Assembly: GCF_046119375.1 (NCBI RefSeq)
Contig: NW_027362764.1
Location: 166,904,001 to 166,968,000, forward strand
Source of the DNA: Phyllobates terribilis
Taxonomy: Eukaryota
Reading direction: 5' to 3'
Length of the DNA stretch: 64,000 nucleotides
Shown here: piece after piece, positions 1 through 64,000 of the stretch
Numbering within the stretch: position 1 is the first letter of the stretch
How the letters are laid out: each line of letters opens with the position of its first letter
Program-made: the position numbers and the translations under genes
The notes under the pieces: generated by a model
What the model was told of the DNA's origin: nothing
The model's input: only the letters and a program-made list of their open reading frames with translations
The model's database searches: none

Positions 1-1076
1 ACTGATGTTTAGGCGGAAAATTTCATTCTAAATATTTGAGCACCAAAGGAGCAAATAACAACCCATTATTTTTTTTTTTAAATAGGAGAGTTTAAATGAA
101 TGGGAAAAAAAAAATAAATAAATGTGTGTGTATGTGATATTTGGTGTGTATATATGTAGGGTGCATGTGTGTGTGTGTATGTGTGGTGTGTGTATATGTG
201 AATGTGGGTATCTGTATGTGTGTGGCATGTGTGCATATGTGNNNNNNNNNNNNNNNNNNNNNNNNNNNNNNNNNNNNNNNNNNNNNNNNNNNNNNNNNNN
301 NNNNNNNNNNNNNNNNNNNNNNNNNNNNNNNNNNNNNNNNNNNNNNNNNNNNNNNNNNNNNNNNNNNNNNNNNNNNNNNNNNNNNNNNNNNNNNNNNNNN
401 NNNNTATTTTGTAAACCCAATCTATATTTAAGATAAGTTAAATATAATAAGTTATTATTTAAACAATTAATTAAGAAGAATTAATAATCTTAATTTTCTG
501 AGAAAAATATATAGAGTGGAAGGTATGCTGATATGTCAGAATTAAATGCGGAAAACAAATGTTTATTTTGTGCATCATCTTAATTCCAGTAAAGTTTACT
601 GAAAATCACATGGAAACCACAAATAACACAACCTAACCACTCAATATATGTGTCTCTGTGCATGTACATACATGTATATATATACACACACACATACACA
701 CGTATATCCATAATCAGACATAATAACAGATACAGATTATAGATTTCAAATGGGAGAAAAAAATAATAGTGATATAATGTTCTTTTTTTTTTTTTAACCA
801 GGAACATAAAATGCCATATCACAACTAACAAAAATATTTTTATTTAAAAAAAAAAAAAAAAACGGAAAAAAAAGATAAATATAATTTCAACACAACAATT
901 TGGTCAACAGGTCATGAGGTAACTATTTCAAATATATAGTAGGTTCAGCATAAATTATTTGTATTGTTTAGAGATAGAAATATACCCAATGTATTTCTTT
1001 TTTATTTCCTGTGTATAATTTATTATTCTTAATAAATTTTACTTCAATACAGTGAACACGAACATAACACAAGCCA

Positions 1077-1084
1077 TAGGTAGT
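1077..1084 (-). promoter_or_regulatory. miR-196 8mer site in the putative HoxA9 3'UTR
   Basis: ACTACCTA on the sense strand. The first AATAAA hexamers I found on the minus strand lie further downstream (1024-1019, 1006-1001). Confidence 0.55.
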
Positions 1085-1592
1085 AAAACCTTCACTCACC
1101 ATATATATATTAATCCACATATATGTAGATCTCCCCCCCCCCCAAAAAAAAATCTCCTGGGCTCCAAAATATTTCAGACCCCCCAACTTCATCCCACCTC
1201 CTGCATATTTCCTTGTGGACGAAAACCCTTATATACATCTCTACAATTCATTAAAAATTGTTGAATACTGTGATTGCCAATAACTGAGGTTAATTTTTTT
1301 CTAAATCAATTGGAGGTGAGTGGACTGGATATAGGGGAATATAATAACATTGCAGGCTGGTACTACAGACCTAGCGTTATATTAAAACAACCTGAGTTCA
1401 ATGTAGTCCTAGTTTTGTACGACATTCAAACACATAAATCAGGTCACAACTAAAATAAAACACATAATTCAAGTATAGCAGCAGAGGCTCCCGCTGCCCA
1501 GAGAACACATAATAAAATAATAATAATTAGAATAAACCCTACATTTTTTAGATCTAGTCTGTACAGTCAGTATATAGTTGTGCACAATGGTA

Positions 1593-1601
1593 AGGTAGTT
1601 T
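1593..1601 (-). promoter_or_regulatory. miR-196 7mer-m8 site (pairs nt 2-10) in the HoxA9 3'UTR
   Basis: AAACTACCT on the sense strand, about 225 nt after the stop codon. Confidence 0.55.
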
Positions 1602-1823
1602 ACTTGTAGAGCAGAGCAGGTAGATTACTTGTATCCCAGCCCACTTCTAATGCCCCTTTGTGTTGTTCATAAAATAATTTAAGAAATTAAGTACCTCTTG
1701 GATAGCTCTGGTTAACCAAGGCTGTGGCGGTACTTGATTTGTTAGCATGATATACAGGAGGGAGAAACACATGAGGCCTCAATACAGTAGCATCCTATTG
1801 TTTGTGGCTCCATTTTATAGGAT

Positions 1824-2062
1824 TCAATCGTCCTTTGATCGATCCTTATTAATTTTTTTCATTTTCATTCTTCTGTTTTGGAACCAAATTTTAACTTGTC
1901 TCTCCGTGAGGTTGAGCTGCCTGGCCACCTCATACCTCCTGTCCCGGGTAAGATACATGTTAAATAAAAACTCCTTCTCAAGTTCCAGTGTTTGATGCTT
2001 GGTATAGGGACACCTTTTTTTCCTGGTGGATCTTGCATGGAGCCAATTAGCAGCTGGATTGT
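1824..2062 (-). CDS. HOXA9: Homeobox protein Hox-A9, coding exon 2 (homeodomain)
   Basis: Acceptor ctttctag|AC. Translates (N)[82 protein letters not shown] and KINKDR are A9-type. Confidence 0.97.
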
Positions 2063-2264
2063 CTAGAAAGAAAGGACATTTTTGAAAAATACTTTTTTTT
2101 ATGGCTTTTACTTTACATCATATATACATCAATAAAAAGTCACATCCATGCCTTAAACAATATATGCCATATGCATATATGTTAAAATATAAATGTCTTC
2201 TATAAGAATTGATAGACACACAACTATTAAAGCCATACATCAAAACTGATAAATGTCCAAAACA

Positions 2265-2495
2265 ATATTTGCCCCTTGCATCGACAACTACACTTCTATC
2301 AATGCCCGAGAAAATGCATTTATAAACAGACAACTCAGTGCCCTATAAAATGTATTATACACAGACAACTATCAATGCCCTAGAATATACATTTATACAC
2401 AGACAACTATCAGTGTCATATAAAATGCATTTATACACAGACGACTATCAATGTCAAAGAAAATGCATTTATGCACAGATAACTATATGCCCTAT
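2265..2495. repeat. Degenerate ~38-bp tandem repeat in the HoxA9 intron
   Basis: About 5-6 copies of aaaatgcatttatacacagacaactatcaatgccc-like units. Confidence 0.75.
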
Positions 2496-3480
2496 GCATT
2501 AGTACAGAGAGTGTTGCCAATGCTGTGTAATATTTTCATATGCATGAATACACAGACTGCTATAATGCATGCTCTATGCCCCTGAACATAAATTTATTTT
2601 TATGCCCACCATGACACATACTCACAAAGTCATTAAGAAGTTTACTAAAAAATCTCAAAATGCTATAATCTATACTAATCAACACCTGGACTGCTACCTG
2701 TGTCCTCTACAAGCTATAACATGCATCCATATATTAGATACCATATGAATGCATACCATGACAATGTCCAATGTAACATATGAGTTCTGCATTAATGCAT
2801 CTATGGTTAGAAATATTATATATGACATATGCCTGAGGTATGAGTACACATACTACCATACATTCCCTATACACTATATGTTTAATGCATAAAAACATAT
2901 TTATATTAATGCAATAACAATACATTCTGTATTATATTATATATCTACTATGGATTTATACATTACATAGATTGTTTCCAGGACCATTTACTAGCCAAGC
3001 CTTGTTCCCATACTACTGCCATACACAACCATATTCCTAGACTACTATGCAATATCAAATACTATGAAAATTCCATAGATATAACACATCATGATACAAA
3101 CCAGGATCCATTCATCTATAAAAAAATACTTTAAATAACCCCTTACTTAATGATGCCCACCGAATTTACACCGAATATTGCATTTCTCCTATTATATACT
3201 AGCCCACGCCCACAGAGCTGTAAAATGCTTTACTATATCCCCTCAATGGTGATCATGGCTCCATGTCTATGCATTGTGAGCCGCCATTGCCCTGCAAACA
3301 TCAATGATTCAGCGTCCATGCCAGGGCACAAACTTTCTTTCCATTTATGTTGTATTCTGAGATATAACCTGACACTTAGAAGCCTGATGAGTCTTAGTCT
3401 CCAGCAGCAGCACTCAGTGCACATTACAAGACCCTTCCTTGCTCGCCTCCATAGCTCATCAATGATTGCAGTAGACTTAC

Positions 3481-4030
3481 TTGGGTCAATAGGAGGTTTT
3501 TCCCCATTTGTTAGGTTCTCTCCAGTATTGGCAGCAAAGGCAGCGTCGTTACTTTGCTTCTCTCTGTCAGCAGGAGAGCCACAAGCATAATCAGACAAAG
3601 ACAGAGTGTGAGCATCAAACGTGGTACAGTCCCCCCTCCTGCCTGAGAGAGGCTCAGGTTTAATACCGTAGTGCCTGCTTGAGGATAAGCCTGGGAACGA
3701 CAATGATCCGGCCATGGGCTCCAGCCAGGAGCGCATATACCTGCCATCTGAGGCTGCTATGGGTGCCTGGTGGTGCACATAAGGGTGGTACACGCTGGAG
3801 ACATTACTGGCAGGCTGAGGATGGTGCACTGGATTCCAGGGGCTGCTAAACATGGACGATTTAGATTGAAAGCTGCATGGAGTGTACTCAGGGTGTTCAG
3901 TCCCCAGTGCAGCCTGTCTTGTTGGTTGAGCTAAGGAGCCAGAAGCAAACCTGGACTGCACCAGCTCCTCACCCTCATGGATCAGGAACGAGTCCACATA
4001 ATAATTGCTCAGAGTCCCAGAAGTCGTCAT
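3481..4030 (-). CDS. HOXA9: Homeobox protein Hox-A9, coding exon 1
   Basis: ATG at 4030 gives MTTSGTLSNYYVDSFL...DGRYMRSWLEP...YGIKPEPL...EKPPIDP. Donor A|GTAAGT at 3481/3480, phase 1. 550 nt + 239 nt of exon 2 = 789 nt, 262 aa. Confidence 0.97.
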
Positions 4031-4144
4031 TGCTATGATGAGAGCAGGACCTGCTGAAATTATGAAACTGCAGATTTCATGTAACAACTTGGTCCTACAA
4101 AGAAGTACAGTCACCTAATAAGTTGCAGGCAGGACTGGCCTCCT

Positions 4145-4167
4145 ATTGGCTGCCAGGGCCATGTGAC
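4145..4167 (-). promoter_or_regulatory. HoxA9 proximal promoter module: E-box plus CCAAT
   Basis: Minus strand reads GTCACATGGCCCTGGCAGCCAAT, about 115-137 nt upstream of the ATG, the same order as at HoxA13. Confidence 0.55.
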
Positions 4168-5487
4168 TCAGCAGCAGAACAATAAGGAATAAATCAGTCC
4201 GCAGGCTATTAATGGCTCACTGTTTTCCAGTCATCATTTTTATAGCAAAGCCATATGTTTTTATGCAAAAGGATATCGAAGTTATACAATATTGTCCCCT
4301 TTAATTGTGGCCAAGTCAGATTAAAAGATCCAAATTTCCTCCTTTTCTACCATTGCAGGGACTATTTTACATCATTATTAATCACACAGTAGGATGTAGG
4401 TGTTCTCTACAGTCCTTCATCGAAAAGCAGCCCTAGACACATAGATATAAAGTAAAGACCCATCCCCTCCATACACACAGGCATCAGTGCAGTAGATGGG
4501 ATTTAATATGTTTCACTTGCGCTGCTTACAAGCAGTTGTTACATTTTACTGTTGAGCTTAGGAAGGGAATAGTAAAGTGGTATAGATCCAGCCAGAAGCT
4601 GCAGTAAAATGCAAATCTCTAATAAGTCTCCATAGTGCTGTTCTAGACACACACAGACTGCCTGCAAATAGGGCAATCAGCCTAATCCTGAGAATGCACA
4701 ACAGCACTCAGAAAGAAAGCGTCTATTCCTCCTCTACTTTCCTCTAGAATTGATGTTTATAAATTAGTATATTTTATATTCCACAGGGCAGTATATTACC
4801 CACACAGCAGTCAGTATTTACAGGTATATTCACATTCACCCCTACATGCGAATCATTTACATCTGATTCGGAAGAATGTGGTATATAAACCCTAAACAAA
4901 GGGAACAATTACTGAACACTTCTACCATTATTTTCATTGATATTATCATCTAAATATTAAAAACGATAATAATAATTTTAGGAAGACTCACTGTTAGGAA
5001 TACTGGTCGAGACAAAGGAATATCCTCACAGTTATTATTATTATTAGTATAATTTGTAAAATAATAAATATTATAATATTGTTGTTTATTCCTCTAACAG
5101 ATTTTGAACTATACCTGACTACAACTTCAGTCTTTGTGAGGAACTGGGTAGGAAAGATTTACAGGGTAATCCGGTGCAATAAAGTAACGTTAATAAAACA
5201 GACCACAAGTGAGGGTAGAGAACACACTGAGGAAGGAAAATTAGGGCGTGGATTCGTGAGAACAATTGTTCTACATGCATGAAACCTTTATTACGGTTTG
5301 TAGAAATGTGATAAGGTTCGTAAATTCATAATCTGAACAGTATCAGTTATAGTAATTGTGTAGCTGGGAAATCAACATAAAGAAAGGTGAAATAATGATA
5401 AAATGGTAATGGCGGATGGTTACATTGTTTCAGATGAACAGCACAAGCATTAGATCAAGTCCATTGTTATGAGTCCAGCATTATGTC

Positions 5488-5488
<1 letters not shown>

Positions 5489-5566
<78 letters not shown>
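5489..5566. repeat. (TATC)n microsatellite
   Basis: Perfect tetranucleotide run. Similar arrays near 25035, 28247, 39848 and 47619. Confidence 0.95.
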
Positions 5567-6548
5567 ATACCATATTTGAAGATTAGATTCTAGATAGATA
5601 TCTATTTTTCTTCGTGTGTACTATTATTATAGGACTATCCTGTCGTCCAAAGAAGATACATTTTAGAAAAAAAGAAATATAATACTTCCATAAAGCACAA
5701 ATCTTCTCCACTGTCCACAACCAGTAATTATACTTCCCGAAACAAAAATATGCCCCAAAGGTAAGATCAATCTGAGACTGTTGATAATGCTCTCTCAAGT
5801 ATTTTGATCCATTATGAAGGTAAATATATATATATATACCTACAGCAATAAATCTTTTACTTCTAAAAATATGATTATAGTGTAAATAGGAAAAACAATG
5901 TCAATGGGTATCTAGGGGTTAAAAATAGGTTTAGTTCGATCATTAAACCTAGGAAATAACCAGATGGATTCAATAATTGATTAAAAAAAGTAACAAAAAA
6001 ATAATAAATAATAATAATTACTATTTTCATATTTTGTATAACTGTTCAGTTTTTATGCTGTATTAATTATTTGTATTTCAAATTAAATGTACATTTCTAA
6101 ACTAGGTACATTATCAAGAAGACAATTGTGAGACAAATAGATAGATAGATAGATAGATAGAAGCACCGCAGTATGTGACCATAACAATGGAATGTAGAAA
6201 AACAACAACAATGATTGAGAATGGGAATGAGGTTTATTGGGCAGATACTATTATTCCCATTATAATATTATTAGTAATGACNNNNNNNNNNNNNNNNNNN
6301 NNNNNNNNNNNNNNNNNNNNNNNNNNNNNNNNNNNNNNNNNNNNNNNNNNNNNNNNNNNNNNNNNNNNNNNNNNNNNNNNNNNNNNNNNNNNNNNNNNNN
6401 NNNNNNNNNNNNNNNNNNNCAATTATATATATATTTATATACATTTGTATACTCCACAAAAACAGCAGCACTGCATAAATGGGTGCAAATCTCCACCAAG
6501 GAAACTGGCAAAGCTTGCTGACCAGGATATAATAATCCAAAAAAGGAG

Positions 6549-6608
6549 GCAGCACATCTGCTTGAGAAAGGCTCCATAGAGAGAGCTGAAACGCAATTGG
6601 TGTGTTGG
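6549..6608 (+). ncRNA. Degenerate hammerhead-like motif (U3-A8 core variant)
   Basis: UUGAGAA-A-GGCUC/CAUAGAGA/GAGCU-GAAAC-GCAAUUG-GU. The core and stem II are recognisable; the cleavage site and stem I are damaged. Confidence 0.4.
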
Positions 6609-7904
6609 TGAATAAGGGATCCTTACACTTTCACTATTTTTAAATATATGGATTGTAGATAGGTATATAGATGAAACACGCATGTGTGTGTGTGCACGCA
6701 TGTGTGTTTATATGTATACACACACATACAAAAATGCATTTTAGTTTTGACGTCTTTTAAGGATTTGTCTTTCAGCTCGTTTTCCTTTTCTCCAACCATA
6801 AATAGCTCCATTTTGNNNNNNNNNNNNNNNNNNNNNNNNNNNNNNNNNNNNNNNNNNNNNNNNNNNNNNNNNNNNNNNNNNNNNNNNNNNNNNNNNNNNN
6901 NNNNNNNNNNNNNNNNNNNNNNNNNNNNNNNNNNNNNNNNNNNNNNNNNNNNNNNNNNAAGGCAAGAATTAAAAACTTTATATACTTTCAGCAAAATTGA
7001 AGGTGAATGATCCGTCACGTTTCCTTTTTGCCAATTTCCTGTTAACTGCAACCTGTGGTAGAAAATAAAGCTGGAAATGTGTATGGGGGATGTTTGTAAA
7101 TAGCCCTGCAATAAGGCAGATGATGGCCCCCAGTCTAGATTGCTGTCTGGTGTATTTGGAGAGCAGTCTGCTTTCTCCCGGGCTGTGCTGCTGCTGGTGG
7201 GGAGGCTCTCAGGAATGTGAGACTATGGGCTGATTGTAATAATGATCGTAACCTAGGCCTTGTGTGCTGGAAAGCATTATTGGAGCCGCCTCACCAGCAT
7301 TTCTCCCCTTTGTAAACCCCAATAATGTTTATCCTATGTATTATAAGACCACTTACAATAAATCTCTATTATAACATGTATGTCACCTCATATACAATTG
7401 CTAATATTCATGTAGTGTTCTAATTAATAGCATAACCACCATGTGCGGTGTAATAACTGTGTACACATAGTACACCTATACTATCATTAAAATCATCAAT
7501 CACAAATCTTATGATGCGTATGATGATTCAGAGATTCATACAATGGCAGATCATGTTATGTAATATATTCTTTGCGCCTTCTTAACTGCAGCATCAAATA
7601 CATTGTAGGCCTGTATGCATCGTAGCATATTACCTATGTATATTATTGTTACATGTCTATATAATGTTGTAGCTCTGTGCTCCTTTGTGATTAATCCCAT
7701 GCTCTATATGTCACAGAAATTCAACAACCTGTGTTGCATATCACACAATAATCCTATTAATCCTATAATTCATGCTACATATTATTAATCTTATGACACA
7801 TATCACATGTTGATCTTAGGTTCCAGTTCCATATCGCTTCCAAGTTCCATGTTCCATATTGTATTTTATTCCTATGTTCCATATGACATGGGGGGACGAT
7901 ATGC

Positions 7905-7987
7905 ACTGATGTGACTAAGGCAGTTCCTTGTTGTCGAGAGAAAGGTGGAGCCCCAACAACATGAAACTACCTAAATCACACTCCAGT
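7905..7987 (-). ncRNA. MIR196B: mir-196b precursor hairpin (mature 5p at 7973-7952, UAGGUAGUUUCAUGUUGUUGGG)
   Basis: Mature miR-196 sequence read directly on the minus strand. The loop and 3p arm (CUCCACCUUUCUCUCGACAACAAGGAACUGCCUUAG) pair back with it and resemble mammalian mir-196b. Position between Hox10 and Hox9 is syntenic. Confidence 0.96.
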
Positions 7988-8211
7988 TGTGTTCTAAAAT
8001 CTTATGATTGGCGACCTCCAAGCTTCTAGAAGAGGATCCGCTATAAAGAAGAAATCACAGACACAGTGGAAATTGGCACAATAGCGTGCAATCACTGCGC
8101 CCTGCACGCTCCAATATTTGATTAGTAATGCAAAAAAAAATCATAAAATTATTTCAAACGAGTTATTGAGACCAGAATGGAAACAATATAACATGGGATG
8201 GAACTGTGAAA

Positions 8212-8214
<3 letters not shown>

Positions 8215-8281
<67 letters not shown>
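8215..8281. repeat. (TG)n microsatellite
   Basis: Perfect dinucleotide run about 230 nt 5' of the mir-196b hairpin. Confidence 0.95.
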
Positions 8282-8282
<1 letters not shown>

Positions 8283-9597
8283 GCTAATCAAGTATTAAAG
8301 TGAAATGATTTTTTATATATTGCATAGGGGACACACATGCGCCAAACAATACGCATTGCGCAATTGCGCACAAATTGCGCTTGGCCTCACCTTGGGCTTT
8401 CCTCAATGTCCCTTTTGTCCACTGCTATGTTATTCCGGATGGAAGAGAAATAGCTTCTTGCTTTTCAGGTTAAATAAACCCAATCCCATGTCCTTCTATG
8501 TTAGCTGCTTCTTCTGTCTAAGCTGCTCCTTGCTGAACTGAAAGCTCTGCTCTACTCTGCAACAATCCAGATATACTATCAAGTCATAAAAGTGAACAAA
8601 AGCCGACAAAGCTTCCAGCACCATTGCTATATAGCTCAAACAAATTACGACTGTCTAGGTAATATTTAAATGGTTTCCTATAGTAATTGTAGGGGGGGGG
8701 GGGGGGGTGTTAAGCAACTTCTGCTGTTGTAAAAGTTCTTGACAGGATAAAATAAATGTAAACAGCCACACAATGAGAAGAAGAAAATTACCAAGGATTC
8801 ATTTTCTTTTATTTGATTCTTCACTGAAAACATATAACATGGCCTGATCGCACACAGCAGCATATGTTCTGGTTAATAATGGTCATGTGTCCATGGATCA
8901 AGAAGAAACATTGGCCTTTAATAATAATAAACATTTACACATATTTGAATCTATAAAGTTCATATTCTGTACTTACTTAAAGCATGTAAATTCACAGTAT
9001 ATCTGAGGAATGAGAAGCTCCCACTTTTCAAGACTTCTATTGTGTATTGAAAGTACACAAGGAAGGAGAACCTACTAATAATGGACCATGTGCTTTTCTG
9101 CTGTTACTAAATGTAACCTCTTTCTACACAGACAAGACTACATTCAAGAATCATTTGAGTCCTGCAAGTGCCCTCATGTGTCTTTATGACCTTATTGAGG
9201 AATGAAATAGTTCCTTCTTCCTGGAGAAATAAGGAACATTTCATTCTACCCAATAAAATGTGAAAACCGGTGTTTTAGTGCCTCATCCACCTTTTCCTTG
9301 AACAACACAAAATGCAATGCCGGATGCAAGACAAAGGGAGGAACAAGACTGTAAATATACAACTTATAAATGCGGAACCGCCATAATAAAAAAAAAATCT
9401 GAGTCTAAAAAAAAATAAAAATAAAAAAATAATAATTATTATTATAATAAAAAAAAGCTCTTAAGACGTGTGCAAGTATGGCTTTAACCCAGAAGGCTGG
9501 GTGGATGATGGACATACTGGTCATAATGTACAGCTCTGGCAATCCATATAGGTGACTGTTGAAGAAGAAAAGTACTGGCTCTCTATGGAGGAGCTCA

Positions 9598-9872
9598 TCA
9601 AGAGAAATTGAAGTTGGCTGTGAGCTCCCGAATTCGGTTTTCCCGGTTCATTTTCTTGAGCTTCATCCTGCGGTTCTGGAACCAAATCTTGACTTGCCTG
9701 TCTGAGAGGTGCACACTGCGGCTGATCTCTAGGCGACGCTCTCGAGTCAGGTACATGTTGAACAGAAACTCCTTCTCCAGCTCCAGGGTCTGGTGCTTGG
9801 TGTAGGGACATCTCTTCTTTCTGCCGCTCTTCGCTGTTAACCAGTTGGCACAGTTGTCACCTTTCGAGTTCT
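9598..9872 (-). CDS. HOXA10: Homeobox protein Hox-A10, coding exon 2 (homeodomain)
   Basis: Acceptor ttggttcag|AG. Translates (E)[90 protein letters not shown]. Confidence 0.97.
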
Positions 9873-10740
9873 CTGAACCAACAAAATAAAACGAGATTAT
9901 ATATTTTCAAGCTTATGATTGTTCTTGCCTTATCTTTGTTATCAATTTATATTTTATTTATATACTACATTTATATGTACAGCTTTCTGTTTTATAATAG
10001 GGGATTTCAATATTGCATTTTTTGTTAATATCATACAATTAGTATAGGTAACAGCATTCATACATTTGCAAAATCCAGTATGTTTATTAGTTTTGTTTGA
10101 TACTACTGATACTAGTNNNNNNNNNNNNNNNNNNNNNNNNNNNNNNNNNNNNNNNNNNNNNNNNNNNNNNNNNNNNNNNNNNNNNNNNNNNNNNNNNNNN
10201 NNNNNNNNNNNNNNNNNNNNNNNNNNNNNNNNNNNNNNNNNNNNNAAATATAACTTTCTATGCATCATATTTCTCTTCTTAATAATGATTTACCCCGCAT
10301 TTATCCATAATTCCATAATTTGTGAGCCTGATAGTTGGAACTGATAGAAAAGTAGTGGTTCCCCTGCTAGAATAGAGACCCCAGGCTAGAGGCATTGATG
10401 CAAGGCATTGTGCTATGTGAGCAGAAGGCAGCGCCACACATTTAGTTATCACACTTGTAACCTGGGATATTTACTGTCATATTTTGCTATGTTCTGGCGC
10501 CTGTAATGGGCCCTATAAATAGTGTTATTTTATAGGGGCTTCCTGCTTCCTCCAAGACAAAGCACAGAGGAGCAGCATGTGGTGTAAAGTTGAGAATGGA
10601 CATGATGTTTATGACAGACTCACGCCCAATTATTAAATAGTTCAAAGGCTGATAATAAAGAGGAGCTTCCTCTGTAATTTTGGTGTAGTGCCCCTGCCCT
10701 TTGTGGTGTGATTGCAGAGTGAGTGTGAGTGAGAGCTCAC

Positions 10741-11548
10741 CTCCGGGTTCTTTCTCTGGGGAGTGTTTGCTGCAGTCAGAAGGAGCCGGAGAGGAATCCT
10801 CAGCCCCGGATGAAGACGTGTGCGCCTCCTCATCTGCTCTGTGCTGGGCGGCGGCACTGGGGAGTTTGGCAGGGGGCGACTCCTCGCTGTCTTTCCTGCC
10901 ATGCTCTTCGGACATTGATGACAAGGATAAAGGCTGCTCAAACCGAACTTGGGGCTGTGGAGCAAATTGGGGAGCAGCAATGTGCGCAGCGCTATAACCC
11001 TTGGAGGAGCCATAAGCCTGGGAGAGGCGGAAGTACCCTGGCACTGGAACAGAGCTGGTATTATGAGCAGGGCTACTTTCAGAGTTAACCCTTTGAAAAG
11101 TGGACAAGTCAGTTGGAGAAGAAGTCTTAGTACATTTGTCCGAGTCATAGAGGCAATAGGAATTCTCCTCCTTAATGTTCTGTGTGAAAGAGCAAGAGGT
11201 GGCAGCTTGGCTTTCAGATTGCTCCACTCTGCAGGACCTGGAGGCTTCTAGCCAGACATCCATCCCTGGAGCATAGCCTTGAGATATGGGGACTGTGTTA
11301 CTGGGGGGAACACCTTCATTTCTTTTGCTCAAAACGGGAAAAAGTCCACAGCTCTGCAACCCATAAGACACCTCGGAAGTCTGTGGCAGGTAGACCCCTG
11401 TGCTTTGGTAGTAGCCTCCAGCTTCTGTTCCTCTGCCAGCACTGATTAAGGAGTCCACCAGGAAGGAGTTCGCAGTCGGGTTCTCCGAGCATGACATTGT
11501 TGTGGGGTAATTTGGCGAAGAGAGCAGATATTCCTTTCTGGCTGACAT
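10741..11548 (-). CDS. HOXA10: Homeobox protein Hox-A10, coding exon 1
   Basis: MSARKEYLLSSPNYPTTMSCSENPTANSFLVDSLIS...NIKEE...VPVPGYFRLSQAY. Second Met at 11497. Donor G|GTGAG at 10741/10740, phase 1. 808 + 275 nt = 360 aa. Confidence 0.96.
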
Positions 11549-14372
11549 TTCTTGTGCAAAACATGCTGAATATGATTAGAGATAGCCCTGCACCACTGCA
11601 AATGCATGCAGCCAATGACAGCTCAAGCCCAGCCATCAACCCCTCCCAGATCACTTTCGTATGCAAAGGTTCNNNNNNNNNNNNNNNNNNNNNNNNNNNN
11701 NNNNNNNNNNNNNNNNNNNNNNNNNNNNNNNNNNNNNNNNNNNNNNNNNNNNNNNNNNNNNNNNNNNNNNNNNNNNNNNNNNNNNNNNNNNNNNNNNNNN
11801 NTTTAAACAATTTGCACCTTTACGCCAACATACACTATTATTTCCTTAGAATATCAATGTATATAAACTTTTTTTTTCTACAAGCCTCCTTTTTTAATCC
11901 AATATCCAGTGACAGTGTTTATGTTTTGGGTTCTAGATGGCATTATATTATATGGGTTAGTTGTTTTCTATAATTATTTATTCACTTTCATTTATTCTTT
12001 TTTTTTTTTTGTCTATGAAACGATATACTTTCATTACATAAATCTAGATGTGAGTTATACAATGGAAGATGGTTTCAGAATATAAATATGTGATTTGTTA
12101 TATTATGAAAGTGATTCCTGATCAGAATTTAGGAAGAGAAATAAAAAAATTGATTTGGTCATTTCATTAATACCACAAAATATATAACATTGCATCATCT
12201 ACTTAAATAAAACAGATGTGAGATACATTAGCAATTGTAATAATCGATATATTGCTGTACTGAAATACATTACTTAAAATATATATTTTTTAAAAAATTG
12301 TATGCTATAAGCTGCGAGCATTGTTCCATAATGTTTTTTTTTGGTGCTGTATACAACGTGTATTTTGAGGCGGTATATATACAACCTATTTGTTCTGGTG
12401 TCCTAACATCCTTGAGTTTTTGAGCAGAATAAAACTACTTGTGTGAATAGTGTTTACAGTTCTGTGCTGGCATTTTGTTAATATACCTATGTTGTGTCCC
12501 ATTTATTTATAAAGCTATAAGGAAACATGGAGATGATTTGATAAAATATTACTTTCTGCAAACCGCACTGGTGGAATCGGATGTGGTGTGCAAAGTCAGA
12601 GGAATCAGAGGGTTTATTAGTTGATTTAGTATGTAAATCAGTGCAGCATTTTAACCATCCCCAGAGCACTTACCCTTGGCTTTCAGACGTTGTGTAGACA
12701 ACACTAGAGCAAGACCCAGGCTGCCTCTACAAGCACAAGGAAAATATCTGCTTCTTAAACTCTGGGCTACATTTTTATTAGCCTCCACTTGTGGCTTTCT
12801 TCTGGGAAGGGCATATGAAATGAGCAGAGTTCAGATGTTTCTGTAAGAATGGGAAGCCTAGGGGCCCTCTCCAAGGTCTGTGCACTGCTGGATGCTCACT
12901 GCATGCAAGAAGCCTCCCCTCCTTATTGCACCCTAGTAAAACACTTTACTTCTCCTTGTAAAATCTTTTTCTATAATAGCAATGAAACCACCTATTATAT
13001 ATGCATACAGCCTTCTGCAATGCACACTCAGAATTGCTAGAAAACATGGAATTAATAGATCAGCACCATTAACATAATCTGTATTCTGTAAAAAAAAAGT
13101 CTATACCCTACAGGGAGCATGGATAATGCAACATATATTACACAAAAATAACAATTACAAATTGCTGATTAAGTCTTTATGTTAAAGGATTTGATAACAA
13201 CGACAAAAACAAAACAGCAATAACATCCTTAGCAGTTGTAGAGATAATATTAAAAACAAGAGAAAATACTCCTAAAGTATTAAATAGTTGCAGATTAGTC
13301 CAGTGATCCTTAGATAGAATTTATTAGTTATATATGTATTAATTTATGTAGTAATTCATAGTATTCTGGGATATCACACCACGGATGTATGTTAATGCTG
13401 TATGGAGAAACTAAATAAGAAATAAAGTAATAATAAGAAAAAAGTAATAGTAATTGTTAATTTAAAGAAACATAAATAATTTTACATTTTACATTAAGTT
13501 ATAATAATGGAATAGCACTAGCAGTTGAATTGAAGATTCATGTCAAGTACTTAATTTAATATTTAAGGAATATACAATTTTGCCCAATTGAAAAAATGAG
13601 ATTATTTGATGAGAAGCACCATCCGAGAGGTGTTGTCACATGATGTCTCAATGGCCATGTTCAATAGTAAGTCTCATGACTGGTGTGTTGTGTTGTTGTG
13701 TGAATGGGCAGCTGCTTGACACAATTATTATCATTCATGACTTGTGTGTTAGTATGATGGAATATCATAGAGGGATTTACGTGGATATGGAAGATTGGAT
13801 GAGTGCACTTGTGTTTATACAGAGAGATGTGGATGCCTTTTATAGTCAGGCACACGTCTAGTTCATGAAGTTTAATAGCTGAATGCTGTGCGGGATCCAT
13901 TCTTTACTTTAATCACCAACAAAAGCAAGGCAAATAGTAAACTAAGTATCATCAAGCTCAGTCAAGTAAGACTAATACAACACATTTAAATCTTAACTAT
14001 AAACGATAAATGGTCAGTTTGGAGCTTAAAGGAGGGAAAAAAAGCTGCTTTGTGCCAAACTACTTTTTAAATACCGACTGGAATCTCCTTTCAAGAATAA
14101 ATAGATCTTATGTGAATGGAGATTTTCCCCTAGCAGTGGCAGGAGAGAAGCCTGGTGCTCATAATAGGGCTCCCTAGACTTAGCCAAGGATACAAAACAA
14201 TTCGACTGTAAACAAAAAATGCCCCAAAGAGAATGATTACAACAAAAAGCAAACAAGCTATAAGCAATAGGACATGCAATCCAGAGACACATACGTGCGT
14301 CTGATATATATATTATATGAATGTATATATATATATGTATATATGTAAATTAATAGGAAAAATTAGGCATAT

Positions 14373-14412
<40 letters not shown>

Positions 14413-16574
14413 GCACCACATGCACTATCCATATGTCACAGTTTGTATGATTGGTTTCCTGGTCTGTAAGTTGCCTTTGTTCTTATTTTCTCATTTGACA
14501 ACTGTAAACTGTCAAGAATGTGTGCGGTTGCCAAATACTTTTATTTTCCTCTGGACCGGATCCAAGGTGGTGCTTAGAATCAGATGTAGGACTATGTGGT
14601 GCCAAGTTTAGTGACAAATACCTCCTACAAAGAAAAATATCCCAATCCATACCCCACTACAGAAAAACAATATCCCTATCGCCACAAAATAACTACATCA
14701 GAAAATATCAATCTAACCATTTTTTCCATCTATTGATAAGGAGATAAATTAAGGGATGGATGGATAAATGGATAGATACATATATACATAGGTATATAGA
14801 TAGGTCGAGATAGAGATAGATAGATAGAAAGATAGAGATATATAGATAAATAGATGATTAGATAGGTAGACAGATAGATAATAGTAGATAGATGATTAGC
14901 TAGATAGATAGAGAGATAGATGGATAAAAGTAGATAGAACATTATTGAACATGTATTAGTCCACGTCTCATGCCGGTTATGTCTCAATGATGATTAAATA
15001 ATTCACTGATGTATGTATTATTGATGAGTTATGAAGGATACACGTGTGTCTCCATCGTTTGGAAATGCTAGTCAATGGAAATATTATACTTTATTATTTC
15101 TTTTAGCAGCTTCAACTGCATAAATAACAAAAAAAATTAAATTAATGCAGACTTTATATTTTAGTGGGGACAGGATTAAACTTTCAAAATTCATACACTA
15201 GACTACACTGATTTGGAATACATGGACTTGGAGGTTGAGGTAACGGCCCCATAGTGTATAGTATGCAGCTTTGAGGTTGTAGAAATAAATACTACATACT
15301 CCAAATATAAGTATGCATCAATTTAAGGTGATAATTTATAAAGTTTATAACTAAATGTCAAATGTATAGCAACTTAACACAATGTCGCCTTGGAGGCCAG
15401 TTAAAATGTTATCAACACACATATTTCTGTTTAATATTTGCCATTAATTATCCTATTGCATTTATTTTTAATACTTCATAGAGTGTGAGACAATACTGGT
15501 CGTGTAGTTATTGGCTCTTTTACAATATTTATACATTATTTTGGATCAACTTTAAAGAAATACTTAATCTTAAACTCTGTGTCCAGAATGTTATCAAGAA
15601 ATGTAATCACTAGGAGATTGTCATAACAGTGAATGGCGTGAACTATGCAAGGATGCATCACACATGATATTACTGTAACATTACAGGAAATTATTGAGAA
15701 AGTAAACATGAGAAATCTTTGCAACCTTTATTAACTATTTAAAACTTGGGCCAAATGCGGATGTATTTGGGAAATGTATTGCTTTCCAAACCTGCTGATA
15801 TATAAATGTGATGTTAAAGCATTGTGAAATAAATAATTTGAGCTTACAGTTTCTTGGAAATGTGAAAAATTGGAATTGGATTGTTCAGCAAGATATTTAG
15901 TTATTTATATAACTACAAACTCAAAAGTTTATCTTTTATTCTATTATATATATATATTTTTTTTTTCATTTCTCTATTTTTTTTCTCATAACATCTGTTT
16001 TGCATACCATTCAATAGATTGTAAACGCCAGCATACATTTCACATGTTCATCTGCATTGTGGAATTTGGAAAATGTATCTATNNNNNNNNNNNNNNNNNN
16101 NNNNNNNNNNNNNNNNNNNNNNNNNNNNNNNNNNNNNNNNNNNNNNNNNNNNNNNNNNNNNNNNNNNNNNNNNNNNNNNNNNNNNNNNNNNNNNNNNNNN
16201 NNNNNNNNNNNNNNNNNNNNNNNNNNNNNNNNNNNNNNNNNNNNNNNNNNNNNNNNNNNNNNNNNNNNNNNNNNNNNNNNNNNNNNNNNNNNNNNNNNNN
16301 NNNNNNNNNNNNNNNNNNNNNNNNTCCTGAATACAGTGCCCACCCAATTGCTCACCATATCTCCCTCATCCATCATAATAGTGATATTTTTCAGATTTTT
16401 TTTTTGCATTTTCCAAACAAGCAGCTTGTTTTAATCAACTAGTGACTGGCAGACTTTCCTCCTAAAGACACAAAAAAATGTCTGAAGAGTCTCCTCGCTT
16501 GATCAGCAAAGAACAAAAGGCCAATACCTTAGTATTGGCTTCCCTCAGCACAGCGGCTTTGACATTGATCGGCG

Positions 16575-16593
16575 CAGCGCCATCTGGTGGTCA
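16575..16593 (-). promoter_or_regulatory. CTCF motif between HoxA10 and HoxA11
   Basis: Minus strand reads GACCACCAGATGGCGCTG, a full match to the core CCASYAGRKGGCRS. Confidence 0.8.
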
Positions 16594-18892
16594 CATAGTG
16601 GCTTTGCAGAAGCTTTGCTGAATTCTAATAAAGGCATGTACAATGTCCATTGAAGCAACTGTTGGATAGTACTGATATTACTATTTTCTGAGAAATGGCT
16701 GCTTATCCTGTGTTTAGTTTATAGCCTCACATTCCAAATATGCAAATCACAAATCACAGACACGTTTTATTACCAAATTACCTTAGCAACAGTGAGCATG
16801 TTCTTTTATTGGGTCAGACCAAAGACTCTGGCGGATAAACTGCAGGCCTCTAGGGTCTGGAGCATTTGTAAAAGAAGCTAGTTAATATTTAACCCAAAAA
16901 GGAAATATCCTGTAAACGTCTCATTGACATTCTTCTTGCTATCTCATTTCTACATTATCACTCACACTTCTTATTTTAGAATGATGTTGATGTTTGTAGC
17001 CCTCCTTGAATTTCCCATATAAAATAATAAAAGAAAGTACTAAATGCTGTACAAATAGAGGTATGCGTCATGGTGGGCAATGTTTGACATTTCTCTTTTA
17101 GTAAAATATAAACACTAAAGAATTCTGTAAACAATAGGGAGACCACAGAATACTAGACATTCCTCTCAAGGTTATGTGTGATGTCCAACAATAGCTCTAG
17201 AGAAGTTCAAAGCCAAAAAGGTACTAGAAAATAATGAATAAAGTGGGAAAAATCCAATGTAATATGAAAATAATAATAAAAATAAAAAACAATAAAATAA
17301 AATTCCTTGCCTGTTGTTCATTAGCTGTCATAAATAGTATAATTGTAGCTAGTAACCAGTTGAACCCAAGTTACTCAGGTAATACACGAAATAGAGGTTT
17401 GAAAACTTGCATTACCCAAACAAGACCCCTATAATGGATTATGTCACCACAATCATCATGGACAAGACAAGGGATCCATCTCCCAATCAATAGTTCTCAA
17501 TCAGTGACCTTCTTCTTGCTGAGACTGCACAATCAGCAGCATTTACTGAGGAAATCTAATGAGGATGAGAAAATTCTAATATTGTATTTAATCTGCAGCA
17601 TATCAATCATGCATTGCAGGTGCAAATTGAAATCTAGGTAAAAAAAGCCAACACAAATGAAACAATTCAACAAGGTTTATTTGACTTGTGCGCTCTCTTG
17701 CTGTGAACATGCAACCCACTAAGATCTGCATCGAACAAACGCTATATACATATAAAATATTCATCTGTGAAGAAACAATGACATATAGGGACCTCTGTGC
17801 CAAAGATTTTCATTCACCCCACCCCTTCCCCAGTAAACTTCATAAATGCTGAAGAAGTGACAAAACCAACGTTAAACAAGTCATCTGTAGCAAAATGTAA
17901 AAATCACCAGAACAGATGTGTAAAAAGGCGTCTCAACCAAATACCAAATGACATTTATTTACAATTTCTTTTTCTTTTTTTTTAGTAAAACATATGAAGT
18001 ATACATTCAAACGGATAAAGTACAAATAGATTATCATGTACCATAAACTCATATATCATTTCAAATATAATCACTTTTAATAACTTTGGTTCTTTTAGGT
18101 CTTATATATATTTATATATTTAAATGAGATTTCTTCTGACATAAACTATAGCCTGGTCACATCAATTCAGAGTAAAATAATTAATCTGACTGTATTTGGT
18201 ATGAAGAAGGATAAGATATACTATGCAGATTATTGATTATTTCCTCTCTGTGGTGGTTTCATCATTGTCTTGGCTGCTCATTTAAACAGGTTCATTACTA
18301 TAGATAGAAGTTGTCTGATTTGTAACTGTGGCTTTCCACAGGATAGTCACAGACAGGGATTGATATTAGCAATCAAAGTGCATGTCTCATAGACCACATA
18401 TGTAAACTGATCAATAAGGATAAGAACAGGGGAGACAGCAGGACGCTTTGAAATTAAACTATAGAAATACAAGTGACTTTATTTTTTCCCCCCAATTTTC
18501 ATTTTGTTTAATGCAAGTGTGAGAGTATCTGGAGCTGTATGGGCGTGGTGTTATATATGAAAAAGAATGCTAAACACATAGAAAACTTGTAGATCATCCA
18601 AAGGTATTAGGGCATTATAACCGAACTGTTAAATCAAATTGGTCCTTTAAATCCGTACCAAATGTTACTTGTAATACTCTTTGTCCTGTTACATTTACAT
18701 ATAGAAATGTTTGTGTTATTTTTTTTTTCTGATGCCTGCTGCATCCAAGCACAGGAAATGGAGACAGTACTACAACTCTTATCCTCGCCGGATACAAGAG
18801 GCATTACACTCCATAAGGAAGGCTTCCACTTCCTAGAGTTCTGACAGAAATCCACATACCAACCGCCATAGATCCGGGAAATGCTGGTACTC

Positions 18893-19125
18893 TCATAACA
18901 GAGGGTTAGCGGAGTAATACTGCAGTCGGTCCCTGTTAATTTTTTTCTCTTTCATCCTCCTATTCTGAAACCAGATCTTGACTTGTCGGTCGGTTAAATT
19001 GAGCATTCGTGATAATTGTAGCCTTTTTTCTTTGTTTATATAGACACTGAAGAAAAATTCCCTTTCCAGTTCCCTAATTTGATATTTGGTATAAGGACAC
19101 CTCTTTTTACGGGTACGCTGGCCAC
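18893..19125 (-). CDS. HOXA11: Homeobox protein Hox-A11, coding exon 2 (homeodomain)
   Basis: Acceptor tttgctccacag|GT. Translates (S)[76 protein letters not shown]. Confidence 0.97.
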
Positions 19126-19292
19126 CTGTGGAGCAAAAATAAAAACTGTATTGTTACAGATGTATCAGTCTTTCAAAGATAGTCATTTACAGCATGACTG
19201 AAGCCCGAGGGCTGAGGATACCTAACAGTACTGCAGGCAATCCAGGGCAAAAAATCTGCAAGGTACTGATTGCTCTGTGTGCATGATGTTCA

Positions 19293-19305
19293 ATAGATAG
19301 ATGGC

Positions 19306-19386
<81 letters not shown>

Positions 19387-19593
19387 TTGAGGGACACAGT
19401 TCACATACTAAAATTACATATAAAAAAAAATGAAGGCAGCACACCATTTAGGGAAAAAGTAGAAAATGTGATTTAATAGCCCATTTTTTTTTTTTATTAT
19501 TTGGAAGATTGGTCTATGCTTGGAAGGGTTGGCACCCGTATTACTTCATTGTTTGCTAGTGCTGCTTTCAATGTTATTTTTTTCTAGATAGAT

Positions 19594-19631
<38 letters not shown>

Positions 19632-19746
19632 GAGAGAGATAGATAGATAGATAAGAGAGAGAGGGGCGAGTTCATATATTAAAATTACATTATATGTGTG
19701 TATATGAATATAATATATATATTTTTCTAACTGTACACCATAGGTG

Positions 19747-19784
<38 letters not shown>

Positions 19785-20007
19785 AAAAGAAAGGCAGGCA
19801 GCAGTCTAATTGTGAAAAAAAAAATATGAGGACTGTATTAGCCCATCAGATGTGGCAAAGTTGTATATTTTTTCTAATTGTACACAATTAGATAGATAAA
19901 TAGATAGAAGCATTCATATGTAAAAATTATATTATATGTGTATATATAAATGTAATATATATATGTTTGTATGTATATATAAGTGTTCTAACTGTACACA
20001 ATAGGTG

Positions 20008-20054
<47 letters not shown>
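19293..20054. repeat. Series of (GATA)n arrays with duplicated AT-rich flanks in the HoxA11 intron
   Basis: Arrays near 19293, 19590, 19748 and 20008. Flanks ttca(c/t)ata..aaaatta(c/t)at and ttctaactgtacac..taggtggatag recur. Confidence 0.85.
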
Positions 20055-20055
<1 letters not shown>

Positions 20056-20787
20056 TTTCAAGTAATTACAAGTATTGTTGTAGAGCATTGATACATACTA
20101 CAGTATTCAACTACTTTTTTTTTTCTTAATAAATGGAAACATGAACAAGAAAAATAACAAATACAAAAGCAACATTAGAAATATATTTGGAAAACAGCGT
20201 AAAGTACAATTGAAGGAATCATCTATGTGTTACCCCTTCAGCTGGGTATATCCTATCACCCACCACCATATTTAAGTCCACAAATTCCAAGCCTTGCTCC
20301 ATGAAATCAATGCCACAGTGCTGGCTGGTATTTGGCACCCTGCATTAGTGTGCTTGATGCCCATCGCACATTGTTTTGTCGCACATTGTTTTGCCGCATG
20401 CCCCAGCAACACCTGTGTGTCTATCTTTGCTCTCATTGTGGCAGGGAATTCCTGCTGGCAGACCATGATATTAAGCCATGCAGGGTTACTCTGTAATTTT
20501 ATTGGAGCACATTCTTTACTCACTATATTCTCTACAAACCGACCTCAGAGTTTTAAAAGGGGAAAAGGGGGAAGGATTGTCTTAAGGCATCTATTGGTCG
20601 CTGCTATTTCACGGCCAATTTCAGTGCTAAACACGTGATCTTGCCTTTTATAAGAAAGTTTTGTTGAGGGAAATCTAAAGGCCTCCATAAAGCTTATACG
20701 CTTATAAAACAGCATATAAAAGTTTAACAGCGCTGCGCTAGATACAGGCGGTGCGACAGGCAAGGCAGGCGCTGCTCTCATACGTAC

Positions 20788-21409
20788 TGGACACATTGGC
20801 TTTGTCCTCATTGTTGCCGGAAGATGAGTGGGAGCTGCTGTGGCTGCTGCTGCTCTCCGTCCTCCTCTCCTTCTCTTCTGTCTCCCTGCAGGGCTCCGAA
20901 CTTGAAGTTGTGGCAGAGGCTCCTGGCATTTTGTCGCAGTGTTTGTCCACAGAATAATCCGAGGGTTGCTGGCTGCTATTATCCGGGCTGCCATAGGCAG
21001 TCTCAAAGAACTGATCAAAGGCTTGTGGTAGCACCCCATTCCTGCCCACAGTGCTGTAGAAATTGGAGGGCACGTTGGCATTTGGGTGGTAGACATTCGC
21101 GCTGTTTCCCATGGCAGTTGTGCCCGTGCAGTCTCTGTGCATAATGTCATCAGCTGAGTAGCAGTGGGGCAGATTGCTCCTGGGGTGCCACTTAGATGAA
21201 GTGTCAATGGCATACTCCCTGAAGGTAACCTCTCTCACTGGCTGCACCTGGGCTAGGTTGGAGGAGTAGGAGTAGGGCATTGGACGAGAAGATGGGGTCT
21301 GGGGTAAAAAGGAAGGAAGGCTGGAGAAATCAGGACCCGAGACGTAGTAAGTGCAACTTGGCAAGTACATGTTAGAGGAACAAGGAACACGCTCATCAAA
21401 ATCCATCAT
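20788..21409 (-). CDS. HOXA11: Homeobox protein Hox-A11, coding exon 1
   Basis: [44 protein letters not shown]...[25 protein letters not shown]. Donor A|GTACGT at 20788/20787, phase 1. 622 + 233 nt = 284 aa. The start could be the second Met (21406). Confidence 0.96.
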
Positions 21410-21556
21410 TAGGCTACCTCGGGCTGTCCGCATTAGCTGAGCTTAACATGATTCTCTAATGCAGCTGCCTCTTTGAAGCAGATCCGTGAAGTAGAAATTT
21501 GAAGACGTAAGCTGACGTGGAGATCTATCCCCATCCTTAAGCAGGGAGGTGCTGGT

Positions 21557-21570
21557 CATGTGATCACATG
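21557..21570. promoter_or_regulatory. HoxA11 promoter double E-box palindrome
   Basis: Perfect 14-bp palindrome CATGTGATCACATG about 150 nt upstream of the ATG. Confidence 0.5.
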
Positions 21571-21720
21571 GGGAAATTGACAAGCTGAGACTATGGGCCC
21601 TTTTCTTTGTAGCCATCTCAAGGGAAGCAACAGATCGTCACTTGCTCTAGCTTCATAGAGGCATGTAATGTGCAGTGGAACTCAGGCTTTCTACACATCT
21701 GCCTCCTCCAGAGCCATGCC

Positions 21721-23017
21721 GGGGGAGCACTGAGGCTGAGGAAGAACTGAGGCTGAAGGAACACTGAGGCTGAAGGAACACTAAGGCTGGGGGAGCACTG
21801 AGGCAGAGAAAGCACTGAGGCTGAGTGAGCACTGAGGCTGGGTGAGCACTGAGGCTGAAGGAGCACTGAGGCTGAGTGAGCACTGAGGCTGGGTGAGCAC
21901 TGAGGCTGAAGGAGCACTGAGGCTGAGGGTGCACTGAGGCTGAGTGAGCACTGAGGCTGGGTGAGCACTGAGGCTGAAGGAGCACTGAGGCTGAGAGCAC
22001 TGAGGCTGGGTGAGCACTGAGGCTGAAGGAGCACTGAGGCTGAGGGTGCACTGAGACTGAGGGAGCACTGAGACTCGGAGAGCACTGAGGCTGAGGGTAC
22101 TCTGAGGCTGAGTATGCACTGAGACTGGGGGAGCACTGAAGATGAGGGTGCACTGAGGCTAGGAGAGCGCTAAAGTTGAGGGAGCACTGAGAATAAGGGT
22201 GCACTGAGGCTGGGGGAGCACTGAGACAAAGAGTACAGTGAGACTGAGAGTTGCACTAAGGCTGCGGGTGCACTGAGGCTGAGGGAGCACTGATGCTGAG
22301 GGAGAACTGAGGCTGAGTCTGCACTGAGGCTGAGGGAGCACTGAGGCTGAGTCTGCACTGAGGCTGAGGGAGCACTGAGGCTGAGTCTGCACTGAGGCTG
22401 AGGGAGCACTGAGGCTGAGTCTGCACTGAGGCTGAGGGAGCAATGAGGCTGAGTCTGCACTGAGGCTGAGGGAGCCCTGAGGCTGAGTCTGCACTGAGGC
22501 TGAGGGAGCCCTGAGGCTGAGTCTGCGCTTAGGCTGAGGGAGCAATGAGGCTGAGTCTGCACTGAGGCTGAGGGAGCAATGAGGCTGGGGTAGAACTGAG
22601 GCTGAGTGTACACCGAGGCTGAAGCTGCACTGAGGCTGAGGGAGCAATGAGGCTGGGGGAGAACTGAGGCTGAGTCTACACTGAGGCTGAAGCTGCACTG
22701 AGGCTGAGGGAGCACAGAGGCTGAGTCTGCACTGAGGTTAAGGATGCGCCAAGGCTGAGGATGCACTGAGGCTGAGGGAGTACGCAGGCTGAGGATGCAC
22801 TGAGGCTGACTCTACCCTGAGATTGGGGTGCACTGAGGCTGAGTCTGCACTGATGTTGAGGATACACAGAGACTGAGTCTGCACGGAGGCTGACTTTACC
22901 CTAAGATTAGGATGCACTGAGATTAGGATGCACTGAGGTTGAGAATTCACTGAGGATGAGGATGCATTGAGGCTGAGTCTACACTGAGGTTGAGGATACA
23001 CTGAGGCTGAGTCTGCA
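21721..23017. repeat. 17-bp minisatellite GCACTGAGGCTG(N5), roughly 75 units
   Basis: Units such as gcactgaggctgagtga, ...gggtga, ...gaagga, ...gagtct, ...gaggga. Alternating 34-bp dimers in the middle, decaying at both ends. Confidence 0.95.
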
Positions 23018-25031
23018 ATGGGCTTCATTGCGCAAATCACACATCCCTTATATGGGGACATATCCAATGCAAAATAAGGTCTTTGTCTGTATCCACCCAT
23101 TCACTTCGATATTCCTGGATGAACCTTAGATGTATGTGTCAACTAACACTGGGCACACAGTGTACATCTATGTAATTAGATTCTTCTGTATTGTAGCATA
23201 CTACTGTATATGAAATCAAATACAATTCCATATGCTGCTTAACGTAGTGCTGCCTTGTGAACTGTGGGGGGAAAGAATGTGCATTGCCTCTAAAACAGAA
23301 GGCATCATGTCCCCTCCCCCATCTTGACTGCTGCAAACCTTAGTGAAGCTCACTATTTCCTTACTATGGTCACATCTGATCGTTTTACACTGCATTAGAC
23401 CATAATGCCTCAATACTCCACACAAAGCCCACAATGCTCGTGGATTATATATGCATATATGTGTATATGTATATATATGTAGAAACATCTGCATCGTCAT
23501 GCGTATCATCACAATATACAGATGGCTACATGAATAGTTAGATGGATAAATGGATGGATGAATGGATAGATAGGTCTCCTTTGACTGTGAAACAAAGGCG
23601 CCACCATAGCCAACCCTTGCCCCGCCTCTGAGAAGGAAAACAAATTCTTACACTTGTATTGAGGCTTTTAAGACTATAATTGAAGTCGGCGCGTCAAGGA
23701 GAAGTGAGCAGAGCTCTAGACTGACCTGCGGTTTTATGGCACATTTGGCAGTCAACTTCAGCCTGTGTCACAGCAGACATGGCCTGGCCAGGGGCTCACA
23801 GGAGACGCCACCTACATGCAGCCATGACCTCCTCTCCACATGTTACATGCAATCACTGATTACACTGTGTGCTCTCTGAAAGGTTTGTATGATGGTAACC
23901 ATTGCTTTTGTTTCCATAGAATAGTGTTTGTGTGTATACACTTATATGTTTAATTGTGCAAATAGAATNNNNNNNNNNNNNNNNNNNNNNNNNNNNNNNN
24001 NNNNNNNNNNNNNNNNNNNNNNNNNNNNNNNNNNNNNNNNNNNNNNNNNNNNNNNNNNNNNNNNNNNNNNNNNNNNNNNNNNNNNNNNNNNNNNNNNNNN
24101 NNNNNNNNNNNNNTGTGCCCCCTGGCAAATCGTAGGGGAAAATAGAGAAACCATACATTGAGTATGATCATGCACCATATATACGCACCTCTTCACCGCC
24201 AGGTCTTGTAGGATGCATAAGGACAGACATTTGCAGATGCTCTAGCGAAAAAAAACTTCCAACAATGAGACATCTTTATGGCGAAAAAAAAAATAGTTTT
24301 GTTATCGTGTATTTGACCTTAACCATAGACCGCGGCACTAAATAATGGCTAGTCTGGCCTTGGAGCTGGGTTATTCCTCAGATCAGTAATGCTGCATCTC
24401 CTCATGTGCCCAGAGATACAGAATACATCTTCTTTAACATCCTTAGGACAAGAATCAATATGACGGTACATGCAGACTGCAGCTTGTGGTTTAAGTTTCA
24501 GGGTCAAATCTGATTCTCGTTTTGTGAGTTTTCTTTGTTTAGCATTATTATCACCAAATCAAAATTCCGGCTCCATCACCCACTGCAGCGACAAAGACTT
24601 TTCGTGCACAACCCAACACAAACAGCTTTACATTTCATTACATTACAAGTGTAGCAAAAGTGCCCTCCAAGCCCCACTAAAAATATGTATTATTGAGCAA
24701 GCATATACAGACACACAGATCTACAAGTGTCTCTTACAACAAAAAACGACAAAACTCACATTGCAATAATTGTCACTATATAGTGTTGTCGTTGCTGTTG
24801 TTTTTGCTGTTGTTGATGATGAGGATGATGATGTCAACAATAAAAAGCAGAAGAATACAAAATATCACAATAGAAAACATAATATAATGATTACCTACAT
24901 TTATAAATTTTGACAGGACTGTTGTATTAAGTATAGATTATATTATGGGAGTAATGGGAGAAAATTCTAAAGAAAAATGGTAAATGTTTAGATAAAGATT
25001 GGTAATATTATTAATAACAACAGCAGCAACA

Positions 25032-25097
<66 letters not shown>

Positions 25098-25368
25098 ATC
25101 TATCATCTTCACATACAGTAGTATTAATAATGATATAGCTGTCACAATATAATAAACACACGTGCATATACAGATAGACGGATAGATATTTGCTATTTAT
25201 ACACTTAAAAGGGTGATAAAAAAAAGTGTTTATTCCAAGCCCAAGCGCTTGAAAAAAATACTGTTTTTCACCTTTTGTAAAGGGAGTGTTGACATTTTTA
25301 TTTTATATGTATAGTAGTAGTCCAGTGGTGGTGTGCATCCACACTTTATTTAATTACTGCTGCCTTTA

Positions 25369-25434
<66 letters not shown>

Positions 25435-28244
25435 CACACACACACATAGATAAATAAACGCATTTAGAGACGCTGTCATTACTTTTCCTGCTATATTATC
25501 TTATCAGCGGTTTTTATTTTAGCGGTAGTTTTCTACATGTGTGATTGCAGTCAGACGGATGCGTACATTTCTCCTCCCCTGCAGCAGATTTTCTGATACA
25601 TTAATTATATAGCACTAGGCTCTTTTTAGTGGCCATTTACAGGTGCAGGTCTATGATTATTGCAGGCAATTCCGGGGCTTTGAGAACATGCAGTCTAGAC
25701 CGTCTGGCAGGCTCTGATAGTCTGCTTTCCGCATACGTGCCTATAGCAAGAGTAAAGCCAGACTGAAAACAAAAAAAAAACAAAAAAAACAAAAACAAAC
25801 AAAAGCAAAACAAAAGCACCATCTTTGGAATCGCCATTTGGAATTTTACCATTTTTTTACTGACACAGAAAATGGATAGAAAAATACTAATACAAGTCTC
25901 ACATGAGAATAGTCATTTGGTTCAGGATCTCCACACATTACAGATCTGGGCACTGGGCACAGTGTGCGCCACATCCGGGGCTTTCCTGCTCAACAAAGAA
26001 TTATTGTATTCATGTATTAGAAACTAATCAGAAGTAAATGTAATACCTTGAACTTGACCTCCAATGTGTTTTATCCCCATCTGTGAAATATAGATTTGAA
26101 GAAGACTATTATAGATTCCTGTAGGAGATGGCTTCATCGCATACAATGGCAATGCTCGCATCGTGTCACCACTAACCTGATACTATAGGGGTAAAACTGA
26201 ATTATTCCGGACACAGGGAAGCGGAATATCAGAATATGTATGAACAGCCTCCAGCAACTTAACTGAACACGTGTAAGAATTAATGGATCACCCTATGGAC
26301 AGGAAAAGACACGATTCTCGCATATTAAGGAATAATTGTATATATCTCCTAGATCCTGACACAGAGTGCATGTGATGTTTCTACTGTGGCTTATTGTTTT
26401 CAAGAAAATGAGCACTTTGAAAATGTTTTCTGGATGCAATAAAATAAAATAATATGTTAATAAAATACATTTGATCTCAATAATTGTGCCGATGATGTTT
26501 ACTGCAAAATGAAATGTGTGTTCAACGTGTGAAAGAAATTGTGAAAAGAAAGGAAAACAAAAGACGTATAGGTATTACCAAGTGTATNNNNNNNNNNNNN
26601 NNNNNNNNNNNNNNNNNNNNNNNNNNNNNNNNNNNNNNNNNNNNNNNNNNNNNNNNNNNNNNNNNNNNNNNNNNNNNNNNNNNNNNNNNNNNNNNNNNNN
26701 NNNNNNNNNNNNNNNNNNNNNNNNNNNNNNNNNNNNNNNNNNNNNNNNNNNNNNNNNNNNNNNNNNNNNNNNNNNNTAAGTAATCATCATTTAAATACGA
26801 AAAATTAATGCATATATACATATATATGTATTCATTTTTCGTGTTTAAATTAAGATTANNNNNNNNNNNNNNNNNNNNNNNNNNNNNNNNNNNNNNNNNN
26901 NNNNNNNNNNNNNNNNNNNNNNNNNNNNNNNNNNNNNNNNNNNNNNNNNNNNNNNNNNNNNNNNNNNNNNNNNNNNNNNNNNNNNNNNNNNNNNNNNNNN
27001 TCTCCAGAAGGGGACGTTATAGTGCCTTTTAAACAAAGGCAAGGGTTTGGTTTTCTAATCCCATCATAACATCTAGTCCTGGGCCCTTGACTGTCTTCTT
27101 TTCTGTACCCAAAGTAGTGAACTGCTTGCTGTTGCTGCCCCCTCCTACATTTATATCTCAGTGCCTTCTGTCACAGAAAACCCCTTTATTACTTATTACC
27201 CCCTACTTATTTCTGGATAATAAAGAACAACACTGAGCTATATTGCTATATCACACCTTGTCTGATATAAATATCTAAAGTGTAATATAAAATACTATAA
27301 GGGAATATATTATAGTAGAATGTAACACATATATGTGAACATGCTAAAGTCACTGAGACTAAATCCAGTGAGCTGTATTACCAAGGAAACATCACAAGAG
27401 GCCAGCAGACATTACTGCACGGATTCTAAAGGGAAAGGAGCAACAAAACTACAAGGATATAAAAAAAAGAATCACAATATATACAGATGAATGAACATCA
27501 CAAGGAATAAAATAAATGTAAATTGAATAATAATAAAATAACAATAATGTAAGGCAGGAAATACTAAAGACACAGGCAAATATGAAGAGGAAGATGATAA
27601 AAGAAAAAAAGAAAAAAGTAACTTGTCCTCAACTGAAAACACAACAGGACCTGGTGTAAAGGGCAAGCCCTGCGGCTGTCATCATTAATTACAATGGTTT
27701 ATGACTTGTATTAATATTCTAGGTGCCATTAAAAATTGCTTTCTTTTGATATATACAACCCAGAGACGGTCCTCACTTATAGGATAAGGACAGAGCCGCC
27801 TCCTTGGACTCAGCAGCGCCTCACTAACTAAAGATCTTGGAATTACAGCCCATAGCTGGGCAGTTTGCATTTCTTCATAGGCCATTTTATCTGGGATTAA
27901 AGCCCTGCCCTCTGCCCCTAGAAGCTCCTGAACGCGTTAATCATAAGCAAGGAAGTTTTATTAACTCGTTGGCATACGCAGAATGTCAACAGTTGTTTGG
28001 TCTGCAATTATATGAATACTATGGTATTTTATAACTAATAAACTTGAACCTGAAGTAATCTTTTAATGCTAACCCCAGGATGCCCTGGTGAAATATTAAT
28101 TTCCTCTGCGAAGTGCTGAATGGAGTGACACATTTCCCTGGTTGTTAAATATATTTGCAGAATAAAAAAGTTACACAGAAGATTGTCACATTAGTGCACT
28201 CGGGATAGCAGTGGGACTATGCTATGCGACAAGAATGGTCTGCA

Positions 28245-28295
<51 letters not shown>

Positions 28296-29454
28296 ATTTC
28301 TTATTTATATTTTCCAAGCTTTGTATCCTAATATTTGACGTGGCTTCGATCCACTTTCTAACATGGTACAAATATATATTTTTCTTCTATACTACTGATA
28401 TTTTTATATTACAAAAAAAAAAATACAGTTCCTCCAAAAGTCATAACGTAGCTTTAACGACAGTTATTTATTGTTTGTTTATTTAAAACTCCCTCCTTTA
28501 TTAATTAATCCAGAATTTTTGGTATTTTCTGGATACAAATATGTTATAAAATATTAATAAAGTATTTGCTTGGAGCTTTTTAGATAATGTAACTAATATA
28601 TAGTTCAACCACTTATATTTAATTACCACCCACCTATATTTCATTACTATTTAAAATATTAATAAAGTATTCACTTGGAACTTTTTAGATAATTTAAGGA
28701 ACTTTCTAGATAATTTAAACAATATATCGTTCAGCCACTTAAATTTCATTACTATCCTATTTGCGTTATATTAAATAGTTATTAAATGCAAAACTACTGC
28801 AAACACACAATTTAGTTCCCTGCCTTATAATTGGAAGAGAAGCATTTAAGTCAAATATTAAATTTTAATTGTAACATTAAATTTTGTATAATTTGAGCTT
28901 AAAGGGAAAGAGATTTATAGAATGTAGAAATGTTGCTGTATTGCCCAAATCAACCTAAAATTATCTTAAATTCGTAAGCTGTGATTCCATGAGTGTAATA
29001 TATTTTAAAAGCTTCAGTACCAGTACAAATGTTATACTATATTCTGACCAAATGAAATATAACCAGCAAAAACAAAATAAAAAAAAAGAACAAAAAATAC
29101 AAACAAATAAAAAATAAACAAACAATGAAACAGAACTGTAAATTACTGACAAAATTATAAAAATATGTGGAAAATATGTTTTGCTTTTTTTTTATGAATA
29201 TTCTGAAAAGATGGAGATCTGCAATATAAAAGCAATAAATAAAATACTATAATCTATAAACTAAGTAGCTTATGTTCACATGATATTTAAATAAGTAAAC
29301 AAATATTCAGTACAGAATATAACTAATAATTAAGTGAACCACAAGAACCATAAAATCTTCAAAGGCTATTTTGATTAGTAAAAATTAGTAGGTTACAAGT
29401 TTAGACGTTCCAAGCCTTATAACAGCTAATAATCGTGGTTGTAGATCTGCTTTT

Positions 29455-29474
29455 GAACACCAGATGGCGCTATT
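29455..29474 (+). promoter_or_regulatory. CTCF motif between HoxA11 and HoxA13
   Basis: Plus strand reads GAACACCAGATGGCGCTATT, 13/14 match to the core. Confidence 0.75.
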
Positions 29475-30822
29475 GATCTACTAATCCTAGTGATGCCTAT
29501 TCATGAGCTGTCAGAAGTCAAGGTCACAAATTGTCTCTGTTCCTCAAGGTCAAGGTTTAAGGCCTTCCCATCCAGTTGTTTCAACAATCGCCACAGCTTC
29601 CCAGAAAATACAGCTCTGAGCTAAGGATCATTACAGGATCCTTCTGGTTAATTTATTTTCAGGTGAAGGTGGCTACTCTTGATCAAGACCAATGCATCTC
29701 ATGATGTGTCAATTATGGATTCCAAACTGGATATCTAACATAATAAATAATAATTATTTCTCCATAACTAATGACTAACCCCTATTGGAGCACATCACTC
29801 TTCCAGATAATTCGATTGAGTTTCCAAATTGATCCGTATTTTTTCTATTGCAAATAACACAGTTAGAGGTTCAGGGCAGAATAAAAATGTCTGGTGCACA
29901 AATAACGTTCACAGTGCGCTAATTTATTATTATAATTCTTATAATTAGTATTTACATGATAGCATTTTTTTAGAAGTGAGTAGAGATGAAACAAACGTTT
30001 AAAATAATTGCTGATGAAATTTCAAAGTGCTGGAAATGATTATCATTATCTAACTCGGCCAAATTACAGAAAATAAACAAAATAATTCCTAATGCCATTC
30101 TAAGGCCTGAACCATGAAATTTCATTGTAGGCTTATACTTCTGTAATATGGGTATTTATTATACACAACCGGGTATTTACAATAATCCGTCCATGTGGAG
30201 ATTGAGTTTTGTCCTTTGCACATCATTATAAGTCCAATATGTCAGATTATTAATAATGTAAAAAAAGAGGTAACGTTAAAGCCCCTCAGTGCCCACAACA
30301 TCCATATGTAATTTCAGGGAAGGCCTAGGAAGGCTTCTACTTACTGAAGGGCTTGTATAGAGATTGAAATCCACCCCTCCATATAACTGTGTACATTCTT
30401 CATCAAAACATCATTAAACCCATTTGGTAATATATAAGAATGTATAGAGTGAACATACAGTAAAGATACAAGTTACCTGAGCAGTCACTCAACATGCAGT
30501 CTGGTTTCAAGGTTCAAAGCGCAATTATTACATCGATTCTTGTTTAAAGGCTACACGTCTTTTCTTTATGATCAAATGGACAAGTCATATCAGGCTGCAA
30601 GAGAATAATTCCACCAGTAGGTACAAAGTCGTGTGATCTCCAACAAGGTCAGAGTCTTGGCCTCCTTCAATTAATTCAATTAATTTTTTTTCACCCTTCC
30701 CCTCCCCAGATACATTGTCCATATTTTATATTTTAACCAATTTCTAAGGGCTCCATGAGACTTTCCAGGGAGAGAATAGATCAGTTTCATGTGATAAGAA
30801 CCTACTGACTATAATCCACTGA

Positions 30823-31067
30823 TTAGCTAGTGGTCTTCAGTTTATTGATGACTTTTTTTTCTTTGACTCTCCTGTTCTGAAACCAAATAGTGACCTGTCT
30901 TTCTGACAGGTTGGTGGTTGCTGATATCCTGCGCCTTTTGTCCTTAGTGATAAATTTATTTGTCGCATATTCCCTTTCCAGTTCTTTCAGTTGCACTTTA
31001 GTGTAAGGAACTCGTTTTTTTCTGCCTCGTCTGTACGAATTGGCATCTGAAGGATGGGAAACCACGT
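30823..31067 (-). CDS. HOXA13: Homeobox protein Hox-A13, coding exon 2 (homeodomain)
   Basis: Acceptor ctttccctttcag|AC. Translates (D)[80 protein letters not shown]. Confidence 0.97.
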
Positions 31068-32034
31068 CTGAAAGGGAAAGCACAGGTCACTGAGATATGA
31101 TGCTGCCTGACATCAACACAGTCATGCATGAAGTTATATACATTGTACGTAGAAAAATGTATGCTGCATTTAAATGTATGTAAATCTATCTATCTGCATT
31201 AGTGTGGGTGTATGTAAATGTGTGTGTGTTTTTGTGTCTCTCTATATATTATAAGTATATTATGTATATATATACAATTTTTATATCACTCAATAAAACA
31301 AATATGTTATGTATCAACAATATTAATCTGTAGCAGAATATGAGCTAAAATTGCATATGCAGTGGAAAAGGGAAACTGCATAACTTAAATTGTTCATTGT
31401 TCAACATTTATATATAGATAGATAGATAGATTTTTCTCTCTCTCTATATACACATATATATATATAAATATATATTCACAATGATCTCATGCACATAAAA
31501 TTATGTGTATCTGTATATACATATATTTCTACAAAGATGTAAATGCAGAAAAATATTATTGTTTATATATGACATCATTGTGAATATATTATATAACATT
31601 ATATGGTGATTTATAATAAACGGGAAATAGATAGATGATAGACATCAAATTTCAAATTATATCATGTCTTTTATTTTTTTTTTGTGTGTAATATAAAATG
31701 CATGTAGGATACAAATCAGGATAAATAAGATATAGATGCTGTTGGTAGAAAAAAAAGGAAAGAAATAGAGAGAGAAAGAAAAATATGATAGATTGATAAT
31801 NNNNNNNNNNNNNNNNNNNNNNNNNNNNNNNNNNNNNNNNNNNNNNNNNNNNNNNNNNNNNNNNNNNNNNNNNNNNNNNNNNNNNNNNNNNNNNNNNNNN
31901 NNNNNNNNNNNNNNNNNNNNNNNNNNNNNNNNNNNNNNNNAAATAGATATGATAGACAGATATGATAGATAATATTGATTGCAAATAAAAGGAATACATT
32001 CTGCATTAAAGAATATAATTATTTGATGTGTTAC

Positions 32035-32686
32035 CCGGTAAAGTGGATTTCCATAGGTGGGTTGGCTGGCTTTGATCCTTGGCACAGTAAACCTGCCCAT
32101 TCCAGCCATTTGTAATAGCCCAGGGTTGGTAGCTATCCATTGACAGTAATGGTTCATGCCTCGGTTCACCAGGTGCCCCAATGGTGGACACTACAGGCAT
32201 ATCCAGATAGCCTGGTACTGGCTGGTAAGGGGCTGTGGCATATCCCTGGTAAAAAGCAAACTCCTTGGCCCTAGAAGGAAAGTCTTCTCCAGCAGAGACT
32301 GATGTCTCCATATACTTGTCTGCAAAGGAGGAGGGCTGCGAGCAGGACTTGATGGTGCTGTGATGGCTCATTCTACAGGGGTAATAGCTGCTGCCAAAGT
32401 AGCCATAGGGCAGGCTGGCACTAGAGGAGCTCTGCACCGCAGAGCAGGGGCTGCACTGCTTGCCAGACTCCGCGATGCCCGACACTGGCACCTCACTGGA
32501 GGAGTAGGCACCGCTGGGGGCCAGAGATGCGGCAGCCGGGTGCCCCATCAGGTTCCTGCATTGGTTCGCTGCGAAGTTGCTGCCTGCGAATCCTTCCATG
32601 TTCTTATTAATATCATCCAAGCTGTTGTCGTAGAGGAACATGAGCGGCTCGGGCCAGCGGGGATGGAGCAGCACGGAGGCTGTCAT
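32035..32686 (-). CDS. HOXA13: Homeobox protein Hox-A13, coding exon 1
   Basis: [21 protein letters not shown]...AANQCRNLM...[12 protein letters not shown]...QPVPGYLD...WNGQVYC...LWKSTLP. Donor G|GTAACA at 32035/32034, phase 1. No long poly-Ala tracts. 652 + 245 nt = 298 aa. Confidence 0.96.
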
Positions 32687-32781
32687 AGCCCGGGCAGCTC
32701 CTCATTAAAAGCCCCAAAGACTGAGCAGAACACATTACAGCTCTGTGAGTGTAGCCTCAGCCTGGCTCAGCACGCCCGCTC

Positions 32782-32805
32782 ATTGGCCCGGGCGGGTCAC
32801 GTGAT
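32782..32805 (-). promoter_or_regulatory. HoxA13 proximal promoter module: E-box, GC box, CCAAT
   Basis: Minus strand reads ATCACGTGACCCGCCCGGGCCAAT, about 100-120 nt upstream of the ATG. Confidence 0.65.
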
Positions 32806-35667
32806 ATGCAAAGCAGCTGCCAGACCCCAGAGCTGAGCTGCAGATAATTTACTTTTTTTCCTCCTTTCTTCTTCCTCTTCCCTTATATAAGTCAGCATTC
32901 AGTGCATCATCAATCCAGGCCCATATATGTATATATAGATAGATTTTTTAGACTATCGTGCAATGTTTTAATACATGATCCATTCTACAACTTTTGCACT
33001 TATCTTTCCACACGCAGGGAGGGCACCCTATGGTTATAAAATATTGCCATGGCATCATTCCTCTGCGCTCATCATTTTATTACATTAATGCGTATATAAT
33101 AACAATAATAAAACATGTCATCCAAATATAACACGCAATCCAACTTAATATATAGATGATGTGTTTATAGGGAGGAAACCCCCCAAAATATGTCACCATA
33201 ACATACAGACAGGTAAGAGAAGTAGAAATATTAAAAATTCAATTTAAAAACAAACAGCCTTTTTTTTACAATGAAAATAAGAGGTTAATGGAGAAATTAG
33301 ATTGAATGAGTTCAGGAAAAGCTAAAAAAAGACAACAACTAAAAAACAAGAAAATATGTCTCAACAAAAATATTGAGGTAATTAAACAGAATAGAAAAGG
33401 ATAGTAGAATTATCGCTTTGTATANNNNNNNNNNNNNNNNNNNNNNNNNNNNNNNNNNNNNNNNNNNNNNNNNNNNNNNNNNNNNNNNNNNNNNNNNNNN
33501 NNNNNNNNNNNNNNNNNNNNNNNNNNNNNNNNNNNNNNNNNNNNNNNNNNNNNNNNNNNNNNNNNNNNNNNNNNNNNNNNNNNNNNNNNNNNNNNNNNNN
33601 NNNNNNNNNNNNNNNNNNNNNNNNNNNNNNNNNNNNNNNNNNNNNNNNNNNNNNNNNNNNNNNNNNNNNNNNNNNNNNNNNNNNNNNNNNNNNNNNNNNN
33701 NNNNNNNNNNNNNNNNNNNNNNNNNNNNNNNNNNNNNNNNNNNNNNNNNNNNNNNNNNNNNNNNNNNNNNNNNNNNNNNNNNNNNNNNNNNNNNNNNNNN
33801 NNNNNNNNNNNNNNNNNNNNNNNNNNNNNNNNNNNNNNNNNNNCAAAACTACAACAGTACACCTTGCATTCCCTTGAAATGAATTGGGCAGATTGATTGC
33901 ACTGAATCACTGTATATTGATATCTATTTCGATTCAGATCCTTGCACAGAAAATGTAAAATAATATTCAAAAATTAAGTCGGCCTATTATTACTATGACA
34001 CATTTTCTATAAAAACAAATCTACTGGTTGGCTGCACACAATGAGGTGACTATGAGACACTACATGATAGCTGGGAGACACTGAGGATCTCTCCGAGCAC
34101 TAAGCTAATGTACCAGACACCCAGTATACACAGCACTGAGCACAGGGCAACTGTGCATAAGTGCTGAGCAGGGACACAAGCCAAGGTCAAGTTGAAAGTG
34201 CTTGTCTAGCCAAAAGTGCTCTGCCAATTAAGCCCTGGAGTCTCTTACTACCAGAAGAAGCCGTGTCCACCGAGGTCATGTACTAAAACCTCTTATATGT
34301 GATGGCGCACGGTGTGGTCATCATGTCCTAAAGTAGCAAAATACGTTCATTCATCATCACAACCCATTGAGCTGCACTTCACAAAAAGAAAAATAAGATA
34401 TAGAATCATTCTCTATATTTTATTTCTGACATGTTAAATATATGTACATACACCTATACAAAACACACACACACACACACCCACCCACACCCACCCACAC
34501 CCACACCCACACACACACACACACATATATATAGTATATATATGTACACACTCGTATATATAAACTATAAATACATATATAAAGTATATACGCATATATG
34601 TAATTATATATACGCGCACGTGTACATATTTGTATACACACATCATACACACACATATATACGATATATATTAAGCATATAGCTATAGATATAGATACAC
34701 ACATACATATATATGTACATATGTATGCACACATATGTGTGTATATTTTACAAATATACATTTGTTTTCCTAAACATCTGAGTGAAAAGCATTGGGAAAC
34801 TGAAATTTCCGTACCTGATACATTTAACAATTTGATTTGTCATTTATTGTAAATTCCAATCTACAGAAAATATGACTGGCGGACATAGAAAGACAAGCCC
34901 TACTCGGATAATGATTACCATATTCAATGAGATCATTTCTTCCCAGGGAAGTCATTAGTAACAGAGTTATGTAATGAGCAGCTGGTAAACTTTTGATATA
35001 CAAACAAATATACAATTAGCACTTTTCCATTTTTTGCACATGTCTGTGAAAAATGGAAATGTTTTCACATTATTTAAAGAATTTTTTTATTGACCAATTA
35101 AAAGACATCTTGTCACTACTTATACTTTATACTGACTATATTTCATGTCATAGTCATGGTTATTGATATTATTAGTAACAACTAAAGCAACAAAACTATT
35201 ATCTATCTATCTGTATTTTGTCTTTGGGCAGCTAATTATACTACTACTAATAATAATAATAATCATGAGCAGCATTATATTTGCATACAGTGATAACGTT
35301 TGTCATTGAATGATATATAAGTATATCAAATAATAAATCCTCAATGCAATCCTATAACATAAATACAATAAGTGTATGAGACTCTTCCCACACAATGTGT
35401 AGATTTTGTTGTTTTAAATGTTCATTTGCTCCAACATTTAGCAGCATGCATTAAGCAACTATGCCAAATCATATGCCCTTGACTGGCTGATTAATTAAAA
35501 TGTATCTTTAGGTCATAGCATATTATATAGGCCATTTATGATATCCTTGTGTAAGCAGAGTTCTCCATAATATTGTGCTGCGAGGTATTCCGTAAGGTAA
35601 AGAATATAATTAATGAAGGGGGGGAAATCTCTTTGCTTTGTACAAATGGTGTCTACACACGAGGTAA

Positions 35668-35793
35668 TTAAACAGTGTGACACTTCCCCGTTGCCCCAGA
35701 CCAGAGATTCCCACTAATATGTGTCTCTCCTTGTAGACAGCCTGCAAAACACTGGCTGCTGTGCCTGGAGCTGTACTGGTACCAGTCCGGCAT
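35668..35793 (-). pseudogene. HOXA14: HoxA14-like pseudogene exon 3 (recognition helix remnant)
   Basis: ttgtgtcttttgcacag|ATG CCG GAC TGG TAC CAG TAC = MPDWYQY. W is the fourth codon after a phase-0 acceptor, as expected for V45-K-I-W48-F-Q-N51. TGGTACCAGTAC differs from TGGTTCCAGAAC at 2 of 12 nt. Confidence 0.65.
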
Positions 35794-36431
35794 CTGTGCA
35801 AAAGACACAAGGTAAAACTTTAATATACATCTTTACTAGAAATAAATATATTCACTGTACAAAATCATGGGCTTTCCATAGACAATAGAAAAATAGCATA
35901 GTTATAGTAACTGACTATTTCGAGGTGTATTAATATATATATATACATCTCGAAATAGTCAGTATATATACATACATACACATATTTTATATACAACTAT
36001 CTATTTGTCTATCTGTATGTAATACATATATAAATATTTATATATCTATTTATATCTCTGTATATATGAAGATAGATAAATAGATATTTTACACTGATTG
36101 AAACATTTGTCAGGAATTATTCTGATCTTTCTTTCTTTTTTTCTTTCTCATCTTTTTTTTTTTCTGCCCATTTCTTATCTTCTTTCTTTTTTTTTCTGTC
36201 CCTTTATCTTTTTTTCTGCCCCTTTTCTTATCTTTCATTCTTTCTTCCTTCCTTTCTTTCTTTCTTTCCTTCTTTCTTTCCCTTTCTTATCTTNNNNNNN
36301 NNNNNNNNNNNNNNNNNNNNNNNNNNNNNNNNNNNNNNNNNNNNNNNNNNNNNNNNNNNNNNNNNNNNNNNNNNNNNNNNNNNNNNNNNNNNNNNNNNNN
36401 NNNNNNNNNNNNNNNNNNNNNNAGCACACCC

Positions 36432-36622
36432 ATTCATTCCTCTGAAGTTCAAGTTTAACAGCCATGTTTTGTCTTACCCCTGGTGTAAGGAAGTGGTTTT
36501 CTTCAAAGGCTTTTCTCCTGCTCTGCAATTTGGGACCCTTTGCTTTGTCTGGCCTGAGACGTTAGTGTTTTTGACTAGGATGGCTGGATACCTTTTGGAA
36601 ACAAAGGGCTGGGGGATCAGGA
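36432..36622 (-). pseudogene. HOXA14: HoxA14-like pseudogene exon 2 (homeodomain helices 1-2)
   Basis: Acceptor attctttcag| at 36623, phase 1. Reads QTKQRV(P)[14-nt deletion]QIAEQEK[+1 A]AFEENHFLTPGVRQNMAVKLEL[-1]E. Residues fall in homeodomain register: Q12, E15, E17, F20, N23, F25, L26, T27, R31, L38, L40. Confidence 0.88.
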
Positions 36623-38044
36623 CTGAAAGAATGTGGTATGGTTGAGTAATTATTGTCCCACTAGATGTTATCAAGTGAATTCCCATTTAGATAATACTAA
36701 TTGTACATTAATACTTGCTACACAAGAAAATTATGATCTGACAGCTGCCATTAAATGATTACATACAAATATGAGACCCACAAAGGCAAACTTTTAGACA
36801 GAAGTTTAGATTTTAGTGGAATTTTTCACTATGTGATATTCATATTCCTATACTATCAGATATTGCCCATGTTTCTGTAGGTATCAGGCATTGACTTTTT
36901 TTTATATATATATATAATAAGCATCATAATGTCTTCCTGACACAACAATGCACTTTAAAATCCCAAACTGAGATCAGGCTGAGAAAGGAAAGGGTCAATT
37001 AGATTCAATTCTTTTACCTTCATCCTTCCATTCAAGCAATTCCTTCAATATAAAAAAGCTGTATAAAGCATCCAGACTTTTAATGGGTTTTAATGTAATT
37101 TAAGGCAGAGAAGTGCTTTTAAAATATCAGTAACCAACCATTTCTTTGTGTTCAAGGGCTGCAGCTACCTGATCTAGAATGCTGCAGCCCACATTTCGTG
37201 TCAAGGGTCTCACCATTAGAAGGAACTGGCACACAACCTTATTTTTAGCTATGGTTATCTAATTTCTGCATACACCAGATAGGATTTTGATGCTTCAGCA
37301 CTAAGTTCTATGTCACATGATTTTGGGATTTTGGCTGGAAACCTTACCCTAATTTCAGTTCAATTTATGGAAAGGTGTGATATATTTATATAGTTAAAGA
37401 TGTATGCACACACACAGACATACTATAGTATGTAATAATTCCTACATATGGCGGTCACAATGGAATCTCCTTTATATTAATGTGTTATTATTATCATTCA
37501 GCTTATTCACTAGTAGTTTTATTTACTGATCACACAATTTCAGGACTCTGCTCTTTTATATTATGGAGTCATACTTGGCATAAATATTAATGATAATATT
37601 TCTGTTATTCCTTTATAACCTCATCAATTTATTAAATCACTTAATAACAAGACAAACAATCTAGCTTTGGCTTTGCTGTGGTTTTCAAAATCATTAAATA
37701 GGGGAAATAACTGAATATATTTACAATGGGTAAACAAGTCATAATAATAATAATAACTGTGTATAGAAAACACACGAGGAATCATAAGTTCTGTATCACT
37801 GAGAATAACAATATATAGCATTAGCAAGCAAATGACAGGGCTGTAAAATACTATGAGTTTGTATGTTTCAGGGAAACCTTGTGTATATAGTATATAGTGT
37901 AAATATCTAACTAGAAAAGGGATCAATCATTTGTGTTAACTTGCTCAGAATAATCCCTTTGCATTAATTAGAAATAAATGAAACATCCAGAGAACAACAC
38001 TATTATTTGCTCCCTCAATATTTAAACTAATCCGTGTGTGTGAC

Positions 38045-38420
38045 CTGCTCAGATAGGGAAGGGAGATGTGACAGCTTCTCCTACCTACATATTGTGCATG
38101 TGTGAGGCCTACACATCATTCATCCACAATGGGCTCAAGGAAGACCATGAGGCATCAACTATCTCATAACTGCTATGAGTATGAGTCACCGTCTCTGGGC
38201 ATTTCCTCTGTGCGATCCTCTGCTCTGCGAACAAAAGAATACTTTTCCAAGAGAGGAAACAGTATATAGATAGCCTGATATTACCTAGGCTGGGGCCCGT
38301 CAATGGCACCTAATGCAGAAGATCATATAGTCACAGTGCACACAGTGCACTCAGCAGTTGCTTCTTCTGGAAAAGGGTAAGCAGTGTCATCATCTATGTT
38401 CTGCTCCATACTGATCATAG
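38045..38420 (-). pseudogene. HOXA14: HoxA14-like pseudogene exon 1, 3' part
   Basis: Ordered motifs GPQP..ISGYL (GYL at 38275-38267), SW-x6-W-MND-V-stop (38147-38109) and SPFP followed by G|GT at 38045/38044. These parallel [13 protein letters not shown]-x5-WNGQVY and KSTLPG| in this window's HoxA13 exon 1. The 5' limit is uncertain. Confidence 0.55.
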
Positions 38421-39846
38421 GCATTGTAGAACTAGTGCAGTTGCCTAAACTTTCCACTAGATGTCTTCACAGATAATAGTATTAAATTGATTGTGTAATT
38501 AGCAGATTGGGACTTTAATATGGTGATAATGCTTTTTTTCCAATAATCTTTTCCTATAGACACTACATTCTGTCATGAAAGTTGCTGAAATGTACAAGAT
38601 ATAGCGATATATGGTATTTAGAAGGATGCAAGCTCTGTTATCACATACTATGTGCTTAAATAGCACTGCCTGCTGCATACTCCTTTTGGATTAATGTTTA
38701 ATCTGCTCAAGTCAGGGACACTCTGCTTGTAAATGCATCAACTTTGACATTCATTCTATTTTACTACTGAGGAGAGTTCAAGGTTTTGCTTTCCAGCTAA
38801 ATTCAACATTTTTGTCTGCCATTAGGGAAAGACACAAGTGTATGAACATACACATTAAATNNNNNNNNNNNNNNNNNNNNNNNNNNNNNNNNNNNNNNNN
38901 NNNNNNNNNNNNNNNNNNNNNNNNNNNNNNNNNNNNNNNNNNNNNNNNNNNNNNNNNNNNNNNNNNNNNNNNNNNNNNNNNNNNNNNNNNNNNNNNNNNN
39001 NNNNNNNNNNNNNNNNNNNNNNNNNNNNNNNNNNNNNNNNNNNNNNNNNNNNNNNNNNNNNNNNNNNNNNNNNNNNNNNNNNNNNNNNNNNNNNNNNNGC
39101 AGAAGATGGTGGTTGCTATCAGATATACTTTGATCATTGGCCTTCCTACAAATACATAATTAAGGATTGCAGCGCTCCTGCATTATTCCAGTTAGTATAG
39201 ATTATTCACCCATATGCCATAGGATCTATTTTTATATGATAAAATAATTAACCAGAAAGACATTTTAAGGCCTGTTCACATCACTCTAATAGTGCTTCAT
39301 GCTTTTTTTTTCCCCACTGAACTTGATACATAGAAAGCTTACCGTTTTTAACAGCATGGGTTTAGAAAACTTGTAATATTGGATCCTGATACAAATGGTG
39401 ACAACTATATTAAGAATATTTTTTACACCTCATATCAATGATTGAGATGCATTAATATTGTTTAGAGAACATACCTGTCAGAGTAACCAGGGAGAGCTGT
39501 CACCAACCTGTTCTCTAAGGGAATAATGACATCTCAGAATCCATTACGAACCAAAAGTGGCAAAAACGCCCGTTTTTTTTATATAACTAATACAAAGTTT
39601 TTCTGTCCTTTGGGGTTTGTGTCTATTTAAATCAATGGGAGGATCAGATGGAAAGGATATGTCTCTGTAACCAGATAACCCAGACTGATCGGAATCGCTC
39701 TTTCTATTATTACTTTTGAGTGACAGCCATTTTAAGGGATTAAATATCTAATGAATTAAAAATATAATTTGCTAATAATGTTTATCCATATATTATATAT
39801 CCTTTATCTATATAAAATATAGTTATATTATATTTATATACACACA

Positions 39847-39893
<47 letters not shown>

Positions 39894-40336
39894 TTATCTA
39901 TCTATCATCATAAAAAAAAACAATTGAAACTACCTCCGTTAATATTTATTTACTTTTTACATTCTTATTCTGCATGGAGCGATAGAGACAATGCCTTGCA
40001 CCCTCCACAAATGCTATAACTGAGTTAATCTTTACATGCAATTACTGGAATTACAGAAAATATAATGGAGTACAGAAAGGAAGACGTCACTACTAAAATC
40101 TTCAAAAATATGATAAATAAAATCAGAAAATTCAGTAAACAAATGCATTAATAAACTACAACATTATGTATCAGAATTACAGTAAAGAAGTTCATAGTTC
40201 TACACATATATCTAAATAAATTCCTAATGACGCGACATGGATCTGTGGTCCATGAAAATACATCTGGATGTCTCCTAAGAAACTCTATTTATAAATCACA
40301 ATAATTGTAAGGGTTAAATATTTCATAGAGTTCAAT

Positions 40337-40422
40337 CTATCTATCTATCTATCTATCTATCTATTATCTGTATATTTATTTTTTATCTATCTATTTATTA
40401 TATATATACCTACCTATTATCT

Positions 40423-40470
<48 letters not shown>

Positions 40471-40698
40471 CCTATCTATTATCTGTCTATCTATTATTTA
40501 TCTATCTATTTATTATATATATATATACCTACCTATTATCTATCTATTATCTATCTATTATCTATCTATCTATTATCTGTCTATCTATTATTTATCTATC
40601 TATTTATTATATATATATACCTACCTATTATCTATCTATCTATCTATCTATTATCTGTCTATCTATTATTTATCTATCTATTATATATATATACCTAC

Positions 40699-40729
<31 letters not shown>

Positions 40730-40740
40730 TTATCTATCTA
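40337..40740. repeat. Higher-order TATC/TA compound repeat
   Basis: The block tatttattatatatatatacctacctattatctatc recurs about four times. Confidence 0.85.
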
Positions 40741-43375
40741 CGATCTTTAATCTTTCTAGGATATGCTATGGACATACAGTTGTGTAGATAATCTGCTTTA
40801 TATTAGATGTTGGGTGACAGTAATGTTATTATTAATAAAATGCATTATTTATCTTAAGATGACCTATGTGGGTATCAATTTCTATTCATCCTATAGTAAT
40901 TACGAAGCCGAGAAACAGTTCAAACTGATTAAGATACAGGTGATGATATAGGCATGCCAGTAAATACATGACCTGGCTCAGCTCTGCACCTCATATCTCT
41001 CTGCTGTTAAGTAGACGAAGAAGACATCTATCTGATGGTACATATGTGTCTACAGAACTTAGCTCCTTCATATTTGACCTATTTTTTGTGGAGTTTCCCT
41101 GGTAGCACATTATTTATTTTTAAATGGAGAACAGATATTTCTTGTTTGGCAACTTTTAAGATAGAAGATTAGATCTCATTCTCCTTAACCATGTCACTGT
41201 AACCCGAGCATCTCTTTGGGAAGGTCACATTGCTCACCGTTAATATTTCCAAATGTAGTAACCTATTGTAAATAACCAAAGTCACCAGAATGTCCCAAAC
41301 CTGTGTCACTCTGTACCAATCATTCTGCTTCTCAAGATTGACTGAGGTTGTATGGATCATAATCCTTTTTTATTAATAAAAAGCTGAATCTGGATGACCA
41401 GCTATAAGTATAACCACTGGTTTGTAAATGGGGGAACAATGATAATACATATTAATACATAAATATTACACATTAAAACATATACACATAATACATAGAT
41501 AAATAACACATGATCAATACAAATAACAAAACACTCTATTCATATTATACATCGTAATTAAATGTACAATTGTGTAGACTTTGAAGATTTCTGTGCTCCT
41601 TAACTTCATCATCAGTGATAATAAGTACACAGAGGAGTATATTTTATTCTATTCTATATTTTTCATTAATTTTGATAGTTTTGGTCATATATGAAATGTG
41701 GTGAAATACAACAATGGAGTAAATTAGTTCCAAAACCTGGCAATCTGCTAGTTTGTCATATTTGACAGAATATGCCTTTACATCAGATACAAATAACTTT
41801 GGCATTATTTCACACAGGGACATGGGTAAACAGTCCCTCTATGGTCCCTTTATGGTGAAATATGTAATATTTTTTGACAACATAAAATGTTATTTTGAAA
41901 ATTCAGCTTTTATTATCATAATCACATTTTTTTCCCCAATAAGGTTAAATCTTCATGTCTACAATACACAGTCTGGTTAGAAACTTTCACACTTGTGTTT
42001 ATATTTTTGTTTGCATGTTTTCTTTGTGCAAAACTCATTCAAAGTAAGAATTTAACTGGTTTCTAAAAATAAAAATAAAAATACCGATAAAAACTGACAT
42101 GTTAACAGCATTTTAGATTTAATCCTATTTTTTAAAACTCCAAATTGCATGAGATATTTTTGTTTACATTTCTTATATTTACATTTATATTTTTGCAAAA
42201 TAAACAAACAAACAAACCAATGAACAATTACAGATCAAACAGATTTATTTTGTTTCTAGGAAACTTAGGCCTTAAGCACATTACCTTGTGGGTAATAGTT
42301 TACTATACAGAGCTAAACAGACATGAAATGTACAGTGGATGGTTTTGTCTTCATCTAGCTCAGTATTTATATTAGTATTTTGTACTGTTCTTTCGCATCT
42401 GTTCATTTTAATCAATACTTTTTCACATAAACTCAAATACAAGTAAATATTTCCGAAGATCATTCAAACAAGTGTAAATTTGATATAGTTATGAGATGCC
42501 TTCTTTTCATCTGTCATTGAATTCTATAAACAGATTTTTGCTTTCATACCTCACTCATATACTGATTTATGTGAACAATATATACTGCTGTTGAAACACA
42601 TGCATTACTCAGATATAAAAGAAAAAATGTGCATGAGGCCTTATCTTATGCTACCTGCATTGGCCAAAAAATGCCACTATGAACAGTATCAATGCTTTTT
42701 CACTTTGGGGGGCAATTTTGCTTATTTAAATACATGTAATTGGAGCTAAAATCGCTTTTGGAATTGGGTTAAGGTAAAAAAAAAAAATGCAATGCTTGTT
42801 TTCTATAGCCTCTGTGTTGCTAAAGTGCTGGCGGAAAAATGAGTTAACTGAGAATCAGCTTGTTATGATGGTATGATGGGACACATGTAACTCCTTTATC
42901 TATCTTTTTCTGAGCTCCTCTCAGCTGATTTATGACCAGAGTTCACCTTAAGTTTGAATGTGTAGGTAAAGAGAGTCTTTAACTTCCCCCACACAAAATT
43001 GAATGAAACCCAATAGCAAAAATTTTTTTTTTTGTATTTCGTGAAAAAAAAAAAAAAAAAATCCCTGATTGAATTTATGTATTTTGAATGGGATCCATCA
43101 AATTATTCTCATCTTTATGTTTTTTTTTTTTCACAACACATTTGAAAAAATATAATGTAAGCATTAATAACAAAGCCTTCATAAGGATATAAATATTATT
43201 GTTCAGCCCCAAAAAGTATGCTTTTAACACAAGCACAATAGTATAAATGTATTATGATGTATATGAAATAATAATAATAATGATGATGTATTTATACAGT
43301 ATTTTTTATGACTCCATAGAAATGGATTTCCAGAAAAAATGCACAATTATAGTAAAATAAATGCTAAAATAGCTA

Positions 43376-43956
43376 TAAACATTTTATCCAATAGTATTTT
43401 TTTCATTGCAGCTAAAGAAGTTAAAAATAATATAAAAGAAAGTAAAAACTGATAAAGCAGATGAAGTACAAAAATTCGAAAGATAAATAAGCATAGTAAC
43501 TCATAGTACAAGCATATGAACAATAGTCCTATCAACATGATCTGCTTTGTGCATAAATAATCAATTAGCTAATCAATAGATACAACATGCCTCTTACAGA
43601 GGCTACGTTTACATAAGCGTTTTTCTTTTTTGTCTACGTGTTCTCTGTGTGATAAACGGACAGCACAAGGACAGCACAGGGACAGCACAGGGACAGCACA
43701 GGGACAGCACAGGGACAGCACAAGGACAGCACAGGGACAGCACAAGGACAGCACAAGGACAGCACAGGGACAGCACAAGGACAGCACAGGGACAGCACAG
43801 GGACAGCACAAGGACAGCACAGGGACAGCACAGGGACAGCACAAGGACAGCACAGGGACAGCACAAGGACAACACAGAGACACATGTGAATCAATGTGCT
43901 AGTTCTCACAAATGCTTTCCTACAAGGATTGCTAGACTGTGCCCCCAAAAAAATTG
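43376..43956 (+). repeat. Local direct duplication, copy 1 (contains an 11-bp GACAGCACAGG/AAG array at about 43659-43875)
   Basis: Starts taaacattttatccaatag and ends tagactgtgccc..aaattg. Matches 44569-45009 with substitutions and small indels. Confidence 0.9.
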
Positions 43957-43968
43957 GATCAGGTTATT

Positions 43969-44011
43969 CCCCTTGAAGAAGGTGCTGTGAGCACCGAAAC
44001 GTGCGTAGGGG
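43969..44011 (+). ncRNA. Minimal type I hammerhead ribozyme motif (Penelope-like element type)
   Basis: CCCC-UUGAAGA-A-GGUGCU/GUG/AGCACC-GAAAC-GUGC-GUA^-GGGG. Stem I 4 bp, stem II 6 bp, self-complementary stem III ACGUGCGU. AATAAA follows at 44440. Confidence 0.65.
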
Positions 44012-44568
44012 CACAGAACCAGGTGGTGTGGCACATAGGGAAGGTAATTATCATGCTGACATTGTGACTATTCATGACTATCTGTCTTTGCTATCACTTG
44101 CATGTAATTACAGGGATGACAGGTGATTTGTACATATATTTCCTATGTCACAGGTGGTGTCTCAGCGATATGATCTCAATATCCATAATTGAACCTGAAG
44201 ACAAGGATGTATACTAGAGATCCTTTTGCTTGACTCCACATGCAATTATGGAAACTACTTATATAGAAATTCATTTACATTACTGATCTGCGCCCTTCTT
44301 CCTAGTTGGTCCCGGCATCGCATTTATTGTGAGCCTATATCTAAAATTTTGTATTAATATCAAGGAGGAATTGTTCCCTTTGGGTCATTGCTATTGCGCA
44401 CATCCCTCTTTTTAATAGATGTTTGTATGTTTATTGCTTAATAAACTGATATTTCTATTTTTCATGACAAATTGTTTGTATCTTTTTATGACTCAATGGT
44501 GCTTTGTAGGATTTATATCTGAGTCTTGATCAATATTAAATTGTGCTGCCCAGAATTTCTTTTCTTTC

Positions 44569-45009
44569 TAAACATTTTATCCAATAGTATTTTTTCATTG
44601 CAGTTAAAGAAGATGCAAATAATATAAAAGAAAGTAAAACCTGATAAAGCAGATGAAGTGCAAAAATTCTAAAGATAAATAAGCATAGTATAAGCATATG
44701 AACAATCGTCCTATCAACATGATCTGTTTATCAATTAGCTAATCAATAGATACAACATGCCTCTTACAGAGGCTACGTTTAAATTTTTCTTTTTTGTCTA
44801 TGTGTTCTCTGTGTGATAAATGGACAGCACAGGGACAGCACAGGGACAGCACAAAGACAGCACAGGGACAGCACAGGGACAGCACAGGGACAGCACGGGG
44901 ACAGCACAGGGACAGCACAAGGACAGCACAGGGACAGCACAAGGATAGCACAGGGACAGCACAAGGATAGCACAGAGACACATGTTAGACTGTGCCCAAA
45001 AAAAAATTG
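44569..45009 (+). repeat. Local direct duplication, copy 2 (11-bp array at about 44822-44975)
   Basis: Same termini as copy 1, with a shorter array and several internal deletions. Confidence 0.9.
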
Positions 45010-47618
45010 CAACATACACTAGTCTCTTCCATTTTTCAGATTAGACTTGGACATTGAATTCAATGAGTAAATTACAAAAAATAAATAAAACAATGTCATA
45101 CTGACACCGTCCATATTGCTCCATTTTTAATTAAGTCATAGCAGTGAATACATAACAAATTAAATTGGGCCTTTTAATATTTTTTTTAATGTTAAAAAAG
45201 GCTATTATGTAGATTACATAGAAGTAGGATAAAAGGACGCGTAGACCACAACATGGATGAAATGTCGTCCGTTTTTCTGGATGTAAAAACGGCTGATGTT
45301 TAATACACTCGTACAAACCATACACTTAACCACTGGAATATTTAGATATAAAGGCTACAACAAATCTATTTTTTTTAAAATAATAATTAAGGGAAGGGGG
45401 TCGGTGGTACCGGCCTTCATTAAAGAGACCGGACTACGTATGCAGACTTATTTTTAAGGCAAGACTTCATGGGAAACAAATACACAAAGTAATTAATAAA
45501 TATGGCATATATTGCTTCCAAACATGCTTTTTTTTACTTTTTATTTGCCTGAATTCTTCATGTTGTTAATTTTTTTCATGTTTTTTTTATAAAACGTCTA
45601 AAAGCGTATAATGTAGAGAATAATATACACATTATTTACATGTCTGTGATAATATAAAGAAATTTAAATTCATTTATATTTTTATTGAACTTAGATCTCT
45701 TTAATATCTCTTTGGATGTGTAGTGACCAGTATTTTTTTTTGTTACTTTTGCCTCTTTTTGTTCTATATTTTATGTTATCAGCATAACTAAATGAGGCCT
45801 TGTTCGCTGAAGTTAACATTTATATATTAGCACATTTAAGTTATGTGAAAGCACGTTCTGGGGCAATTTCACGAAACAAATTAATTTTATATTTACATTT
45901 TTTTAATTTTTAGCTGGTCATGAAAAAAAAGCCAAACTTTAGTAAAATAGTAGTTATTATGGTTCTAGGTATACCACATATGTGTTTATTTATTAACTTT
46001 TTATAATGGCTTTTTAACATTTGCTTTTCTCTTGTTTTATTTGTTTCCTATTTACACTATTTATAAACTTTTACTTTTGATCTCACTCTCTCTTTATTTT
46101 TTTTTAAACCATAATGTACTGGCCTATCTCTAAATACCAGTACCACAGTACAATATGTCAGTGCAAAGTATATCTGGGAATAACATTTAATTAATTATTA
46201 TGAACATATCTTAGTATCACCTGGAAGGCCCTCTAATGGACTCATTATGATGTCAACCTTGAGTTTGATAATTAAAAATCATAGAACGTAATTCTATTTG
46301 ACGACTGTGATAATTATTATTCGAGGCTTCTCTAATGCTGACCAATGTAATATGCATGGAGCTGGTTGCACAGATACAACTACGGATCCAGGACATGCAT
46401 GTATGCCATGATGCAGGAAATTAGTCTAGCTTTTGACATATGTGTATGTCTAGAATACAGTAGAATGGGAGAATAACGTAATATTCCTGGGCACTAGCAT
46501 TTTTCACAATTTTTTTTATGATCTTGCAGTTTAGTACAGTTCACCTTTCATGTTTTCAAATTCCTAATTGTACTGGCCTTGTAGCATTACTGAAAAAAAT
46601 CTATCGCACTTGGTCATTGATCTAATACCATGTCATATCCAGTAAATCACAAATTAAGCACACATAAGGTTTTATCTGCTCTCAAGAAAGGTACAGCCTG
46701 GTATCAAATTCATATAAAAAGTGTTGTAAAGGCATAGTTATAAGTAGATTAAAAAGGGACAGATCTGATTACATTGTGTGCACTATCAAGACAAGAATGG
46801 ACACAGGAAACATAAAAAAAATATTATTAAGGTCTCAGAATGACTAAAAAGGTAACACTCTCAGCAATACGAGCAGCTTGCATTATGACCCCAAGTCTTT
46901 CAAAGCTTTCTTCCTCCTCATCTCATCCCGACAAGCCAACAATAGCTGGGAAGCCCCCTCAGCCAATAAATGGCTGGGGCAGGTCACTGAGTTGGCCAGA
47001 AACTGTCTGAGTGGCCATTTATGGTGCATTAAGGTCAAACCAGATAATCGGGGCTATTAAGGACCGATAGGCTTTGTGAACTGTGGAGCATCAATGAGAT
47101 TGAGTATTACTTCTTTCATATTTTCAAAGCCAGGATAATCAATTCAATAATATTTTCTTAAAATATTTTCACATTGCCAATCAATACAACCATGTAGCAC
47201 CACTATAAACTTATCCTAACATTGCAAAATTTATATAACCATATAGTGTAAACTGAAGCATCCAAATAATACACCCACGATGCGCACATAATACCACTTC
47301 AGAGCTCCCAAATATTATGTTATTTCGAAAACAACTTAATGTTTCCATGTACTACCTGCATAATTCTGTAAGACAAACAATACCATCACATATTTATACT
47401 CTCAGCTGATTTTTGCTACCTCATCTGAGAGCATCATAATGTACGCAAAGAGAAGTTGAATCTAATGAGGTATCACTTAGTTTACTGGGTGCAGCAGTTG
47501 TGACATAATCAGAGCTTTTAGATTTAGCAATACAGCGGAGCTGAGGAAGCTAACCCCACCCACACCAGGCTCTCCATATACAATGTATATAGACAGTGAG
47601 CTGCTTATCGCAGGAGGG

Positions 47619-47669
<51 letters not shown>

Positions 47670-48449
47670 CTTATATAAGGTATGTGCATATATAATGTGT
47701 GTATATACTGTATGTATACATTGTGAGAGGGTAAATATGAATGTTATGCACATATAATGAACTCATATGTGTTTATATGTATTTACACTTAGCAAAGACT
47801 AGTTCCAGCAGACTGAGCCAATCAGATTTTGTATGTAATTTTGTAATGGTTGCACTAAAACCACGTTACTGTCAGGCATACTAGATGTTTCCCTGTAGGG
47901 TAAAAATTAGCAGACAGTTTTACACCAATGTGAAAATTCCTACTTTCTCAAGACCATCAGTCAGTGTGTAGAACTGTAGCAAGATCCCGAGTGTCTATCG
48001 TGCCCTGCTGAAAGGTTAGGTACTAGAGATAACTGAATCTTTTGAAATTCAAGTTTGACAGGTTTGGTGAAATTTTCCCCAAAATTAAATTCCCTGCAAA
48101 TCACAGGAACTCTAATTGCCCTGAAAAGATGTGTACGCTCTCCCATGACTATATCCAGCTCATTTCAATCTCTTTAATGCAAACACACTTAGTAATGTCA
48201 AAGTGACCTCACCATAGCAACATATTGCAACCAGGTAGCAACCAACAGCCCATTTATTAACACAGGATATTATTCTTTTTTTTCATGTTTATTTTTATTA
48301 AAACAGTCCAAAAAATAACCATCCTTAGTCATTTGTGAATAGGCCAACCATTCTGTGCAGAACACTGACTCAAACTGACAGTATCATTATCAGAGGTACT
48401 ATTATTCTGCTGTGACTGATATGAGTAATGTGCTGGGATCAGAATTAAT

Positions 48450-48592
48450 TTAGGGGTCTTGTTTGGGGTCTGAATTTTTTCATGTGTTTGTTCTGGAGTC
48501 TAAATTTAGCTAGGGTTCTGATCTGAGATGTAAATTCATTTAAGGGTCTGACCTGGAGTCTGAATTCATTTTGAAGTCTGATCTGGAGTATT
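48450..48592. repeat. Degenerate ~30-bp tandem repeat
   Basis: About 4 copies of gggtctgatctggagtctgaattcattt-like units. Confidence 0.6.
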
Positions 48593-48990
48593 GATTAGAA
48601 TTACAAGAGGAAAATGACGATCAAATGATCCCCATAATTATAGGATATCGTATAAAAATAGAATCTTTATTGAAGTAGTATTAAAAAGGAATCACACGAG
48701 GTGAAAATAGAACCAGTGGCAACAAGCATGACGTGCAAATGACAGAAGGACACGCTGCTCATACATAGAGGATGTACAGGATTGATATATTATGCATATC
48801 ATTATGTGTACAGCAAAACATAATATAGTCCACATGCTCACTACATTATAATTGGTGGACAGTTAATGCTATATAGAAAGGTAAAATTAATACAGACACT
48901 AATAATTAATACAATAGACCTTTGCTGTATACTGAATACATGCTGTAGTGAGACTGTGAGGTCACTGAACTCTCTGGGTGGGCGCGTGTC

Positions 48991-49030
48991 CACCCCAACG
49001 CGCGTTTCGGCGAACCTTTGCCAGGGGGCG
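48991..49030 (-). ncRNA. Degenerate minimal type I hammerhead ribozyme motif
   Basis: CGCCCC-CUGGCAA-A-GG/UUCG/CC-GAAAC-GCGC-GUU^-GGGGUG. Palindromic ACGCGCGU, 6-bp stem I, core changes A6G and G8A. AATAAA on the same strand at 48671-48666. Confidence 0.55.
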
Positions 49031-49123
49031 GTGCAATAGTGAAACAAGCAGCTATTTACATGGGAGTCCACCAGTCAGGGCTGTGAGAGATTGGAGATGA
49101 CGCACATCTCCCAGGCACTACAT

Positions 49124-49246
49124 CAGGGGTCAGCAACTTTGGAACTGCAGCAGTTATAAAACCTCAACAGCCAGAATTTCCTGGCAAACACAGGCTGGGA
49201 GTTGTAGTCTCACAACAGCTGACATTCTGCAAGTTGCTGATCTATA
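49124..49246. mobile_element. Short degenerate hAT-like MITE
   Basis: Ends CAGGGGTCAGCAAC ... GTTGCTGA with an internal GCTGGGAGTTGTAGT motif. No TSD resolved. Confidence 0.45.
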
Positions 49247-49910
49247 CCCAGCTTAATCCGCTATTGAGAATATACTTTAGGTATTGCTGCTGCCTATCAA
49301 TGGCCTATAAATCTGCAGGATGTCCTAAAGCAGAGCCTTATAAGCGGCTAACATTCATACTCATAAAACTGTGCAATAGAGAAATATAAAAATCTAGAAG
49401 ATCATATGAAAAAATACAAAAAAACTCTTAGCTTAATAGTAATGCCAATTAATATAGAAAATTACAGATAAAAAATATACAGTATATTATTGGTATTGCC
49501 TAGTGGAGAGCAACCTGAACTGTAAAGTTATCATGTTATTTAAACATAAAAAATGTTTGTATTATATAAAAGTAGTTGAACTTATGCACTTATCTACAGA
49601 ATAAAATTCACGTGTCATACATGTCATGTCCCCAACACAGATGGACCCCACAGATGCACTATAGATAATTAATTTGGGGCCTCCTGCTACATATGCAGCA
49701 TGTGAAGAAGGGACAGATTAGGCGATACTGGAGTTTGGATATTGTTTTACAATACCTCTCGTTACTTTTGCAATGTCTTCTGGATGTAAACTGTTGTTTA
49801 GGCACATTAAAGGGCTCAGAAGGTAAGGGCCATGATTTGGCATTTGAAGTATGGATTTTACAGTACTGATTTTAAACTGATTTCACTTTGTACAGGCTTG
49901 GAGATACCAG

Positions 49911-50388
49911 TAATAATAATATTAATAATCTATATTTTTATATAGCGTCAACATATTCTGCAGCACTTTACATACGTTATCATCACTGTCCCCATTGGGG
50001 CTCACAATCTAAATTCCCTACTAGTGTTGAGCGAGTATGTTCTATTAACCCTTTCGACGAGTATGCTTGGGCCGAGCTCCGAGTATTTATAGCTGCTCGG
50101 TGATATGGTTGAATCGCTCCCGTGTGCATGATTTGCGACTGTTTGACAGTTTTATTATATGTGAGGAATGTCTATTTCTTACACATTCCTCACATGTATT
50201 AAAACTGAACAAAACATACTCGCTCAACACTATTCCCTACCTGTATGTCTTTGGAGTGTGGGAGGAAACTCACGCAAACACGAGGAGAACATACAAACTC
50301 CTTGCAGATGTTGTCCTTTGTGGGATTTGAGCCCAGGACCCCAGCGCTGCAAGGCTGTGGTGCTAACCACTGAGCCACCATGCTGCCC
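49911..50388 (-). mobile_element. tRNA-derived SINE (V-SINE/SINE2-like), interrupted by a hAT MITE
   Basis: 5' end GGGCAGCATGGTGGCTCAGTGGTTAGC (A box), then GGGCTCAAATCC (B box), a central TTTGTATGTTCTCC..GTGAGTTTCCTCC domain and a (TTA)n tail at 49911. Confidence 0.85.
50022..50232. mobile_element. hAT-type MITE, 211 bp
   Basis: TIRs TAGTGTTGAGCGAGTATGTT / AACATACTCGCTCAACACTA. 8-bp TSD TTCCCTAC at 50014-50021 and 50233-50240. Confidence 0.9.
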
Positions 50389-50985
50389 AGTACAATAAAA
50401 AAAGTCCTAAGGGTTGTAGTTTAAAAAGAATTAGGTTATGGGAAGCTGTCATCAGGACTTACCCATTGAGGGTATTAGGAACGCTTTATCGGCCTACTGA
50501 TACCGTCTTTAATGATGACTGTATTAGCCCTAAATGCTAAATGTATGTGTAAAATGAATTTTAAAGAGGTATTCCCATCTCCAAGATCCTATCCCAATAT
50601 GTAGTAGGTGTAATATTAGTAAATACTTATAATTAAAAATGTAGTATAGTTCTTCAGATTTGCTATGTTGCTTACCTCATGTACAGGGCATTTCATTAGC
50701 TTAGGTATCCATGAACCTGGGCAGGAGTTTCAGGGTGTCAGAGACAGAAGAGATAAGTAATGGCCATAGTGGCAAAGTTGCTCCCCTAAGTGGATAAGGA
50801 TGCGGAACCGAGTATGGGACTCTTACAAACTGAATTATAGTTCTGAGCTGGGATGTGGTGAAGTAAAGAGAAAAGGTGAAGATAGAGGACAAAGGAGAAA
50901 TGAGGAAGGACTCCGTGTGCGGAAAATGTTGCTTATGGTAAAAGAAATGTTCATCAAGATATGTGCTCGCTATCTCCTGTATATA

Positions 50986-51290
50986 CCGTATTTTGAGGAA
51001 TATAAGACGCACTGGACCACAAGAAGCACCCAAAATTTTGGGGAAAAAATTAGGAATTAAAAAAAAAACAATATTGTGGTGCGTCTTATAGTCCAATTTT
51101 ATGATTAGTTTCCGGAGGGCGGCGGAGGTGGAGCTGGGTCACAGGAGGCAGGGTCGCTGCTTCAGGAGTCCGGGGCGGCAGCAGTGCGGCGATGCTGTGG
51201 GCCCCGGGCTGGGAGGACGGTGTGTCCCAGCGGTGCGAGGCTACGGACCCTGGGCTCTCATAAGATATTGGCGCTGGTAAGCAGAGTCCT
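50986..51290 (+). mobile_element. pogo/Tigger-like non-autonomous element fragment
   Basis: TA followed by CCGTATTTT...TATAAGACGCAC, with an inverted GTGCGTCTTATA about 80 nt later. The right end is not resolved. Confidence 0.45.
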
Positions 51291-53119
51291 CTTCCCATTG
51301 ATTTCCCTGCAATGGGCTTCAGGAAAATTGTCGCCAGAGGTGTCGCATGCGCAGATTGACATCTTGAGATACACAAGCCTCTCTTTGGCGGGTGCAAAGC
51401 AATGTTGCTAGAAAATAAGTTACTGAATTCTCTAAAACTTGCTAAGACCCTGCCCCAAACAGCTTTGAGGGTATCGGGAATATACCCCTACCTGGTTCAC
51501 TCCTGCATCCAGAGGTCGATGAGTTGAGTTAATATCCACTGGAGTGTGGATTAGATGCCATGCAGACTATGAACTGCAGTCTGTAATAACTGACCAATTA
51601 CAATGATCACCAGAATGGGGGCTCTGTGATAGATCAGTTGCTCAGTAACAAAATTGGTGGGAGGTGATGAGAGCTGACAATATTGTTATGTCATCTGCTG
51701 TTTTTACATTGTGACTGTTAGCCAAGCAGTAATAATATGTGCTGGTCGGCAGCTGATTGCTGTGTGTGCTGTACTATTATGGTGAAGTTCCTTAAGGGTG
51801 TATTGTCTATTTATTTCTAATATTTTATGAACTGCATAGGTTTCGTGTGTGTTAAGCAATCTCTATTTGTACTTTGATCCTAATGTTTTCATTATTTGTG
51901 TATAATTTTTGGTTTGTGATGTTTTGTGTAAAATTACTTAACGTATTGTCTTTCTCTCCTAGACTCCTGGCAATGAAAGAATCTGTGACATCTTTGCATT
52001 ACCAATTCCATTTGCGTAAATTGACTATATCCAAAAACATAAAGGAGACATGCTAAGCTATTTGTGATGTTCTTTAGCCTGAATTCTTTCCAGAGCCATA
52101 TGAAGAAATTTGGAGTGAGGTCTTTAACAGTTCCCAACTAATCCTCAACTTATGTTTTCCAAATGCGTTGGTGTCGTGGATGGAAAACATACATATTCCA
52201 AAACCTCTATACTAAAGTCCTGAAGTTTTTTATTACAATTATTTTTCATATGGTACTTATGGCTGATGCAAATTATACATTTCTAGAAGCCGACATGTGG
52301 ATATTGTCAGAGTAATAACTTATATTTTCTATATAGTGCATAATTGTTCAAAAATTTTGTAGCAAAACCTTTGTAATATCCAACCCCAGATCATTAGCAA
52401 GAAAACAAAGGTCCGGCAGTGTCTTATGTTCTGGTGGTAACACAGTGTATGAGAACCTGTTGACGCCTTATTCTAAATAAGAGTTAAAATAAGACTTGTT
52501 GAATGCACATTTAAGATTTTTATTGGAAGTTGGCACATTGTTATCAAGGTTATCCAATTTGAAACGGAAATCAGTAGACAATGTTGTCAAGGCATGTGTT
52601 ATTTTATACAACTTTATATATATAAAATTTCTTCATGCGTCTCAGGAGTATATTACCTCAGGGGCGAACATACCATTGATGCAATCTGTGTAGCCACTCA
52701 AGGGTCCAAGAGGTAAGGGGGGCCACTTCTACCTCTAAAACAGAAGGAATTGTGCATTATGATGAGTTATTGGACTACAAAGGCCCATATATTGCTCTGG
52801 AACAAGGGCCCTCTTCTGCCTATGTCTGCTCCTGTGTTACGTCTATTCTACAGCTTGCTGAAGGCCCAAGAATCAGAACAGCATGTGATGCGTGAAATGG
52901 ACATATTGGATTGGCAAGACACATTGAACTAAATCAATAGTTAAATCAATAGTTACAAGCAAGTTACTTACCAGTCGACTTCCCCTCTGTGCCAGCACTG
53001 CCACTCTGGTGGTCTCCATTAGGTTTGGAAGTGATGACATTCTGACTATCAATCACCCGACTACTGAGGCCACTGAATGACTTCAATGGTCAGGTAACTG
53101 ATGGACGGGATGTTACCAC

Positions 53120-53334
53120 TAGTGTTGAGCGAATTTGTTCGGCATTTCATATTCGTGTTCGGGGTTCCGGCTTGTTCGAGCCAAAAATCAGCTGCGCTGT
53201 CACGCGGATGTTATCTGCATGTCAGCGTGGCAAATCAAGGATGTTCATGGGCGGAGCCGATTTTTTGGCGCGAACAAGCCGGAACCCCAAACACGGACCG
53301 AATTTGAAATGCCGAACAAATTCGCTCAACACTA
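53120..53334. mobile_element. hAT-type MITE, 215 bp
   Basis: Long TIRs starting TAGTGTTGAGCGAATTTGTTCGGCATTTCA. 8-bp TSD GTTACCAC at 53112-53119 and 53335-53342. Confidence 0.9.
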
Positions 53335-54213
53335 GTTACCACTAATCAGTTACCTGATTGTTGCAGTCAATAATTGGTCTTAGCAGTAACATACCATAAA
53401 TATACACTTATACAGTGATTGGCTGCAGTGGTCATGTGAATGATGAATGGGACGTCATCATTTCTAATCCTGGTGGGGTCAACCATAAAGGTGGCGCTGG
53501 AGCGATGGAAAATTTGAAGTTTAGATAATGCTTATTCCTTTATTAATAATGTACGTTTACGTTATTCTCTGGCAAATGTTCAAAGTTAAAAATGTTCCCA
53601 AAAATTTCCCATAAGAACACATTGAGTGTTTATCTTGCGTTATGTTTTTCACTTAAACGTTTTGATAGTGTTAGATTTAGAATGTTTTGTCAAAATATTT
53701 GAATTTCTGTCATTTGTTTAAAATTGTAATGGACCTATGTACTTATCAAATAACAACTTACAGCTATTGATTCAGTATATTGATTGGTTTTGAACTGTAT
53801 CTTATCATGTAGTAAATAATTACTAAAAAGGTTGTCTGGTGAGATTTTTTTTTCTAAAAAAAGAAAAAAAAACAAAACAAAAAATAACAGTGAATGGCTG
53901 CAATACTGGCAAGGGGCTGAGCAGAGGGAAAATGAGTGAAGTGAGTATTTTTTTAACTTATTTGCAGGATTACAGAATTTTAGAGAATTTTATAAAGAAA
54001 AATATTGCTCCCCAGACAACCCCCTTAATCTTCTTGGTTTTAGATAGCACAGATGCCTTGTGGAGTCCATACTGGTATACATAAACAGGCCATTGCTTTT
54101 TGCCAGATTGAAGGGGTCCTAAACAAAGTTAGGCAGTAAATTTAGATATTATGATCAACAAGGTACATACAATATCATGGTAATGACATGTATACCAGTG
54201 AAATAAAAAAAAC

Positions 54214-54657
54214 TTAAAGCACCACTCCAGCGTTTTTTTCTTTTTTTTCATTGCACCACTGGAGTGGTGCTTTACATGTAATTCCCCTGCCTCCTGTCTC
54301 ATACTCACTTGCCGCCGTCTTCATTGTTTTCCATGGTTTCTCCCATCAGTCTCTGGCGAAAAGTGACCAGCCGGCAGCTCCAGTGTTTCATGGAGTGGCG
54401 GGGAGGTCACTTTTCAATACACGTCAATGGGAGCCTCGTTCCGGCCTTGTTACGGCTCTCATGGACTTGCATTGAGAGCTTGTGACGTAGATTCTGACTT
54501 CTGGCCAGTCAGTAGCTGCGATCACAAGATGGCGGGACCGGAGTGGTCCAGAAAAACGGTGAAGATGCCAGAGGTTGAGTATATGACCAGAGGCAGGTGA
54601 CTTACATTTAAAGCGCCACTGCAGAGCTGAAAAACAAACGCTGGTGTTATGCTCTAA
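54214..54657. mobile_element. TTAA-flanked T2-type MITE with long imperfect TIRs
   Basis: Left TTAAAGCACCACTCCAGCGTTT pairs with right AAACGCTGGTGTTATGCTCTAA. Nested inverted copies occur at each end. Confidence 0.6.
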
Positions 54658-56877
54658 AGAAGGACTCCATTCTTTTCTTTTGCACATGTAAAGTTTACTC
54701 ATATTCTTGATCCCCACTGTTTATTTATTTCATTCAATTACACTTACACCCACTCATTTCCCACACTTTCCTATAGTAAATTGGATCATCTGTTCTCCGG
54801 TTGGACAACCTGTCCAGCGCATATGCCAATGTGCAGACAGGACGTCAGGTGTGTGAGCCCGCTCCATACACCTTGTCCAGCTTTATGACTGAAATACATA
54901 CATCATGGAGTATTAAGTGGTTAATATATAATTACAAAAATAGAAGATAATTATTCATTTAACTAAGTGTTTTCTTCTCTTTCTTGTGCACTCCAAACAG
55001 TAGGCCAACAAATAGGATAAAACTTCACTTTTATTATACAGTTTTCAATAAAACACTTTTCATGTGAAAAAAATGTACTCAGTTTTATTTAATTTGATGA
55101 GAAAAGAGAAAATTTGTAATTTTGTATAAAACCTGATACATACTGTATATTTCAATCCTATCAAAATAATACAACTGGTGCAGTGTTGCTGGAATTCAGT
55201 TATACCACTGCGAGTCTATAATAATTCCTCAGTATTCCCTTGTCCTTCTCGTGATATTGGATGGCGTGGACCTAACCTTTTCATACCATCATTGGCATAA
55301 AGTGAGTTCCCACCATAACAAGAGTAACCCTGGAGCCTAATCCCTATTCCCAGTCCTTGCATGAAAATAACTATGTTCTCTAATTCCTACTCACTTCATC
55401 TATCTAAGAGCCTCTTTAGGGATAATAATGTCTTGGAATTGCAGGCTGAAAAAGTCCATCAGGCACATTAATAAATAAATAATTAGGCAATTAATGATAA
55501 ATACATAAAAAATAATGTTACATTTACAAAAATACTATCTATACATGTTCATATTGTGAAAGTGAATATACATATGATATCATAGTAGAAATCACAGCAA
55601 AGTGCACACGTGTAAAAAAACCCATACAAATAATATATTAAAGTGCTCACCAAAAGCCAAGGAGGCAACATGAGGAATACGTAGTATGGTGTCGTACGAA
55701 GATATCCAATTAGGTTTGAACACCCACCAAAATCCAAGGCGCTATGTAGCACATAGGAGAATAGTCTGCCAAAGTGCACTATGCACGTATTTGGCAAAAA
55801 GTAGGAGGCAAAGAGTATTCAATCAATGAGGCATAAATAGGTGGAGATTTGAAATGTATCTGTCCAAAATAGTAAAGGCGTTATGTGGTCACAGAGATGA
55901 TTACCATCTCATGACTAATGCATGTACAATAGTACTGTTGAAGATACAGTGGCCATATAGGTTAAGAAAAAAGTGCAAGAATTGTCCGGCTCATACGTTA
56001 CAATTATAGTAGTCTTAACCATATAAAATAGAAAGCTGAGCCAGAATTATAAAGTGTGTGTACCATAAATGAATCGACCACAGCCATATAAAAAGGACAA
56101 GAATGAGGTGGGTCTATAAAGAAAAGCAAAATATAGGGGGAGCCCATGGGCCCTCAATAGCATAATGAAAAACAAATTTGGTAAGTAACTCAAAAATGGC
56201 TAAGGAAAAATATCACCTCCAGCACTGTATAATATAGACAGCACGCTAATATCACAGCACCAAACTAGGATGAAGCTGGGAGAATCTGAATACCAGTACA
56301 CAACCAGTGTACGATTGAGGCAAAGGTCCATAACATCCAAAAATAATGAACAATTATGGTTTTAATCCAACACCCCTCACCCAAGAGATGGTGAACAAAC
56401 CCAAGAAGGAGGGGACAAACTCTAAGGACAGTAATAGCTTACAAAGTTAGATATGAAAGTGTCCAGAGGTACCAGAAATGGCCACTGCAAGCATAAAACA
56501 AAAAACAAACCATTAATTATTGGACGTCTATACTTTTGGTCACATCACTACTTATCCATGTGACCAAATGTATAAAAAAAGAGAAAGAACAAATTACAGA
56601 AATATTAAGTTACAGCAAAAAAGTATTTCAGAAAGAAATTCATTGGTGTTGCTGAGTCTTCAATAATGAAACTCAATGTAGATATTCTTATCTGAAATAA
56701 ACAGTTGAGAATTGAATGTTCGTAAATGGTATAAAACATAAGCAGGCATCAAGAATCATACAACATATAAGGGGCAAGGGCAAGCTCACATATGAAAAAC
56801 CAATCAGTAACATAGAGTACGTCCTATTTTAAAATCTACATTAAAGCCACTTCCTATGCGGGAGGGAATTCATTATA

Positions 56878-58031
56878 CAGTAGCAACCAAAAGTTTTTCA
56901 TTTTTTTTAAAAGTGTGATTAGTTCTGTCTGGTTGTTGTGATGCTATTTTCATGGTGATTTTAGTAAACCGGAAGCAAATGTTTGTCAGCTTTAAGGACG
57001 AAAATTGTGTTTGACACTGTTTTATGTGTAAGTTTTCAATATTTGCTGGGCCAAATGTTTTGCATATTTTGTCATGTTTTTTTGTGTTTTTAAGTTAAAA
57101 CATGGCAAAAGGAAAACCAAATTTATCACCAGATGTCAGGAAGCTTATTATTCTGAGAGTGAAGTCAGGCTAAAGCCAAAAAAGAGGAGCTATGGAATTC
57201 AACTGTTCTCAGAGTCAAGTGTCACGTATATTAAAGAAAGAAAAGAAGGTTATGGAACAGCTGACAAACCTAGAAGTGGATGACCACAGAAAACGTCCTC
57301 CAGAGTTGATCACATTATTAAGGAGAAGTCAGTTTCTGATGTCCATAAAAGTGCTGTACAGATTTCTCACGAAGTGAACGAAAAATATGGGATCAAAGTG
57401 AGTCGCCAAACTGTGGTGCAACAGCTAAGAGCAGTAGGGCTGAATGCACAAGTTCCAGTCAAGAAGCCTTTCATCTCTGCAAAGAACTGGAAGGTCCAAC
57501 TTGAGTTTGCCAAAGAATACAGCTAATGGAAAGAGACAGATTGGTCTAAAGTGTTGTGGTCGGATGAATCCAAGTTAAATCTGTTCAGCAAGACAATGAT
57601 CCTAAGCACACATCCAATTTAGTCAAAAAGCAATTTAGCCTATTGCAATGGCCAAGCCAATCACCTGATTTAAACCCTATTGAGCACCTTTGGGATGAGT
57701 TAGGGTAACGAGTTGGGGCCCTAGTGGCTTCAATGACCCATCCGTGTGGTGCAGCAATTAAAGCAAGAGGTTATGCTACAAAATACTAAGTTATGGCATT
57801 GTAAACAATTAATTACTCTCTATGTTGTGATCAATAAATAGGATATGCAAAACTTTTGGCAGTCAGTTTTCTTTAATTAAACTTATATTCAAAAGTATTT
57901 TGGTTAAAATTAAGGTCTTGCATGATGGCAACTTCAAGCACTTTCAATTCATCACCAGGAAAATGGCATCACAAAAACCAGATAGAAGAAATCACACTTT
58001 AAAAAAAATGCAAAACTTTTGGTCGCTACTG
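56878..58031 (+). mobile_element. Tc1-family transposon, internally deleted and inactive
   Basis: TA TSDs, ~45-bp TIRs CAGTAGCAACCAAAAGTTTT...GTGTGATT. Broken transposase with [17 protein letters not shown] and [15 protein letters not shown] motifs, frameshifts and stops. Confidence 0.9.
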
Positions 58032-58900
58032 TATATCTGGGGTGGCAATTTGTGACATATATAGTCCATCATATCCCTGACATTAACTACAAAACCCTTG
58101 TCAGCCAGCAAGTTTAATGGTGAGACTGCTGCCATGGATCAACTATTGTTCAGGAGTCTCATGTTAGAGTGGTACAATAAAGACCCTTTCATTTGGTTCT
58201 TCATTTGGTTAATGTCAAGCTTTACTGCCATAAAAATGTATTAATAGCTGGTGGAAAGGTAGGTGGCGTGAAATAAACCTTTAACCACTTCGCGCCAGAG
58301 CCTGTTTTTGCCTTCGTGACCGGGCCAATTTTTTCAATTCTGACCACTGTCACTTTATGAGGTAATTACTCTGGAACGCTTCAACGGATCCCCCTGATTA
58401 TGAGATTGTTTTTTTGTGACATATTGTACTTCATGATAGTGGTAAAATTTCTTTGATATCACTTGCGTTTGATTGTGAAAAAATCAGAAATTTGGCGAAA
58501 ATTTTGCAATTTTCAAACTTTGAATTTTCATGCCCTTTAATCAGAGAGATATATCACACAAAATAGTTAATAAATAACATTGCCCACATGTCTACTTCAC
58601 ATCAGCACAATTTTGGAACCAAAATTTTTTTTTGTTAGGAAGCTATAAGGGTTAAAAGTTGACCAGCGATTTCTCATTTTTACAACAAAATTTACAAAAA
58701 CATTTTTTTTAGGGACCACATCTTATTTGAAGTGACTTTGAGGAGCCTTTATGACAGAAAATACCCAAAAGTGATACCATTCTAAAAACTGCACCCCTCA
58801 AGGTGCTCAAAAACACATTCAAGAAGTTTATTAACCCTTCAGGTGCTTCACAGGAATTTTTGGAATGTGGAAGAAAACAATGAACATTTAACTTTTTTTC

Positions 58901-59960
58901 ACAAAACTGCTACTTTAACCTCAAATTTTTAATTTTCACAGGGGCAGCCAGAAAAAATGGACCCCAAAATGTGTTGTGTAATTTCTCCTGAGCACGCTGA
59001 TACCCCATATGTGGTGCAAAGCCACTGTTTGGGTGCACGGCATGGCTTGGAAGGTAAGGAGCGCCATTTGACTTTTGGAATGGAAATTTGACTGGAATGG
59101 ATAGCGGACGCCATGTTGCATTTGGAGAGCCCCAGAGGTGTCTAAACAGAGGAAACCCCCAACAAGTGACCCCATTTTGGAAACTAGACTCCTCAAGGAA
59201 CTTATCTAGATGTGTGGTGAGCACCTTGAACCCCCAGGGGCTTCACAGAATTTTATAATGTTGAAGTGTGAAAATAAAAAAACACATTTTTTAACACAAA
59301 ACTGCTACTTTAGCCTCAAATTTTTAATTTTCACAAGGGCAGCCAGAAAAAATGGACCCCAAAATGTGTTGTGCAATTTCTCCTGAGCACGCTGATACCC
59401 CATATGTGGTGCAAAGCCACTGTTTGGGCGCACGGCATGGCTTGGAAGGTAAGGAGCGCCATTTGACTTTTGGAATGGAAATTTGACTGGAATGGATAGC
59501 GGACGCCATGTTGCATTTGGAGAGCCCCTGAGGTGCCTAAACAGAGGAAACCCCCAACAAGTGACCCCATTTTGGAAACTAGACCCCTCAAGGAACTTAT
59601 CTAGATGTGTGGTGAGCACCTTGAACCCCCAGGGGCTTCACAGAATTTTATAATGTTGAAGTGTGAAAATAAAAAAACACATTTTTAACACAAAACTGCT
59701 ACTTTAGCCTCAAATTTTTAATTTTCACAAGGGCAGCCAGAAAAAATGGACCCCAAAATGTGTTGTGCAATTTCTCCTGAGCATGCTGATACCCCATATG
59801 TGGTGCAAAGCCACCGTTTGGGCGCACGGCATGGCTTGGAAGGTAAGGAGCGCCATTTGACTTTTGGAATGGAAATTTGACTGGAATGGATAGCGGACGC
59901 CATGTTGCATTTGGAGAGCCCCTGAGGTGCCTAAACAGAGGAAACCCACAACAAGTGACC
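58901..59960. repeat. About 395-bp tandem repeat, 2.7 copies, inside the piggyBac
   Basis: Units start with acaaaactgctacttt at 58901, 59296 and 59690 and are nearly identical. Confidence 0.93.
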
Positions 59961-60358
59961 GAATTTTACAATCTACTCCTCTGTATAAATTAATCTAGTG
60001 GTGGGAAAATAAGTAGATAGGTAAATCTACTAAACCCATAGATGAATTCCCACAGAGGTGTCATTTCTATAATGGGGTCACTTCAGGGGGGATTATGCTG
60101 TTCTGGCACTTTTCAGAGTACCAGAGCTAAAGAATCCCCCCTGAAGTGACCCCATTTTGGAAATGAAACCCCTCTGGGAATTCATCTATGGGTTTAGTGA
60201 CCATTTTAACTCAATGGATGATTTCCAGAAACAAGCACGCAATGGAAGGTTTAGATTCTGGAGAACCCCCCCTGGAAATTAAGTGAGCTCTACTCGAATG
60301 TGTCATTCACTAAATGAACCAAATGTTTGAATGACAAATTGGGATACATTTTTACAGT

Positions 60359-62176
60359 TTAAAAACGTGGTTCTGTGTGGAAGATTTTAAAGCAGTCAGT
60401 GACGCATAAGGCTGGCAATGATGGGCATTGTGGGCAATAGTAGCGGGTATCACGCCTCATTCCTCTCTTAGTACATACCCGACATCTTTTCTGGGGGTTC
60501 CTTCTTGTTTCCGTTGCTGGAATAAGTGCAATAAAATGTCGCTCAGTGAGTCTTTTCACATCCTCAGATTCTAATGGATGAGCGGGGCTAACACTTTGAA
60601 AGACAAGATTTTCAATTACCTTTTCTTGATAATCAAGAAAAGGATCTGAATTTCCTGCTTTTTTGTACAACACAAAAGAATTGTATGTGGCCACCTGAAA
60701 CAAATAAATAACCAACTTTTTATACCAGGTATAGGACTTTCTTGATACCTGGTATGGCTGTAGCACCTGGTCTGCAAGGTCCACACCCCCCATGTGTTTG
60801 TTGTAGTCAATGACTGACACAGGTTTTTGCTTCGGAGTGGTGGATCCTAGTTCTACAGTGGCCCTTGTGGCATCTGTGTGGATCGAGCTGAGGACAAAAA
60901 TATCCCTCTTATCCCTATATTTCAGGGCAAGCAGCTCTCCGTTGCGTACAGCCCCTGACTGCCCCTTTTGAAACTTTTGGTTGACCAATGGTTGTGGAAA
61001 CCCCTGACGGTTTTTACGGATGGTCCCACAAGCCCCGATGTTGTGTTCAACCAGACTTTTAAATAGGGGTATGCTGGTGTAATAATTGTCCACATATAGA
61101 TTGTAGCCTTTTTGAAAAAATGGACTTATCAGCTCCCAAACAATTTTTCCAGATGTCCCCAGATAAGTAGGGCATCCTGGTGGGTTTAGTTGGCTATCTT
61201 TCCCCTCATATATGCGAAAAGCGGATGTGTATCCGGTTGAACTTTCGCACATTTTATAGAGCTTTATTCCAAACCTTGCCCTTTTAGATGGGATAAATTG
61301 CTTGAGGTGCAGTCTTCCTTTGAATTTTACACGGGACTCGTCTATAGAAATATTTTGTGTTGGGGTGTAGAGGCTTAAGAATTTTTCTGACAAATTTTCA
61401 ATGATGGGTCTAATTTTATATAACCTGTCATGTTCTGGGGCATTTCTGGGCAGGCATTGACTATTGTCGTTAAAATGCCAAAACCGCATGAGCATTTCAT
61501 AACGGGTCCTAGGCAGAATGACTGAAAACATAGGGGTGGCTTGAACAGGGTGGTTGGACCAGTAGGATCGAATGCTCGGTTTTTTAACAAGCCCCATGGC
61601 AAATGTAAGTCCTAAAAATTTTTTTATTTCCGGGACATTAGTTGGTGTCCATAAATTTGCCCTAGCATAGTAAGATCGGGGATTCTGGCTTATGAATTGG
61701 GACGCGTATAAATTTGTTTGCACGACAATATGCTCTAGCAAGCTGTCTGTAAAAAACAAATTAAAAAAATGAACTGGTCCAAAATCTTCCACCTCCACAT
61801 TTATACCAGGAATGGCGTTGAAATCAGGGCTGAATGGAGCAGCCGAATCTGAAGCCTCCCATCTGGGAAATGCTATATCACGTGGCAACGCCCCTTGTAC
61901 ACTGGCGTGCGCCAATTCACTAGTAGCAGGGACAGCGCTTGTACTGGGCAGTGTTCCCTGATTTGGAGACGTTTCTCCAGTAGCGCTATTTGCCCCTATT
62001 GCTCTACTGGTCCTTGGGCTTGAGGATGGAACAGAATCACTGCTCATTTCTGGGCTCTCAGTGTCGCCGCTACTAAAGCCCTCAAAATCCATATCTCCAT
62101 CTGAGATTGCGCTGTCATCAGTGTCAGAACACAGCAGGGCATACACCTCCTCTGCGGTATAAGTCTGACGGGCCAT
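60359..62176 (-). CDS. piggyBac transposase (PGBD4-like), 605 aa, uninterrupted
   Basis: Catalytic motifs SIDES, YVDNYYTS and GGVDLADQ. C-terminal Cys/His-rich domain CRVC...YCPQCPSLPALCVTDCFKIFH. Start context aaaATGg. Confidence 0.93.
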   Translation of the reverse strand: MARQTYTAEEVYALLCSDTDDSAISDGDMDFEGFSSGDTESPEMSSDSVPSSSPRTSRAIGANSATGETSPNQGTLPSTSAVPATSELAHASVQGALPRDIAFPRWEASDSAAPFSPDFNAIPGINVEVEDFGPVHFFNLFFTDSLLEHIVVQTNLYASQFISQNPRSYYARANLWTPTNVPEIKKFLGLTFAMGLVKKPSIRSYWSNHPVQATPMFSVILPRTRYEMLMRFWHFNDNSQCLPRNAPEHDRLYKIRPIIENLSEKFLSLYTPTQNISIDESRVKFKGRLHLKQFIPSKRARFGIKLYKMCESSTGYTSAFRIYEGKDSQLNPPGCPTYLGTSGKIVWELISPFFQKGYNLYVDNYYTSIPLFKSLVEHNIGACGTIRKNRQGFPQPLVNQKFQKGQSGAVRNGELLALKYRDKRDIFVLSSIHTDATRATVELGSTTPKQKPVSVIDYNKHMGGVDLADQVLQPYQVSRKSYTWYKKLVIYLFQVATYNSFVLYKKAGNSDPFLDYQEKVIENLVFQSVSPAHPLESEDVKRLTERHFIALIPATETRRNPQKRCRVCTKRGMRRDTRYYCPQCPSLPALCVTDCFKIFHTEPRF

Positions 62177-62194
62177 TTTATTTTTATATTTTTT

Positions 62195-62790
62195 GACTGG
62201 ACTGAACGGACCGGACTGAAAGGACGGGACCGGACTGGACTGACCGGACTGATCTGACAGGACTGACTGACTGATGTGACAGGACTGACTGACTGATCTG
62301 ACAGGACTGACTTACTGACAGATCTGACAGGACTGACTGACTGACAGATCTGACTGACTGACAGATCTGACAGGACTGACTGACTGACAGATCTGACAGG
62401 ACTGACAGATCTGACAGGACTGACTGACTGACAGATCTGACAGGACTGACTGACTGACAGATCTGACAGGACTGACTGACTGACAGATCTGACAGGACTG
62501 ACTGACTGACAGATCTGACAGGACTGACTGACAGATCTGACAGGACTGACTGACTGACAGATCTGACAGGACTGACTGACTGACAGATCTGACAGGACTG
62601 ACAGGACTGACTGACAGATCTGACAGGACTGACTGACAGGACTGACTGACTGACAGATCTGACAGGACTGACAGATCTGACTGACAGATCTGACAGAACT
62701 GACAGATCTGACTGGACTGATCTGACAGGACTGACTGACTGACAGATCTGACTGGACTGATCTGACAGGACTGACTGATCTGACAGACTC
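62195..62790. repeat. Compound short-unit array (ACTG)n/ACAGATCTGACAGG just 5' of the transposase start
   Basis: About 600 bp of permuted actg, gacagatct and gacagg blocks. Confidence 0.9.
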
Positions 62791-63367
62791 ACTAACCCTA
62801 ACTCTTACTTTCTTTTTTATTTTATTTTTTTTACTTTCACAGTGGCAAGGCTGACAGCTCTTGTCACACTGTTTCTCCTCTGCTCTCTCACTGAGATCGG
62901 AGGAGAAACTGCATTTATCAGGCAGATCGCCCGGGAAAGTTTGTTGCTAAAACAAACTTCCCTGGTGATCTCTCTGATTGGCTGGTGTGACGCTGATATC
63001 ATCGAGACCTGAGCCAATCAGGTCTCGATGATGTCAGAGGTCACAGCACCGGGATCCCCGCCGCTGACAGGTATGTGGGGGGTCCCGATCGCCGACCACC
63101 GGCTGTCCCTATCTTTTAAATGCCGCGATCGCTATGGATCGCGGCATCTAGAAGATAGGAACAGGTTAACATCATGGGGACCTGATCCAATCAGGTCCCC
63201 ATGATGCCACATGTCAGAGCTATCGCTCTGAACCGGTACCGCAGCGCTAGCAGGACCCTGGGGGTCCTGAGCGCTGCGGGACCACCCACCGTTTTTAAAC
63301 GTCGGCGCTGCACAGAGCCCAGGCAGCGCCGACGTTTATGTACAGTGGGCGGTCCTGAACCGGTTAA

Positions 63368-63772
63368 AGAAAAACTGTCACCAAGAAAATGCAATGTGAT
63401 CTGTGGGCACCATGTTATAGAGAAGGAGGAGGTGAGCAGAATAATATGTGATTTTGTGAGAAAAGATTCAGTATAACCTGTGATTTATTCATTTATACCT
63501 CTGCTCTTTCTGGGATTTCCGGTCCTGTGGACGGTCCTATCAGTAACTGACAGTTATTTATGTATGCACACATATATAAAGACAGCTGTCAGTTATTGAT
63601 AGCCCCACCCACTGGACAAAAACCCCCCTAAAAGAGCAGAGGATTAAATGATGAAAATATAGATTATACCTAGTCTTTTCTCACAACACTATACATCAAT
63701 CTACTGGGCTCCCCATGCTTTATAACATGATTCCTGCAGATTATACTTCATTTTCATGGTGACAGGTTTCCT
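63368..63772. mobile_element. T2-type MITE sharing its left TTAA with the piggyBac end
   Basis: TIRs AGAAAAACTGTCACC / GGTGACAGGTTTCCT (13/15). TTAA at 63364 and 63773. Confidence 0.8.
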
Positions 63773-63839
63773 TTAAATTTAAACCAACAACACTCAATTT
63801 CAGTCTAAGGGGGTCAGATCGGGAGACCTTGGTGGCCAT

Positions 63840-64000
63840 GAAATTGCTACATGATGATGTGTTGCCCTCTTTATGCACTGAAGATGTTACGTTCCCTGAG
63901 TTTTTTCCAACAGGATGGTGCACCACCACATTATGGGTGTCAGCATTCCTACATGAACAGTTTCCTGGAAAGTGGATTGGTCGTCGTGGGCCAGTTGAAT
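63840..64000 (+). mobile_element. Tc1/mariner transposase fragment running off the window
   Basis: Reads FQQDGAPPHY and FLHEQFPGKWIGRRGPVE, with a frameshift between them. Confidence 0.8.

What the first reader, a model, noticed from the sequence alone, without database searches (positions are those of the whole stretch)
35668..35810. Separate recognition-helix exon: the Hox14-diagnostic split homeobox
Seen in sequence: about 640 nt downstream of the exon-2 remnant, a clean pyrimidine tract and CAG acceptor (35794) is followed in phase 0 by ATG CCG GAC TGG TAC CAG TAC (MPDWYQY), placing W at codon 4. Established knowledge: vertebrate Hox14 genes have an extra intron between homeodomain codons 44 and 45, so their last exon starts V-K-I-W-F-Q-N; Hox9-13 lack it, as the four intact genes here show. 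Inference: this is exon 3, and it supports the PG14 identity independently of amino-acid similarity. The frame stays open for 41 codons, but similarity after codon 51 is poor.
Basis: partly seen in the sequence, partly recalled or inferred. Interest (0 to 1): 0.8.

Follow-up and report, generated by a model that had tools for sequence, protein, structure and literature searches.

The report
Fossil last exon of frog HoxA14
This stretch is the decayed third exon (the DNA-reading helix) of a dead HoxA14 gene lying just upstream of HoxA13 in a frog. It shows that frogs, like turtles and crocodilians, still carry the wreck of a Hox gene once thought to have vanished from land vertebrates.

Summary
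The letters are as described: on the minus strand a pyrimidine tract and CAG (35794-35796), then ATG CCG GAC TGG TAC CAG TAC from 35793, open for 41 codons to TAA at 35668-35670.

Taken alone, the match to the Hox14 helix (W, Y, Q) is no better than chance. 29 other 16-residue stretches in the same 10 kb score as well.

Seven other frogs fetched here settle it.
- The AG is invariant.
- The spacing to a downstream conserved core is fixed at 112-122 nt.
- Slower lineages keep much more: Ascaphus reads IKIWYHHQSQKQEE, Pelodytes RYQNRL*KKK, and Xenopus tropicalis VQKRLQNR.
- These compare with the invariant Hox14 VKIWFQNQRQKEKK.

A snapping turtle has [13 protein letters not shown] after CATAG. 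In Ascaphus, turtle and X. tropicalis the exon-2 remnant ends at homeodomain codon 44, followed by GT.

A 2024 paper already reports intact Hoxa14 in caecilians and pseudogenes in turtles and crocodilians, but not in frogs. This is a new member of a known kind.

The helix codons drift almost neutrally. Strong frog-wide constraint starts in the tail codons and runs about 250 nt further, probably regulatory DNA.

This scan had already noted the exon-2 remnant on this same window.

The parts
35794..35820 (-). 3' end of intron 2: pyrimidine-rich tract and CAG acceptor
   Evidence: Sequence. The AG is invariant in 8 frogs and the turtle.
35746..35793 (-). Remnant of homeodomain codons 45-60 (recognition helix). 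It reads MPDWYQYSSRHSSQCF against Hox14 VKIWFQNQRQKEKKLL.
   Evidence: Orthologous to Ascaphus IKIWYHHQSQKQEERL and turtle [15 protein letters not shown]. Mean identity across deep frog pairs is only 0.47.
35701..35745 (-). Remnant of the C-terminal tail codons. 35701-35703 (TGG) aligns with the stop codon of the Ascaphus copy.
   Evidence: Alignments. The tail pattern Q-x-x-G-x-S-x-x-V-T is shared by lungfish, turtle and Ascaphus. Identity across deep frog pairs is 0.69.
35668..35670 (-). TAA that closes the window's own 41-codon open frame. It lies inside the conserved TTTAATTA core.
35464..35745 (.). Frog-wide conserved non-coding element covering the exon-3 tail and about 250 nt beyond.
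   Evidence: Blocks are conserved with Xenopus, Ascaphus, Spea and Pelodytes. 59 of 100 columns are invariant in 8 frogs at 35594-35693. It was not found in the turtle.
36433..36561 (-). Exon-2 remnant (homeodomain up to codon 44). It reads ...KAFEENHFLTPGVRQNMAVKLELQRNE.
   Evidence: tblastn with coelacanth HoxA14 gives E 9e-8. Covered by the scan's earlier finding s1-230033.
36423..36432 (-). Start of intron 2: TGG then GTGTGC, running into the gap.
   Evidence: Other frogs have GTGAGT, GTACAC, GTTGTT or GTGCAC here.
32006..32686 (-). Hoxa13 exon 1, the downstream neighbour on the same strand.
   Evidence: 97% identical to Rhinoderma darwinii Hox-A13.

Best explanation
Positions 35701-35793 on the minus strand are what is left of exon 3 of HoxA14. 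This is the short last exon that in all Hox14 genes begins at homeodomain codon 45 (VKIWFQNQRQKEKK...) after a phase-0 intron. The gene is dead in frogs. In this hyloid only W48, Y49 (for F) and Q50 survive, and exon 2 carries frameshifts. The helix-coding part now drifts at close to the neutral rate. It is still recognisable because it is wedged between a conserved acceptor site and a strongly constrained element. That element starts in the old tail codons and runs about 250 nt further, into what would have been the start of the 3' UTR. I infer that this element, not the helix remnant, is what selection keeps. It most likely acts as cis-regulatory DNA for the posterior HoxA genes. Shown here: the origin as HoxA14 exon 3, the 44/45 split, the pseudogene state, and the conservation profile. 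Inferred: the regulatory role of the adjoining element.
For: The stretch lies 3 kb upstream of Hoxa13 on the same strand. True Hox14 proteins were recovered, and LTERQ|VKIWFQNQRQKEKKL is invariant across lungfish, coelacanth, sharks, sturgeon, lamprey and hagfish. The orthologous sites in 7 other frogs share the AG acceptor and sit 112-122 nt from the core GTCACACTGTTTAATT. Ascaphus reads CAG|IKIWYHHQSQKQEERLCLQSEG.., rank 1 of 19,906, and aligns with lungfish and coelacanth HoxA14. Pelodytes ranks 5 of 19,906. X. tropicalis keeps V45, Q50 and N51. Parsimony at the frog root, with the turtle as outgroup, gives unambiguous I W Y Q N Q. Q.. K.. L. The turtle copy has exon 2 ...GLTKRQ|GTAATA, an intron of 1155 nt, then CATAG|[10 protein letters not shown]. 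The Ascaphus exon 2 ends ...LPERH|GTACAC and meets the Pfam Homeodomain threshold. For the conservation profile, identity across deep frog pairs is 0.32 in the intron, 0.47 in the helix codons, 0.69 in the tail and 0.77 in the next 100 nt.
Against: The window's own copy is statistically indistinguishable from chance, so its identity rests wholly on orthology. No coelacanth, lungfish or caecilian DNA could be fetched for a nucleotide-level comparison. No RNA data could be laid, so a surviving non-coding transcript is not excluded. The regulatory role of the adjoining element is untested. The element is absent, or unrecognisable, in the turtle.
Confidence: 0.88

Rival explanations
1. The W-Y-Q match is a coincidence. 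The stretch is just the 5' edge of a frog conserved non-coding element that never was a Hox14 exon.
For: The window's peptide scores no better than 29 other 16-mers in the same 10 kb, and its nucleotide identity to the turtle exon is 17/48. Conservation among frogs is concentrated downstream of the helix codons.
Against: The same aligned site reads IKIWYHHQSQKQEE in Ascaphus and RYQNRL*KKK in Pelodytes. It follows an invariant AG. It lies 290-1160 nt downstream of an exon-2 remnant that stops at codon 44 before GT. The turtle has a near-intact exon 3 in the same arrangement.
Confidence: 0.04
2. The remnant exons are still transcribed and spliced as a non-coding RNA. On this reading the conserved acceptor and the conserved tail/3'UTR block are kept for the RNA, not as enhancer DNA.
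For: The AG acceptor is invariant in 9 species, although the surrounding 20 nt are only 0.40 identical. GT is kept at the exon-2 end in most species. Small libraries from several organisms hold part of 35300-36290. A weak HOTTIP_2-like hit nearby shows that lncRNA-type conservation exists in this interval.
Against: No read evidence could be obtained. The consensus fold of the conserved block is weak, at -14 kcal/mol with 4 compensatory pairs. X. laevis has GC instead of GT at the donor. Two invariant columns are only mild evidence.
Confidence: 0.2
3. The exon still codes for protein, as a functional or truncated HoxA14 in frogs.
For: The frame is open for 41 codons in the window.
Against: N51, essential for DNA binding, is Y in the window and H in Ascaphus. 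There are stops at homeodomain codon 12 (Ascaphus) and codon 54 (Pelodytes). Frameshifts occur in helix 1 of hyloids and pipids. No tetrapod protein appeared among the Hox14 homologues.
Confidence: 0.01

Closest known systems
Pseudo-Hoxa14 of turtles and crocodilians (Mol Biol Evol 2024, PMC11600591)
   Same: Both are decayed HoxA14 exons upstream of Hoxa13 in a tetrapod, with premature stops and frameshifts. I re-found the snapping-turtle copy independently: exon 2 at L007 3007-3141 and exon 3 from 4297, with TAG at homeodomain codon 52.
   Different: The frog copies are much more eroded, especially in hyloids. Frogs were not reported to carry remnants in that paper, although X. tropicalis was in its species set. 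Frogs also have a strongly conserved element fused to the exon-3 tail that the turtle lacks.
Intact HoxA14 of lungfishes, coelacanth and caecilians
   Same: Same place in the cluster, the same three-exon plan with the intron after homeodomain codon 44, and the same exon-2 signature ELEKAFEENRFLTP.
   Different: Those genes are open and keep the invariant VKIWFQNQRQKEKKL. The frog sequence keeps 2 identical residues of those first 16 and cannot encode a homeodomain.
Elephant-shark HoxA14 and HoxB14 pseudogenes (review PMC3707753)
   Same: PG14 genes that decayed in place while the rest of the cluster stayed intact.
   Different: A different lineage and an independent loss. No sequence comparison was made here.

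Membership tests
Vertebrate Hox paralogue group 14 (HoxA14), as a pseudogene | Lies 5' of Hox13 in the cluster, on the same strand, towards Evx | tested here: met
   It is 3.0 kb upstream of the Hoxa13 start codon on the minus strand, like Hoxa9, a10, a11 and a13. Evx1 itself was not seen within the window.
Vertebrate Hox paralogue group 14 (HoxA14), as a pseudogene | Second intron splits the homeobox between codons 44 and 45, and the last exon starts VKIWFQN | tested here: met
   Exon 2 ends at codon 44 before GT in Ascaphus, turtle and X. tropicalis. An invariant AG precedes the codon-45 equivalent in 9 species. In the window the donor side abuts the N gap.
Vertebrate Hox paralogue group 14 (HoxA14), as a pseudogene | Recognition-helix motif WFQNQR, with Q at position 52 (PMC3509897) | tested here: inconclusive
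   The window reads WYQYSS, so the motif is lost. Ascaphus keeps Q52 (WYHHQS), the turtle has TAG, one step from CAG, and parsimony gives WYQNQ at the frog root.
Vertebrate Hox paralogue group 14 (HoxA14), as a pseudogene | Exon-2 homeodomain closest to Hox14 rather than Hox9-13 | tested here: met
   The exhaustive search returned lungfish HoxA14 at 74% identity as the only close hit. On the Hox14 exon-2 profile, Ascaphus scores 59.8 bits against about 42 bits for Hoxa13. The window against coelacanth gives E 9e-8.
Functional Hox14 gene | Uninterrupted reading frame with W48, F49, N51 and R53 intact | tested here: not met
   N51 and R53 are replaced in the window. Stops and frameshifts occur in every frog examined.

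The most novel reading that the evidence does not exclude
[quoted passage not shown] No stop or frameshift in the homeobox is shared by Ascaphus, pipids, pelobatoids and hyloids. W48, Q50, N51 and Q52 reconstruct as intact at the frog root. Meanwhile its tail and 3'UTR were taken over as a frog-wide regulatory element, or remain part of a spliced non-coding RNA.
Probability: 0.3. Interest if true: 0.55.

Novelty: new member of a known kind. Interest (0 to 1): 0.4.

Why it matters
[quoted passage not shown] A 2024 paper overturned that for caecilians (intact gene) and for turtles and crocodilians (pseudogenes).

Finding all the homeobox parts of the wreck across frogs, from Ascaphus to hyloids, adds the largest amphibian order to that picture. 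It dates the loss to after the split from caecilians. It also gives a series of independently decaying copies for timing the loss.

The remnant marks a strongly conserved 280-nt element next to Hoxa13. This element is a concrete candidate regulator, testable in Xenopus.

Tried and rejected
- **Pfam on the window's pieces:** no hit on either the exon-2 or the exon-3 piece. The Ascaphus exon-3 piece also had no hit.
- **Hox14 exon-3 profile:** frogs score about 0 bits or below, and only the turtle scores well.
- **tblastn with lungfish and coelacanth HoxA14:** it finds exon 3 only in Ascaphus and the turtle, not in the window.
- **Exon 1:** a profile of sarcopterygian HoxA14 exon 1 found nothing significant in any frog or the turtle. 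The proposed exon-1 remnant is therefore unverified here, although the block 38435-38819 is conserved among frogs.
- **Other DNA look-ups:** coelacanth HoxA14 DNA was not on record. Manta ray, Gastrophryne and Discoglossus files were too large.
- **RNA evidence:** the runs found are small libraries of guessed type.
- **Frog conserved element against the turtle:** local alignment was no better than shuffles.
- **Rfam:** nothing on the exon itself.
- **Consensus RNA fold of the conserved element:** weak.
- **Sturgeon 483-aa protein:** I considered it as a possible Hox14 fusion, but it joins Hoxa13 and Hoxa11 parts instead.

Full report
**Setting.** The window holds a frog HoxA cluster on the minus strand.
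- Exon-1 reading frames of Hoxa9 (3233-4114), a10 (about 10487-11548), a11 (20738-21433) and a13 (32006-32686) are present.
- The a13 exon is 97% identical to Rhinoderma darwinii Hox-A13 and 95% to Dendropsophus, so the animal is a hyloid frog.
- The finding lies 3 kb upstream of the a13 start, which is where a Hox14 gene would sit.

**The observation.**
- The minus strand reads ttttaccttgtgtcttttgcacag, then ATG CCG GAC TGG TAC CAG TAC from 35793.
- The frame stays open for 41 codons, to TAA at 35670-35668.
- The exon-2 remnant (...KAFEENHFLTPGVRQNMAVKLELQRNE) ends 639 nt upstream and runs into the N gap.
- The homeoboxes of the four intact Hox genes are unsplit.

**Is it more than chance?** On this sequence alone it is not.
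- Against the invariant Hox14 peptide, the first 16 residues score 13 (BLOSUM62). 29 of 19,906 other 16-mers in the same 10 kb score as well.
- Identity to the turtle exon 3 is 17/48, which is unremarkable.
- Pfam, tblastn and a Hox14 exon-3 profile do not see it.

**Bringing in relatives.** I used Hoxa13 proteins as handles and fetched 10 kb upstream of Hoxa13 in eight species:
- Rhinoderma (L001), Dendropsophus (L002) and Xenopus laevis (L003);
- Ascaphus truei (L004), Spea (L005) and X. tropicalis (L006);
- the snapping turtle Chelydra (L007) and Pelodytes (L008).

All frogs share collinear conserved blocks, including the exon-2 remnant and a block just 3' of the proposed exon-3 start.

**A true Hox14 for comparison.**
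- The Ascaphus exon-2 piece reads IAELEKAFEEKHFLTPGQRQIIALKLALPERH. It meets the Pfam Homeodomain threshold.
- An exhaustive search of 1.8 billion proteins with this piece returned only two hits. One is an unrelated moth protein at 39% identity.
- The other is a 228-residue lungfish protein, 74% identical. It is auto-named Hox-B9a-like, lies on the lungfish Hoxa13 chromosome and carries WFQNQR.
- WFQNQR is the PG14 hallmark cited in PMC3509897.
- Searching with that lungfish protein gave Neoceratodus HoxA14, coelacanth, shark and ray, sturgeon, lamprey and hagfish Hox14.
- In their alignment [20 protein letters not shown] is invariant. No tetrapod protein appeared.

**The exon-3 site across species**. 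After an AG that is invariant in all nine species:

| Species | First residues after the AG |
|---|---|
| Turtle (Chelydra) | [15 protein letters not shown] |
| Ascaphus | IKIWYHHQSQKQEERL |
| Pelodytes | LRNRYQNRL*KKKASL |
| X. tropicalis | VQKRLQNRTWSRSNVC |
| X. laevis | LQKRHQNRSWSSGNVC |
| Spea | MDTSAQTYCKQKEACL |
| Hyloids (window and Rhinoderma; Dendropsophus differs at two residues) | MPDWYQYSSRHSSQCF |

- Ascaphus ranks 1 of 19,906 and Pelodytes 5 of 19,906 in their own 10 kb.
- Ascaphus and the turtle are also found by tblastn with lungfish and coelacanth HoxA14. The similarity continues into the tail, with the pattern Q-x-x-G-x-S-x-x-V-T.
- Orthology with the window is anchored by the AG and by a fixed distance of 112-122 nt to the invariant core GTCACACTGTTTAATT.
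- Fitch parsimony at the frog root, with the turtle as outgroup, gives unambiguous I W Y Q N Q. Q.. K.. L.

**The split.** Exon 2 ends at homeodomain codon 44, followed by GT:
- Ascaphus: ...CCA GAA AGA CAC|GTACAC;
- turtle: ...AAG CGA CAG|GTAATA;
- X. tropicalis: ...GAG AGC CAG|GTTGTT;
- X. laevis: GC at this site;
- Rhinoderma and Dendropsophus: a GTGAGT close by.

Intron 2 is about 290-1160 nt long. This is the PG14 intron position described in PMC3707753.

**State of the gene.** It is dead in every frog examined.
- Ascaphus has TAA at codon 12 and WYHH in place of WFQN.
- Pipids have a deletion in helix 1.
- Hyloids have a 1-nt insertion in helix 1 and further losses.
- Pelodytes has a 4-nt deletion near codon 43 and TAA at codon 54.

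I saw no disabling lesion in the homeobox that all frogs share. Several replacements at otherwise invariant positions are shared across frog lineages: T/S9N by all, E29G and F49Y by Ascaphus and hyloids among others, T41P by Ascaphus and Xenopus. Two scenarios therefore remain open. Either constraint was relaxed on the frog stem, with the first hit elsewhere in the gene, or the losses were independent.

**What is kept, and why**. Mean identity over deep frog pairs, by segment:

| Segment | Window coordinates | Mean identity |
|---|---|---|
| Distal intron 2 | 35854-35943 | 0.32 |
| Around the acceptor | 35794-35853 | 0.40-0.42 |
| Helix codons | 35746-35793 | 0.47 |
| Tail codons | 35694-35745 | 0.69 |
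| Next 100 nt | 35594-35693 | 0.77 (59 of 100 columns invariant) |
| Following 130 nt | 35464-35593 | 0.67 |
| Beyond | 35314-35463 | 0.44 |

- The helix remnant is close to neutral drift. Selection acts on the element that begins in the old tail.
- This element is rich in TAATTA, ACAAAG and CATAAA motifs.
- It has only a weak consensus RNA fold and is not recognisable in the turtle.
- I infer cis-regulatory DNA for posterior HoxA genes. A surviving spliced non-coding RNA is the main alternative.

**What is known.**
- Older literature states that HoxA14 was lost in all tetrapods (PMC3038165, PMC3707753, PMC7875771).
- PMC11600591 (2024) reports intact Hoxa14 in four caecilians and pseudo-Hoxa14 in turtles and crocodilians. 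X. tropicalis was in its species set, but no frog remnant is mentioned.
- I found no paper reporting frog remnants.

**Verdict.** The proof comes from other frogs and the turtle, not from this decayed copy. It is a new member of a known kind and of moderate interest.

Noticed in passing
window 34144-34278 (+): There is a weak Rfam match to HOTTIP conserved region 2 (26.4 bits, E 8e-5, far below the gathering score of 80). It is on the strand opposite the Hox genes and coincides with a block conserved in all frogs and in the turtle, about 1.5 kb upstream of Hoxa13.
   Followed up: partly
window 35464-35745: A frog-wide conserved element is fused to the HoxA14 exon-3 tail, with invariant cores such as GTCACACTGTTTAATT and CCATTTGTACA. 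Small libraries from several organisms hold part of it. This might mean it is a capture target or is transcribed. Not resolved.
   Followed up: partly
L007 3007-3141 and 4297-4392 (Chelydra serpentina): The turtle HoxA14 pseudogene is very well preserved. Exon 2 is open across the homeodomain, and exon 3 reads VKIWFQN then TAG at codon 52. This agrees with PMC11600591.
   Followed up: yes
L004 5243-5377 and 6222-6317 (Ascaphus truei): This is the best-preserved frog HoxA14 remnant. Within the homeobox it has a single in-frame TAA at homeodomain codon 12, and clean GT and AG intron ends.
   Followed up: yes
window 38435-38819 (-): This block is conserved in all frogs and was proposed elsewhere in the scan as the exon-1 remnant. 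A profile of lungfish and coelacanth HoxA14 exon 1 gives no significant match there.
   Followed up: partly
window 60359-62176 (-): An intact 605-residue piggyBac-type transposase reading frame (Pfam DDE_Tnp_1_7, E 1e-89, plus its zinc finger) lies upstream of the cluster.
   Followed up: partly
protein P0150 (Protopterus annectens XP_043922143.1): The lungfish HoxA14 is auto-named 'Hox-B9a-like' in the public record. Many shark Hox14 proteins likewise carry misleading automatic names.
   Followed up: yes

Follow-up and report, generated by a model that had tools for sequence, protein, structure and literature searches.

HoxA14 was reportedly described in lungfish and coelacanth by Powers and Amemiya in 2004. 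Genes of paralog group 14 (PG14) are diagnosed by three exons, by the motif WFQNQR instead of WFQNRR, and by an intron that splits the homeobox after codon 44 (PMC3707753, PMC3509897). According to reviews and the lungfish genome report, tetrapods have lost HoxA14 (PMC3707753, PMC7875771), and a PCR survey missed the gene in a caecilian (PMC3038165). This view, which was also the premise of the original prediction for the DNA analyzed here, is out of date: intact Hoxa14 was described in four caecilians in 2024, together with pseudogenes in turtles and crocodilians (PMC11600591, Mol Biol Evol). The species sets of that study include X. tropicalis and a toad, and frogs are without any report there. 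A full-text literature search, whose reach ended at subscription papers, found no report of HoxA14 or Hox14 in an anuran. Here, a segment of frog DNA at 36434-36591 is described that we hold, with considerable confidence, to be exon 2 of a unitary HoxA14 pseudogene, one that would be kept by selection for a non-protein role, of which a cis-regulatory one is preferred.

Locus and identity of the exon 2 remnant

The window, meaning the whole 64-kb stretch of DNA that was analyzed, carries the posterior HoxA cluster on its minus strand, with the recognition-helix motifs of HoxA9, HoxA10, HoxA11, and HoxA13 at approximately 1889, 9687, 18976, and 30888. HoxA13 serves as the synteny anchor. Its exon 1 ORF spans 32006-32686 (minus strand; the 3′ end of the ORF runs past the exon) and its homeobox lies at about 30847-31032 (minus strand). 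The best database matches of exon 1 are frog HoxA13 proteins (Rhinoderma 97%, Dendropsophus 95%), and the non-coding DNA of the window is 76-87% identical to that of Rhinoderma darwinii, which indicates that the window belongs to another hyloid (neobatrachian) frog. The Evx1 homeobox was not found within the 64-kb window. Several further features were observed. Mammalian HOTTIP is antisense to the Hox genes. A HOTTIP_2-like match (RF02041) at 34144-34278 of the plus strand is also antisense to them, with a sub-threshold score (26.4 bits, E 1.9e-4; gathering score 80), and it coincides with a non-coding element at 34128-34290 that is conserved in all frogs compared and in the caecilian. A TA/TG low-complexity tract occupies 34460-34780; the Rfam matches resembling mir-297, mir-466, and mir-3149 at 34535-34776 fall in this low complexity, far under their gathering scores, and were rejected. 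Minisatellites form long tandem-repeat tracts at 21600-23100 (inside the Hox cluster) and 43570-43990 (upstream), where they give overlapping repetitive ORFs in several frames (SLSAPSASV..., CCPCAVPVLSL...). Finally, an intact ORF of 605 aa for a piggyBac-type transposase (60359-62176, minus strand; Pfam DDE_Tnp_1_7 at 1e-89 plus a zinc finger) is located ~27 kb 5′ of HoxA13.

The HoxA14 exon 2 remnant at 36434-36591 (minus strand) lies 3.75-3.9 kb 5′ of the HoxA13 start codon on the same strand, in agreement with the 3.8 kb originally proposed. It consists of a pre-homeodomain stretch with a conserved Trp codon, followed by homeodomain residues 1-44, and it ends at homeodomain codon 44, matching the donor position of the caecilian exon. 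The first 44 codons of the homeobox and a separate exon 3 reproduce in the window the PG14 split after codon 44. An N block at 36294-36422, directly 3′ of the remnant in the Hox sense, covers the start of the former homeobox intron. The comparison set for frogs comprises nine loci from eight species (Ascaphus, Bombina, Spea, X. laevis, X. tropicalis, Rana, Gastrophryne, and Rhinoderma). In all eight species the remnant is found 3.4-5.7 kb 5′ of HoxA13, and this position is the same in the nine other frog loci and the caecilian.

The remnant is read in three minus-strand frames: that from 36662 gives ...GQTKQRVP..., that from 36661 gives ...SQIAEQEKSL*, and that from 36660 gives ...RRKAFEENHFLTPGVRQNMAVKLELQRNEWVC. 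The peptide strings quoted by the original prediction span 36433-36551, and all three are present there. A colinear block of 66 nt, AFEENHFLTPGVRQNMAVKLEL, is found at 36445-36510 (minus strand). The exon had been proposed to open at a phase-1 acceptor; the phase is upheld, in the frame of QIAEQEK, and the location is not, as the cag at 36623-36625 is not orthologous. When the exon is aligned to its intact caecilian counterpart and to Ascaphus, the orthologous phase-1 acceptor AG (aaaag/G, the slash marking the exon boundary) falls at 36592-36593 (minus strand). The acceptors of the caecilian and Ascaphus both read ttgcaaacag/G, which puts the ancestral AG at 36593-36592 and the exon start at 36591, and the position of this AG is kept in the aligned frogs. 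Likewise, the gap of 14 nt suggested for the arm region depends on the alignment, and the net loss relative to Ascaphus, Bombina, and the caecilian is 18 nt. As this net change is divisible by three, a single frame can also be read from the acceptor through to QIAEQEK (...ARQSKGSQIAEQEK). The arm DNA AAG CAA AGG GTC CC resembles AAG AAG AGA GYC CC, with an uncertain gap placement there. A frog-only alignment (A3), which shifts the neobatrachian arm region, was set aside in favor of alignment A1, the 12-mer GGCCAGACAAAG being exactly common with Bombina.

The identity of the remnant was assessed against true Hox14 sequences, since Pfam is blind to such short, decayed pieces; no Pfam Homeodomain match was obtained for the three pieces of the window or for the peptide in which they are joined by X. 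In tblastn, the caecilian exon 2 peptide matches 36433-36513 of the window with 18/27 identical residues (E 1.5e-7, 38.9 bits). Shuffling the 9.3-kb upstream region 200 times gave a mean score of 16.4 bits (sd 1.3, maximum 21.2), which places the observed score ~17 sd over these controls. The lungfish HoxA14 protein also aligns with the remnant (17/23, E 1.4e-4), so that the expected similarity to genuine HoxA14 is significant for both queries. True Hox14 proteins were gathered by an exhaustive profile-free search with the caecilian exon, which returned Hox14 of lungfish, sawfish, paddlefish, lamprey, and hagfish; the lungfish protein sits on the same contig as lungfish HoxA13. When the X-joined remnant was ranked against 274 homeodomain proteins, the caecilian and lungfish HoxA14 came first (72% over 32 residues), followed by HoxD14 (59-62%), cyclostome Hox14 (47-50%), and then all other homeodomains. 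The window's own HoxA9-A13 are absent from the 30 best matches.

A maximum likelihood tree of homeodomain positions 1-44, for which the window remnant offers only ~30 usable residues, contains one Hox14 clade with support of 98/99, made up of six Hox14 proteins and four remnants (window, Ascaphus, X. tropicalis, and turtle). The three frog remnants cluster together (83/89). Forcing the window remnant into Hox13 costs 8.9 lnL with a p-AU of 0.05, a borderline value obtained with ~30 usable residues. The ranking, the clade, and this cost all agree with the earlier proposal that the segment is closer to PG14 than to Hox13. The assignment to A14 over D14 is not resolved by the tree alone and rests on synteny (linkage to HoxA9-A13) together with a few residues: the remnant has the A14-type EEN, RQ, and AV, versus EKN, RL, and SF in D14, and its E22, Q32, and A35-V36 fit lungfish and caecilian A14, where D14 has K, L, and S-F. 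It is exceedingly improbable that the segment is instead a chance likeness, a fragment carried by a repeat, or what is left of a different homeobox gene, whether a duplicate of Hox13 or a gene outside the Hox family. The failure of Pfam to see a Homeodomain would suit such a reading; against it stand the distance of the tblastn score from the shuffled controls, the best matches, which are all Hox14, and the PG14 clade. A repeat family, which the original prediction had named as a way in which it could fail, is opposed by a segment that is single copy within the window and syntenic in all nine other frog loci, and thus syntenic and single-copy in ten frog loci.

Lesions, exon 3, and the age of the loss

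The conserved Trp codon, present in lungfish, sawfish, the caecilian, and most frogs, has changed from TGG to TAG at 36575-36577; this stop is private to the window species, with Rhinoderma retaining TGG. The net 18-nt loss lies between AGACAAAG and CAAATTGCAGAG, within about 36533-36542, and has removed most of the N-terminal arm (RKKRxPYxK). Alignment confirms both of the frameshifts that had been proposed. The +1 is an extra A in the run at 36511-36514, and the −1 is one missing C in the T41 codon at 36443-36444, after KLEL. At 36434-36436, TGA replaces Q44. At the site of the ancestral splice donor after codon 44 (36432-36433, minus strand), GT has been retained by the caecilian, Ascaphus, X. 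tropicalis, and Rhinoderma and the window has AT, such that the exon end now reads TGA then AT versus the ancestral CAG/GT, and the donor is lost. A working homeobox would have an open frame and usable splice sites; what is found is two stops, a +1, a −1, the 18-nt loss, and a donor changed from GT to AT.

A HoxA14 exon 3 remnant, corresponding to the recognition helix and C-terminus, is present at 35700-35793 (minus strand), 640 nt downstream of the exon 2 remnant, with its own acceptor AG (cag at 35794-35796). It begins ATG CCG GAC TGG TAC CAG TAC..., or MPDWYQY, versus VKIWFQNQ in the caecilian. At the position of the diagnostic WFQNQR, which is intact in the caecilian, the window reads W-Y-Q-Y-S-S, and Ascaphus keeps the Q (WYHHQS). 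The decayed helix 3 motif fits an apparent remnant rather than a working PG14 member. Because of the two in-frame stops, the arm loss, the +1 and −1 frameshifts, the lost donor, and the degraded recognition helix, the HoxA14 remnant of the window cannot encode a homeodomain protein. There is next to no likelihood that a working HoxA14 has been made to look broken by assembly errors. The N block does adjoin the exon; however, the independent Rhinoderma assembly has the same 18-nt loss, +1, and −1, the 18-nt loss and −1 recur in Rana and Gastrophryne, lesions are present in every frog assembly, and DNA sequencing runs contain the exact words.

Conservation extends beyond the two exons. A block directly downstream of the exon 3 remnant, at 35465-35699 (minus strand), represents the former 3′ end or UTR; it is alignable in Ascaphus, X. 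laevis, Rana, Gastrophryne, and Rhinoderma (70-83%), and in Spea and Bombina only its exon-3-proximal part aligns. A second conserved non-coding block, upstream of the remnant at 38435-38819 (minus strand), is possibly the former HoxA14 promoter region. A tblastn search for exon 1, in which the N-terminal portions of five Hox14 proteins served as queries, showed no homology, the best E being 0.28 across the frogs and the 10-kb caecilian flank. The upstream block holds a CTCF-like motif, CCACTAGATGTC, at 38454-38465 (plus strand), which is kept as CC[A/G]CTAGATGTC in Ascaphus, X. laevis, Rana, and Gastrophryne. The pattern has two matches in the window versus 0.12 expected, and the motif may be a boundary element lying 5′ of the HoxA14 remnant.

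In the caecilian Rhinatrema bivittatum (locus L001), intact Hoxa14 exons 2 and 3 are located at 3928-4103 and 5149-5244. Exon 2 lies ~6 kb 5′ of HoxA13 (caaacag/GA...HPQTWANKPMPEKKTRKKRAPYNKFQIGELERAFEENRFLTPEVRQNIAVKLGLTERQ/gtaaaa) and matches the Pfam Homeodomain over profile positions 1-43 (E 7e-11); exon 3 follows 1 kb past it (VKIWFQNQRQKEKK...*). These exons show directly that HoxA14 survived into amphibians, as had been proposed from the window. No gene is annotated at the Rhinatrema exons, and exon 1 is absent from the 10 kb examined. A Hoxa14 remnant was also observed in the turtle Chelydra serpentina (locus L010, 3013-3141 and 4297-4386): exon 2 retains an open frame of 43 codons (Pfam Homeodomain 3.7e-5), and in exon 3 the Q that marks WFQNQR is replaced by TAG. 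With an intact gene in the caecilian, the loss in frogs must be independent of the amniote losses.

Shared and private lesions, by which the original prediction advised dating the loss, were compared within frogs. The 18-nt loss and the −1 are common to the four neobatrachians (Rana, Gastrophryne, Rhinoderma, and the window frog), so HoxA14 was dead before crown Neobatrachia; the Trp-to-TAG change is private. Bombina, Spea, and Xenopus each have their own indels in exon 2. Ascaphus truei has the least decayed frog copy (locus L005, 5234-5374 and 6222-6302). In its exon 2, which is free of frameshifts, only two stops interrupt the frame, at the conserved Trp codon and at Q12, and the two splice sites survive; its exon 3 reads IKIWYHHQSQKQ. 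Among the aligned frogs, no frame-breaking exon 2 lesion is common to all. Thus, either the stem lineage took its first hit outside exon 2, in exon 1 or in regulation, or there were several deaths; that coding HoxA14 died several times independently within frogs is a possibility. The replacements E29G, G39E/A, T41P, and F49Y are present in most or all frogs at sites that are constant in other Hox14, and the turtle remnant lacks them. As these changes at otherwise constant positions are common to most or all frogs, they suggest that constraint on HoxA14 was relaxed or altered already in stem frogs.

Constraint on the dead exons and its possible basis

Distant frogs can be aligned to one another at no more than five or six short islands in the 10 kb 5′ of HoxA13; one is the exon 2 remnant, and another comprises the exon 3 remnant plus the block downstream of it. 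In every species pair, the divergence of HoxA13 4-fold sites is 3-13 times that of the remnant core. Between the window and Rhinoderma, exon 2 has 3/158 differences and exon 3 has 1/94, versus 13/98 at HoxA13 4-fold sites (binomial 4.5e-7 and 2.4e-5, respectively) and about 32% divergence in the aligned background, comparisons in which constraint is possibly overestimated through a locally low mutation rate, the GC-richness of the HoxA13 4-fold sites, and the poorly aligned stretches in the background. The identity profile has peaks of 95-98% exactly on both remnants versus 40-80% around them. The same pattern is observed between X. laevis and X. tropicalis (remnant 6/154 versus 25%). By these comparisons, the dead HoxA14 exons are under purifying selection in frogs, beyond neutral expectation. 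The original prediction that the gene decayed slowly or late accounts for its long readability, and it is incomplete, since the dead exons themselves are under purifying selection.

In the 66-nt colinear block, a hand count of the differences between the caecilian and the window gives 12 at third, 3 at second, and 0 at first codon positions. Between the window and Gastrophryne, the hand-counted differences are even by codon position (2, 4, 2), with no third-position excess. As the neobatrachian differences are spread evenly over codon positions, the present constraint is not on a protein, and because conservation peaks in species that already share disabling lesions, the DNA is kept by selection for something else. 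The rate lies below neutral in species whose frame is broken, which is the mark of an exon-derived conserved non-coding element.

A plain HoxA14 pseudogene without any role, readable owing to a late death and/or slow mutation of the Hox cluster, which is how the original prediction saw it, is an unlikely account of these data. It gains from the absence of a frame-breaking exon 2 lesion common to all frog lineages, which allows late and independent deaths, from the 12/3/0 pattern, which indicates long coding constraint on the path between the caecilian and the window, and from the slowly evolving turtles and crocodilians, which keep readable remnants too (PMC11600591). However, pairs of species that share lesions differ by 2-4% in the remnant versus 13% at 4-fold sites and 25-32% in the flanks, and between distant frogs the former intron is unalignable whereas the remnant is alignable. 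The remnant thus probably retains a non-coding role.

On balance, we lean toward the view that both homeobox exons and the 3′ block were kept for >150-200 million years as functional non-coding DNA (enhancer, boundary, or lncRNA exons) working for the HoxA13/Evx1 end of the cluster. An ancestral PG14 gene with three exons and a split homeobox would have stood 5′ of HoxA13 in the sarcopterygian ancestor, and the exon 2 and exon 3 remnants would be what survives of it after the loss in frogs. The old exons may have contained cis-regulatory DNA that acts on this end and outlived the coding function. Identities of 96-98% are typical of developmental non-coding elements and unusual for lncRNA exons. 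Because of this level of identity, and because the region is rich in such elements, we favor putative cis-regulatory DNA in the former exons, with a non-coding transcript as second choice.

A tentative alternative, which we regard as possible, if doubtful, is that a non-coding transcript from the 5′ tip of HoxA (a transcribed pseudogene or an lncRNA) uses the two remnants as exons, the constraint then acting on the RNA or its splicing. Splicing signals speak for it in part: the acceptor AG of both exon 2 and exon 3 is kept in the aligned frogs, a GT donor persists in Ascaphus, X. tropicalis, and Rhinoderma, and conservation sets in at the acceptor, whereas the donor of the window is lost (AT). 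On the RNA side, the remnant has no conserved fold (−0.16 kcal/mol) and no Rfam family matches it, and its 96-98% identity is, as noted, high for lncRNA exons. Known lncRNAs that are fossils of coding genes (PMC5577775) and the HOTTIP_2-like element 2 kb away lend the transcript some plausibility. Putative RNA runs contain 55% of the remnant 31-mers versus 16% of those of the surrounding 3.9 kb; however, the RNA label of these runs is a guess, and they may be capture libraries of conserved elements. Over 36423-36640, small putative-RNA runs contain 25-55% of the remnant 31-mers, and several other organisms contain 55-60%. The presence of these 31-mers may reflect either transcription or capture of a conserved element. 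Cis-regulatory DNA remains the preferred reading, and the dead exons are candidate regulatory or RNA elements of the HoxA13-Evx1 region that are testable in Xenopus. If they have been exapted, the fossil would be an Anura-wide element, Xenopus included.

Comparison with described HoxA14 genes, remnants, and exon-derived elements

The closest described counterparts are the caecilian Hoxa14 and the turtle and crocodilian pseudo-Hoxa14 (PMC11600591), which represent the same gene in the same place with the same three-exon, split-homeobox structure as in the frog. The frog copies are more decayed than the turtle copy, with frameshifts and the arm deletion. Protopterus HoxA14 (P0146), with its 72% identity over 32 alignable residues, has the A14-type residues and the intron after codon 44 in common with the remnant. 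In contrast, the lungfish and coelacanth genes are intact and expressed (PMC3038165; PMC7875771), whereas stops and frameshifts break the frog copy and its helix 3 is degraded. The psi-HoxA14 and psi-HoxB14 of the elephant shark (PMC3707753) are likewise unitary PG14 pseudogenes that still occupy the 5′ end of their Hox clusters. These cartilaginous-fish pseudogenes belong to another lineage, and their loss is independent of that in frogs. We know of no report of above-neutral conservation in them.

Conserved non-coding and lncRNA elements derived from exons (PMC5577775) combine coding ancestry, the lack of a conserved frame, and above-neutral conservation, as does the frog remnant. This likeness concerns how the element works and not its family, and the activity of the frog remnant is putative. 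The HOTTIP lncRNA (Rfam RF02040-RF02043) occupies the same intergenic region at the 5′ tip of HOXA. The HOTTIP-like element is antisense to the Hox genes; unlike it, the frog remnant is in the Hox sense, lies 2.2 kb further 5′, and has no match to the HOTTIP family. Following the 2024 findings in caecilians, turtles, and crocodilians, the frog remnant provides a third data point at the scale of the amphibians. Every frog sampled, from Ascaphus to Rana and including Xenopus, keeps remains of the gene, which provides datable lesions for the order of Hox losses in tetrapods. Remnants of this kind have been published for other tetrapods, and frogs are added here as a new lineage; the strong conservation of the dead exons is unexpected.
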